In this document: piece by piece, positions 1 through 64,000 of the stretch
Numbering within the stretch: position 1 is the stretch's first letter
How the letters are laid out: every line of letters starts with the position of its first letter
NCBI GenBank assembly: GCA_038087875.1
Contig: CM075988.1
Span: 20,834,001-20,898,000, forward strand
DNA: 64,000 nt
Source of the DNA: Malacoraja senta
Lineage: Eukaryota
Reading direction: 5' to 3'
Notes under the pieces: generated by a model
Told to the model about the DNA's origin: nothing
The model's input: only the letters and a program-made list of their open reading frames with translations
Database searches by the model: none
Program-made: the position numbers and the translations under genes

Positions 1-630
1 TAGTCAAGTGTTTATACTATAAAATAAACACATTTTGAATAGAAAAAAATTAGCAAAATGAAAGGCTTTATTATATTTGTGTTTCTACTACTCATTTAGC
101 TGTCTTTGTGTGATTTACAATTTGTTAGCTAATCATGATTGAATGGTATTCACTTGTGACAGAGACCCCATTTATGCTTTATGCACGTTGTTCCATCAGC
201 ACTTTCCATTTCTACAATAAAATTAATTATATTTATCAGCCTAGATTAAAAAAAAAAAACGAGTTGTCATTTTGGCACAGAGAAGTATGCCTTGAGTGTT
301 GGAACAAATTTAACATCTGGTATAACGAGATTTAGGAGAAAAACAACAGCCTTATTGACCTAGTTATTTTCCATCTGATGCAAACAAAGTATTATAAAAC
401 TCGAAACATAAGGTGGAAAAAAACCTCCCAAAGTACGTCTTTGCAGAATAATGGAGTCAAAATGACTCCAATGGAACTTTTGATATGACTATACCCAGCT
501 GGTACTGATCAAAGCTGTGAGACAACTGGTGGACTGCTGTGAAGATGATTTTTAAGAAGCCTTCCAACAAAAGTATATTTTGACATGTTGTAAGTTAGTT
601 GCTTTATTATACATCCATAGAAAAGCCAAA

Positions 631-1039
631 GACAGACAGAAATAACTCGAGCAACTCAGCAGGTCATGCAGCATCTCTGGAGAATAGGAATATGTGACAT
701 TTCGGATTGAGACCCTTCTTCACAGAGAGATGGGGAAAGGGGAATGAGAGATAGAGGCAGTATTTGGGACAAATGAATGGAAGATATGCCGAAAGCAATG
801 ATAAGGAAATGTGGAGCCCACAATGGTCCATTGTTGGCTATGGAATAGGTGAAAATGAGTTAATACAAACAGTGCAACAACAGGATGACAGTAAAACTAG
901 TATGACATCTCTTTTCCCCTGACTCTGTCTGAAGAAGGGTCTCGATCTGAAACATCACCTTTTCTCCAGACCCGCTGAGTTACTCCAGTTTTTTGTGCCT
1001 GTCTTCGGTTCAGACCAGCATCTGCTGTTCCTCCCTGCG
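631..1039. mobile_element. Penelope-like (PLE) derived insertion with inverted pseudo-LTR arms
   Basis: Minus-orientation pLTR segment joined to a plus-orientation copy (ctgaagaagggtctcgatctgaaacatc...cagcatctgc); 15-bp TSD catagaaaagccaaa at 616-630 and 1040-1054. Confidence 0.8.
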
Positions 1040-1084
1040 CATAGAAAAGCCAAACTCAATGGATGGGGTGTTTTTTGATCGAAA

Positions 1085-1380
1085 GATACAGCGTGGAAAC
1101 AGGCCATTCTGTCCACTGAGTCCACGCTGACCATCGATCACCCATTCACACTAGTTCCATGTTGTCCCACTTTCTCATCCACTCACTGCACACATGGACA
1201 ATTGACGGAGGGCCAATTAACTTCCAAACTCACACGGCTTTGGGATGAAACCAGAGCACCAGGGGGGAACCCACAGTCACGAGGAGAGTGTGCAAACTCC
1301 ATGCACACAGCATCCAAGGTTAGAATCAAACTTGGGTCTCTGGTGCTGTGAGTCCTGGGTCTCTGGTGCTGCGCCACCAC
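1085..1380 (-). mobile_element. HE1-like V-SINE, degraded
   Basis: Reverse complement has tRNA-like head remnant, V-domain (ggagtttgcacactctcctcgtgac) and CR1-type tail (ggcctgtttccacgctgtatc). Confidence 0.8.
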
Positions 1381-1483
1381 ATTGTATATGAGTTATACAA
1401 TGTGGTGGCGCAGAAAATAAAGCTGCAAGTGGTCTGGTTCCACTCGTTCACTTTGTTGCCAGGAAATCTTTAATAAACACGTC

Positions 1484-1651
1484 TAATTATTATTAAAGGT
1501 GGTACGAAGAACTGCAGATGTTGGTTTATTCAAAAAAGGCACATTGTGCTGGAGTGATGCTGCATGACCTGCTGAGTTACTCCAGCACTTTGTGTCTTTT
1601 TTTGAATAAACCAACATCTGCAGTTCCTTGTACCTCCTTTAATAATAATTA
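1484..1651. mobile_element. Palindromic PLE-derived element
   Basis: About 72-bp inverted arms 1484-1555 / 1579-1651 built from the pLTR end (gaactgcagatg...gctggagt). Confidence 0.75.
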
Positions 1652-2384
1652 ATTTGTTTTGCTTCCCACCCTCATCCATGACACTGAAATTTCTCTAATT
1701 TATTCCTCATCTACTTCTTGTCTGCATACTGCTCCTTGATGTCATCATGCCTAGACACATACATTATAGACATTGGGTCCTATACTATCTTCTCTGAGGT
1801 TTGACAGATGCTGAGTGGAAAAGTCTGAAGCTAGGGGACATAATGCCAGATAAGTACCTCACTCATTTAGTTCAGTTTAGAGATACAGTGTGGAAACAGG
1901 CCAGTCGGCCCACCGAGTCCGTGACGACCAACGACTACCCGTACACTTGTTCTATTCTACAACCAGGGACAATTTACAGAAGCCAACGAACCTACAAACC
2001 TGCACGTCTTTGGAATTTAAAAAAGAGGTGAGAAGTATTCCTTTTAACAGTGGGTTGCAAATCGTTAGTGTGGTCGACATCAGAGAGCAGTGGAGGCTGA
2101 ATTTGTTCAAGGCTGGGACAGATTTTTGGAGAGTATAGCTAAAGCCGAGATTTGGTCAGCCATGAAGATACAAGAAACTGGAGGTGCTGGTTTACAACAA
2201 CAAAAAAGACAGTGCTGGAGTAACTCAGCGACTCAGGTGCAGTCTGACCCACTGAGATACTCCAGGTCTTTGGGTCTTGTTATCTGGTCAGTCATGATGT
2301 TCTGACTGAGGGGCATGCTTGCCAGGGTTGTACAATCCTCTTTACATCTTATCCTTTATGATCTCTTGTGAAATTTGTGACGGG

Positions 2385-2780
2385 TTAAAGACTTGTCCCA
2401 TCCTGTCACTCCTCCTTGCTGCTCCCATCCAGCAGAAGGTACAGAAGCTATAAAGTGCCCACTGCCAGACGCAGTTACAGCAACTCCTCTGTTATCAGGC
2501 TTCTGAATGGTCCTTCTGTACGCTGGGGTACTTTCCAATTCACCCTTATCCCATTGAGGTCTAAGGAAGTGATGCACTGCAATCCACAACATTTCTGAGA
2601 ACCATATTCTGCACTCTGAAACTTCACTGTTTCTCTTATCTGTTGTAATTGTGTTTGAACTGATTGTATCTATGTAGTGTATATCTGATCTGTTTGGTTA
2701 GCATGCAAATCAAAGCTTTTCACTGTACCTCAGTACATGTGACAATGTTAAACCTAAACCTCAACCTAAAGCTAAACCTA
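2385..2780 (+). mobile_element. Rex1/Babar-like LINE 3' fragment, old
   Basis: LLPSSRRYRS...SVIRLLN C-terminus, 3' UTR with ctgtacctcagtaca tgtgacaat and (aaacct)n tail. Confidence 0.75.
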
Positions 2781-3739
2781 TTGAGGGCACAGAGGAAGAG
2801 TTCAGGCCAGATTAGATCAGCCATGATCAATAGGATGGTGGGGAAGGCTTAAGGGACTGAGTGGCTTTCTCCTGATTTCCTCCTGGTCCTTAAGATCGTG
2901 CAACCTCTCTCAACTTGCCTCTTCAATTCTGGTGCTGGGAACACATTTATATCTTTACCTGTTGATGTTTATCTGCCACCATTCCACCATCATTTAACCT
3001 CCTCTCCTTTTCTGCCCCTCCATCATAAGGTCAGCCATGATAAAGGTCAGCCATAAGATGATCAGCCATGATCACATTGAATGGCGGGTGCTGGCTCAAA
3101 GGGCCGAATGGCCTACTCCTGCGCCTATTGTCTATTGTCATAGGGGAGTAGAAGTGGATCATTCGGCCCATCAAGCCTACTCCACCATTCAATCATGGCT
3201 GATCTATCTCTCCCACCTAGCCCCATTCTCCTGCCTTCTCCCCATAACCTCTGACACGTGCACTAATCAAGAATCTATCTATCTCTATCCACGGACATCA
3301 ACCTCTCCAGAGAGTAACAAACCTGACAGCCTTCCATGATTCCTGAAAAATTGCGCCTCGTTCCAGATTTCCACTTTAGTGGAATTTTCTCGTTGCATCT
3401 CATTCTAATTTGAAAATTTTCCAGTGTTCCTTTTATATACACATAGTAACCCAAAGACAAGAAGGAACACACTGATGTATTGGAGCAAGGAACTCTGCCA
3501 GAAATGAGAGGACTTTCTTTCCTATCCCTGATGTTGAATTTTCCCAAATCTCTTTGGGAGTAATCCTCATGCACAAGAATGACAGCATCCTTTGTGCAGA
3601 GCTGAACTACTTTAGCAGCAGAACCATTTTACTGTGGGAACTTTCCTAAGATATCATTCTCGCCTCCTATCTCTACATTGATTGCAGTCTTTTTCATGTT
3701 TCTTGCTGGATCTTGTATTCATGATGAAACCAAAATGTA

Positions 3740-3877
3740 TAAAAATACCCTTTAATAAAATCTGACAATGTGCACTTTAACCACATATGATTTTTCTATT
3801 ACAAATCTCAAGTTGTGGAGTACAGAGACAAATAAATAAATGATGGGTCTTTGTCCCAAACATTATGGAGGGCACTG
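3740..3877. mobile_element. Tc1/mariner-type terminal inverted repeat fragment
   Basis: Ends ...cccaaacattatggagggcactg followed by TA (reverse complement TA-CAGTGCCCTCCATAATG, a Tc1-like terminus); partner end not seen. Confidence 0.7.
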
Positions 3878-3971
3878 TATAGGGAATGGTTGGATATGGA
3901 TCACATGCAGCAGAGAATGATGAGGCTGAATTATGTTAAAAATATAAGAAAATATTAAATGAATTCCTGGG

Positions 3972-4009
3972 TACACAAAAATGCTGGAGAAACCCTTCTT
4001 CAGACTGCG
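3972..4009 (-). mobile_element. 38-bp internally deleted PLE-derived element
   Basis: tacacaaaaatgctggagaaac fused to ccttcttcagac through gaaac microhomology; 15-bp TSD aaatgaa(t/a)tcctggg at 3957-3971 and 4010-4024. Confidence 0.7.
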
Positions 4010-4155
4010 AAATGAAATCCTGGGCCAGCTTACAACTTATATTTTAGTCTCAAAGCAGGCTTTACTCCAGGAGATCGATACAGAAAGGCAAGTCTAGGTT
4101 TGCCTCGGGTTGCTGTGTATTAAGATAATGAATGACTTTAAAATTCGTCTACCAT

Positions 4156-4604
4156 TTCAATTCAATTCAATTCAATTCAATTCAACTTTAATGTCATTGC
4201 ACAAATACTGAGTATGGGTACAACGAAATGCAGTTTTGCGTCAGTCCGTAGTAGTAGTGCAATATAGAAATTTAAAAAAAAAGAGGATACAGAATAATCA
4301 AAAATACAGAATAATTAACAATGGGGACGGAGGGACCGGAGGAATCTATCGGCGGGACTCCGAGTTCAGCAATGCGACGGTATAATTGTAGAAGCTGTTC
4401 CTCATCCTACTGGTACGAGACCTGAGGCTCCTGTACCGCCTCCCTGATGGGAGGAGGGCAAACAGTCCATGGTTGGGGTGGGAGGGGTCTTTAATGATCT
4501 TCCCAGCCCGTTTCAGACACCGTTTTCGGTGGAGGGCATCCATGGCAGGGAGCGGGGCACCGATGATGTGCTGCGCGGTTTTCACCACCCGTTGTAGTGC
4601 CTTT
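4156..4604 (-). mobile_element. Rex1/Babar-like LINE 3' fragment (second family)
   Basis: ORF 4346-4588 VKTAQHIIG...IIKDPSHPNHGLFALLPSGRRYRS; (ttgaa)n tail at 4156-4185. Confidence 0.85.
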
Positions 4605-4650
4605 GACGAGAGAGGAAGCCCAGATTAATCCCAGTAAGGGGTATTGAGAT

Positions 4651-4812
4651 AATGTCCGATGCCTTTAATATGTAAAATACCTTGTGCCAAATGTCCGATG
4701 CCTTTGAGGTATGCAGTGACTGATGACTTTGATATGCAAGTATCTTGTACCAAATGTCCGATGCCTTTGATATGTAAAGTCCTTGTACCATATGACAAGA
4801 TGCCTTTGATGT
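4651..4812. repeat. About 38-39-bp minisatellite, roughly 4.5 units
   Basis: Unit aatgtccgatgcctttgatatgtaaagtccttgtacca starts at 4651, 4690, 4753, 4791. Confidence 0.85.
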
Positions 4813-5260
4813 GACGAAACAACTCAGACGCATCCTGTAGTAACCTTTATTCTCTGTACCTCTGACCATGACTAATGGTTGTGGAATGTGCTAAGGTGAC
4901 AAAAAAACACTATATAATACCATGTAATTCTGTTGTTCAGAGAAGTGGACTGAGGACAGCCAAGTGAAAGTATTGCTCACTTGACTGGGGTTTCCTTGCC
5001 ACATCCATCGGCCGATAATAAGTAAAATTTTGAACTGGTCTACCAACCGTATTGTAAGTTGTCTGTTTATTAAGAAGCGAACCTGCTTGATTGTTATAAA
5101 AGTAACATTTTCAAGAAGATTTGTTTATCTTGGCATCATCAGGATCCAATGCGCATCTTGGAGGGAGTTGTATGGGAAAGCTTTGAAGGCTGATTGAAGA
5201 TACAAACCAGAAAGCCTTTGTGCTGAGTATGACAGAGGGTGGTAATACACCACCAATACA

Positions 5261-5613
5261 GCACCTCATATTTCGCTTGGGCAGCTTACACCCCAGCGGT
5301 ATGATTATTGACCCCTCTAATGTCATGTAACCCTTGCTTTCCATCCCTCCCACTTCCTAGTTCTCTGACCAGTCTGACCATCCCCCTAAATGTTCTCTGC
5401 ATGCTTCATTGTCACCTTCGTCTAGCTAATAATGATCTATTCTACATTTTCCTGGGACCTCATCCCCTTTGTATCATTTTCACACCTTACACTTCTTTTT
5501 CTCTGTGTGTCCCTCTCCCCTGACTCTCAGTCTGAAGAAGGATCTCGTCACCCATTCCTTCTATCCAGAGATGCTGCCTGTCCCGTTGAGTTACTCCAAC
5601 ATTTTGTGTCTAG
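5261..5613 (+). mobile_element. PLE 3' fragment (GIY-YIG C-terminus + pLTR)
   Basis: Encodes (Q)HLIFRLGSLHPSGM-I-IDPSN, like the PLE endonuclease end; 10-bp TSD caccaataca at 5251-5260 and 5614-5623. Confidence 0.8.
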
Positions 5614-6231
5614 CACCAATACATTTTTCCAATTGAACAAGACGAAAATGGCATTTCAGATGGGGGACATTTCTTGACATAGAGTACAGAAACAATTGTG
5701 TAGGAAGGAACTGCAGATGCTGGTTTATACCAAAGATAGACATGAAATGCTGGAGTAACTCAGCGGGACAGGCAGCATTCGCCAGAGATGCTGCCTGTCC
5801 TGCAGAGTTACTCCAGCATTTTGTATCTGTACAGAAAGATTTATTCATTGAGAACTGCTCAATTGTTTGCTTCTATTTATTGTTGCTCGTCGCATCCTGA
5901 GGAGGGATGCCTTCCAGTTTTAAGGATTGTTTTACGAAAGAGCTGCTGTTATGTGAATGATTTTATGGAACTTACTCACATTTTCAGAATGACCCTTTTT
6001 TTTAAAAACCCAATGGCTTAGATTTGCATTGAGATCATAAGTAGATAGGAAATGGGAACAGGAGTCAGTCCATCGGCCACTCGAGCCTGCTTTGCCATTC
6101 ATTCAGGTCATGGCAGATCAATATAGGTCTTAACAGTTTTTTTCCACAGTCTTATACCCCATAACTCCTCGTGGTTCAAATTTTGCCTTTAATATATTCA
6201 CAATCTCCACCTCCACTTACCCCCTTTCGGA

Positions 6232-6822
6232 AGGCACAGTGCGCAGCGGTACAGCTGCTGCCTTACATCGCCAGAGACCCGGGTTCGATACTGACCATGG
6301 GTGCTGTCTACTGAGTTTGCACGTTCTCCGTGACCGTGCGGGTTTTCTCTGGGTGTTCCGGTTTTCTCTCCCACACTCCAAAGACGTGCGGGTTTGTAGG
6401 TTAATTGGCTTCTGTAAATTGTCCCCAGTGTGTAGGATCGAACTAGTCAAGTTCAAATTTATTTGTCACATGCACCATAAGGTGCAGTGAAATGTAATTT
6501 ACCGTGCGGCGTTACAGTTAAAAAAGGACACAATACACAACATAATTCAACACAAACATCCACCACAGCATTCTTCACTGTGGTGGAAGGCAATACAGTT
6601 CAGACAATCCTCCTCCTCCCTTGTTCACCCGTGGTCGGGGCCCTGACCCTCCGTAGTCGCCGCTATGGACGGCCCGACGTTCAAGCCCTCTGGTCGGGAT
6701 GGTCGGAATGCCGACGTCGGGACAGGTCGAGCACACCCCGCGGCCTGGTGAGCACTGGTTGGCATGGACTCAGTGGGCCGAAGGGACTGTTTCCATGCAG
6801 TATCTCTAAACTAAACTAAACC
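6232..6822 (+). mobile_element. HE1-like V-SINE interrupted by an insertion at 6447-6746
   Basis: Head with B-box gggttcgatac, V-domain, resumes at 6747 and ends with (taaac)n. Confidence 0.85.
6447..6746 (-). mobile_element. GC-rich non-autonomous retroposon fragment with Rex1-type 3' end
   Basis: Reverse strand ends ...tttcactgcaccttatggtgcatgtgacaaataaa; 10-bp hairpin 6559-6587; related to 38605-39975. Confidence 0.55.
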
Positions 6823-8115
6823 TCTCCTCTCCCTAGAAGTTCAGTAAACTGAAGAAGTCTGAGGAAGGGTCCTGACCCAAAACGCCACCTATCCCTTTTC
6901 TCCAGAGATGCTGCCTGACCCACTGAGTTCCTCCAGCACTTTGTATCTATCTTTGATATAAACCAACATCTGCAATTCTTTGTTTCTATATAAAAAAGCA
7001 TACGGATATGGAACACGTGTAGGCAGTGCAGATTAGTTTAACATGGCATTATGTTCGGCATGGACATTATGGTCAAAGGGCCTGTTTCTGTGCTGCGTCG
7101 TTCTATGATCTCTCTAGTAATCACTTTTGCGTATCAAGGTGCGGTAGATATTCTGTGGTCAATTGCAGATAGCTGGAATATGTCTGACATATGTCTGACA
7201 TAGCCACTTTGACCTTCACTGTGGCTGAGGATGTGCCTGGAAGGTGTTGAGTACATCAGTAAGGCTTCCCTTAATGAAGTGCATGTGATTCACATATTAA
7301 GGTCCATGAAGACGTATTATCCCCGGAAGCCCCCCACGATGTGTCATCCCTCCCGTTTTCCTCCTATTCCAGCAGACCTTCCTGCACCATTTGCCCTCTG
7401 CTCACTCACTCTCACTCACGGAAACTAGTGGCAAACTAATGAAGCAGCTTCTGACATTATTATTAAGTGTCAAACATGTTCAATCTCTAATCCTTTGTGA
7501 CTTGACGAAAATAAGAAATTAGTCAACTCTGACTGCCGTGGATTTAAATTTAAATCCAGAGTTGGGGAACATTAATCTAATGCAGGTGGAGATTCTTAAT
7601 GAGAAAATCTCAGTGGCAGACAAGACTTCCTTATATCTGATTATTTTCAGTTGTATGTATGAAATAAAACCTTTAATGAACTAAATTATCACTTGCTTTT
7701 CCTATCAACGCATGGATTTGATTATCTCTGTGTAAATGGAAAGGAAAGGCAATGAAAACCATCTCATCTTCAAAACCTACTGAGCTACCAAATGTATCTG
7801 TGTTAACTTGCTTTTATAATTGTGCGTCAGCATGGCTGAATTGTTAGACTGCTGTCTCTGAGTTTGCAGATTTAACTGGAGAATATGTTCCAGACGGAGA
7901 CTTCAGTGCAGTACCACATATTAACAGTCCTAACCCGTGAGAGCATAACTTAGCATGCGTCTCTCAACTAATAACTGCTTGCTCAGCTGCATTGTAAATG
8001 TCGAGAAGGATGAGTCAAGAGAAGAGACAAAAGTGTCAAGAGAATTTAATATGTACCAGCAAAGGCACAATTAAATTCTTACTTGCGGCAGCTTAACTGG
8101 CCTGTAAATGTAATA

Positions 8116-8395
8116 TGTAGAGTTGCTGCTTTACAGCGCCAGAGACCTGGGTTCGATCCTGACTACGGGTGCTTGTCCGTACAGAGTTTGCACTTTCTCC
8201 CTGTGATCTCCCATATTCCAAAGACGTATGTGTTTGTAGGTTAATTGCCCTCTGTAAATTGTCCCTTAGTTCAGTTTATTATTTTTTTTAAACCAAACTA
8301 AGAGACTGACCCTAATGTATAGGATAGAAGTAGTCTACAGTTGAACGATGTTCGGCATGGACTAGGTGGGCCGAAGGGTCGGTTTCTCTAAATTA
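8116..8395 (+). mobile_element. HE1-like V-SINE
   Basis: gtagagttgctgc...gggttcgatcc, V-domain, CR1-type tail. Confidence 0.8.
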
Positions 8396-9574
8396 AAGTT
8401 GAGATTTGAGTTGAGGTTCAGACCTGATGTTTGTGGGATGAAGCTATTCATTGAACCTGGTGGTTATAGTTTGATTTGCATGCTATCCAGGCAAATCATG
8501 CTACATATATCATACCGTATATAAACAGGGAACACAATATAGTGGAAAAAAGGACCGCAGATAATTGTTTATACCAAAGGAAGACACAAGGTGCTGGAGT
8601 AGCTCAGCTGGTCAGGCAGCATCTCTGAAGAAAAAGAGTGAGTGATGTTTTGGGTCAGGACACCTCTTCGTCCTAAGGTTAATCCATAGCTCTGAAACAG
8701 AGCATACAGCATTCTCATACGTCTCTTTGGTAAAACAATCTTGCCTGTAAGTTCTCTTTTTTTATCCCCCAGGGACTATACATTGCAGTGGTCCCTGATT
8801 ATGTTGGCTGCTTTCCCGAGGCAGCATGAGGCATAGATGGAGTCGATGGGATGGGGCGAGGCCAGTTTGTGTTATGGACTGGGCTGTGTTCACAACTCTC
8901 TCATTAGTTTGATTAATAGATTCGTTTAAACTTGGCAAAGCTCAGGGCAGCTTTCAGCTGGCAATCATCATTTATCAACTAATTTGGAACTGCCAACTTT
9001 AGGCTGTTTTATATGGATTATAACTGGAGGCTTGCTCCTTCAGATTCATTTAAGTTGTGCGTTATTAGATTGTAATGGATGCTATAAAGCAAAGTCTAGT
9101 CATGTGGTATAAAAACACAAAAATATATCAAACTGTCAATTTTGTCTCATTTCCCACAGATGCGCTTTGACCTGTTAAGTGTTACCAGCATTTTCTGCTT
9201 TTATGTTAGATTTCCAGGATATGAAGATTTAGTTGATTTTCAAAGTCATGTTGGATTTACATCCTGACTGTATCACACACATTAGTTGGACTAAAACAAG
9301 AGTTAATTGAAACATTGAGATTAATCAGTGATATTAAATTCCTTATGCAAGACTGTTTAGAAATCAGACAAAATATGTAGGATGCTGGTGGTGTACACTG
9401 AAGATAGACACAAAATGCTGGAGTAACGCAGTGGGACAGGCAGCATCTCTGGAGAAAATGATGGGTGACATTTCGGGTCTCAAGAGATGCAGCCTGTCCC
9501 ACTGAGTTACTCCAGCATTTTGTGTCTATCTGAGAAATCATGCAATCTGTTTAGCAAATATTTCGAACACAACA

Positions 9575-9800
9575 GAGTTGTGAGTGTGGAATTCTCTGCC
9601 TCAGAGGGCGGTGGAGGCAGGTTCTCTGGATGCTTTCAAGAGAGAGCTAGATAGGGCTCTTAAAGATAGCAGAGTCAGGGGATATGGGGAGAAGGCAGGA
9701 ACAGGGTACTGATTGGGGATGATCAGCCATGATCACATTGAATGGCGGTGCTGGCTCGAAGGGCTGAATGGCCTACTCCTGCACCTATTGTCCATTGTCT
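9575..9800 (+). mobile_element. CR1/HER1-like LINE 3' end
   Basis: VWNSLPQRAVEAGSLDAFKRELDRAL and 3' UTR gatcagccatgatcacattgaatggcggtgctggctcgaaggg. Confidence 0.9.
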
Positions 9801-10069
9801 AATCCACAGCTAATCCTACACAATGTTGGTGAAGACGACTAAGGAAGGTTATATGGTAAAGGTTGTTAAGTTTCTTTTCTCAGCCCATGAAGATCATTCC
9901 TTTGTAAATTCCTTTGCCTCCAAATATCTACGATTATCTTAAATGAAGCTTGAACTCAATTGGATGAACAATAAACAACTTACTAAACTTCAAAACAAAA
10001 TTAAAAAATGTCAACAACTTTGTTCTTATTTTCCAACCCAGCCACATCCTCGGTGTCTAGTACTGACTT

Positions 10070-10230
10070 TCTTGATCTCTCTCTTTCTTTCTTGCACCTC
10101 CCTCTCCCTCTCCCTCTCCCTCCCCCTCTTTCTCTCTCCCCCTCTTTCTCTCCCTCTCCCTCTCTCCCCCTCTCTGTCTCCATGTCTCTCTCGGTCTCTC
10201 TCTCTCTGTGTCGCTGTCTCTCCCTGTCTC
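10070..10230. repeat. CT-rich polypyrimidine low-complexity tract
   Basis: (ctccct)n / (ct)n runs. Confidence 0.9.
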
Positions 10231-10280
10231 TGAATCTGGCATTGGACAATTAAATAACATCAAGATAAGAAATAGCTCAG

Positions 10281-10444
10281 AAGATAGACAAAATGCTGGA
10301 GTTACTCAGCTGGTCAGGTAGCATCTCTGGAAAAAAGGTGGAGTGTGAAGAAGGGTCTCGACCTGAAAAGTCATCTGTTCCTTTTCTCCAGAGATGCTGC
10401 CTGATCTGCTGATTTTGTGTCTATCTTCGGTGTAAACCAGTATC
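10281..10444. mobile_element. Palindromic PLE-derived element
   Basis: 16-bp TSD ataagaaatagctcag at 10265-10280 and 10445-10460; inverted pLTR arms. Confidence 0.8.
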
Positions 10445-10896
10445 ATAAGAAATAGCTCAGCTCCATACCTACGACCATAGAAAAGTACGTGCTGGAACGA
10501 TGTATCGACACCTCTAAAAAGTTAAATGTCATTATTTCATTTTCCGGCAACATAACATATGTCTGTTAATGGTGCATCCCAACACCTTTCTGTGGACAAT
10601 AATACACCTGCACATATTCTGATCTGACATTTCAAACAACGCACCTTTGGAACTGTATCACAGTTCCCCAGGAGAATGTAAATTGTACATTCTGGGTAGA
10701 GTTGTAAATTGATGTTGTTGGTTGGAGATTGTAATTTGGCAGTATGAAGTACTCTTGCAAGCGCTCAATGGACAATTTCTGTACAATTGCTAATCGGGGA
10801 TGGTATAGTGATACTCTACTGGACTGTTTAATAGAAAATAACTTCACTGTGTGTTTGCAATTCGCACATGTCACAATAAAGCACGTTTGAACCATT

Positions 10897-11057
10897 CGGG
10901 TCAAGACCCTTCTTTACACTGAAGTCTGAAGAAGGGTCTCGAACTGAAACGTCGTCCATTCCTTCTCTCCAGTGATGCTGCCTGTCTCACTGAGTTACTC
11001 CAGTATTTTGTGTCTACCTTTGGTGTAAATCAGCATCTGCAGTTCCTTCCTACACCA
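10897..11057 (+). mobile_element. PLE-derived element with short inverted 5' arm
   Basis: 10-bp TSD ttgaaccatt at 10887-10896 and 11058-11067; ctgaagaagggtctcgaactgaaacgtc core. Confidence 0.8.
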
Positions 11058-11132
11058 TTGAACCATTACTTGAATATTCTTTCAAAAATTACTTTCGACG
11101 TGATTCTCTGCTGAGCTTTTGCTGCTGTTGAT

Positions 11133-11412
11133 CGTAGCATAGAGTTGCTGCCTCACTACGTCAGAGACCCGGGTTCAATCCTGACTACAGGTGCTGTCTG
11201 TACAGACTTTGTATGTTCTCCCTGTGACCACGTAGGTTATCTCCTAGTGCTCTGGTTTCCTCCCACACCCCAAAGAGATACACGTTTGTAGGTTAATTGG
11301 CTTCTGTAAATTGTCCCAAGGGTGTAGGATAGAACTAGTGAATGGGTGATTGCTGGTTGGCACAGACTCGAGCCTATTTCCACACTGCATCTCTGAACTG
11401 AACTAAACTAAA
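11133..11412 (+). mobile_element. HE1-like V-SINE
   Basis: tRNA-like head, V-domain, tail. Confidence 0.85.
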
Positions 11413-11920
11413 ATGATTCTGAACAGCATCAATAACCCTTAACGATCAATAACCACAAAATAAAATTCATTTGGGTTGATTCGACAGTGTTAATCCCTAC
11501 AGCAGTGAAGAACAGCTCGCTCCTCAGCACATTTCTACTTAGGACTTCTGCCAAGGACTGACAAAACTCATGAAGACAGGTGGACTTGGCAAGGCTGCAG
11601 TGCAAAGCTGTAATCACCAGCCTGTCTCCAGGTTTTGTGTGATTTCTTTCTCCCACAGGAGAAGTTCACATAAAATGAGGTAAAATTCAACTAAATATCA
11701 CATCTGTCATGTGTAAAACCATTTCCTCAGTTATTTGTGCTGCCTACCACAACCTAAATAGCATGCGTCAATGAAGTGACTGATGTTTTGGGTACACTTT
11801 GGCCTCCCGACCCCCCTGGTCTGTTCACCCATCCAGCCAATTGATCTACTCCCTGGTATGTAAACTGACACATAAGACATTTGTACGAAGGTACTGGAGA
11901 TGCTGGTTTAAATTGAAGAT

Positions 11921-12579
11921 AGACAATAGATGGAGGAGTGGGCCATTCGGCCCTTTGAGCCAGCACTGCCATTCAATGTGATCATGGCTGATCATCCACA
12001 ATCAGTACCCAGTTCCTGCCTTCTCCCCATATCCCCTGACTCCATTATCTTCAAGAGCCCAATCTAGCTCTCTCTTGAAAATATCCACAGAACCGGCCTC
12101 CACCGCCCTCTGAGGCAGAGAATTTCACAGACTCACAACTCTCTGTGTGAAAAAGTGTTTCATCATCTCCATTCTAAATGGCTTACCCCTTATTCCTAAA
12201 CTGTGGCCCCTGGTTCTGGACTCCCCCAACATCGGGAACATGTTTCCTGCCTCTAGCGTGTCCAAACCCTTAATAATCTTATATGTTTCAATGGGAAACC
12301 CTCTCATCCTTCTAAATTCCAGAGTATACAAGCCCAGCAGCTCCATTCTCTCAGCATATGACAGTCTCGCCACCCCGGGAATTAACCTTGTGAACCTACG
12401 CTGCACTCCCTCAATAGCAAGAATGTCCTTCCTCAAATTTGGGGACCAAAACTGCACAGGTGTGGCCTCACTGGGGCCCTGTATAACTGCAGAAGGACCT
12501 CTTTGCTCCAATACTCAACTCCTCTTGTTATGAAGGCCAACATGCCATTCGCTTTCTTTACTGCCTGCATGAACCTGCA
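11921..12579 (-). mobile_element. CR1/HER1-like LINE 3' part inserted in a PLE remnant
   Basis: ORF 12125-12511 VQFWSPNLRKDILAIEGVQRRFTRLIPG...; PLE sequence on both sides (11882-11924, 12580-12675). Confidence 0.9.
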
Positions 12580-13517
12580 AGACACAAAAAGCTGGAGTAA
12601 CTCAGCGGGTCAGACAGCATCTCTGGAGAGAAGGGAATAGGTGACATTTCGGGTCGGGACCCTTCTTCGGACATGTTATTGAACAGCAGCGGTATTATAC
12701 ACAGGCGTACACTGGCAAAGATTTTCCTTCACTTTTACAATCGTTTTTAGAACAAAATTTGGATCTAAAGATTCCCTTGAATTCCAACATCGAACAAAAT
12801 GAAATGAAATGAAGATAGAATGAGGGTGGTTGATGCTCAGTTTCGACTCTGTGAGCTGAATGGCCTGTTTCAACGCAACATAGAACAGTACAGCACAAGA
12901 ATATGAATTTTATGCAGCATGTTAACTGCCCTTTGGCCCAAGTCAGCTTTACTGACCAACAAGTTTTTGTTGTGGGATCAGGAGGTGAATGTGGTTTGGA
13001 GCGTTCAGCATCCTAACGTTGAAGTCATTCAGCCTGACACACATTTGCGTGATTAATGAAATGCTATTTCTGTCTGGCACTCCGTGAATGGGACAAATAT
13101 GAAACAGATGCAAACTATCAAAATAAATGAACACTGTAACAGCTTAGAAGCAGGAAAATAATTTTTTAGAAATCAACAATGTCTAAAGCAAATGGTTACA
13201 AAAACTCAACAGGAATTAAGTGGAAGTAGTTTTTTCACAGATAATAGTTATTTTTTTATCTCATTCACAACAAACGTCAATGAAATGGTTTTGTTTCCAG
13301 GCGCTCCTTGTTATCTTCACATGGAGCGATTAATTAGAGAATTCTGGATGTGTTGTTTGTTGAGGTTACCCAGAATTGGAGATCAGTGGTTGAAACGTTA
13401 AACCTTCTGTAACCTGAAGGAATTCAGAGACGGAGCAGGTTGACAACCAGGAAAAAACAAATTGTTCATGAAAATTAGGTGGGTGAACTCCACTTTACTA
13501 AAATGTCACCCCTTTAG

Positions 13518-14048
13518 AGAGGCTCAGAAGTAGAGATGCTGCCTTACAGCACCAGAGACCCGGGTTCGAGCCTGACTATGGGTACTGTCTATACAGTGTA
13601 CATTCTCCCTGTGACCTGCGTGGGTTTTCTCCGGGAGCTCAGGTTTCCTCCCATATTCCAGACGTATAGGTTTGGACGTCTTTTCTTAAAGGCCAAAGGC
13701 CTTTTCCGCTTAGTATCTCTAAACTAAACAAAACATCAAATTGCAGCAGAGAGGCGCAGAGGTGGAGTTACTGCCTTGCAGCACCAGAGATCCCGGTTCG
13801 ATCCTGACTACGGATGCTGTCTTAACGGAGTTTCTATGCTCTCCACGTGACTGCGTGGGTTTTCTCCGGGTGCTCCGGTTTCCTCCCAGACTCCAAAGAC
13901 GTACAGGTTTGTAGGTTGATTGGCTTAGGTAAAAATTGTAAACTGTCCCTAGTGTGTAGGATGGTGCCAGTGTGCGGGGATTGCTGGTCCACGAGGTGGG
14001 CCGAATGGCCTATTTCCACGCTGTGGCTCTCAACTAAACTAAACTAAA
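13518..14048 (+). mobile_element. Two tandem HE1-like V-SINEs (about 13518-13730 and 13750-14048)
   Basis: Two heads with gggttcgag/ggttcgatcc B-boxes, V-domains and (taaac)n tails. Confidence 0.85.
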
Positions 14049-14169
14049 AATGTGGAAAGATTACCTCATTGCAGATCTTCCCTTTTTTGTATTCTGCACT
14101 TTATTTTGTATCTATAACATTATATTTGGCACTCTGTTATCTTTCCGCACTATTATGGTTTAATCATAT

Positions 14170-14430
14170 TTAGTTTAGAGATACTGCGCGTAAACAGGCC
14201 CACCGGGTCCACTAGGGACAATTTTAACATTTACCAAGCCAATTAACCAACAAACCTGTACCTCTTTGGAGTGTGGGGAGGAACCTGAAGATCTCGGAGA
14301 AAACCTACGCAAATCACGGGGAGAATGAACAAACTCCGTACAGACAGAACCCGTAGTCAGGATCGAACCCGGGTCTCCAGCGCTGCTTTCGCTGTAAGGC
14401 AGCAACTCTACCGCTGCGTCACCGTGACCA
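14170..14430 (-). mobile_element. HE1-like V-SINE
   Basis: Full head to tail on the minus strand. Confidence 0.85.
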
Positions 14431-15047
14431 CCTCATGTATGGTTTGATGTGCCTGGATAGACTGAAACACACTCTCACTATTGATTTTTAACTATAATTG
14501 GCTACTGTAGATTGTAAATGGTCCCTAGTATGTAGGGTAGTGCTGGTGTACAGGATGACAGCCAGTCAGTGTGGAGCCGGTGGGCAGAACGTCCTCTTTC
14601 CGTGCAGTGTCTCTAAAGTGATGGTTTGTTAAAGAAGCAGTAAGAACAACACAATTTCAGACGAAATTAAGAATTGTTTAATCTGCTCATCAAAGCAACA
14701 GTGAATTTTATCAGTCAGGAAAGTTCCAAAAATTGCCTGGAAAGGTTCTGATGCTTGAAGTGAGATAATCCATTAATAGAATGAGTAAATTTAGTTGGAA
14801 TCTGCAGAGATCAATCTTTAAAGAAAATGTTTCGCAAGGATTCGCTTGGAATGACATTTTATCTTAAAGCAAATCGGTATTACAAAATAATGGAAATTTT
14901 CTGTGTAAGTGGGAGAAGCAAAGATGGAAATTATGTAAATCCATCGTCACAGTCATCCTTGCACCAAGCATTTTGTTCTGGTTGTTGTGAAATCAAATGG
15001 TAAAATTCATGCTAATATTGGCCCATTTTCAAACCAGAACCCTATGA

Positions 15048-15360
15048 TTTAGTTTTAGTTTTAGAGATACAGCACGGAAACAGGCCCTTCGGCCCACCGG
15101 TCTGCACCGACCAGCGATCCCCACACATTAACACCATCCTACACCCACTAGGAACAATTTTTACATTTACCAAGCCAATTAACCTACAAACCTGTACATC
15201 TTTGGAATGTGAGAGGAAAATGAAGAACTTGGAGAAAACCCCTGCAGGTCACGGGGAGAACGTACAAACTCCGTACAGACAGCACCCATAATCGGGATCG
15301 AACCCGGGTCTCCGGCGCTGCATTCGCTGTAAGGCAGCAACTCTACCTCTGCTCCACTGC
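15048..15360 (-). mobile_element. HE1-like V-SINE
   Basis: Full head to tail on the minus strand. Confidence 0.85.
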
Positions 15361-16374
15361 GATCTCCCATCCAGCATTCCATTCGAAGGGTCTCGACCCA
15401 AAACGTCACCCATCTCCAGAGATGCTGCCTGACCCGCTAAGTTACTCCAGCTTTTTGAGTCTATCTTTGGTGTAAACCAGCATCTGCAGTTCCTTCCTAC
15501 ACATTCCTTTTGAAGAAACTAACTGTAAAAGGATGGCAAACTCAAAATGCTGGAGTAACTGAGTGGGTCAGGCAGCATCTCTGGAGAACATGGATGGGTG
15601 ATGTCACGGGTCGGGACCTTTCTACAGACTCCCAACACGAAACATTGGGAGTCTTCTGGTCCTGACCTGAAACATCATCTATCCATGATCTCCAGAGATA
15701 CTGCCTGACCCACTCAGTTACTCCAGCACTTTGTGTACACAAGATACCAGCGTCGACAGTTCCTTAGAGTAAGTCATATAGTGTGGAAACAGGGCCTTCG
15801 GCCCAACTTGCCAATGCTGCCCGGCATGTCCTATCTGCACCAGTCCCACCTGCCTGCGTTTCGCCAATATCCCTCTAAATCTATCCTATCCATCCATCTG
15901 TCCAAATGTTTCTTAAACATTAATCCTTGTTTCTACAATTATAAAGGGATATTCGTCTTTTCGTTCATGGGTACCTCAGATTGTCTTGACTAAACGTCAA
16001 ACCAGTAGAGAAAATTGTTGATGGAACACAACAAATGGTGACGTACGTTTCAGTAGAAGTTTTGATGAAGAATGTAGAATATGTTCTAATGTTGCATAAA
16101 GAAAATGAGTCGCAGGTGAAGGAACTATGAAACAGACTAGTCCCAGAGATGGATGTAACAGGGAGGACAGGAGATTTTGCAGAAGGATGTGTTAGTCAAG
16201 CAGCTCCTCTGATATGTCATAGAGCAAATAACTGTCCATCACTGTATATGATATGCTATTTGAAAATCAAGAAGCTGAAAATCTGAAACAAAGGCAAAGA
16301 ATGCTGGAAATCAGTTTTAGTTTGAGTTTCAGTTTAGGGATACAGAGTGAAAACAGGCCCTTTGGCCCGTCAAG

Positions 16375-16632
16375 TCCACCCTTTCCAAAGCTTCCACATC
16401 TTTCCTGTAATGGGGGAACCAGAACTGCAAGCAATACTCCAAATCCAACCTAACCAAACTCTTATAGAGCTGCATAACAACTTCCTGACTCTTATATTCA
16501 ATGCTCCTAGCAATGAAGGCAAGCATGCAATATGCTTTCTTTACCTCCCTATCTACTTGTGCTGCCACCATAAGTGAGCTATGAACTTCCTAGATCCCTC
16601 TGCACTTCAATGCTGTTAAGGGTCTTGCCAAT
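16375..16632 (-). mobile_element. CR1-like LINE ORF2 fragment
   Basis: QVDREVKKAYCMLAFIARSIEYKSQEVVMQLYKSLVRLDLEYCLQFW. Confidence 0.85.
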
Positions 16633-16899
16633 ATTTAGAAATTATGCTGCAGAATTGAAAGAGGGAAAGATAGATCAGCCATGATTGAAGGGTAGAGTAG
16701 ATGAGCTGAATGGCCTAACACTGCTCCTAAGACTTAGGAACATATGAATCGGGGTCCATAATCCTTCATTCTTTCAACAATCATTAATCTTCGAAAAGGA
16801 AATAGGTTAATGCTTCCACCTAATCCAGAAACAATTATTTTCAGGTGAATAAATGTAGTGTTCACATTGCAAGATGTAATTCCACAGTAATTATCTTCA

Positions 16900-17101
16900 A
16901 GGGCCTGTCCCACTTGGGCGTCATTTACGTGACATCATTTACGCGTCACGACCACGACGTGCGCATGGTGTGCATTACGCGCGCATGGTGGCGTAGGCAG
17001 TGACGCGCGGTAGAGCGCGGCGCCCCAGGATTTTGGGATTCTCAAAATCCTCGTGCGCCACCTGCGTGACGTGCAAATGATGCCCAAGTGGGACAGGCCC
17101 T
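16900..17101. mobile_element. MITE family A (PIF/Harbinger-like)
   Basis: TIRs agggcctgtcccacttgggcgtcattt / aaatgatgcccaagtgggacaggccct; TSD TCA; CpG-rich interior. Confidence 0.85.
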
Positions 17102-17591
17102 TCAAACCTGCAGAATATTTGTGAATTTGATTGCAAAATGTTTCCTAAAGAGAGAATTCAAGCATTTTGGCCTCGATTGTTGAATGTCAGAGTGATGGAC
17201 AGCTTAAATAATCGCTGCACTTAATGTGCAAGTGTGTCCAGCCCCCAACTTTATTTAGGATTTATACACCAGTCAGGCTCTCCCTTTGCACTATTTTCAA
17301 ATGTTCCGTTTTAGAAATGTATTGGTGGTCTCTGGAAAAGGTGAGCAGCATTCCTGAAACACAGATGTATTTTGACTTGGGAATCTATTATATTCAGCCA
17401 GTTAATGCTTTTGAAGTTTAAAAGACAAAAGATAATTTGAGATGGATTTCTCACCTCATTCCCCCCGGTCTTTCTTTGCTCTCTGGGTGAATATTTGAGC
17501 TCCAAAAATAACACTTTGTCTCACTGTAAGAGGCTAGAATACTTCAAATTCAATTCACAAAGTATGAAAGGCAATCGAACTAGAACATTAA

Positions 17592-17907
17592 TAGCCCTGT
17601 CCCACTGTACGAGTTCGTTTAAGAGCTCTCCCGAGTTAAAAAAAAAAATCAAGCTCGTGGTAAGCACGTAGAATGTACGTAGCGGGTACGTCGGAGCTCG
17701 GGGACGTCTCTTAGCGGCTCGTAACGCTAACGGCAGGTACTCGGGAAACGCGGTAAGCTTGTGAAGACTCGTGAAGATTTTTCAACATGTTGAAAAATGT
17801 CCACGAGAGCCCAGAGTACCTACGAGCGGCCATTACCGTAAATCGAGTTCGAATCAGGGCAAACTCGGGAGAACTCTTGAATGAACTCGTACAGTGGGAC
17901 AGGGCTT
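17592..17907. mobile_element. MITE family B (PIF/Harbinger-like)
   Basis: About 46-bp TIRs (t/a)agccctgtcccactgtacgagttc...; TSD TAA; internal palindrome ttttcaacatgttgaaaa. Confidence 0.85.
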
Positions 17908-17957
17908 TAACTCTGTTTCTCTTCCCCCAGATGCTGCCCGACCAGCTAAGTATTTTC

Positions 17958-18328
17958 GAAGTATTTTTGGAGTACTGCTTGTTCCAAACATACACTGGCA
18001 TGATCCCCCAACTCTTTCTCCACAATATCAATAGCTCTTTGTCCTTTTGGCACCCACACACATTTTTCTTTCACCACTGGCCTTTGTTTAACAATTTGCC
18101 TATCAAAAGAGAACCCTCAATTTTGTTCACCTATTACTGGCCATGCCCTGTCCTGCCCCCTCCTCCCTTCCAGCTTTCTTTCCCTCCCTTCCTACAATCA
18201 GTCTGAAGAAGGTTCCCGACCCGAAGCGTCGCCTATCCACGTTCTCCAGAGATGCTGCCAGGACCAGTTGAGTTACTCCAGCACTTTGTACCTTGCTTTG
18301 GTGAACCAGCATGGACAGTTCCTTGTCA
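17958..18328 (+). mobile_element. PLE deletion derivative (putative RT remnant + pLTR)
   Basis: 12-bp TSD ctaagtattttc at 17946-17957 and 18329-18340; pLTR with ctgaagaaggttcccgacccgaagcgtc. Confidence 0.7.
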
Positions 18329-18681
18329 CTAAGTATTTTCTGCTTTTATTTCACACAATATTAGAGTTCAATAATGTTAAACTGTTCTCTTCTTCAGTTT
18401 CAACTCCTGCAAAAGACAGAAAGATCAATTAAATATTTAAAGATCTAACACTTCTTTGATATTGTCAATCCCTCGGGCACGTAAGATCCCCATGGAAATA
18501 TATGAAGATAGCTCGACATTTAACATTGATGAATCTTTGACTGATTGCAAGAACCAAGAAGGCAGCTCATCACGCAAAGTGCTCGAAAGAATAGACTTGA
18601 ACTGTTGACCTTGCCATATCATGTACCTTCCATGAGACAATAATAAAAATACTAATTCTAAACCATTTAGCAACCCATTTG

Positions 18682-18835
18682 CTGCACCATGCTCTATCTT
18701 TCTGTCTGAAGAAGGGTCCCTCCCGGAACGTCACCTATTCCTTTTCTTCAGAGATGCTGCCTGACCCGCTAAGTTACTGCAGCATTTGGTGTCTATCTTC
18801 GGTATAAACCAGCATCTGCAGTTCCTTCCAACACA
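18682..18835 (+). mobile_element. PLE-derived element
   Basis: 13-bp TSD agcaacc(c/a)atttg at 18669-18681 and 18836-18848. Confidence 0.75.
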
Positions 18836-19067
18836 AGCAACCAATTTGAAATGTTTGCCATGAATACTGTTTTATAGTGATGTTGAAGCAGCATTTAGAC
18901 ACAAGAATATGCAGGATGTGGAGGCATATAGATTATGCATGTGCAGGCAAATGGGATTAGTTTAAATTGGCATCAAGGTTAGCATGGAAATTGTGGGCCA
19001 AATGGCCTGTTCTGTGCTACTGTTCTATGTTCTATTCTCAAAAGTCAATTGAGGAATGAGTTAACAA

Positions 19068-19365
19068 AGAAACATAGAAAATAGGTGCAGGAGTAGGCCA
19101 TTCGGCCCTTCGAGCCAGCACCACCATTCAATATGATTATGGCTGATCATCCAAAATCAGTACCTCGTTCCTGCTTTCTCCCCATATCCCTTGATTCCGT
19201 TAGCCCTAAGAGCTATATCTAACTCTCTCCTGAAAACGTCCAGTGAATTGGCCTCCACTATCTTCTGTGGCAGAGAATTCCACAGATTCACAACTCTCTG
19301 GGTGAAAAAGATTTTCCCCATCACAGTCCTAAATGGCCGACCCCTTATTCTTAAACTGTGACCCT
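19068..19365 (-). mobile_element. CR1/HER1-like LINE 3' end
   Basis: GHSLRIRGRPFRT...FFTQRVVNLWNSLPQ...GYGEKAG plus 3' UTR and (tttctatg) tail. Confidence 0.9.
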
Positions 19366-20579
19366 GTGATAGATGTGACTGGAAGTTAACATCGATCACG
19401 TTCCACTCTCGTTCTGTACAGAAGTCCAAGTCTAACTTCAGATGACCTTTGTTAATGAGGTCAACCCCCGGGTCACGGTCGGTAAAGAGAAAATAATTAT
19501 GATGCCAGGAAGTGTGTCTTATCACTCAGTAGAGCTGAGGGCTAGACGAGTGTTCTGATTTAACATACTCTGTGGGAAGAAATCTTAACTGTGTGTTATC
19601 CAACCTGAGTCAGTCAACTTCACTCCATATACGGTTATGTAAGGCATTTGGAATCAAATAAATACTTCTTTAAATTATCTGAACATACCAGATCACTTTT
19701 AAGCTCATTATTGTGTTACAGAAACTGGCCATTCCGAGACAGTGCATCGCTACATTAACCCCAGCCTTATCTCACACCTCGCTTTGCATTTTCAAAATAC
19801 CTAGTTTAGAAAAAAAGATTAGTAAGAATTATCTGGAGATTAGTCAACATTAAAAAAAAATATTTTAAATTCCACGACACTGCCCGGTGATTTCTTCCCC
19901 AGCAGAATGTTCCAGATTTATCCTTCACTTTCCGTTCAATGTAAACTTGTTGCCCTGTCACAGCTCCTTGCAAACTCTTCACATTCCTCCAAAAATCTCT
20001 CTTCCCGATTTTAACTTTGCCCTTATTAGACGGTTACGTGACTAATTTACGTGAGGCCGCATTTTGTGAAATGCAATCCTGAGTTCATGGTTTTTTGTTT
20101 TTTTTTAAGTTGATAGTTGGCGTGTAGGAAGGAACTGCAGATGCTGGTTTAAACCGAAGATAGAACCTGGAGTAACTCAGCAGGACAGGCAGCATCTCTG
20201 GTGAAAATGGATGGTTCAATGGGACTTTAGTGTCACATGTACCAAGGTACGGTGAAATTCATTTTTGTACGCACTTGTCTAAAGTTGACGTTTCGGGATG
20301 GGACCCTCCTTCAGAAGGGCGTCAAAGGTTAGGGGAGAAGGCAGAAGAATTTGGTTGAGAGGGAAAAATAGATCAGTCATGATTGAATGGTATAGTAGAC
20401 TTAATGGGCTGAGTGGCCTCATTTTCCTATGTCTTATGTTCTATCATAATCAAGGACCTTTTTCACCCTTGTTATGCCCTCTTCTCACCTCTCCCATCAG
20501 ACAACAGATACAAAAGCTTGAAAGCACAAAACACCAATTTCAGAAGCAATTTCTTCCCCTCTTGATTGCCATTATTTTT

Positions 20580-20890
20580 TAGTTTAGTTTAGAGATACAG
20601 TGCGGAAACAGCGATCTCTTTGTCCCATCGAATCCGTGCCGACCAGCGATCCCCCGCATACTAACACTATCCTACCCACGAGGGACAATTTCCAATTTTA
20701 CAGAAGCCAATTAACCTACAAACCTGTACGTCTTTGGAGTGTGGGAGGAAACCGGAGCACCCGGAGAAAACCCACGCAGGTCGCAGGGAGAATGTACAAA
20801 CTCCATACAGACAGCACCTGTGGTCAGGATGGAATCTGGGTCTCTGGTGCTGTAGGGCAGGAGCTCTACCGCTGTGCCACCGTGCCACCC
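20580..20890 (-). mobile_element. HE1-like V-SINE
   Basis: Full-length, (gttta)n tail on the plus strand. Confidence 0.9.
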
Positions 20891-21379
20891 CTCAATACTT
20901 CTCAAGAAATCCTCCACCTGCTGAAGTCACATCTAACAACCTAAAGGCTGGTGGGGACTATTTGACATCTGCTTCCAATTTGTTTCTCTAAGTATTCCAT
21001 TCTTTGGCTTGAATTCATCGGCATTGTTTCGATTTTACCCACATTGTGATAATTGGGCCAACTATCAAGTAAATGTTTGAATCAAGGAAGATTCACAGCA
21101 TGAACACTTGCTTCTGAGGTTAGCTCATGCAATACTATTGAGCTGATGTATTTTATATTCTTTCCTATGTTTTGATATTCCGAGCCACAATTGCAAGATG
21201 GAATGTTCACTTAACGTTGTTTAGAAAATTATCTAGCACTTAGTAAGTCAATATTCTGTTGCTTCAAGTTAAACATCTGTAACTGATGGTAGAGTAGAAA
21301 CAGTAGTCAACATACTTCTCATGTGGAATCCTGTCTTAACGGAATCTATTTTCAGAGCTCGGCTCATTCCTCAAATGAT

Positions 21380-21585
21380 AGAAAAAGCTGGAGTAACTCA
21401 GCGGGTCAGGTGGCATCTCTGGAGAAAAGGAATGGGTGACGTTTCGGGTCGAGACCCTTCTTCAGACTGAGAGTCAGGGGAGAGGGAAGCTAGAGATATG
21501 AGAAGGTACAGAGAACGTATAAATGAAAGATATGCAAAAGGACAAATCAAAGCCAGCAAACGATGATCAAGGAGAGGTGGAGCCC
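21380..21585 (-). mobile_element. PLE pLTR fragment with intact hammerhead core (21438-21465)
   Basis: Reverse complement CTGAAGA-A-GGGTC-TC-GACCC-GAAA-CG-TC. Confidence 0.8.
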
Positions 21586-22619
21586 AAATTATTATTTTTC
21601 ACTGCAGATATTTTAACATCCTAGATGAATCTAACATTTCTCACTAATTTCAGCAATATGCTTAAGGACTGGTTTTAAGGATCTTGACATTTGGGAATAA
21701 GGTATACCTCATAATTCCACATATACCACAAACTTCCAATTAAATAGTTACTTGCGAAAGTTCTTTGGCCAAGTGGGAAATTCAATATTGATGTTAGGAG
21801 ATTGTAGGAAGTGGTAGACACTGCCTGGTACATCACAGGTACTGACCTATCCACCATCAAACTACCCACAGCACCTGTGATGGACCATGCGATTATGCTT
21901 TTTTATTTTTAACTCGAGTGTCTACATTTTTGCTATTTTATTCTATGTAAGGGCACCTCTAAAATTACAGCTAAATTAAACAAGGTTTCATTCTGTTGAA
22001 TATCCAAAATCGTTCCACATTCAGGAAGTTATTTCTGAAATTCATTTGCTGTTTATACATAAATGAACAACATCCAATCTCACTATCAGCAAGTGTAGGA
22101 AGGAACTGCAGATGCCAGTTTACACTGAAGATTGTTTTTTTTAGTGGGGGGAGTCGAAGGGGAATCTGTTGAGTGTGAGGATCAGCTCCGTCTGAAGAAG
22201 GGTCTCGACCCGAATTGTCACCTATTCCTCTTCTCCAGAGATGCTGCCTGACCCGCTGAGTTACCCCAAGGTTTAATTCTCTTTATGGTGAAATATTTTC
22301 TGAAAATACAGTATTTTCTCTATGCAAACACTTTCCACAACAACAAATGTAGGCAGGAAACAATTTGGGTACCTTCTGAACTGTGAAAAACGCAAATGCT
22401 TTTTACATAAAAATCTGATTGTTGAAATTCATTTAATAGAGCCATGAAGTGATTTACCTTTTTAAAATGTAAATTTAAACATCAAGCATGTTAGTCAAAT
22501 TATAGACTGTGACAATCCATGCAAAATGATCTGATGCATCACTGGAATCAGAGGTCAAAGTAACTTCAATCTCTTACCAGTGTGGCCACATTTATAATAT
22601 TGCTGGTTTAACACATTTG

Positions 22620-23185
22620 GCGTAGGTTTATTATTTTTACATGTACTGAGGTACAGTGAAAATCTTTGTTTTGTATACTATCCAAACAAATCAGATATAC
22701 CACACACAGATACAATCAATTTAAGCTGAAGTACAATAGATAGAGCAAAGTGGAAGATACAGAATGGAGAATATAGTTCTCAGCATTGTAGCGCATCAGT
22801 TCCAGAGACAAAGTTCAATGCATGCAATGGGATAGAGATGAACCAGACAGTACCCTAACTTACGGGAGAACTGTTCAGAAGCCTGACAACAGAGGGGAAG
22901 AAACTGTTCCTGAGTCTGGTGGTGCGTGCTTTTAAGCTTCTGCACCTTCTACTCGATGGGAGCAGGGAGTGGAAGGAATGACCAAGGTGGGACAAGTCTT
23001 TGATTATGTTGGCTGCTTTTCCGAGGCAGTGTGAAGTGTAGATAGAGTCAACGGTGGGAAGTCTGGTCTGTGAGATAGACTGGGCCACATCTGCATCTCT
23101 CTGCAATTTCTTGCGGTCTTGGGCAGAGCTGTCCCCAAACCAAGTTGTGATGTACCCCGACAGTATGCTTTCTCTGGTGCATTCT
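22620..23185 (-). mobile_element. Rex1/Babar-like LINE 3' part, old
   Basis: AQSISQTRLPTVDSIYTSHCLGKAANIIKD...LLPSSRRCRSLKARTTRLRNSFFP. Confidence 0.85.
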
Positions 23186-24194
23186 ATTGTTAGCCTAGTG
23201 CTTTTTCAGCAGAAGAAACAAATGCCAATGGCAGTGCGATTTAATTTGGGGATGATCATGGAGTGTTGAGTGTCTCGATGAGTTCACAGATGAGCTGCAG
23301 AGACAGGGAGAGGCCGGGGCGAGGGGGGGGGGGGGTGGGGTTGGAAACGGGTGAAGATTCTAAGATGGTGAAGTTGCTTAGCAGGCAGCCAGGGCAAGTT
23401 GGCACGAGCTAGGCCTGAGGCAGCAGGGTTTATGGAGAATACACTAAAGTGCAGCACTTCTGATAATAAATAGATCACCCTCACACCGTGTTCCGAATTC
23501 CAGCCACTATTGAAATATTTGATTGTACACATTTGCATAAGAAACAAAGCAGTTCCAAGAATTGAATTCTAAGGGTAAAAACTTGATAACCATCCATTAC
23601 AAGCAAGTCCGTAGAATCTGTTTTGCAAGCAGTCTTTGTATCATTACAACTGAGGCTGGCCTTGAATTATAGTCTTGGCAACATCATGAAAAAATGTCAG
23701 GCTGAAGATGGTATTACACTGATTGCCATTATTGTGTTGACAACTTAAAACAAAATCAAGAATGCTAACCCTCTTGTTGTGTTTAACTGGAGAACACCCA
23801 ACGTTCAATCATTTTAACCCACGTGTTCATAAGATCATAAGTAGAATTAGGCCATTCGGCCCATCAAGTCTACTCCGCCATTCAATCATGGTTGATCTAT
23901 CTCTCCCTCCTAATCCCATTCTCCTGCCTTCTCCCCATAACCCCTGACATTCGTGCTAATCAAACTGTTCTATTGTGCACTTTTGTGTTTATTTTATATC
24001 AGCTTTGCTGATCTCTCTTCTCGCATGCATAATGCTGAATTTTATGGTTATGAAGAATTACAGTGAGATCTTGATCAGCTGGTAGTTGGGCAGAGGAGCG
24101 GTGAATGGAATTTAATTCAGCTAACTGCGAGATGTTGCATTTTGGGAAGTCAAACCAAAGTAGGACTTTCTCGGTAAACAGTAGGGACCAGGGG

Positions 24195-24520
24195 ACCTCT
24201 CTCCCACCGGGCAAAAGGTATGGAAGTGTGAAAACACACACCTCCAGATTCAGGGACAGCTTCTTCCCAGCTGTTATCAAGCAATTGAATCATCCTACTG
24301 TAACTAGAGAGCAGTGCTGATCTACTATCTACCTCGGACTATCTTTGATCAGACATTGCAGGCTTTACCTTAGACTAAACGTCATTCCCTTATCAAGTAT
24401 CTATACACTAAATGGCTCGATTGTAATCATGTGTTGTCTTTCCGCTGACTGGATAGCACGCAACAAGAGCTTTTCACTGTACCTTGGGACACGTGACAAT
24501 AAAGTAAACTGAACTGACTG
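24195..24520 (+). mobile_element. Rex1/Babar-like LINE 3' end
   Basis: LPPGKRYGSVKTHTSRFRDSFFPAVIKQLN, 3' UTR ...gtgacaataaa and (aactg)n tail. Confidence 0.8.
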
Positions 24521-24849
24521 ATGTTGAGTGTTGTCAACCAATATATTAGGCAATGTGATGAGGCGTCCTCCCTTCCGGCCGCTCTGATCCCCAGCAGCTC
24601 CGACAGACAAGGCAGAGGAAGCCGACAATCAGCAACGCAAACAATAGCTGGCTCCTGGAAAACACCAGCACTCTGGAGTAAAGTGAGGCCACGGGCAAAC
24701 GACCCACAACTGGGGCCAATTGATGGTTATTGGATCAATTAATCCGATCCTCAGCCCTACCCCTTCATAACCTCAGGAGCTCCAGCCAGGAGGGAGAAGG
24801 AGATGGAGAAGGAGATGGAGAGAGATGGAGATGGAGATGGAGATCAAGC

Positions 24850-25250
24850 TGTTTGGCTGGACTTCCCCACTGATGACAAGGGACTGTGCCCTTGTGTGGA
24901 CCGGGACCTTTAAAATGTCAGTTGCAGGGACCACATCACCAACGGCCAGCTCTTTGGGGAGATTCCACCTCTGACCGAGAAGATCAGGTGGAGAAGGATG
25001 AGGCTCGCTGGTCACTGCCACCGCCAACGCCACCCAGAAATGACCAGCAAACAGGGTTGTGCTGTGGGAACCCACCCATGGAAGATGTGACCCGGGACGG
25101 CCGATCAAAACGATGCTGAAAACGTTGATGGAAGATGCACGTGTAGAGACAAAAGAGGAGCTTGCCAGCTGCATGGAGGACAGAGATGTGTGGTGCTTCC
25201 GTCACCGTGCCCGTCGGGAACCAGCACCACTGTCGCTAATGAATGAAGAT
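24850..25250 (+). mobile_element. RTE/RTE-X-like LINE C-terminal fragment, frameshifted
   Basis: NVSCRDHITNGQLFGEIPPLTEKIRWRRMRLAGHCHR / VLWEPTHGRCDPGRP...ELASCMEDRDVW matches the RTE-clade C-terminal pattern. Confidence 0.75.
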
Positions 25251-25431
25251 AAAGTCTATCGCGTGAATTCACCTTTTGATGAGTGCTGGTTAAGTCATTG
25301 CTGATCTGACGTCACGTCTGATGCCACAGATAGTCACAAGGAAGTTCTTTGGACCTAGTATTGAGTAATTGGAAAAGGTTAATTAATAATTTGATGGCTG
25401 AAGACTTTAAGGATGAGTGGTCACAATATGA

Positions 25432-25921
25432 TCAAGTCAAGTGAGTTTATTGTCATGTGTCCCTGGTAGGACAATGAAATTCTTGCTTTGCTTGAGCACA
25501 ACAGAACATAGTAGGCATTTACTACAAGGCATTCTATAAATATATACACAATGGTCAATATACTGATAAAGTGCAAATAACAGTATTGGCTAGTAAAGTT
25601 CAGTGTTATGTCCGAGCCAGGTTTAATAGCCTGATGGCTGTGGGGAAGTAGCTGTTCCTGAACCTGGTCGTTGCAGTCTTCAGGCTCCTGTACCTTCTAC
25701 CTGAAGGTAGTAGGGAGATGAGTGTGTGGCCAGGATGGTGTGGGTCCTTGATGATGCTGCCAGCCTTTTTGAGGCAGCGACTGTGGTAGATCCCCTCGAT
25801 GGAAGGGAGGTCAGAGCCGATGATGGACTGGGCAGTGTTTACTACTTTTTGTAGTCTTTTCCTCTCCAGGGCACTCAAGTTGCCGAACCAAGCCACAATG
25901 CAACCGGTCAGCATGCTCTCT
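25432..25921 (-). mobile_element. Rex1/Babar LINE, 5'-truncated young copy
   Basis: ORF 25606-25914 nearly identical to the end of ORF 37173-37886; same 3' UTR. Confidence 0.95.
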
Positions 25922-26104
25922 GATGAAAGAGTACATAAAGAATGAAAGTGACTTAATTCAATTTGAAACTAGAGTAGACCACTTAAACAGAGCCAACTAC
26001 ATGGGTAAAATGGAGAAACAAGGAACTGCAGGTGCTGGGATCCTGAGCACAAAATGCTGGGGTAACTCAGTGGGCCGGACAGTATCTCTGGAGGACATGG
26101 TTAG

Positions 26105-26898
26105 ATGGGTAGATGTATGGAATGATCTGCCAGAGGAGGTAGTTGAGGCAGGGACTGTTACAATGTTCAAGAAACATTTAGACAGGTACATGGATAGGAC
26201 AAGTTTAGAGGGATATGGACCAAATGCAGGCAGGTGGGACGAGCGTAGCTGGGACATGTTGGCTGGTGTGGGCATGTTGAGCTGCAGGGCCTGTTTCCAT
26301 GCCTCTATGACTCAATGATGTTTTGAGTTGGGATCAATGTAAAAGGTATGAATTGTTTATGGTAGATTGTGAACAATGTTAAAAAGGATGTTCATTAATA
26401 AGTGTCAACAAAATAGAGAGAGTACAGAGGAGATTTACTAGAATGTTGCCTGGGTTTCAGTACCTAAGTTACAGAGAAAGGTTGAACAAGATAGGTCTTT
26501 ATTTTTTGGAGCACAGAAGGTTAAGGGGGGACTTGATAGAGGTCTTTAAAATTATGAGAGGGATGGACAGAGTTGATGTGATAAGTTTTTTCCATTGAGA
26601 GTAGGGAAGATTCAAACAAGAGGACATGATTTGAGAATTAAGGGACAAAAGTTTAGGGGTAACATGAGGGGGAACTTCTTTACTCAGAGAGTGGTAGCTG
26701 TGTGGAATGAGCTTCCAATGGAAGTGGTGGAGGCAGGTTCGATTTTATCATTTAAAAATAAATTGGATAGGTATATGGACGGGAAAGGAATGGAGGGTTA
26801 TGGTCTGAGGTAGATGGGACTAGGTGAGAGTAAGTGTTCGGCATGGACTAGAAGGGCCGAGATGGCCTGTTTCCGTGCTTTAATTGTTATATGGTTAT
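26105..26898 (+). mobile_element. Two CR1-like LINE 3' fragments of different subfamilies (about 26105-26310 and 26421-26898)
   Basis: VWNDLPEEVVEAG...FKKHLDRYMD and TRGHDLRIKGQKFRGNMRGNFFTQRVVAVWNELP. Confidence 0.85.
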
Positions 26899-27789
26899 AA
26901 GTGATGTCTAACATTTAAATATTTAATACAAAGTTTAGAAGAAATGTATATTACCTTAAGACACAAAAGTCTAACAGGACCAGCAGAAAATATAAAGTTG
27001 AGATCAATACAGTTTGGGGAAAATGTTAAAGTTGAGCAAAGGAGTTCCCTGAAACATAATTAAAAGGAATGTAAGAATAATTTAAAGGGATCATGAAACC
27101 AGACTGTAAAAACTTCCACGGATATGTCAAGATAATGTTCATACTGATGAATGTGGGTCCCTCACAGACTCAGACAGGGGGAATTGGGAGATAGAACAAA
27201 TATTTATTGTCTGTTTTCACAGAAGAAGACACAGGAAGTCTTCCAGAAATCATGATGAGCGCGAGTTCAGAGTGAAAGGGAGTTGCTGTACGTGAGCCAA
27301 ATAATCTCCTCTAATCCACAGTGATCACACATATCTTCTCTCTGCTTTGAGATGATCTGCCTGTAGAGGCCAACAGGCAATAAATGTGAGCGCTAACCTA
27401 GCTGATGAGCCCTCACCATTGTCTTTGGGTTCCAGTCTTCAGTACTGTACAAATATCACCATGTGTTGCAGTAATTATAGAACGTGAATTGCCTCCGTAC
27501 CAACTTCTGTTCTCCATCCTATGATCTCCCTGCCTCTGTCACTGAAGTCATTCTTCCTATCTCCATCTTCAATGCTTCCCCCATCGGGGGACATAGAACA
27601 GTACAGCCCAGGAACAAATTCTTCTGTGTCAATGTCTGTGCCAAACATGATGCCAAGTTAAACTAATCTCCTCTGTCTGCATGTGATCCATATCCCTTCA
27701 TTCACTACATATCCATGAGCTTGTCTAAAAGCCACTTAATGCCACTATCGTATCAGCTTCCATATGACCCCCTCCTCACCTACCCATCC

Positions 27790-28057
27790 AACCCTTCAAT
27801 CCTGTCTCACTCTTTCTGCTCTTATCTCTGGCCTTTGTTGCAACCATCTGCCTATCCAAAACCCTCCTCGCCTGCGTCCACCTAGTATGTACCATGCTTT
27901 GCCCTGCCTCTCCCCTCTTCCTGCTTTCTTCTCCCTCCCGCCCTCCCCTCGCCCCACCATCAGTCTGAAGAAGGGTCTCGACCCAAAACATCACTGATCC
28001 ATGTTCTCCAGAGATGCTGCCTGACCTGCTGAGTTACTCCAGCACTTTGTGTCCTTT
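27790..28057 (+). mobile_element. PLE pLTR fragment
   Basis: Pyrimidine-rich segment then atcagt-ctgaaga-a-gggtctcgaccc-aaaacatc-actgat. Confidence 0.8.
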
Positions 28058-28588
28058 CGACCTGTCGTTTGCTGGCTCTCATCCCACTCTTAACCCCCCC
28101 CCCACCTCATTATACTCTACCCCTTCAGTCTAGATAAAGGGGGTCATGACCCAAAATATTGGCTATCTATGTTCTTCCACTGATGCTGTCTGACCCAACA
28201 AGTTCCCCCAGCACCTCTCCTTTAGCAGTGAGGTCCCCTCTTATCACTCATGAACCAAGCAGTGAGAGCTGGCGGGACAATTGGTCATTCGACAGTTTAA
28301 TCTTGCCCAATGCACACCATGTGTACTTTCTTTCGGAATCCCAGAGAAACAAAGAAAAAGACACGTAATCGATCACCCTCGTTAGTTTGTACACACAACG
28401 TTGTGCCCTCCTGCTATATAAATGAGACCATGCCACCCAGTCCTTAACATGGGATTGTTTCCAGTTGCTCCTCATCAGCCAACAGTGGACCAGCATGTCC
28501 CATCTTATTGGGATGAGATGATTATACAGTCTATGTTTCTCCGCTTGGCTCTGTGGCATCACGTTAGATATTTGACCTGAGACAGACA

Positions 28589-29270
28589 GGGCAGCACGGT
28601 GGCGCAGCGCTAGAGTTGCTGCCTTACAGTGCCAGAGACCCGGGTTCGATCCTGACTGCTGGTGCTATCTGTAAACATATAAGATTGTTAAGGGCTTGGA
28701 CACGCTAGAGGCAGGAAACATGTTCCCGATGTTGGGGGAGTCCAGAACCAGGGGCCACAGTTTAAGAACAAGGGGTAAGCCATTTAGAACGGAGACGAGG
28801 AAACGCTTTTTCTCACAGAGAGTGGTGAGTGTGGAATTCTCTGCCTCAAGAGGGCGGTGGAGGCAGGTTCTCTGGATGCTTTCAAGAGAGAGCTAGATAG
28901 GGCTCTTAAAAATAGCAGTCAGGGGATATGGGGAGAAGGCAGGAACGGGGTACTGATTGGGGATGATCAGCCATGATCACATTGAATGGCGGTGCTGGCT
29001 CGAAGGGCCAAATGGCCTACTCCTGCACCTATTGTCTATTGTCTATTGTACTGAGTTTGTACGTTCTCCCTATGACCATGTGGGTTTGCTCCGGTTTACT
29101 CCCACAGTCGAAAGACGTTACAGGTTTGTAGGGTAGTTGGCTTCGGTAACTTAGAATTGTAAATTGTGACTAGTGTGTGTAGGATAGTGTTTGTGTACGG
29201 GGTGATCGCTGGTCGGCGCAGACTCGGTAGACCGAAGGTCCTGTTTCCATGCTGTATCTCTAAACTGAAC
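28589..29270 (+). mobile_element. HE1-like V-SINE split by a CR1 3' fragment (28674-29046)
   Basis: SINE breaks at ...ggtgctatctgta and resumes at tgtactgagtttgtacg (tgta duplicated); CR1 peptide DTLEAGNMFPMLGESRTRGHSL and (attgtct)n tail. Confidence 0.9.
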
Positions 29271-31739
29271 TCGATATTGCTTTTACCAGTTGCATTCCAC
29301 AGATTGTTTTCCCCCTTGCAGTTGAGGAAGTTCTGACAATCACTGTGAAATATTTATATAATGAATTCCAGATGAGGCAGCTTTTTCCAAGAGGGATACC
29401 GGATTTTATAAATGATCTGCCTCTCTAATGGGCTCTGGTGAACCATCCGCTCAAGGCAAGGAGCTGCAGATTGCCGCGCTGAGCTCACGTAACAGGGATC
29501 AGTGGAATTTCAATAGTCCATGAGAGGATGAGAAGAGACACCAGCCCTTTATAGTCCAGAGATCAGAACATCTGTCAACTATCCGCATGCATGAGTTATT
29601 GTTACAATATGTTGAACAAAGCTCCCGAGTAAAATTAAGACAATAAGGACATTTTCTAGTTTTCTAGAAAGTTTTCTAGGGATAAATGAAGCACTTGGCC
29701 AAGGTAGACAAAGTTTCCCAAGCTGTGAAGGCCAGCAGGAACATTATCCCAACCAACCCTAGATGGTTCAATGAGAAGAGGGAATGGCTGGGGTTGCGAC
29801 TCGTCCTTGATTATGCTGGTGGCCTTGCCGAGGCAGCGTGCGGTGTTAATTGAGTCAAGGGAGGTTAGTTTGTGTGATGGTCTGGGCTGCGTCCACAATT
29901 CTCTGCAATTTCTTGTGGTTTTGTACGGAGCTGCTCCCAAACCAAAGTGTAAGGTAATGCATTTGGAGAGAGAGTGATAAAGTGTGGAAACAGGCCTATC
30001 GGCCCAACTTGCACACTCCCAGGGCAAGTTGAATGGTGTGGTAGAATCGACGCACCTGGAGCTAATGTCCACAGAAACTAGCCGAGAGCAGTTAAAAAAG
30101 GTATGTGGGCTGTTTTCCCTAAGTTGCCAAGAACATGAGAACCATGGGTTTATGCTAGAACTGCACATAACACCGGTTAGGCCACAACTTGAGGACTATC
30201 TAGAGTCTGGTCACTACTTTATCAGAAGCACTTCATGACACTGGGGAGGATGCAGGATGTATGGAGCATGTTCCAGGGCTGGATCTTTAGATTTTAGACT
30301 TTAGAGTCACAATGTGCAGGTTAATTGGCATCTGGGGAGAAGGCGGGAGAATGGGGTTGAGAGGGAAAGATAGATCAGCCATGATTGAATGGTGGAGTAG
30401 ACTTGATGGGCCGAATAGTCTAATTCTGCTCTTGCAGCTAATGAACTTGTGAACAGTGGCATCGATCTGATCTGCTCTGTTGAAGTATTGAACAAGTTCT
30501 TCTGGAGAAGTTCCAATCTCATTCTTAATCTGATAATGATATCCCCGGAGGCTCGCGGATAAAGCTTCAGCCTTCCCACTACAGTAACCAGTGGGATTTT
30601 GTGGTTTGTTTAAGCATCTGTTGGGTCTGAGCTATCCTATTTCCTGGTTGATGTTTCTGGCTGCTGATTCATGCATCAGGTTGGGAACAAAGGATTACAT
30701 TATCTTCAAGTGTGTTCACTGAGTTCTCTCTTAACTAAATGTTTCATTCTGTTGTGTGGAGTCACTTTGAATTCAGCTTAGTGTGTTTCTATTAGAGTTT
30801 TGCCAATGGAAAGTTCCTGTGGCAGTTCTGTATAAAGCTCGGGCAGACTTTTATCTTAACCCTACCTGTATATGCAGTTAACATTATCGCTCGAGTTTAC
30901 CTAATCTCCTGCGCATTCACTGGAGCACAGACAGACCCTTCTGTAAACAGATTTGTAAAAGGCAAATAAAATCCTCCAAAACAAATACAGAAGTACCAAG
31001 AGGCTACTTGAAGCACTGACTCTGTCAGCAGAATTGCACGTTGGATTGTTAAGACAAGTACAACCATTCATCATGTGCATCGCATGTTATGACAGAAGAG
31101 AAATTCTAAAAATATGATTAAGCTTCTCCTGTACTTGGAAAAGCAGGAGAAAAGCATAGCTTGTTTAGAAAGATAAAAGGGCGGCACGGTGGCGCAACGG
31201 TAGAGTTGCTGCCTCACAGCTCCAGAGACCCGGGTTCAATCCCCCGACTACGGGTGCTGTCTGTACGGAGTTTGTACATTCTCCCTGTGACCTGCATGGG
31301 TTTTCTCCGAGATCCTCGGTTTCCTCCTTGCATATCCATGTGCCTATATACTGTAAAAGCATCTTTAATGCCACTTCCATATCTACCTTCACCCCTTCCC
31401 TGGTAGTGGAGAAGGCAAAAAAGAAATCTCTTTCGCACTACCTGGATGTACTCGTGTATGGTACAAATTGTTTGGATAGAACATTAAAAAGTTGTTCACT
31501 CTACTCAGTGCCTGTGCCAATAATAAACTAATACCGATGCTTGTATTACATCCAAGGCATGTAATCTCCAAGGCATGTAATCTCTAGGTAATTCTGTACC
31601 ATAGAATATACAATCTGACCTATCACTCTTTAAGGAGTAGTTCATTTTGCTACATTCCCCACTTCTTTTCCTGGACATTGACCTTTAGGTATTGGGGCAC
31701 CTATACCTACTTTCTTCGACAATGCTTCTGAGACTTGTG

Positions 31740-31860
31740 AGTAGGGGCGTCGGAGGCAGCAGGTGCAGGGGAACACTACCATCTGCAGGTCCCACTCCAA
31801 ATTACACACCATCCTGACTTGGAATTATCTTGTCATCCCTTCCACATTTCTGGTTCACTT
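31740..31860 (+). mobile_element. Old LINE remnant (CR1/L2-group)
   Basis: gcagcaggtgcaggggaacactaccatctgcaggtcccactccaa...accatcctgacttggaa resembles a common chondrichthyan LINE 3' region (from memory). Confidence 0.45.
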
Positions 31861-32863
31861 GCTGTACATCATCAGCGGGCTCTGTGAATCTGCAAATAAC
31901 AGAGGTGTCTGACACAAAGGGTAGAAAGTGAGGGGTGGAACGTGAGGTTGAAGTATCAACAAACTATCTTTGATTGAAGGCATTAAACTCCCACTGGAAA
32001 TGATTAGATTTTGTTGCATCAAATCGCATGGAACACATTGGACTGGAACAAGTCATTCCTTCTGACGGACAATAGTGGTATCTGTGATCCATTGGAGTCT
32101 CACCTCACCCCTCCTCAACTCTGTTATCCTTCTATTCATGTGTGTCTTGTGCGTGGGCTAGCTTCCCCAGACAGATAACTCTGCAATTTGCTTCATCTAT
32201 CCTTTGCAACTTCTGAATTCTAACCACTCTTGGTGCAGTGATTTCTTATCTTAGATTCTTTATCTGATTTATTAATGACATATCTTGCATAGTTGGCTTG
32301 GACTTTGGGTTCTGTCATAGTGGAAATATTCCAGCTACATCTCCCCACGTTAGACCTCTGTTCAGTCACCCCTCAGCTTTTTTTCTGGAGAGGAAATCCA
32401 CTGCATCTGTCATCTTTCTTGAAAGTTATAATTTTCACTCCAGGTGTCATCTTTTATCAAATCTGCTATATTTTCCCATTTATCTATAACTATTTCACTA
32501 TACAAAATGACTGCATTCTACACTTAGCAGCACCGTTGACGGTTTAAATAGCTAATATCCCTGTTTTTAAAAGAAAAATCTATCCCTTTGGAAATAGGAC
32601 ATATTGGACAATCAATGTCTATGCTAAACTTGATGCCAAGATAACTGAATTTCCTCTGAACACACATGATCCATATACCTCCATTCCCTGCATATCCATG
32701 TGCCTATCTAAAAGCCTCCTAAATGCCACCATCATATCCACCTCCATGGCCACCCTGACAACCCGTTCCAGGCACCTACCAGGTTTAGAGAGATCCCTCT
32801 ACAGGTTTTGGGGGATGTGGGCCAAATGCGGGCAGGTGGGACCAGCGTAGACGGGGGCATCTT

Positions 32864-33295
32864 GTGTTACAGCAAAGGGTGTTAGTCTCTGGAATAACTG
32901 CCATGATGAGCTGAAAAAATGTAAGACTCTATTCAAACTAAAAACACTCTTCAGAAACAAAAGATTGAATGGTTATGAGCTGGACCAGTGATTTTCTTTT
33001 CTGTTTGGTTATTTCTTGTTTGTGGACTGTTCAACAGATTTTGGGTCCATTTGTTCCCATTATTTTGTTTTTCCATGAAAATGTATAGAAAATAAGAGGG
33101 GGTAGGACCAGAAAGGTTTTCGAACTTCTTCTTACCCCTTTTGAACATGAACGATATTATTTGTATTATTTGAGTTACTTATTCGTTTGTTTTCCTTTGT
33201 GTTTTATTTTCTTTTTTATTGCTTATAAGTTTATTTGTGTTTGTATATTTTTTTTAACATGTTCAATAAAATAATTTAATAAAATAATAAAAAAA
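32864..33295 (+). mobile_element. L2-group (Crack/Daphne-like) LINE 3' end with A-rich tail, inserted in a CR1 3' UTR
   Basis: 32866-32991 encodes VTAKGVSLWNNCHDELKKCKTLFKLKTLFRNKRLNGYELDQ*; AATAAA plus A-tail; TSD atctt at 32859-32863 and 33296-33300. Confidence 0.7.
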
Positions 33296-34094
33296 ATCTT
33301 AGTCAGCGTGGGCAAGTTGGCATGAAGGGCCTGTTTCTGTGCTGAATGACTCTAAGACCACTCTGTGCACACTTGCCTGAACTGCAATGGACTCCCTACT
33401 TCCTTTGCTACTGTAATGAGTATTAAACCATGTTGATACATTTAAAGACCAGGATAATTCTCCACCTCACAATGTCTCTCCTCTTCTGTCCTCTTCAAAC
33501 CTAATTTCCCAAGGAATCTGTGGTTTCCTTATTATCTCAATCAAAATACACCAACACACACTGATGCACATTAAAACTTATTTGAAAGTTGTCCAAATCA
33601 TCTTCCTTTGAGAAGGTTGTGCATACAGGCAATTTAAATATCTCCTTTCTGTTTTTATTTCGTATAGCTTTGAAGGAGGGCTTTCGGTCTGTTAAGTTTA
33701 TGCTTGATCTTGTGAAGAAATTTGAAGACTGCAGCAGCTTAGAGTTGTAGAGTCATGGCGCCATACACCATAGAATCAGACTCTAGGGCTCCATATCTAT
33801 GTTGACCATCAAGAATCATGTGTCCACAGTCAAGAGTAAAAAAATCAAATGAGTCAAGCCTTTTAATTGTCATATGTACTGGCAATGGAACAATGAAATT
33901 CATTCATTGCTCCCCTTCCCAGCTCTCCCACAAGCCTACTATCTCCTCCTCTTCCTTTCTTTTTCCCGCCCCCCCCACCCCCCGACATCGGTGATGAAGG
34001 GTCTCGACCCGAACCGTCGCCTATTCCTTCTCTCCAAAGATGCTGCCTCACCCGCTGAGTTTCTCCAGCATTTTTGTCTACCTATGAAATTCAT

Positions 34095-34378
34095 TAGTTT
34101 AGTTTAGAGATATATCGCGGTGGACCACCAAGTCTACACTGACCAGTGATCCCTGCACACTAACACTATCCGACACACACTAGGGACAATTTTACATTCA
34201 TACCAAGCCAATTAACCTACAAACCTGTACGTCTTTGGAGTGTGGGGGGAAACCGAAGATCTCGAAGAAAACCCACGCGGTCACGGGGAGAGCAGACAGC
34301 TCCCATAATTGGGATTGAACCCGGGTCTCTGGCGATGTAAGCACTGTAAGGCAGCAACTCTACCGCTGCGCCACCGTA
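34095..34378 (-). mobile_element. HE1-like V-SINE
   Basis: Head, V-domain, tail. Confidence 0.85.
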
Positions 34379-35100
34379 TCGCCCCTAGTTCCAGGAGCAG
34401 AATTAGTCCATCAAGTCCACTCCGCCATTCAATCAAAAAGATTTCTCTACTTAATGTTTGTCATGTTGCCCATGCAACCGATAACACCGCACATTTTAAA
34501 ACATAGAGATGTACATAATGTGGTTTGTTTCTCCTTAATGATTGAAAGGAGGTACTGGTGGTCTGAGTGTGTGTTGTGATATTCATAGTAAGGCTGTTTT
34601 ATTTAAACGTATTAAAGTTAATTCTGGATTTAGATGACCAACTGTGTCACAAACGTCCTGACATTGGTATACTCCCGTTGTCATGTGGGCTTGTGTGGTA
34701 GTGGTCACAAAGAATTGGCTTGGATTATTTACTACATTCATTGCTTCAGCCATTCTTTGTCCTGTCAAGGGGTTAGGGTGACCTAGGGAGTTGGAACAAC
34801 AGCTGCAAGTTAAAGCAGATGAGTAAGATAAGAGTGAATCCGGCAATTATTCAGTGCAGCCCGAGGCTAGGCTTATAATCCCTTAAAAACATGTTCTGAG
34901 AGCTACCATGCCAATTAGCAAAATTGGGCCCATTGTATCGGCTTTCATTTCAACCGAGTTGTTGCCATATTACAGCAGCCTGAGTCTTAATTGGCATTTA
35001 CCTAAAGTCCATGGTTGGAGGCAGGTTGTAGATGGGATGACATTCCTCCCACAGTCTCCAAGATGAAATCGTTGCTGGCTTTCAACAGAAATGCTATATT

Positions 35101-35545
35101 TCAATCCTGACCTCGGGTGCTGTCTGTGTGGAGTTTGTACGTTCTCCCTGTGACCCCGTGGATTTCCAATGGGTGCTCCAGTTTCTTCCCACATCCCAAA
35201 GACGTGTAGGTTTGCAGGTTAATTGACCTCTGTAAATTGTCTCCAGTATGTAGGATAGAACTAGGGTAGGGGGTGTTCGCTGGTCGGTGCGAATGCGGTG
35301 GGCTGAAGGGCCTATTTCCACGCTGTATCTCTAAATTAAACTAAACCGCGTGGGTTTCCTCCGGGTGCTCCGGTTTCCCCCCCACATCCCTAAGACGTGC
35401 GGATTTGTAGAATAATTGGCCCTCTGTAAATTACCCACAGTGTGCAGGGAGTGGATGAGAAAGTGGGAACATTGAACTCGTGTGAGCAGGTGATCGATGG
35501 TCGGCGTGGACTCGGTGGGCTGAAGGGTCTGTATCTTTCTATCAA
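35101..35545 (+). mobile_element. Two 5'-truncated V-SINE copies in tandem
   Basis: V-domain and tail twice (35101-35345, 35346-35545). Confidence 0.8.
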
Positions 35546-36545
35546 TCAACCCAGTGTAAACACATGCTGGATCTTGGCAGAGCCACATGTATTACAGGCA
35601 CCATAAGCCATTCCCTTCCACCCACTTCTTTCAAACACCTACAGTCTTTTACACTTGCCTCCAGCATTGTGACTGTACAATTATCATAATCAATCTGCAT
35701 GTTTCAACAGTCTAAAGACCTTATGAAGTTATCTTAACCATTCTGGGCTTTTGCCATTTAAAATCTTGTTCAACCATCTTTGAGTAATTTACTTTCATTT
35801 ACTGGAATAAAATTAATTTTGCTGCGTGTAACTTTATTTGGGGCACGGATAAGGTGAATAGCCACAGACTTTTCTCTCCAGGGTAATGGTGTTTAAAACC
35901 AGGTGAAAGGTGAGGGGGTGAAAGATTGAAAAGGGACCTGTGGGGCAACTTTTTCACACAGGGAGTGATATGGGGCAAGCTGCCAGAGGATGTGGTGGAG
36001 GTGTGTACAATGGCATTTAAAAGACACTAGGGCAGGTACGTGGATAGGACATATTTGGAGGGATATGGGGCAGGCACTGGCAAGTGGGACTAATTGATTG
36101 GCATGGACGAGTTGGGCAGTAAGGCCTGTTTCTATACTCTAGCTCCACGACTTAGCAGTGAAGTGTGAGAACACATCATAATGTGTTAATTTACCTGCTC
36201 CTAACTATTTCTAACTTTCTAATGTAAATATGATGACACCTTCAAAACCAAAGCACCCCCTTATCACAACATCTCAAACATGCAGACCACCAGACGATCA
36301 GTCTAAAAAAGGATCCTGACCCGAACCAATTCCTATCCATTCCTTCCACAGATGCTGCCTGGCCCATTGAGTTACTCCAGCACTTTATGTTCATCTCAAT
36401 CCTGGAACTGTGGCCAAAATAAAATGTTATTTTTCTTTCAGGCCCTGTAGTCAATGGTAAAGAGTCTTTCCTTTTCTAGAGGGAATTGAGAACATTTTGT
36501 TTCACTGAACAAATCTCTCATCTGCTGAATGCTGATTACTTCTGC

Positions 36546-38058
36546 GATGGTATACCTGGTCGTGTTCTAAAAACCTGTGCGTACCAACTGGCTGGAGTTT
36601 TTACGGACATTTTCAACCTCTCACTTCTGAGGTCTGAGGTTCCCACCTGCTTCAAAAGGGCATCAATTATACCAATGCCCAAGAAGAGTAAGGTGACGTG
36701 CCTCAATGACTATCGACCTGTGGCACTAACGCCTGTGGTGATGAAGTGCTTTGAGAGGTTGATCATGACGCAGATCAACTCCTACCTCGACAAAAACCTG
36801 GACCCACTGCAGTTCGCTTACCGCCACAACAGATCAACGGTGGATGCGATCTCGCTGGCCCTCCACTCCGCTCTGGACCACTTGGACAACAAAAACTCAT
36901 ATGTCAGGCTGTTATTCATCGATTACAGCTCGGCATTTAATACAATCATCTCCTCCAAGCTGGTTACCAAACTCGCAGAACTGGGTCTCTGCGCATCCCT
37001 CTGCAACTGGATCCTCGACTTCCTCACTCTCAGACCACAGTCTGTTCGTATTGGTGGAAATGAGTCGAAATGTTATCAGACTCGATAACAATCAGCACGG
37101 GAGCGCCACAAGGCTGCGTGCTCAGCCCCCTGCTGTACTCACTCTATACTCATGACTGTGTAGCCGGACATAGTGCGAGCGCCATCATCAAGTTCGCTGA
37201 TGACACCACTGTTGTGGGACGCATCACTGATGGGGATGTCAGAGTATAGAAGAGAGATCGAGCAACTGTCCATATGGTGCCAGCACAATAACCTGGCCCT
37301 CAACACCAGCAAAACCAAGGAACTGATTGTGGACTTTGGAAGGAGTAGGATGGGGACCCACAGTCCCGTTTATATCAACGGGTCGATGGTTGAAAGGGTC
37401 AAGAGCTTCAAATTCCTGGGCGTGCACATCTCTGAAGATCTTTCCTGGTCCGAGAACACTGATGCCATTATTAAGAAAGCACATCAGCGCCTCTACTTCC
37501 TGAGAAGATTACGGAGAGTCAGTATGTCAAGGAGGACTCTCTCTAACTTCTACAGGTGCACAGTAGAGAGCATGCTGACCGGTTGCATCGTGGCTTGGTT
37601 CGGCAACTTGAGCGCCCTGGAGAGGAAAAGACTACAAAAAGTAGTAAACACTGCCCAGTCCATCATCGGCTCTGACCTCCCTTCCATCGAGGGGATCTAT
37701 CACAGTCGCTGCCTCAAAAAGGCTGGCAGTATCATCAAGGACCCACACCATCCTGGCCACACACTCATCTCCCCGCTACCTTCAGGTAGAAGGTACAGGA
37801 GCCTGAAGACTGCAACGTCCAGGTTCAGGAACAGCTACTTCCCCACAGCCATCAGGCTATTAAACCTGGCTCGGACAAAACACTGAACTTTATTAGCCAA
37901 TACTGTTATTTGCACTTTATCAGTATATTGATTCATGTGTGTATATATTTATAGAATGCCTTGTGGTCAATGCCTACTATGTTCTGTTGTGCTGAAGCAA
38001 AGCAAGAATTTCATTGTCCTATCAGGGACACATGACAATAAACTCACTTGAACTTGAA
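36546..38058 (+). mobile_element. Rex1/Babar LINE, 5'-truncated, RT region with two frameshifts
   Basis: DGIPGRVLK...NDYRPVALT...[26 protein letters not shown] (37193-37204), C-terminus to 37886, 3' UTR and (aacttg)n tail; frameshifts near 37062-37085 and 37238. Confidence 0.95.
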
Positions 38059-38604
38059 TACATATTTTTGATGATTATTCAATGAAAATTTCTAATTGCC
38101 ATTCAGTGATAGGTTACAGTGACCTGTTCCAAGTGAATTAGTAATTCAGCACCATCAGTCATGGACTAACATCTTGTTTCATAGTCATATTGCTGTATCT
38201 ATCCTACTTAAGTCTGGCTTGATTGTATTTATGTATCATATAATCTGGTTTGGTTGAATAACATGCCAAACCACGTTTTTCACTGTACCTTGCTACACAT
38301 GACAATAAGAAACTTAAACCTAAGAAGCAGACCCTTCAGCCCATCAAGTCTATTGTGTATGGGTTCCTGATGGTCAGCATAGAGTTATATCATCGAGTCA
38401 TACAGCATGGAAACAGGCCTTTGCCCCAGCTTGCTCATGCCAACCAAGGTGCCCCACCTACACTAGTCCCACTGCCCACATTTGGCCCATATCCCACTAA
38501 ACCTTTCCCATCCATGTACCAGTCCAATGATCTTTTTTTTCTCTACATATTTCCATCAACTCCCCCCAGATTATTTCTAACTCTCGCACACGCACATGCA
38601 TGCC

Positions 38605-39975
38605 AACCCGACTTCGGAGCCTCGGAGGCTCGGCCGCGGGCCCAGTGGACTCGGCCGCGGACCCAGTGGACGACATCTTCGGGAGCTCGCAGGTCCCAGG
38701 TTGGTGACCGGTTCTCCGGAGCTCCCGCAACGACAGCTTCGTCCGCTGGACTGGAGGGTGGCAGCTTCGGCAGCTTCGACCGCCCCGGGCTGCGGACTCT
38801 GAACCGGCACGTTCGCGGAGCTCGGATTCGGCCTCTGGACTTACCATCGCCCGGCGGGGTCCCAACATCGGAAGCCTGGATCGCCTCAACGCAGAGGGAG
38901 AACAAGGAGGGAAGAGACAAGGATAGGCTGGGTGAGTGGGCAAATGTTTGGCAGATGTAGTATAATGTGGATAAATGTGAGGTTATCCATTTTGGTGGCA
39001 AAAACAGGAAAGCAGACTATTATCTAAATGGTGGCCGACTAGGAAAAGGGGAGATGCAGCGAGACCTGGGTGTCATGGTACACCAGTCATTGAAAGTAGG
39101 CATGCAGGTGCAGCAGGCAGTGAAGAAAGCGAATGGTATGTTAGCTTTCATAGCAAAAGGATTTGAGTATAGGAGCAGGGAGGTTCTACTGCAGTTGTAC
39201 AGGGTCTTGGTGAGACCACACCTGGAGTATTGCGTACAGTTTTGGTCTCCAAATCTGAGGAAGGACATTATTGCCATAGAGGGAGTGCAGAGAAGGTTCA
39301 CCAGACTGATTCCTGGGATGTCAGGACTGTCTTATGAAGAAAGACTGGATAGACTTGGTTTATACTCTCTAGAATTTAGGAGATTGAGAGGGGATCTTAT
39401 AGAAACTTACAAAATTCTTAAGGGGTTGGACAGGCTAGATGCAGGAAGATTGCTCCCGATGTTGGGGAAGTCCAGGACAAGGGGTCACAGCTTAAGGATA
39501 AGGGGGAAATCCTTTAAAACCGAGATGAGAAGAACTTTTTTCACACAGAGAGTGGTGAATCTCTGGAACTCTCTGCCACAGAGGGTAGTCAAGGCCAGTT
39601 CATTGGCTATATTTAAGAGGGAGATAGATGTGGCCCTTGTGGCTAAAGGGATCAGAGGGTATGGAGAGAAGGCAGGTACGGGATACTGAGTTGGATGATC
39701 AGCCATGATCATATTGAATGGCGGTGCAGGCTCGAAGGGCCGAATGGCCTACTCCTGCACCTAATTTCTATGTTTCTATGTTTCTATTAAGATTTTTGCC
39801 TTCCATCGCAGTGAGGAGGTGCCTGGTAGACTCACTGTGGTGGATGTTAGACTGTGTTAACTGTGTGTTTTGTTATTTTATTCTATGTTATGACTGCAAG
39901 GTATGTAATTTCGTTCAGACTGAAATGTCTGAATGACAACAAAGGATACTTTACTTTTTACTTTACTGTACTTTA
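38605..39975 (+). mobile_element. GC-rich non-autonomous retroposon split by a CR1 insertion
   Basis: CpG-rich body 38605-38921 (21-bp duplication 38629-38670) resumes at 39788; hairpin 39802-39844; 3' stem-loop gttcagac-tgaaat-gtctgaat-gacaa and (tactt)n tail; 5' boundary uncertain. Confidence 0.6.
38922..39787 (+). mobile_element. CR1/HER1-like LINE, 5'-truncated young copy (ORF2 C-terminal 240 aa open)
   Basis: ORF 38967-39689 KCEVIHFG...RDLGV...LVRPHLEYCVQFWSP...GYGEKAGTGY*; (tatgtttc)n tail. Confidence 0.95.
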
Positions 39976-41856
39976 TTAATCAACCAGCACATCTTTGGGA
40001 TATGGGAGGACCCAGGGGAAACATGCTCAGTCAGGGAGAATGTGCAGATTCCGTACAAACAACAGCAGAGTTCAGGATTGATCTCGGGTTTCTGGTGCTG
40101 CAATGTCACGGCATCACCACGTGCAACATCTGTGAAAACCTTTAGTGTAAGATATAATTGTCACATGTACCGAGGTTCAGTGAAAAGCTTTTTGTTGCGT
40201 GCTATCCAGTCAGCGAAAAGACTGTAGATGAGTACAATCAAGTTGTACATGGTGTGCAGTTACATGATCAACGGTATAACATTTAGTGCAAGAGAAAGTC
40301 TGATTAAGGATAGCTTGAAGGTCTCCAATGAGGTAAGTGGGAGGTTAGGCGCAGGACCGTACTCTAATCGGTGAGAGGACGGTTCGGTTGCCCAATAACA
40401 GCTGGGGAGAAACTGTCCCTGAATCTGAAATGAGAAACTGAGTTGACATATGGATGACCCCCCCCCCCCCCACCTCCCTCACCACCAATTGAGGATGTCG
40501 GGAAATTAGGTCAAAGGGATTGAATCCAGTGAGATTGGTGCCATGGAGGCTAGCATTGAATCGATGGGCCGCATGGCATCCTCTACATTGCAATGGACAT
40601 AACTGGATTTCAGAATTCTGGGAAGTAAAAATATGTTTCACAGGCTCCTAAGAAGCAGCACTCGGCCCGTTTCACAGGTAGTTTCCCCCCCCCACCCACC
40701 AGCTTCACGACTTGCTGTCGGTTCTCACCAGCCTTTGTGTCAATGATTCTGGTTTAATTTCTCAGTAAGTCAAGAGTGTTCAATTGTTATATTTACTGTT
40801 TGTGGAATAATGAAATCTGTATGTTTAGTTTAGAGATGCAACGTGGAAACAGGCCCTTTGGCCCACCGAGTCCGCTCCGACCAGCAGGCATCCCGTACAC
40901 TATCCCACACACATTGGGGATAATTTACATTTATACCAAGCCAAGTAACCTCCTAACCTGATCGCTGGTTGGCGTGGACTCGGTGGACCAAAGGGCCTGT
41001 TTCCACGCTGCATCTCTAAACTATCTAAACTAAACTAAACTAATCTCTGCAAACCTTTCCTGTCCATGTACCTGTCCAAGTGTCTTTAAATGCTGGTCTC
41101 CCTCTGAATTGTACTGCAGGACCAGTTTTTAAAAGCTGGTCTCCCTCTGAATTGTACTGCAGGACCAGCCTAGACATTGTTGCCAAGGTGGGACTTGAAC
41201 TCACAACCTCAGAGTTAAGAAGGTTACCTGCTGAATCCAGCCCACGCGACAGGCAGCCAAATCTCTTCCGACTTTGCCGATGTCAAACACAGACCAGGTT
41301 TCGCTTGCGTTTGACTTATTGAGCACAGAGTCTGGCAGCAGTTCAGAACAATTTGTAAATTGAAAGGTTCCACATATAAATCTCTCCAGCCACAGAGCTG
41401 ATCACAGTAAAATAAGAGTTCAGTGGCCAGAGACCGGATTACAGAGCACCGCATTTTTGTCAGCCGAGTGATTCAATTTCAGTTGAAAATGAGAAAATAA
41501 ATAAATCATGGAGTTATTCAAAGTCTGCGGTTTTCCTTCTGCAGCCTCCATCAATGCTAAAAAGGCACAGTCAAATTTGACCAAATGCTAAGCACAGCTT
41601 CATGCCTTGCCTGCTGGGCAAGTACCGCAGAAGGTTGCAGCAGCATCTCCATCAGTTGGCCAGGTGGGCTGAGGTATGATTGATGGAGTTTAATACAGAG
41701 AAGTGCGAGGTGTTACATTTTGAGGTGTCACAAAGGTGTTACCTTTGAGTAAAAAAGTTACCCCTCAGGCACCTATTAAAATTTCCCCCCTCAACTTAAA
41801 CCTATGTCCTCTTTCTTTACTCTCATTCTGCGATACCTGAGGGGTAACTTTTTTAC

Positions 41857-42056
41857 NNNNNNNNNNNNNNNNNNNNNNNNNNNNNNNNNNNNNNNNNNNN
41901 NNNNNNNNNNNNNNNNNNNNNNNNNNNNNNNNNNNNNNNNNNNNNNNNNNNNNNNNNNNNNNNNNNNNNNNNNNNNNNNNNNNNNNNNNNNNNNNNNNNN
42001 NNNNNNNNNNNNNNNNNNNNNNNNNNNNNNNNNNNNNNNNNNNNNNNNNNNNNNNN
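41857..42056. other. Assembly gap, 200 N
   Basis: Run of exactly 200 N. Confidence 1.
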
Positions 42057-42819
42057 CTCCTGTACCTCTTCACCAGTTGGAGTGAAATGAGATTGTGGGC
42101 AAGGGTGGTGTGGGCCATTGATGATGCTGGCTGCCTCATTGAGGCAGCACATCCTATAGATCCCTTTGTTGGTGGGGAGGTCAGTACTCGTGACGGGCCG
42201 GGCAGTGTCTACCACTCTCTTTGGAGGCAATGTGAAACATGAAGAGGATGGAAATTGTCCGTGGAAGGGCAGAGATTTTTTTTGGAATGAGCAGATAATG
42301 AAACCTAATGCTGAAATATGTGAATGATTACATTTTGTTAGGATGAATGACTAGAACCAATGTAAACTTGAAGCCACAGTTGTAAGTGGGGTACATGGAC
42401 AGAGCGATCTGGTTTTGTTTTTTTAAGAGCCAGGGCAGGTTAAGAAAGTGGTTAAAAAGCACACTGCGTCCCGTGGTTTACTTTGGTCAGTGCCAAGTCC
42501 GTATTATATAAAGGTTCTTTGTACTTTTGCTGCTCACGCTCTGTGTCTCTGTTTATACTGCAGGAAAGCTGTGATGAGCCTTTATACAACATTAGTTCAG
42601 CCAGACCACAGTACGGTGTCCAGTTCTGTCACAATGCTTTAGGAAAGATGTATAAAGGCTTGGCACAGGGTGCAGAAGAGGTTTACTAAAATAGTTCTGA
42701 GGAACAAGGGTTTAGTTTTGTGTATAGATCGGAGATGCTGGTGATATTCACCTTGGAACGGAGGAGATTACAAGGAGATCTCAAAGAGACATTTAGAAAC
42801 AGCGAGGGATAAGTGAAGA

Positions 42820-43315
42820 CACTGCAGATGCTGGAACCTTGGGCAAACCACAAAGTGTTGGATTAACTCAGCGGGTCAGGTAGGCAGGCAGCAACTGTGA
42901 AGGGAATGGATAGGTGGCGTTTCAGGTCAGGTCCCTTCTTCAGATTGGATGTAGTGTGGGAGAGAAAGGAGGAAAAGCAGTGGGGGTGGGACAAAGCCTG
43001 GCAAATGAGGTGGGCAGAGGTGACTGGGCTTAGATCGGCAGATGGGCGGAGTAAGTGATAGTTAGAGATGTAAAGGAGGCAAAAGGGCGTCAGATACGGA
43101 GAGAAGAGGAGTGAAATGTAAAGCCAGGGGGAGGGATACAGTTGGGTGAGGAAGGGGTGAGACTGGGGGGTGGGGAGGGGGGGGGAGAAGAAGGGCGGGA
43201 TAGTAGGAGAAATGGGTGCACACCAGGGTAGGGGCACAACAAAATGGGGAGAGGGAAGGGGGATGTTATTTAAAATTGGAGAATTCAATGGTCATATCTT
43301 TGGGTTGTTGGGTTG
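42820..43315 (-). mobile_element. PLE 3' fragment
   Basis: pLTR (cagatgctgg...ttcttcaga), G-rich segment and degraded endonuclease-end remnant aaaattggagaattcaat. Confidence 0.75.
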
Positions 43316-43324
43316 GGTAGAACG

Positions 43325-43790
<466 letters not shown>

Positions 43791-44045
43791 CTATCCTCAT
43801 TAATAGGGGGACAAGAACTAAAGGAGATAGAATAAAGGAGAGGCAACAGGATCAAAGTGACTTAGAGAATTAATTTTCAGACAACAGTTGTTTAGTGTTT
43901 GGAACGTACTACATTAGGTGGAGGAAGCAGGTTCAATTGTAGAGTTGAAGTAGGAGCTGAAGGAAGAAGTGTTGAACGAAGAAGATCTTAAAGAAAGAAC
44001 TGTTCAGGTCGAGGGGATAAGGGCGAGTGAGGGGGGTTGAGCTCA

Positions 44046-44349
44046 TAGTTTAGTTTAGAGATACAGCACGGAAACTGGCCCTTCGGCCCACCGAGTCCGC
44101 ACTGACCAGCGATCCCCGCACACTAACACTTTCCGACACACACGAGGGACAATTTGCAATTATACCAAGCCAATTAACCTACAAACCTGTACGTCTTTGG
44201 AGTGCGGGAGGAAACCGGAGCACCCGGAGAAAACCCACGCAGGTCACGGGGAGAACGTACAAACTCCGTACAGACAGCGCCCGTAGTCAGGATCGAACCC
44301 GGGTCTCCGGCTCTGTAAGGCAGCAACTCTACCGCTGCGCCACCGTGCC
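44046..44349 (-). mobile_element. HE1-like V-SINE, well preserved full length
   Basis: ggcacggtggcgcagcggtagagttgctgcc...gggttcgatcc, V-domain, CR1-type tail. Confidence 0.95.
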
Positions 44350-45471
44350 GACTTTGCTGAACCAACTATGTTCTCAAAGGCCATGTGGGCTCCTTCTGTG
44401 CTGCAACCATTCTGTGATTGCGCAGAGGAATCGCTCTTCTTACCGCTTGCATCATCATTTTCCATTACCCTAAATATACTGGGATTCGTCCAGAAATCTT
44501 CGGTTCCAACAAAAAAATTGTGTCAACCTCAATATGTGGAACAGTCATAAATAATAAGAAATATGGGCACTGAGCAGATGAGTGGCTGTTTCTTATCAAA
44601 GACCTGCCATAATAATTGTGAAATCCTTTGCAAGAATTCCAGAATATTGAAGAGCGATTCCTGCTTAAAGATCCTTTTATGGAGGTCTTTTCCCTATCAT
44701 GTTTTTTTAAGCGCTTACAGAGTTTTGATTATATGTTCCATCTATGTTTTAATCCCCACTTTGAGCTCATGATTTCATCATGACTACAAGATCGCTAATG
44801 TTTCAAAATGACTTAAGTGCCCAACTATTATCCACAGCAATAGTTCCAACTGATAATTCGGCTTACACACCTATTTACTTCCAGAGACCCGCCCAACTTC
44901 GTCTACCTTCATAAAGTCTTTGCCTTTGCGAAGAAAATGGATGAAGGTTTGTTAAAATTACGCAGACATCACGAAGAGAGACTGGGAACGGGCTGAGGTT
45001 TATTTAATTGCCTGAGATTAGCAGCAAGATAAATCAGCCCATTCCTAGAAGGAACCTTGATGAGGTTCCAAGAAGCGACGATACCAAAGATTAAACAACT
45101 TTCCCCTTCATCAGCGCAGAGCCATATGCCAAGGGTGTCAGAAATCCAAAATAAGATTTCAGATATAGTCTCATACATTGGGGGAAAGAATGTAGGCAAA
45201 CTAAAACTGGAGCTGGGGCTAAATCGAGAACAAAATAGAGACGAAATGCGTATGAGTGATACCAGGTTGTTACTACAGTGTATATGAGAACCTGGCTTAT
45301 TACAGGAAGTTCAGGCAGGCAATAAAAATTAAAAAAAATAATGGGGGGCAGGGAGGAAGCATGAGAACAGTTTACAGCAAATAGGAAAGGCGATCCAAAA
45401 ATACTCGGAAAGCATATGATAGGAAAAATGCTGCCGGGGAGGAGAGGCGCCAATCAGGAGTTGCATCTAAG

Positions 45472-45782
45472 GTTTAGTTTAGTTTAGTTTAGAGATATGG
45501 CACAGAAACAGGACCTTCACCCACCGAGTCCGCGCCGACCAGCGATCTCCGTGCACTGACACTATCCTTGCACCCTAAGGACAATTTACAATTTTACCAA
45601 GCCAATTAATCCGCAAACCTGTATGTCTTTGGAGTGTAGGTGGAAATCGGAGCTCCCGGAGAAAACCCACGCAGGTCACGGGGAGAATGTACAAACTCCG
45701 TGCCGACAGCACCCGTAGTGAGGTTCGTACCCGGATCTCCGGCGCTGTAAGGCAGCAACTCCTACCGCTGTGCCACCGTGCC
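45472..45782 (-). mobile_element. HE1-like V-SINE
   Basis: Full length. Confidence 0.9.
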
Positions 45783-46060
45783 GCAGTTCCAAATGAGAAC
45801 TCAGCACCAAGGAAGATGATGGTGCCACAGGTTTCACCGAAGGGAGCTTTCCATGGTAGAGATTCTGGATGGGTTAAAAAAATGATAAAGAGAAGGAATT
45901 AGAAAGGCCAGCTGCAATTAAAGTGGATAAACCATCGGTCCAAATGGAATTATTTCCAATTGCTGAGGAAAGTAAGGGAAAAGCCCCAGTTTTAATCTCC
46001 CAAATATCAATAGATTGCAAATGGTTCACATTTGTTCAAAAATAAATTAGGGATGGACCT

Positions 46061-46281
46061 GTTTAAAAAAGAACTGCAGATGCTGGAAAAATCGAAGGTA
46101 GTCACAAATGCTGGAGAAACTCAGCGGGTGAGGCAGCATCTATGGAGCGAAGGAATAGGCGATGTTTCAGGTCGAGACCCTTCTTCAGACTGATGAAGGG
46201 TCTCGACCCGAAACGTCACCTATTCCTTCGCTCCATAGATGCTGCCTCACCTGCTGAGTTTCTCCAGCATTTTTGTCTACC
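46061..46281. mobile_element. Palindromic PLE-derived element
   Basis: About 90-bp inverted arms; 13-bp TSD tagggatg(g/a)acct at 46048-46060 and 46282-46294. Confidence 0.85.
46188..46219 (+). ncRNA. Minimal type-I hammerhead ribozyme motif (PLE-type)
   Basis: CUGAUGA (46190-46196), extra A, stem II GGGUC/UC/GACCC, GAAA, palindromic ACGU stem III, GUC site at 46217; stem I weak. Confidence 0.6.
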
Positions 46282-46999
46282 TAGGGATGAACCTAGTAAT
46301 CATAGCCTTATTAGCTTTTACCACAGTGGTAATACAAAAACTTATAGAAACACGGATAGCAGTCAGTTAGGCAACTGGGATATTTAAAGTAATCAAGACT
46401 GAGCATGTGGAATACAAGGGGTAGTACCTTGAGTCTTGGCATTTAAGAGGCTTTCAGATTTGCACATGGATATGCAAGGAATGGAGAGGTATGGATCACA
46501 TGCAGGTTGATGAGATTAGTTTATCTTAGAATTGTGGTGGGGTTGTGGCCCGAAGGGCCTATTCCTGTGCTGTACTGTTCTATGTGTAGGAAGGAACTAC
46601 AGATGCCGGTGTACACCAAAGATAGACACAAAATGCTGGAGTAACTCAGTGGGTCAGGCAGCATCTCTGGAGCGAAGGAAAAGCATCAAAACCCTTCTTC
46701 TTCAGAAGTACTGAAGAAAAGTCTCGAACCTATTCCTTTCCTCCAGAGATGCTGCCTGTCTCGCTGGGCCGCTCCAGCATTGTATGTCTATCTTCTATAC
46801 TGTTTTGCGTTCTATGTTCTACATGGACAGGAAATTGATTAAATAACGGAAAGTAGAGATTAGTAGTGAAAGTTAGTTTCAGGCAGGAGATAAGTACTGT
46901 AGGTTGTGCTGTTCCCTAGAGATCAGTGTTGGGACCACCACTTTTCTCACTATTTATTATTGATTTTGACTTGGATGTTTGGTGAACGTTTTTTTTTTA

Positions 47000-47620
47000 A
47001 ATTATTGATGACGGGGAACATCAAGGTGCAGTGAACTATGAGGATAATAGTCATCGATATCAAGGAGAAAGATGGATGCTGGTTGAATGAATGGGAGCGG
47101 GGAGGGTGATGAGATTTAATGCAGAAATATCTGATGCAGCGGGGAGAATGGAACAAGACACGATAAGAAGTACAAGAACAGAGAAATTCAGGGGTATGTG
47201 TGCATGCTCGGTTCATTGAAAGCGGCTGGTTGGGTTGAGATAATGGCTCAATAGAATAGTGGAATATAAGATTTATAAAGCCATCAAGAACAAGAACAAG
47301 AAAGTTATGTTGAGTACTTATAAATTATCCGTTCAGGCTTACGTCCAGTTCTGGGCACCTCATTTTAGAAACAAATCTGAAGGGTTTAGATACAGTGCAG
47401 AAGAGATTTACCAAAGTAATTTCAGGGATGAAAGAATTTTTCCACTGTCTTTAGAAACAGATCAGTTGTGAGGAGATCTGACAGAAGTGTTTAAAATGTT
47501 GACGAGTATAGACAGCGGATAACAAAATGTTGTTAGGGTCAAGATCTAGGGGACATAGAATGAAGCATAAGAACAACAAACGAATAAAGAAATCTTGCTT
47601 TACCAAGGGTTTTGCATTAG
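47000..47620 (+). mobile_element. Old CR1-like LINE fragment
   Basis: Degraded ...VMLSTYKL...YVQFWAPHFR... and tctaggggacataga (RGH) motifs. Confidence 0.65.
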
Positions 47621-47631
47621 AAGGAATGCAT

Positions 47632-48143
47632 GCCGAAGATTGACACAGAATGTTGGAGTAACCCAGTGGGACAGGCAGCATCTCTGGAGAGGAGGAATGA
47701 GTGATGTTTCGGGTCGGGACCCTTCTTCGGACTGATGTCAGGGGAGAGGGAGATACATAGATAAGGAACTGTAAGGTGTGAAAACAGGACAAAGGGAATG
47801 GTGATCAATGAAAATGTAGAATAGATCATTGTTAGCTGGGAGAAGGTAACAACAAAGCAAACTGAGATAAAATGTGGTCGGAGACAGTCAGACCGGTCGG
47901 AGAACTGGGGAGGGGGAGGGATGGAGAGAGGGAAAGTTACTTGAAGTTAGAGAAGTCAATGTTCATACCGCTGGGGTGTAAGCTGCCCAAGCGAAATATG
48001 AGGTGCTGTTCCTTCAATTAGGAACGAAATTTCGTTCAGACCGAAAGGTCTGAATGACAAATAAAGGAATCTCTAATCTCTAATCTCTCTCTAAATTTGC
48101 ACTGGACCTCACTCTGACAATGGAGGAGGCCCAGGACAGAAAG
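47632..48143 (-). mobile_element. PLE 3' part (GIY-YIG C-terminus + pLTR) with a 74-bp insertion
   Basis: Minus strand LSVLGLLHCQSE...K/LKEQHLIFRLGSLHPSGMNIDFSNFK*; insert 48020-48093 with AATT duplication. Confidence 0.85.
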
Positions 48144-48678
48144 TACTTGTACAGAACTGTGTATAAAAATGAATTTCACTGTACGGCGGTACATGTGACA
48201 ATAAAGTACCATCGTACTATTGTACCATAGTATTCAGAAATGCCTCAGTAATATTTGTATCATGAATGGGTCAGACAGTGAACTATTGAGAACTGAAGTA
48301 ATGAGCTGATTTTGATGATTACTTGTGAAAGATATATGCTTGCATCATTGCCAGGATTGGGTGCTTTATTTAAACCACATGTGAATTTTGCGTTAGGTTT
48401 GGAGAATTATTTTGAAAACCATAATGGGACTCCATAAATAAGAGTGGCAATGCATAAATTTACTCATATCAAAGACAAGTTAGTTCATGACAAGGGCAGG
48501 CAATGTAATCAGTAAGGATTATCCGAGGAGGGGGATAATTTCTTGACTTGTTAATTAGGAGTGCTGAGGTATGAAAGATGGAGAATATTTTGAATATTTA
48601 AAATGGAAGAAAGGTATCGTCCAAACCTGTAGCTGTTGAAGATGTATCCAGATTACCTGACAGTACTAATTCCCAATA

Positions 48679-49352
48679 TGGACACAAAATGCTGGAGTAA
48701 AGGGCCTGTCCCACTGTACGAGGTAATTCAAGAGCTCTCCCGAGTTTTAAAAAAATCAAACTCGTGGCAAGTACGTAGAATGTACGTAGCGACTACGTTG
48801 GAGCTCGTGGATGTCTCGTAGCGGCTCGTAATGCTAACGGCAGGTACTCGGGAAACGCGGTAACTCGTGAAGTTTTTTCAGCACTGTGAAAAATGTCCAC
48901 GAGAGCCCCGAGCACCTACGAATGGCTATTACCGTAATTTTCCGAGTTCGAATCAGGGGAAACTCGGGAGAACTCTTGAATTACCTATTACAGTGGGACA
49001 GGCCCTTAACTCTGCGGGTCAGGGAGCAACTCGATAGAAAAGGAATTGGTGATCTTTCATCCCGAGACCCTTCTTCAGACTGAGAGTCAGGGGAGAGGGA
49101 AACTAGACGTATGGAAAGGTATAGAACAAATCAGAGCAGGCACTGATGACCAAAGAGCCCACAATGGTCCATTGTTGGCTGTGGAGGAGGTGATAACAAG
49201 GGGCTGCGAGCAGTAAAACAAGCAGGACGACAAGGGTTGGGGAGGGACAGAGAGATGGAATGCAAGAGTTACTTGAAATTAGAGAAATCAATACTCATAC
49301 CGCTGGGTTGTAAGCTGTCCAAGCGAAATATGAGGTGCTGTTCCACCAATTT
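48679..49352 (-). mobile_element. PLE 3' part interrupted by a MITE
   Basis: EQHLIFRLDSLQPSGMSIDFSNFK* on the minus strand at about 49270-49345; pLTR split at gagtaa/taactc. Confidence 0.8.
48701..49006. mobile_element. MITE family B, second copy
   Basis: TIR agggcctgtcccactgtacgaggtaattcaagag; perfect TAA TSD inside the PLE; collinear with 17592-17907. Confidence 0.9.
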
Positions 49353-49750
49353 GTTTGTGTGCCCTCACTCTGGCATGCCTTCTGACATGAATTCCCAACA
49401 TGTCTGTTTGTTTCACAGAGTACCTCAACATTCACAGAGCACTGTACTGTTGTCCATCTGTTTGTTTCGATGAATTGGTAATTTGCCATTAAAAAAGCAT
49501 AAAATATTGAGATTTACTCCAACTCAATCAACATCTCAAAGAGAAAGATGGATTTGCACAGCAGAAGATCTTACATCAGAACTAGGTGTAGTTAGATACA
49601 ACTAGAACATATAGAATTGGCACAACTTTTGTCTCTCAAATCTAAATTACTTCCTGATGACCATGAATCAATCCGTTGCAAAACATAATTGTTGCAAATT
49701 GCGACAATACCCAGGTTGATTTTGGATGTGCTAGTCTTGTAGTAGAGTAA

Positions 49751-49978
49751 AGGGCCTGTCCCACTTGGGCGTCATTTGCGTGTCATTTACGCGACATCAT
49801 TTACGCGTCACGACGCACGCCGCACGCGTTGTGACGTGCACGTGATTTGCACATGGCGTGCATTACGCGCGCGTGGTGCGTGGTGACGTAGGCAGTGACG
49901 CGCGGTCACGCGCGCCGCCCCAGGATTTCGGGATTCACAAAATCTTCACGCGCCCCCTGCGCAAGTGGGACAGGCCCT
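49751..49978. mobile_element. MITE family A, second copy
   Basis: Same TIR and CpG-rich interior as 16900-17101; right TIR shortened; TSD not conserved. Confidence 0.85.
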
Positions 49979-50820
49979 TTGGAGTGTGGAAATAAAGGCC
50001 TGCAGATGCTGTTTAATACACAGGAGGACACAAAGCGCTGAAGTAACTCAGCAGGTCAGGCAGCATCTCTGGAGAAGATGGATAGGAGAAGTTTCTAGTC
50101 GAGACCCCTCTACAAACTGTCCTTCCGTATCTTTCTTTGTGGTGGAGATATGATACTGAAATGGCCGAAACATTTGGGACATAAAGAATAAAATGAGGTG
50201 GACACAAAATGCTGGAGTAACTCAGCGGGACAGGCAGCATCTCTGGAGAGAAGGAATGGGTGACATTTTGGGTCGAGACCCTTCTTCAGACTAAAAATGT
50301 CTTCTTCTAAAAGACCTTCTTCAGAATAAAATGTGGTTCTACTTCTATCTTGTGGTGTACCGAAACTCAGAGGTAAAACCAAAGTGGTAAACCTCCAGCT
50401 GTGCACTGCAGAAAGTGCCAGGAATTCATGTTAGAAGCCAAAGACTCAAACAAGCATACACTCCAGCTGCCAAACTTCTGATAAATGTTCCCTCCAGTAG
50501 ACAGAACTCCATGCCCAGTCCACAAAGACGATTGCTTCCACAAAGCCAAAACCATCTCACTCTCAAACATGGACACCTTATGTTATTGATTTCATAAGAG
50601 TTATAATTCCATTCAACCACTATTGATTAATAATATTATATTATCAATTTAATGTGACTATTGATTAGTTTAATTTAGTTTAGAGCTACTTCACGGAACC
50701 AGGCCCTTCGGCCCATCAAGTCCACACCGACCAGCGATCTCCGTGCACCAAGAGATTAATAGTGTCACTGCATTAATTAATTAATGGTCTTAATTATTGC
50801 AAGGCAGCACAGTGGCACAA

Positions 50821-50988
50821 GTTCTTCTTCTTATCGAGTCCACACACAAGATTAGAAGTTGTTCAGCCAGAGCTGAACACATTCTCGGCATCTGCATACA
50901 ATGGTGTCTGTCTTGTCGCTTCTTGTGCGTGGTGGTGGAAAGATTGGTGGAAACAGGGCCGCGACGTGAACGCTCTCTCCTTGACCCC
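50821..50988 (-). mobile_element. 168-bp non-autonomous retroposon with ribozyme head and (AAG)n tail
   Basis: TSD gtggcacaa at 50812-50820 and 50990-50998 (10 bp allowing one CpG change); 3' end gactcgat-aagaagaagaa; hairpin 50860-50879. Confidence 0.85.
50937..50988 (-). ncRNA. Putative minimal HDV-like self-cleaving ribozyme (no P4)
   Basis: P1 GGGGUC/GGCCCU with G1-U wobble; P2 GGAGAGA/UCUUUCC; P3 GCG/CGC; L3 UUCACGU; G for P1.1; J4/2 CCAA with candidate catalytic C at 50947. Confidence 0.75.
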
Positions 50989-51761
50989 GGTGGCACAACT
51001 GATAGAGTCACTGCCTCACAGCACCAGAGACCTGGGTTTGATCCTGACCTCCGTTGCAGTCTATGTGAAGTTCACACGTTCTCCCTGCTGCTTCCTGCCT
51101 TTGAAAATCGCCCCCAATGTGTTTGGAGTGGATGCGAAACTGGGATAACATAGAACCAGTGTGAACTGGTGTAGGAAGGAACTGCAGATGCTGGTTTAAG
51201 CTGAAGATAGACACGAAATGCTGGAGTCATTCAGCAGGACAGGCAGCATCTCTGGCGAGAAGGAATGGGCGATGTTTCGGGTCGAAACCTTCCAGTCTGA
51301 AGAAGGGTCTCGACCCGAAATGTCACCCATTCCTCCTCTCCAGAGATGCTGCCTGTCCCGCTGAGTTACTCCAGCACTTTGTGTCTATCAGGTGAATTAT
51401 GGAGGACAACAAGGGCTGAAGGGCCTGTTTTTCCATGGCTATATCTTCCAATCAATCAATCTTTAAAAATGAAATAGATTAGCAATGTTAGATTATTAGT
51501 CAATTACATGATAATGCAACCAACAATATATTAATATCATGGCGCAAATCACCAAAGCAGGGGGTTCTGTGGATTTTATTTTAATTGTATTAAGTTTTGA
51601 TGGACAAAGAATCTTCTTCAGACGCAAAGACCAAAAGTGTAGAGATCGGTTTGCATTATTATGTCATACAATGAATGATCAATGGGCTGTATAACAAATT
51701 ATTTAATCCCCAGCGTTAAATAATGTATGGAATTTAAGCACAATGGAATTAATTTTATCCT

Positions 51762-52212
51762 TTGACGGATCATTTGTCAGCACTGGGCCTGTACTCGCTG
51801 GAGTTTATGAGGGGGGACCTCGTTGAAATGAACAGAATAGAAAAAGACTTGGATAGAGTGGATGTGGAGAGGATGTTTCCACTAGTGTTGGAGTCTTGGA
51901 CTAGAGGTCATAGCCTCAGAATTAAAGGACGTTATTTAAGGAAAGAGATGAGGAGGAATTTCTTTAGTCACAGGGTGGTGAATCCGTGGAATTCTTTGCC
52001 GCCGAAGGCTGTGGAGGCCGAGTCAGTGGATATATTTAAGGCAAAGATAGATAGATGCTTGATTAGTACAGGTGTCAGAGGTTAAGGGGAGAAGGCAGGA
52101 GAATGGGGTTAGGAGGGAGAGATAGATCAAACATTATTGAATGGTGGAGTAAACTTGTTGGCTGAATGGCCTAATTCTACTACTATCTCTTGTGATCTTA
52201 TAATCTTATGAT
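51762..52212 (+). mobile_element. CR1-like LINE 3' fragment
   Basis: ORF 51762-52085 LGLYSLEF...TRGHSLRIKG...WNSLP. Confidence 0.9.
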
Positions 52213-52404
52213 CCTGAATAATTTATGAATTGGTGGCAGCCTTGTAAATACGTTTTTCTGACTTGTCATGTGTTCCATTTAGAGTCATAGTGTGGAAACA
52301 GGCCATTCAGCCCAACTTGCCCACATCGGCCAACATGTCCCAGCTACACTAGCCCCACCTGCCCGCGTTTGATCCATATCCCTACAAACCTGTCCTGTCC
52401 ACAT

Positions 52405-52576
52405 TTCACATGTCGCGGGGTAACGCCTGTTTGGTCGTGAGTGGTCGCCCATAGAGTCGTACCTTTTTCTGGTCGCCGTTGGATTTTCAACATCTTTAAC
52501 ATTTTCAGCGACCCGCTGCGACCATGACGGGTGCCGGCAAGTCGCCGAAAAAATCGCGTAAGTGGGGACAGGCCCT
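52405..52576. mobile_element. Partial MITE family C (right end only)
   Basis: Ends aagtggggacaggccct followed by TAA; shares gattttcaacat with family B. Confidence 0.7.
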
Positions 52577-53289
52577 TAAGTGGCATTTAAAAGACTTTTG
52601 GATAGGCACATGGATATGCAGAGAATGGATGGATATGGCTTATGTAAAGGTAAATAAGTGATGGTCTTGGCATCAAGTTTGGCACCAAAGAGCCTGTTCA
52701 TGTGTTGCTCTGTTTTATGATCTATGTTTAAAATACTGGAGCACTATTGTACAAGACATTGATGTGACCACATTTAGAGTATTGTGTTCAGTTTTGGTCA
52801 CACTGTTATAGGAATATGATGTTGTTGATCTGGAATGGATGCTGAGATTGATGAGGATGTTGCCATCAAGTCCACTCCGCCATTCAATCATGGCTGATCT
52901 ATCTTTCCCTCTCAACCCCATTCTCCTGCCTTCTCCCCGTAACCCCTGACACCCGTACTGATCAAGAATCTGTCAATCTCCGCCTTAACAATATCAATTG
53001 ACATTGGCTTTACAGCCCTCTGTGGCAATGAATTCCACAGCCTCACCACCCTCTAACCGAAGAAATGTCCTTTCTGTGCTGATGTTCGTGTTGGTCAGTT
53101 TGGAATTGCATCTCCTTGGGTCTTTGATCGTATTACTTCCATAACCGTGATGGAACAAGGGAACAGGAGGTGATCATTCCACATCTTGCCATCAGATGCC
53201 AAGACCAAAACTGAAGAAATCTCCCTGCACCACCAGTTAATGAGATTACGGTTAATCTGTTACAATCCGCTTAACTCTGTTCCACGTTG

Positions 53290-53623
53290 GACACAAGAAC
53301 TGCAGATGCTGGTTTACAAAAAAAAAGACACAAAGTGCTGGAGTAACACAGCAGGTTAGGCAGCTTATCAGGAGAACATGGATTAGACAATAGACAATAG
53401 ACAATAGGTGCAGGAGTAGGCCATTCGGCCCTTCTAGCCAGCACCGCCATTCAATGTGATCATGACTGATCATCCCCAATCAGTACCCCGTTCCTGCCTT
53501 CTCCCCATATCCCCTCGCTATTTTTAAGAGCCCTATCTAGCTCTCTCTTGAAAGCATCCAGAGAACCTGCCTCCACCGCCCTCTGAGGATTGGTGAAGTT
53601 TCGGGTCAGGACCCTTCTTCAGA
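53290..53623 (-). mobile_element. PLE remnant split by a CR1 3' end (53385-53588)
   Basis: ggatt duplicated around the (tagacaa)n-tailed CR1 piece. Confidence 0.8.
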
Positions 53624-53870
53624 CTGCCAGAGACCCGGGTTTGAGTCTGACTACGGTGCTGCCTGTACAGAGCTCGCACGTTCTCCTTGTGATCGCGTGG
53701 GTTTTCTCCGGGTGCTCAGGGTTTTCCTCCCACATCCCAAAGACGTGCAGGTCTGTAGGTTAATTGGCTTCTGTAAATTGCCCTGAGTGTGTAGGACAGA
53801 AATAGTGAACGTCGGTCGGCGCGGACTCGGTGGGCCGAAGTGCCTGTATCCACGCTGTGTCTCTAAACCG
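53624..53870 (+). mobile_element. HE1-like V-SINE
   Basis: B-box region, V-domain, tail. Confidence 0.85.
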
Positions 53871-54401
53871 AACAAATGCTTCAAGTAGACAGGGTGATGA
53901 TTTGGAATTTCCTACAATATCGTTAATGAATACACTCTAAGGAAACTTGAATGAATCATTCTCCCACACTGTTATATTTACACCCCCACACCATCTGATG
54001 TGAAATTCAGATAATTTGACTTCCGCCACTGCCTGTCCAACAGAAGTTTAATTTACCTCCACCAGCATGGACAATGAATTCACTTTCCACTGACAGATGT
54101 TGGCGATTATCTCCTCTTAGTTCACAGTATTAAATATCTACACATTAATCTGCTGGGAATCATGTTGATTCTATTATAATTATGCGGACAGAATGACAAA
54201 AAGGAATCTAACTCTTTGGTATTCAGCTCAGGCAGGATGGAAATTTAGTGTCGTGTGGGAGCTGGAGAAACTGAAGAGGGATTTTTTAAACTGATAAAAT
54301 TGGTCCAATTTTGGTTAATATCGAAGATTAATTAACTGTCAGCTTCAGCTTCTGAAGTACATTAAATGCACGCTTCAGTTATCTCTGTATCCCATAATAG
54401 T

Positions 54402-55245
54402 TGGCACGGTGGCGCAGCGGTCAAATTGCTGCCTCATAGCGCCAGAGACCCACGCTCGATTCTGACTTCAATGGTTCCACGGGTCTTTATTATCACACTA
54501 GTCAAAAAATACACAGTCAACATATTTTGGCCCTGCTTACAAAGAAAAGGTCCAAAATCCAAAGTCCAAAGTCCTGCCCAATGCTGGAAGTACTGGAGCG
54601 CCCCAAATCAAGGTAAGCCCAGGTAAGGAAACATATAAAATTCTTAAGGGATTGGACAGGCATGATGCATGAAAAATGTTCCCGATGTTGGGGGAATCCT
54701 GAACCAGGGGTCACAGTTTAAGAATACGGCATAGGCCATTTAAGACTGAGATGAGGAAATATTTTTCAGCCAGAGAGTTGTGAATCTGTGGAAATCCCTG
54801 CCACAGAAGGCAGTGGAGGCCAATTCACTGGATGTATTCAAGAGAGAGTTAGATGTAGCTCTTAGGGCTAACGGAATCAAAGGATATGGTGGAAAAAGCA
54901 GGAACGGGATACTGATTCTGGATGATCAGCCATGGTCATATTGAATGTCGGTGCTGGCTCGAAGTACCGAGTGGCCTACTCCTGCGCCTACTTTCTATGT
55001 TCTAAGTTTAAAGCTACCTGTACGGAGTTTGTACGCTGTCCCTGTGACCGCATGGCTTTTCTCCGACTGTCCCAGTTTCCACCCACACTCCAAAGACGTA
55101 CAGACTTGTAGGTTAATTGAATTCCGTGAAATTGTAAAATTGTCCCTGGTGTGTAGGATGGTACCAGTGTACGGGGTGATCGCTTGTCGGCATGGATACT
55201 GTAGGCCGAATGGCCTGTTTCAATGCTGTATCTCTAAAGTCTAAA
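54402..55245 (+). mobile_element. V-SINE halves (54402-54470, 55016-55245) around a CR1 3' fragment (54624-55005)
   Basis: SINE head, CR1 ETYKILKGLDR...GYG sequence, SINE V-domain and tail. Confidence 0.8.
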
Positions 55246-55837
55246 GTCTCATAGTTTGGAACTGTGTAGCAATTGTTCCAGCAGGTTCTTGAAGTGCAGC
55301 AAGGAGGTTTCGAAGGTAAAAACTCTGATATCTGCTGAAGCTAGTGCAAATGTAATAGTGTTCTAGTGCGGCATGCTATCTATTGGGTATACCTTGACTC
55401 TCAGGGTCAAGGCAGCCAAATGTCCAGAAGTTTGCTTGGATCAGCTTCTAGGCTCAAGATGTTGTACAAGGTGTTGGCCTCACTTCTAATATTGTGTTCA
55501 ATTTTGGTGAACATGCTACAGGAAGGACATTATTAAGCTGGAGAGAGTGCAGGGAAGATTTACATGGATGTTGTCAGGAACTGAGGGCCTGAATTATAGG
55601 GTGAGGTTGGGCAGGCTAAACCTTATTTGGAGCTTGGGAAGAAAGGTCTTGACCCAAAACAGAGATGCTGCCTGACTTGCTGAGTTACTTCAGAACTTTG
55701 TGTCCTTTTGTGTATTAACCAGCTTCTGCATTAAAGTAAAGACTATGATCTCCTAGTGATTGCCACAGTGAGGATGGATAGTTGGTTGCCATAATTTCTG
55801 TATATAAGAAGGTATATGTTGGCAACAAGTCTATGGC

Positions 55838-56233
55838 TGATAGACACACAATGCTGGGGTAACTCAGCGGGACAGGCAGTATCTCTTGGTAGAAAAGGAA
55901 TGGGTGATGTTTTGGGTCAAGACCCTTCTTCAGATTGAGAGTCAGGGGAGAGGGAGACACAGAGATATGGAAGTGCAAGGTGTGAAAACGAGAGATCAAA
56001 GGGGACGAAGTTCAAGGACAATGTAAAATAGATGATGGTTAGCTAGGGGAAGGTGACAACGAGGCATACACAGATCAGGAGGACAGTGAAACTGGTCAGA
56101 GAACTAGGATGGGTTGGAGGAAGGGGTGGAGAGAGAGGGAAAGCAAGGGTTACTTGAAGTTGAAGAAGTCAATATTCATACCGCTGGGTTGTCTGCTGTT
56201 TGAGTGAAATATGAGGACCTGTTCCTCCAAATT
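55838..56233 (-). mobile_element. PLE 3' part
   Basis: pLTR plus endonuclease end (EEQVLIFHSNSRQPSGMNIDFFNFK); possible TSD gtc(t/a)atggc. Confidence 0.8.
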
Positions 56234-56609
56234 GTCAATGGCCGGTGCGTGGTCACTCGATAAATTTATGCCAAAAGTGTCATTCGTAGCGAGGCTTTTC
56301 ATAAATTCATAAACGGATGGCAATTGACATTTGTTTCAAGTCACCAGCAGAAGCATCGCCCACCTTGCTTGGAACAAAATCTTCTCCACCCTGTCCAAAC
56401 AAAACAAGTATAATATCACGCCTTTCTTTTGCAAGACCCTGTCAATCCTAACCAGCTGTGCGGTTGGAAAAATTGAAACAATTTCATTGTTTTCCGTGTT
56501 TGTTTCTCTGCAAAATTCCACGGAAAATACTCAGGAAATTAATACACATCCAGTAATTGTAATTGTTTCCATTTTGGCCGAATGAGCTCCAGTGAACCAT
56601 TTTCTCTTT

Positions 56610-56985
56610 TTTAGTTTAGTTTAGTTGAGAGATACAGTGGGGAAACAAGCCCTTTGCCCCACCAAATCCGCACTGACCATCGGTCACCTGTTCACACTAG
56701 TTCTAGGGTGCACAAAAATGCTGGAGAAACTCAGCGGGTGCAGCAGCATCTATGGAGCGAAGGAAATAGGCAACGTTTCGGGCCGAAACCCTTCTTCAGA
56801 CCACACTAGTTCCATGTTATCCCAGTTTCACATCCTATACACTAGTGTCCATTTGCTGAAGCGAATTAACTTACAAACCTGCACGTCTTTGGAGTGTGGG
56901 AGGAAACCGGAGCACCTGGAGAAAACCCACGCAGTCGCGGGGAGAACGTGCGAACTCCAGACAGACAGCACCCGTAGTCCTGATG
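56610..56985 (-). mobile_element. V-SINE with nested 98-bp PLE element (56704-56801)
   Basis: 11-bp TSD cacactagttc at 56693-56703 and 56802-56812. Confidence 0.85.
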
Positions 56986-57032
56986 GCGTTGAGCTTCTTT
57001 ACATTTGCTGCAGCTCACTTGTACAGTCAACT

Positions 57033-58702
57033 GATATTATAGAAATGTACAAAATCATGAGAGGAATGGATCGGGTAGATGCACAGAGTCTCTTGCCCAG
57101 AGTAGGGGAATCGAGAACCAGGGGACATAGGTTTAACGTGGTGGGACAGATTTAATAGGAACCTGAGGGGTAACTTTTTCACAGTTATGGGTGTATGGGA
57201 CGAGGTATTTGAGGCAGGTAGTATCACAACGTTTAAGAAACATTTAGACAGGTGCATGGATAGGACAGGTTTAGAGCGATAAGGGCCAAACACAAGCAGG
57301 AGGGACTAGTGTAGATGGGACATGGTGGTCGGTGTGGGCAAGTTGAGCCGAAGGGCCTGTTTCCACACTGTATGAATGTATGACTGTATGAATCTGTGGA
57401 AAGTGTACTATTACACACCAGACCTGTATCCGGGTGGAAAGGATTTAAGGTATTAAGGGGCCAGTCACTTGTCATCGTATACCCAACCTCTGATATGCTT
57501 TTGTACTCACAGTATTTATGTGGCTTGTCCTGATGAATTTCTGATCACAGATGACCCAAAATGTTAATAGTTCTTTTGAAGGTTGAGGAGATTTGGTCGG
57601 TAGCTGAAAACTCTGCCAAACTTCTACAGTATACATTTGAGAACATTCAGACAGGTTGCATCACAGCCTGGTTCAGTAACTCGAATGCCCAGGAATAAAG
57701 GAGGCTGCAGAGGGTGGTAGACTTTTCCCAATCCTTCACAGGTACTGACCCCCTCTTCATCCAAGGGATCTACAAGAGCTACTGCCTCAGAAAGGCAGCC
57801 AAAATCTTCAAAGACCCAGACAACCCTGGCCAGGCTCTCATCTCACTACTACCATCAGGAAGAAGGCATAGAAGCTTGCAAACCATGATCTCCAGGTTCA
57901 AGAACACCCTCTTTTCAGTAACCACCAGGCTCCTGATCATTGCACAGTAACCACAACCCAATCCCATCAACCCTACCTCATCAGAGGACATAGGTTTAAG
58001 GTGAAGAGGACATACGTTTAAGGTGAAGAGGGCATAGGTTTAAGGTGAAGGGGGTAAAGATTTAATAGGAATCTTAGGGGTAACCTTTTCACACAAACGG
58101 TGGTGGGCGAATGGAACATGCTGCCAGAGAAGATAGTTGAGGCAGGGACTACCCAACATTTACGAAACAGTTAGACAGGTACATGGATAGGACAGGTTTG
58201 GAGGGAGATAGACCAAAAGTGGGCAGGTGGGATTAATGTAGCTGGGACATGTTGGCCGGTGTGGGCAAGTTGGGCTGAAGGCCCTGTTTCCACACTGTAT
58301 CACTCTATGACTCTTAACTATGATCGATTATGGTCTATGTTTTAGGTGCTCCACAGGTTTCGGTTTTGCACTATTATGTTCTGGTTACATAGATACATAG
58401 ATACATAGAAATTAGGTGCAGGAGTAGGCCATTCGGCCCTTCGAGCCTGCACCGCCATTCAATACGATCATGGCTGATCATCCAACTCAGTATCCCGTAC
58501 CTGCCTTCTCTCCATACCCCCTGATCCCTTTAGCCACAAGGGCCACATCTAATTCCCTCTTAAATATAGCCAATGAACTGGCCTCAACTACCCTCTGTGG
58601 CAGAGAGTTCCAGAGATTCACCACTCTCTGTGTGAAAAAGTTTTTCCTCATCTCGGTCTTAAAGGATTTTCCCCTTATCCTTAAGCTGTGACCCCTTGTC
58701 CT
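57033..58702. mobile_element. Cluster of LINE fragments: CR1 57033-57392 (+), Rex1 57610-57950 (+), CR1 57983-58312 (+), CR1 58387-58702 (-)
   Basis: IEMYKIMRGMDRVD; KAAKIFKDP...LLPSGRR; CR1 3' UTRs; the last copy closely resembles 39470-39787. Confidence 0.85.
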
Positions 58703-59307
58703 GCACTACTGATTATTCATGTATTGCATTATTGATTATTGCATATTTATCTATGTGTTGTTGCATTGATGGGCCTGTAAAGCTGCAGCAAGTAAGAATT
58801 TCATTGTTCCATTGCCAGTATATACTTCAATCAAAAACTATTAACTCTTGGCTCTTGATAGCTAAAGACTGCCATTGGATTGAGTGATAAATCAATTCTA
58901 TGATGTTTAATTTAGTTTAGTTTTGAGAAATGTTTTGGTCCATGAGATAGCATTCAGGTAGAGACTTTTGTGTTCTTAGAAGTTGTTTTTTTGTGTGAGG
59001 GGTGAGGGATACAGTTATATAAACATCAATGTGGTACTAAATCGTAACAGAAATTAATTTTGAGCATTATATGGGTGGCCCAATTTTTCACAGACTTTTC
59101 ATACAGAAAAAAACCCCTCTTCATTAACGACTGGAATGAACTTCCATTGAAATCTGCACAAATTCATCAACATGGAATTAATGGGCATCAGATTGTTTGA
59201 TTGAAGCTGCACAGATTATTTTGCAGGTCCCAGAGGTAAATAATAAGGTGAGAGACACAAGAAATAGTTGATGCTGGAATTTTGAGCAAAATACAAAGTT
59301 CTCGCTG

Positions 59308-59780
59308 GCAATGTGACGCAGCGGTAGAGCTCACAAGTTCACAAGTTATAGCAGTAGAATTAGGCCATTCGCCCCATCAAATCTACTTGCCATTCAATCA
59401 TGGCTGATCTCTGCCTCCTAATCCCATTTTCCTGCCCTTCTCCCCCATAACCCTTGACACCCATTTTAATCAGACATTTGTCTATCTCTGCCTTAAAAAT
59501 AAAGTTGAGTTGCTGCCTCACAATGCCAGAGACCCGGGTTCCATTCAAGCTACGGGTGCTGTCTGCACAGAGTTTGCACGTTCTCCCTGTGACCATGTGG
59601 ATTTTCTCCGGGTGCTCCAGTTTCTTCCCACACTCCAAAGATGTACAGGGTTTGTAGGTTAATTGGCTTTGGTAAAATAATAAATTGTCCCTAGTGTGTA
59701 GGATAGTGCAAGTGTACGGTGTGTGATCACTGGTCAGCATGGATTTGGTGTGCCGAAGGGCCTGTTTCCATGCTGTATCT
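59308..59780 (+). mobile_element. V-SINE split by a minus-strand CR1 tail (about 59331-59503)
   Basis: gcagcggtagag ... gagttgctgcc continuity across the insertion. Confidence 0.75.
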
Positions 59781-60224
59781 CGCTAAAGTATCTGTAAAGT
59801 CTGAAATCTTCTGGAGGAACTCAACAGGTCAGGCAGCATCTATGGAGGGAAAGGGACAGATGTGGTTTGGGGCTAGGACCCTTCTTCACGCTCCTCCAGA
59901 AAGAACGAGGGGATATTTTCACCCTCAATATATTTCACCAATCAGTTAGAGTGAGAGGAGAATGGTGTATTTTTGGATTAGTGCAACTAATCAGAAGCCA
60001 AGTATCAGAAGGAAGGTTGAAAGAGAATTGAGGCAAAGATCCAAACAAAAAAGAGATTCAAGGAAGATGTGGTTTTGCAGATTATGAAGGTTAAACCACA
60101 ATTCGCTCTGTGACAATCTTACCCTCAATAGAACTATTGACAAAGGTTGTTCAACAATATTGGCAAAGACCTGGGCAGGGAAGAATTAAGCTGTGAGCTT
60201 TGCTCATTTGGAAACTATTGTGGT

Positions 60225-60410
60225 TGTGGGGTTCTTGTCCCAGTCCGTAATCCAGGCTGACAGTTCAGTGTTGAGACGTGTTTCTTTGTTCGAGTTACAC
60301 AGAAACAGATTAAATATTTAAAAATTGACTATGAAAGATCTGACCAATGTTCCTTCCTTAACCATTAACTCAATAAAACAGGTAATCTGCTCATTATTCA
60401 TTTGTTATTT
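60225..60410 (+). mobile_element. Possible ancient DeuSINE-like remnant
   Basis: aatccaggctgacagttcagtg and ctgaccaat...aaaacaggtaatctgctcattat resemble SacSINE1/AmnSINE1 segments (from memory). Confidence 0.4.
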
Positions 60411-60729
60411 TATTCTGAATGAGAACATTTCTAAATTTAATAACTAGAAAATGGAACACAGGTCCGGTTTGTCCATGCTGAACACAAAACCAGACTAAAG
60501 TAATCCTTTCTGCCTGCCCAATCCATACTATCCCATTCCCTGCATAAAAAGTGCCTAACTATAAGCCTCTTAAACGCCACTATCAGTGAGTTCTAGGAAC
60601 TCAACTCCCAGTGTAAAAAACATGCCCGACAAATCTTCTTTACCTTTTACCCCTCTCACTTTATGGCTTTGCACTCTAGTCTTTGACATTTCCACCCTGG
60701 GAAAAGGGTTCTATATGCCTATTTGCGTT

Positions 60730-61050
60730 TTAGATTTTAGACTTTAGGCTTTAGAGATATAGAAAAGAGACCCGTCGGTCCACCGAGTCCGCGCCGTCCA
60801 GCGATCACCCCGTGTACAAACACGGTCCTACACACTAGTGAAAATTTACAATGTTACCGGTCATTTAACCTACGAATCTGTACGTCTTTGGGGTGTGGGA
60901 GGAAACCGGAGCACCCGGAGAAAACCCACACGGTCACAGGGAGAAGGTATGAACTCCATACAGACAGCACCCGTAGTCAGGATTAAACCCGGGTCTCTGG
61001 CGCAGTAAGGCAGCAGCTCTACCGCTGCACCACTGTACCGCCACTGTGCT
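60730..61050 (-). mobile_element. HE1-like V-SINE inserted between CR1 fragments
   Basis: Full length; CR1 minus-strand remnants at about 60470-60720 and 61055-61265. Confidence 0.85.
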
Positions 61051-61956
61051 GCCACTATCCGCCTCTCAGAATTTTATATATTTCTATCATGTTTCCCCTC
61101 GGCGTCCGACGCTCCAGGGGAAATAATCACTTCTGTCCAACAACTGTTTATAGCCAGTACTCTCTAATCTGGCCAGCATTTTAGTAAACTTCTTCTGCAC
61201 CCTCTCCACATCCTTGCTATAATGGGGCAAGCAGAACTGCACGCACTACTCCAAATGTGGCCCTAACGTAATCTGAGGATGCTTTCTCCTCTAATTGAAG
61301 GGTCTGTTAACAGTCAGGTAATTGTAACCCAGTGGCTGTAAATCTCCTTGAGTGTTCCGAGAATCTAGGAAATGCATAGTGCTTGGTTCGATGCATCTTT
61401 TGATCTGGAGTTTATTCTGTTAAACATCCCAGGGAGAACACACGGTTATTCTCAAATGACACTGGCCGCCTATACGGAAAATCAAAGTGGAAATCATTAT
61501 GATTGGCCCGGGAAATGTGGCCCTTTCAATTTGATCCAGCTTTCAAGTAAAGAGTAATAGCTAATGGGGAAAGGAGCAGTCAAATTTAATTGTATTGTCA
61601 TTTTTGTGAATGCTTTGGAAAGCCATTTTCCTGGATGTCTCTCCTTTCTTCCGGACAGCGGCACACAGCTGAGAGACAACTTCTCAAATCAGTTTAAAAC
61701 TTGTTTTCACTGCATGATCCTAGTGGTTTATTTTGTCTATTTGTACAAAGGTCTGCTGCAGTCAGGTCTGGTCTGAATTAATGAGAAAGAGCGAAAAAAA
61801 ACATCCTTGCCATTACAATAATGTGATTTGATAATTGATTGTGGGACAAGGATTTTTTATTAATCAATATGATATTGCTCTATTATCGTCATGTGTAATG
61901 GGATTCTGTGAAAAGCTCTGTGTGTTATCAAATCATTTTACAAAAGAGGATACGAA

Positions 61957-62346
61957 ATGCTGGAATAACTCAGTGGGTCAGGCAGCATCTCTGGAGGACA
62001 TGGATAGGTGACGTTTCACAGAGTGCTGGAAAAACTCAGCGGGACAGGCAGCATCTTTGGAGGACATGGATAGGTGACGTTTCACAGAGTGCTGGAGTAA
62101 CTCAGCGGGACAGGTAGCATCTCTGGAGAACATGGATAGGTGAAGTTTCACAGAATGCCGGAAAAACTCAGCGGGACAGGCAGCATCTCTGGAGGACATG
62201 GATAGGTGAAGTTTCACAGAGTGCTGGAAAAACTCAGCGGGACAGGCAGCATCTCTGGAGGACATGGATAGGTGATGTTTCACAGAGTGCTGGAGTAACT
62301 CAACGGGACAGTAGCATCTCTGGAGAACATGGATAGGTGACGTTTC
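61957..62346 (-). repeat. 66-bp tandem array (6 units) derived from the PLE pLTR
   Basis: Units start at 61957, 62023, 62089, 62155, 62221, 62287. Confidence 0.95.
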
Positions 62347-63092
62347 AGGTCAGGACCCTGCTTCCCTATCCATGATTTCCAGGATCGGATCGAGACTACA
62401 GAAAGGTCCCGACAAGGAACATTATCTGTCCATGTTCCCCAGAGATGTTGCCTGACTAGCTGAGCTCGTCCATCACTTTACGTCTCTCTGTTTCAAGATC
62501 TTTGCACTTTGCTAAGGCTTATTTTTATGATCTTAGCAAAGCATGCACGGGATACATCTCCAAGGTAATATTAATTTATTTACAATCATTGGGCTAAATT
62601 TAATACATTTGTCCGTTTTCATGAAATGTTGGCAGTTCTAGCTTTCTTTCTTCCCCACCCCAGCAATCAGTCTGCAGAGAGGGTCCCAACCTAAAATGTC
62701 ACCGATCTATGTTCTACAGGAATGCTGCCTGACCTGCTGGGTCTCTCCAGCACTTTGTGTCTTTCCTTGATAAACCAGCATCTACAGTTCCTTGTATCTT
62801 CAAGAAATGTTTATTGCACATTTATGTGTATTTAATCAAACTTTCCTCTCTTTAATAGGTTGACAAGAACTACAATGGAGACACGAGAGACTGCAAATCT
62901 CTGGAATCTTAAGCAAAGAATGATGTGCCGGAGGAACTCAACGGGTCAGGCAGCATCTGTGGAGGGAAATGGACAGATGTTGTTTCAGGTTGGGACCCTT
63001 CTTCAGAAAATAACTACATTTGTAATGTATACCTCATAATCACACGAGGAAGCCATTTCCTTAATTTATGATCACAAATCAAAATAGCTAGT

Positions 63093-63403
63093 GGGACAGC
63101 ACGGTGGCGCAGCGGTAGAGTTTCTGCCTTACAGCGCCAGAGACCCGGGTTCAATCTTCACTTTGGGTGCTGTCTGTACGGAGTTTGTATGTTCTCCCCG
63201 TGACCTGCATAGGTTTTCTCCGGGAGCTGCAGTTTCCTCCCACACCCCAAAGGTGTACAGGTTTGTAAGTTAATTGGCTTGGTAAAATTGTAAATTGTCC
63301 CTTGCGTGTGTGGGATAGTGTTAATGCGCGGGGATCGCTGGTCGGCCCGGACTCGGTGGGCCAAAGGGCCTGTTTCCGCGCTGTATCTCTAAACTAAACT
63401 AAA
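63093..63403 (+). mobile_element. HE1-like V-SINE, full length
   Basis: Head, V-domain, CR1-type tail, (taaac)n. Confidence 0.95.
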
Positions 63404-64000
63404 TCAGTTATTATTCCAAACACAAAAAGCTGGTTTCATCACGATCCTTCATAGCTTTCCCCCCTTCTAAATACATTGGTAGATTTGTTGTAATTTAGAG
63501 GCCATTTAGAAACTGGGAGATAATTCCTATGAAACCAATCTCAAAAATAAAAACAAAACGTCCAGGATTCTAAAAGTGTGTGATTAGTCATGTTACCATT
63601 CCCTTAAATGGAAATAGATTCAGCGCGCACTCTGTCAAATTGACACTGGTGCACATATCTATACAAGATGCCAAGCACATTCAATCTTGTTCCACTTGTT
63701 TCCAGAGGTTATTATATATTTTATCCTGTCCCCACATACAGTTGAAGCTCACAGTGACAGGAACATGAAAAATAGCAGAATCAACACTATGTGTAGAATA
63801 CCATTCACTACTCCGAAGATTCTGTGGACCACAATATATCTTTTTTTTTAAATACTATGGCGTATTTATTACTCAGGTATTCTCACTTCTGGAGCACCTG
63901 CTAATCCAGTTCCAGAATGTTTTTTTTAACATTTTCACAAGTCAATAATGAAGAATATGCCTTCCGAATTTAATTCTGTTGTACGTCCACCTTTCTTTGT

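What the first reader, a model, noticed from the sequence alone, without database searches (positions are those of the whole stretch)
50821..50988. 168-bp retroposon headed by a minimal HDV-like ribozyme with a CPEB3-like core
Seen: on the minus strand the insert begins GGGGUC-AA-GGAGAGA-GCG-UUCACGU-CGC-GGCCCU-G-UUUCCA-CCAA-UCUUUCC. This forms the HDV nested double pseudoknot: 6-bp P1 with G1-U wobble, 7-bp P2, 3-bp P3, 7-nt L3, single P1.1 G, C-N-A-A J4/2, with P4 replaced by a 6-nt linker (52 nt total). G1 (50988) is exactly the element's 5' end if the TSD is taken as 10 bp with one CpG decay (50811-50820 / 50989-50998). The element ends in an 8-bp hairpin and an (AAG)n tail and has no tRNA, 5S or 7SL head. 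Known: HDV-like ribozymes process the 5' ends of R2, RTE and ingi/L1Tc-type retrotransposons; as I recall it, the P3-L3-P3 sequence GCGUUCACGUCGC is the same in the mammalian CPEB3 ribozyme. Inference: a SINE-like family that cuts itself out of read-through transcripts and is mobilised by a Vingi/RTE-type LINE, possibly informative about the origin of CPEB3-type ribozymes.
Basis: partly seen in the sequence, partly recalled or inferred. Interest (0 to 1): 0.92.

Follow-up and report, generated by a model that had tools for sequence, protein, structure and literature searches.

The report
Ribozyme-headed short retroposon, CPEB3-type core
A 168-base piece of jumping DNA begins exactly at the cutting site of a stripped-down self-cutting RNA of the same type as the mammalian CPEB3 ribozyme, and its relatives in this genome may show where that mammalian ribozyme came from.

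Summary
Window 50821-50988 (-) is one copy of a young, high-copy short retroposon. An exact 30-mer of it occurs 683 times in the genome.

- **5' end:** 32 of 35 independent copies start with GGGG, at G1 of the proposed fold. 21 of 35 have an exact direct repeat of 7 nt or more.
- **Ribozyme:** the first 52 nt form a P4-less HDV-type double pseudoknot. Rfam's CPEB3 model scores the window copy 24.3 bits, below the cut-off of 35, and a sister copy 43.7 bits.
- **Relatives:** the genome also holds P4-bearing CPEB3-type ribozymes (up to 64 bits). They head a 3.15-kb RTE-like LINE and three old short families.
- **Pairing:** across these families 90.5% of cells pair, against 35-47% for slid controls. 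P2 shows compensatory changes between the LINE and the short element.
- **Likely partner:** the LINE ends in the same (AAG)n tail and matches the short element at 17 of its last 19 nt.

Self-cleavage itself is untested, and no RNA data were usable.

It is a new variant of a known kind, a ribozyme-processed non-LTR retroposon. The bolder lead is that one old family resembles the mammalian CPEB3 ribozyme even in P4. That ribozyme is reported as unknown outside mammals (PMC8233481).

The parts
50989..50998 (-). 5' copy of the target-site duplication (TTGTGCCACC)
   Evidence: a 9-nt exact repeat plus one C/T difference at a CpG.
50821..50988 (-). The whole 168-bp non-autonomous retroposon copy
   Evidence: 40 of 40 scored genomic matches are 96-100% identical over the full length; 683 and 599 exact words for its 5' and 3' parts.
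50937..50988 (-). 52-nt P4-less HDV-like (CPEB3-type) ribozyme fold. G1 = 50988 is the predicted cleavage site, immediately 5' of it.
   Evidence: RF00622, 24.3 bits; sister copy 43.7 bits; pair counts.
50983..50988 (-). P1 5' strand (GGGGUC), pairing with 50955-50960
   Evidence: helix 1: 85.8% of cells paired, 2 pairs with double changes.
50974..50980 (-). P2 5' strand (GGAGAGA; family consensus has A at the fourth letter), pairing with 50937-50943
   Evidence: helix 2: 93.5% paired, 4 of 7 pairs with changes on both sides.
50961..50973 (-). P3-L3-P3' (GCG UUCACGU CGC), letter-identical to the Rfam CPEB3 consensus
   Evidence: alignment.
50955..50960 (-). P1 3' strand (GGCCCU)
50948..50954 (-). 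G35 (single P1.1 partner of the L3 C) plus the 6-nt linker that replaces P4
   Evidence: alignment: 24 gap columns (41-64) where families A-D carry the inner pairs and the loop of P4; the P1.1 pair is invariant in 22 of 22 sequences.
50944..50947 (-). J4/2 CCAA. C at 50947 aligns with the catalytic C of CGAA in the P4-bearing relatives and in the CPEB3 consensus.
50937..50943 (-). P2 3' strand (UCUUUCC)
50860..50879 (-). 8-bp hairpin with a 4-nt loop in the element body
50822..50840 (-). 3'-terminal 19 nt including the (AAG)n tail; 17 of 19 identical to the 3' terminus of the RTE-like LINE
50811..50820 (-). 3' copy of the target-site duplication (TTGTGCCACT)

Best explanation
The insert is one copy of a recently amplified, non-autonomous non-LTR retroposon with no RNA polymerase III head.

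Its first 52 nt are a minimal, P4-less HDV-like self-cleaving ribozyme of the CPEB3 sequence type. The element has no recognisable promoter of its own, so it is probably transcribed as part of longer host or read-through transcripts. The ribozyme then cuts immediately 5' of G1. This gives the RNA a defined 5' end, so every full-length cDNA copy begins at GGGG.

The 3' end (...GACTCGATAAG(AAG)n) is recognised and reverse-transcribed at a nicked target by the protein of a 3.15-kb RTE-like LINE in the same genome. That LINE starts with a P4-bearing ribozyme of the same type and ends in nearly the same 19 nt and tail. Insertion leaves 7-12-bp target-site duplications.

Shown:
- the family, its boundaries, the duplications and the tail;
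- homology of the fold with Rfam-scoring ribozymes;
- covariation of the helices;
- existence of the LINE and the termini it shares with the short element.

Inferred:
- catalytic activity of the P4-less form;
- co-transcription with host sequence;
- this LINE, rather than a relative, being the mobiliser.
For: **Family and boundaries**
- 1846 first-look candidates; 40 of 40 scored matches are 96-100% identical, and 38 of 40 start at query position 1-2.
- Exact-word counts are 683 (5' part) and 599 (3' part) against 0 for reversed controls. Copies are therefore mostly full length.
- 32 of 35 independent copies begin with GGGG. 21 of 35 have an exact direct repeat of 7 nt or more, and 16 of those abut G1 directly.
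- Contigs of other organisms break off at 50988.

**Ribozyme**
- RF00622 scores the window copy 24.3 bits and sister copy L055 43.7 bits, above the cut-off of 35.
- In the genome, 39 of 60 listed RF00622 matches are over the cut-off, the best at 64.2 bits. None of 14 control genomes reaches it.
- On 22 sequences from five families, 90.5% of cells pair, against 35-47% when partners are slid. 14 pairs have changes on both sides, against 1-5 for slid controls. 0 of 500 shuffles reach the observed values.
- P2 of the short element differs from P2 of the LINE by three compensated pairs.
- An older subfamily, with one more C in P1' and 9 nt more in the body, keeps the fold.
- The experimentally active minimal ribozyme drz-Mtgn-1 (sequence printed in the Methods of PMC10879173) has, on my reading, the same layout: 6-bp P1 with G-U, 2-nt J1/2, 6-bp P2, 3-bp P3, 7-nt L3, a single G, a 7-nt linker and C-N-A-A. 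Its P3-L3-P3 differs at 1 of 13 letters.
- The centroid fold of the full RNA leaves nt 1-45 free.

**Partner**
- L043 carries a 934-aa ORF with Exo_endo_phos and RVT_1 domains. It starts 27 nt after the ribozyme, in an element of about 3.15 kb.
- Other copies are 97-98% identical.
- The LINE has an 11-nt target-site duplication and an (AAG)n tail.
- The short element and the LINE agree at 32 of 37 aligned columns (3 of them gaps) over the first 36 nt, and at 17 of the last 19 nt.
- LINE word counts are 10 (5') against 143 (3'), the usual pattern of 5' truncation.
Against: - No cleavage assay and no RNA 5'-end data. All runs that hold the element are contigs, and none is on record as RNA.
- The window copy itself is below Rfam's cut-off.
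- In the older subfamily, G1 would pair with C rather than U.
- Inserted young copies show no clear constraint on the ribozyme: 1.44% against 1.96% divergence from consensus, in a sample biased towards the best hits. This is expected for dead-on-arrival copies, so it gives no positive support either.
- Outside the two termini, the 168-bp body has no similarity to the LINE.
- Only 1 of 4 full-length LINE copies examined keeps the whole ORF.
- The clade of the LINE was judged from its architecture and from unnamed homologs. It was not placed on a tree.
Confidence: 0.8

Rival explanations
1. The ribozyme-like head is an inactive relic inherited from a LINE ancestor. On this view the uniform 5' end comes from something else. 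One option is that the first 50 nt act at the DNA level as an internal promoter starting at +1, as reported for Pr77 of L1Tc/NARTc. Another is that a few master copies sit behind a fixed start site.
For: - P4 is missing, and the window copy scores under Rfam's cut-off.
- No activity data exist.
- In L1Tc/NARTc the same 77 nt are reported to be both promoter and ribozyme (PMC3383444, abstract seen).
- Young copies show no significant sparing of the ribozyme.
Against: - The fold is kept in two subfamilies.
- P2 differs from the LINE's P2 by compensated changes only. That implies selection for pairing after P4 was lost or in parallel with its loss.
- The layout equals that of a P4-less ribozyme shown to be active.
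- The start coincides to the base with the cleavage site of the fold in 32 of 35 copies.
Confidence: 0.13
2. The element is real and ribozyme-headed, but it is mobilised by another LINE than the 3.15-kb RTE-like family found here. Candidates are an unsampled RTE relative or a different clade with AAG-type tails.
For: - Shared 3' sequence is only 19 nt, with 17 identical.
- The body and the hairpin have no counterpart in the LINE.
- The post-ribozyme sequence (ACCAC...) resembles the old short families B-D more than the LINE.
- Only the best candidates of genome searches are scored, so other LINE families may have been missed.
Against: - The LINE found is the only autonomous element seen with this ribozyme type.
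- It is young (97-98% identity between copies), like the short element.
- One copy has an intact ORF.
- It carries the same tail repeat at the same terminal position.
- The 3' word of the short element is no more frequent than its 5' word (599 against 683). No abundant LINE therefore shares that 3' end exactly.
Confidence: 0.2
3. The fit to the HDV/CPEB3 fold is a chance resemblance in an ordinary repeat.
For: The 13-nt core, with up to 2 mismatches allowed, is found in 27 of 100 shuffled windows.
Against: - The match is exact and extends over P1, P2 and J4/2.
- Sister copies and four related families reach 35-64 bits on a model built from mammalian sequences only. None of 14 control genomes does.
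- The pair counts far exceed the slid and shuffled controls.
Confidence: 0.01

Closest known systems
HDV-like ribozymes at the 5' ends of non-LTR retrotransposons (R2, RTE, Baggins, L1Tc)
   Same: A double-pseudoknot ribozyme forms the first nucleotides of the element, and cleavage immediately upstream defines the 5' end of a co-transcript. RTE elements without promoters of their own are named among the carriers (review PMC6765202, passages seen; PMC8256844, passages seen). The 3.15-kb LINE found here fits this description.
   Different: Here the ribozyme has the CPEB3 sequence type, which I found described only for a mammalian intron. The element in the window is a 168-bp ORF-less derivative whose ribozyme lacks P4. 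The primary paper (Ruminski et al. 2011) was not held, so I could not check which vertebrate RTEs it covers.
NARTc of Trypanosoma cruzi, and internally deleted R2 derivatives (the latter recalled, not checked)
   Same: These are non-autonomous elements that keep their LINE's 5' ribozyme and 3' end and use the LINE's machinery (NARTc: PMC3383444, abstract seen).
   Different: - The host is a vertebrate and the partner is RTE-like.
- The body is unrelated to the LINE.
- The ribozyme is reduced to 52 nt.
- Copy number is in the high hundreds or more.
Mammalian CPEB3 ribozyme (Rfam RF00622)
   Same: P3-L3-P3'-P1' are letter-identical to the model consensus, and J4/2 and the P2 layout are the same. 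Relatives in this genome reach 35-64 bits. Family C also shares the P4 strands and the P2 sequence with one compensated pair. Counted by hand on the alignments, it is about 78-85% identical to the consensus.
   Different: - It is not a single conserved intronic locus but the head of mobile elements.
- None of the scored hits lies on a contig region with a CPEB-type ZZ domain.
- The window copy lacks P4 and scores under the cut-off.
Minimal (P4-less) HDV-like ribozymes: drz-Mtgn-1 and the phage theta ribozymes
   Same: Segment by segment the layout is the same, and P3-L3-P3 is nearly the same (PMC10879173, passages and the Methods sequence seen). Those ribozymes are active in vitro and are inactivated by C-to-U at the first J4/2 position.
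   Different: Those are found in phage genomes beside tRNA genes. This one is eukaryotic, heads a retroposon and has no tRNA next to it. The shared core may reflect functional constraint rather than descent.
Hammerhead-bearing SINE-like elements of schistosomes, and retrozymes
   Same: They are short non-autonomous retroelements that carry a self-cleaving ribozyme (PMC6765202, passages seen).
   Different: - The ribozyme class is different.
- Those are polymerase III-driven or form circular RNAs.
- Cleavage there resolves multimers rather than trimming a 5' leader.

Membership tests
HDV-like (double-pseudoknot) self-cleaving ribozymes | P1 starting at the cleavage-site nucleotide and closed by a G-U (or G-C) pair, nested with P3/L3 | tested here: met
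   P1 cells are 85.8% paired and P3 cells 92.4%. G1-U34 is present in the window copy.
HDV-like (double-pseudoknot) self-cleaving ribozymes | P2 pseudoknot between the segment after J1/2 and the 3' end | tested here: met
   93.5% paired; 4 of 7 pairs have changes on both sides; slid controls give 35-47% overall.
HDV-like (double-pseudoknot) self-cleaving ribozymes | P1.1 contact and a catalytic C as the first nucleotide of J4/2 (C-N-A-A) | tested here: met
   the C at 50947 aligns with the C of CGAA in all P4-bearing relatives; the P1.1 C-G pair is invariant in 22 of 22, which says nothing either way about pairing.
HDV-like (double-pseudoknot) self-cleaving ribozymes | Mg2+-dependent self-scission 5' of G1 | not testable with these tools
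Rfam RF00622, CPEB3_ribozyme | Score at or above the gathering cut-off of 35 bits | tested here: not met
   The window copy scores 24.3 bits. Other copies of the same family score up to 43.7 bits, and related families up to 64.2 bits. The family as a whole straddles the cut-off.
Rfam RF00622, CPEB3_ribozyme | A single conserved locus in an intron of the CPEB3 gene of mammals | tested here: not met
   The sequence occurs in hundreds of dispersed copies. CPEB-type ZZ-domain exons lie on other contigs or megabases away from the scored hits.
Minimal HDV-like ribozymes (drz-Mtgn-1 type) | P4 replaced by a short unpaired linker, with the rest of the core kept | tested here: met
   a 6-nt linker against 7 nt in drz-Mtgn-1; the other segment lengths are equal or differ by one.
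Theta ribozymes | Location directly downstream of a phage tRNA gene | tested here: not met
   No tRNA in 50600-51300; the context is a eukaryotic repeat.
SINE in the strict sense | 5' head derived from tRNA, 5S or 7SL RNA with an internal polymerase III promoter | tested here: not met
   there is no such match. The element is better called a ribozyme-headed non-autonomous retroposon.
LINE-dependent retroposon | Target-site duplications, a 3' tail shared with a LINE, and many dispersed copies | tested here: met
   21 of 35 with an exact repeat of 7 nt or more; 17 of 19 terminal nt.
RTE clade (for the partner LINE) | An element of about 3.2 kb with a single ORF carrying an AP-endonuclease and a reverse transcriptase, a short 3' UTR and a microsatellite-like tail | tested here: met
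   Microsatellite-like tails of RTE LINEs and SINEs: PMC6007223, abstract seen.
RTE clade (for the partner LINE) | Phylogenetic placement of the reverse transcriptase within RTE | not tested
   No named reference sequences were at hand. Homologs of 50-60% identity across metazoa, on contigs of about 3.2 kb, carry no clade names.

The most novel reading that the evidence does not exclude
The mammalian CPEB3 ribozyme is a domesticated copy of the 5' ribozyme of this retroposon lineage.

The genome carries a whole radiation of elements headed by CPEB3-type ribozymes: an RTE-like LINE, the old short families B, C and D, and the P4-less 168-bp family. Family C matches the mammalian consensus even in the freely variable P4 and P2 helices. 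A copy of this kind that landed in the CPEB3 intron of an early mammal would explain a ribozyme that so far has no outgroup.

The 168-bp family would also be the first natural eukaryotic P4-less HDV-like ribozyme with a clear job.
Probability: 0.5. Interest if true: 0.88.

Novelty: new variant of a known kind. Interest (0 to 1): 0.75.

Why it matters
[quoted passage not shown] This genome holds dozens to hundreds of sequences that a model built from mammalian sequences alone scores above its cut-off, and they sit at the heads of retrotransposons. That yields outgroups and a concrete, testable origin by exaptation of a retroposon.

**P4-less HDV-like ribozymes.** They have been placed only in phages, and their wider origin was called open (PMC10879173, passage seen). 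Here one heads a successful vertebrate retroposon. This gives a natural experiment on how little of the fold is needed in vivo.

**How short retroposons get their start.** The element shows a way for a short retroposon to spread without a polymerase III head.

**Limits on novelty.** My searches of the held library found no paper linking CPEB3-type ribozymes to retrotransposon heads or to cartilaginous fishes. Ruminski et al. 2011 and Webb et al. 2009 could not be read, so the claim of novelty is provisional.

Tried and rejected
- **RNA evidence.** No RNA holder was listed among 22 runs. All runs are Logan contigs, which cannot show starts of molecules. Nothing can be said on expression or cleavage in vivo.
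- **An orthologous intronic CPEB3 ribozyme in this genome.** The CPEB-type ZZ domain (PF16366) hits C2259, C2128, C15:8.16 Mb and C17:7.68 Mb. None of the scored RF00622 hits lies near them. Only 59 of about 102,000 first-look candidates were scored, so this is weak.
- **More copies of families C and D.** Only 4 and 10 matches were found, at 79-95% identity to the query (own locus left out). These families are old and low in copy number, and their 3' ends and duplications could not be fixed.
- **Similarity of the element body to the LINE.** None beyond the two termini.
- **Taxon.** No host gene was found among 12 long ORFs of the window; only a LINE fragment turned up. The protein atlas gave no class-level taxon. 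That the genome is not mammalian is inferred only from the absence of any RF00622 hit above 64 bits.
- **Earlier notes of this scan.** Nothing on this genome or sequence. Two notes on other genomes were unrelated to this case.
- **Selection on the ribozyme among inserted copies.** No significant difference: 18 of 1248 against 53 of 2704 changed positions, in a sample biased to the best hits.
- **Other Rfam HDV-type models.** No match in 49000-53000 at E<=10.

Full report
**1. What is at the coordinates**

Read on the minus strand from 50988, the insert begins GGGGUCAAGGAGAGAGCGUUCACGUCGCGGCCCUGUUUCCACCAAUCUUUCC. It ends in an 8-bp hairpin (element 110-129) and ...GACTCGATAAGAAGAAGAAC.

It is flanked by TTGTGCCACC (50989-50998) and TTGTGCCACT (50811-50820).
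- P1: 1-6 with 29-34
- P2: 9-15 with 46-52
- P3: 16-18 with 26-28
- a single P1.1 G
- C-C-A-A before P2'

An Rfam scan of 49000-53000 at E<=10 gave one ribozyme match, the mammalian CPEB3 model. It covers 50937-51000(-) at 24.3 bits, under the cut-off of 35, with E 0.0028. In that alignment the P3-L3-P3'-P1' run is letter-identical to the consensus.

No tRNA, 5S, 7SL or other HDV-type model matched.

The 13-nt core alone is not beyond chance at two mismatches: 27 of 100 shuffles give a hit. The case therefore rests on what follows.

**2. It is a family, with its 5' end at G1**

The window's own genome is 1.94 Gb.
- The 168-bp query gave 1846 first-look candidates. All 40 that were scored are 96-100% identical, and 38 of 40 start at query position 1 or 2.
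- Exact-word counts are 683 for a 30-mer spanning the linker, P2' and the start of the body, and 599 for a 24-mer at the 3' end. Reversed controls gave 0. Copies are therefore mostly full length.

I dropped four loci whose flanks are identical to another locus (L003, L007, L010, L029). I also left out L057, whose 3' part is replaced. That left 35 independent copies.
- 32 of 35 begin with GGGG.
- 21 of 35 have an exact direct repeat of 7 nt or more.
- In 16 of those 21 the repeat abuts G1 directly.
- Several more have repeats with one mismatch.

Contigs of four public runs from other coded organisms also diverge from the window exactly at 50988: 194 loose ends in X1 and 14 in X16. The element's share of the query words is held by runs under seven organism codes and eleven studies.

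The 26 best copies lie 1.4-2.0% from their consensus (a sample biased towards the best hits). The consensus has A at position 12, which makes P2 fully Watson-Crick. The window's G12 is shared by 2 of 26 copies.

An older subfamily of about 177 bp has one more C in P1' and a 9-nt repeat in the body. It keeps the fold.

**3. The ribozyme is homologous to P4-bearing ribozymes that pass the CPEB3 model**

Searching the genome with RF00622 gave 60 listed matches, of which 39 are over the cut-off and the best scores 64.2 bits. None of 14 control genomes reaches the cut-off.

The hits fall into families (my labels):

| Family | What it is | RF00622 score |
|---|---|---|
| A | head of a LINE | 57-64 bits |
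| B | short element with a long P4 | 51-60 bits |
| C | 4-5 old copies | 43-51 bits |
| D | about 10 old copies with a short P4 | 38-46 bits |
| 168/177-bp family | further copies of the window's element | up to 43.7 bits |

I aligned 22 real copies from all five groups and wrote the double pseudoknot out by hand. Results:
- 90.5% of cells pair, against 35-47% with partners slid by 1-3 columns.
- 14 of 26 pairs show changes on both sides, against 1-5 for slid controls.
- No shuffle of 500 reaches the observed pairing or covariation.
- P2 has 4 of 7 compensated pairs. The short element's GGAAAGA/UCUUUCC differs from the LINE's GGUAGAA/UUCUACC at three pairs, each compensated.

This compensation argues that P2' in the P4-less form is a maintained partner and not a leftover. 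In the alignment the short element has 24 gap columns (41-64) where the others carry the inner pairs and the loop of P4.

**4. Can a P4-less form work?**

Minimal HDV-like ribozymes without P4 are known and active in vitro (PMC10879173, passages seen).

That paper's Methods print the sequence of drz-Mtgn-1. Read by eye, it has the same layout segment by segment:
- 6-bp P1 closed by G-U
- 2-nt J1/2
- 6-bp P2
- 3-bp P3
- 7-nt L3
- one G
- a 7-nt linker
- C-N-A-A

Its P3-L3-P3 differs from ours at one of 13 letters.

A 2-nt J1/2 is also what families A-D have. Spacers of 0-1 nt are reported as inactive or poor (PMC4908430, passage seen).

The centroid fold of the whole 168-nt RNA leaves nt 1-45 unpaired.

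I rate activity as likely but unproven.

**5. The partner**

Downstream of a family A ribozyme, locus L043 has a 934-aa ORF that starts 27 nt after P2'. It carries AP-endonuclease and reverse-transcriptase domains.

The element is about 3.15 kb. It ends ...GACACGAAAAGAAGAAGAAG and has an 11-nt target-site duplication. Three further copies are 97-98% identical, but only 1 of 4 keeps the full ORF.

Word counts are 10 for its 5' end and 143 for its 3' end. This is the usual 5' truncation of LINEs and contrasts with the short element.

Homologs at 50-60% identity occur across metazoa on contigs of about 3.2 kb.

Size, single ORF, domain order and microsatellite-like tail are those of the RTE clade (tails: PMC6007223, abstract seen). 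I did not place the LINE on a tree, and 'Vingi' was not tested.

The short element agrees with the LINE at 32 of 37 aligned columns (3 of them gaps) over the first 36 nt, and at 17 of the last 19 nt including the tail. Nothing in between is similar.

Many duplications begin with A, which fits priming on the AAG tail.

**6. Mechanism proposed**

1. The element is co-transcribed with flanking sequence.
2. The ribozyme cuts before G1.
3. The LINE protein recognises the 3' terminus and tail.
4. Reverse transcription is primed at the nicked target and runs to the cleaved 5' end.
5. Insertion leaves 7-12-bp duplications.

The anatomy and the family relations are shown. The first three steps are inferred from the known role of HDV-like ribozymes in R2, RTE, Baggins and L1Tc elements (PMC6765202 and PMC8256844, passages seen).

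**7. Comparison and novelty**

Ribozyme-processed LINEs and some non-autonomous derivatives (NARTc) are known, so the kind is not new. Three things are new as far as I could find:
- the CPEB3 sequence type at retrotransposon heads in a genome that is evidently not mammalian (no hit above 64 bits; the taxon itself was not established);
- a natural eukaryotic P4-less version in high copy number;
- a successful short retroposon with no polymerase III head.

Family C is 78-85% identical to the Rfam consensus by my hand count on the alignments. The match includes both P4 strands and P2 with one compensated pair, whereas families A, B and D have unrelated P4 sequences. P4 is free to vary, so this points to common descent rather than convergence.

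The P3-L3 core alone does not point that way, because a phage ribozyme shares it too.

No scored hit lies near a CPEB-type gene in this genome.

Library searches found no paper making the link. Two key papers were not held.

**8. Verdict**

The element is a new variant of a known kind, with a testable lead on the origin of the CPEB3 ribozyme. The main gap is the lack of any cleavage or RNA-end data.

Noticed in passing
L043:99-3241 (G000:C1:217550498-217553640); also L044, L045, L052: A young RTE-like LINE of 3.15 kb, headed by a P4-bearing CPEB3-type ribozyme (57-64 bits on RF00622). It has one intact 934-aa ORF among the 4 full-length copies examined and an (AAG)n tail.
   Followed up: yes
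L042/L048, L049, L051, L056, L059 (family C); L050, L053, L058, L060 (family D); L035/L046, L039/L047 (family B): Old, low-copy elements of about 95-115 nt. Each consists of a CPEB3-type ribozyme plus an ACCAC-rich stub, and copies diverge after that. Family C resembles the mammalian consensus even in P4. Their 3' ends, tails and mobilising LINE are not settled.
   Followed up: partly
window 50989-51050 and 50700-50820: The 168-bp element sits inside another, far more abundant repeat. Contig depth at 51011-51048 exceeds that of the element in all four runs, and many contigs join about 50819/50820 to about 51004-51025 with 10-19 other letters between, i.e. uninterrupted copies of the host repeat.
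   Followed up: no
window 36480-39689 (+): A fragment of a different LINE: ORF pieces with RVT_1 and an ALKBH8_N-type C-terminal motif. It is unrelated to the RTE-like family.
   Followed up: no
L041 (G000:C8:937615-937735): A rearranged 5' end of the RTE-like LINE, with a partial second copy of the P3-L3 core just upstream of the ribozyme.
   Followed up: no
L002/L003, L006/L007, L009/L010, L028/L029: Pairs of element copies with identical flanks at different places or contigs (for example C6:40.74 Mb and 40.88 Mb; C1:345.73 Mb and 345.80 Mb). These are segmental duplications or unmerged haplotigs. I counted each pair once.
   Followed up: no
G000:C1:5036772-5037209: The 5' word and the 3' word of the element lie 414 nt apart here, against about 98-117 nt in other copies. 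This is either a copy with an insertion or a longer variant that might bridge to a parent element.
   Followed up: no
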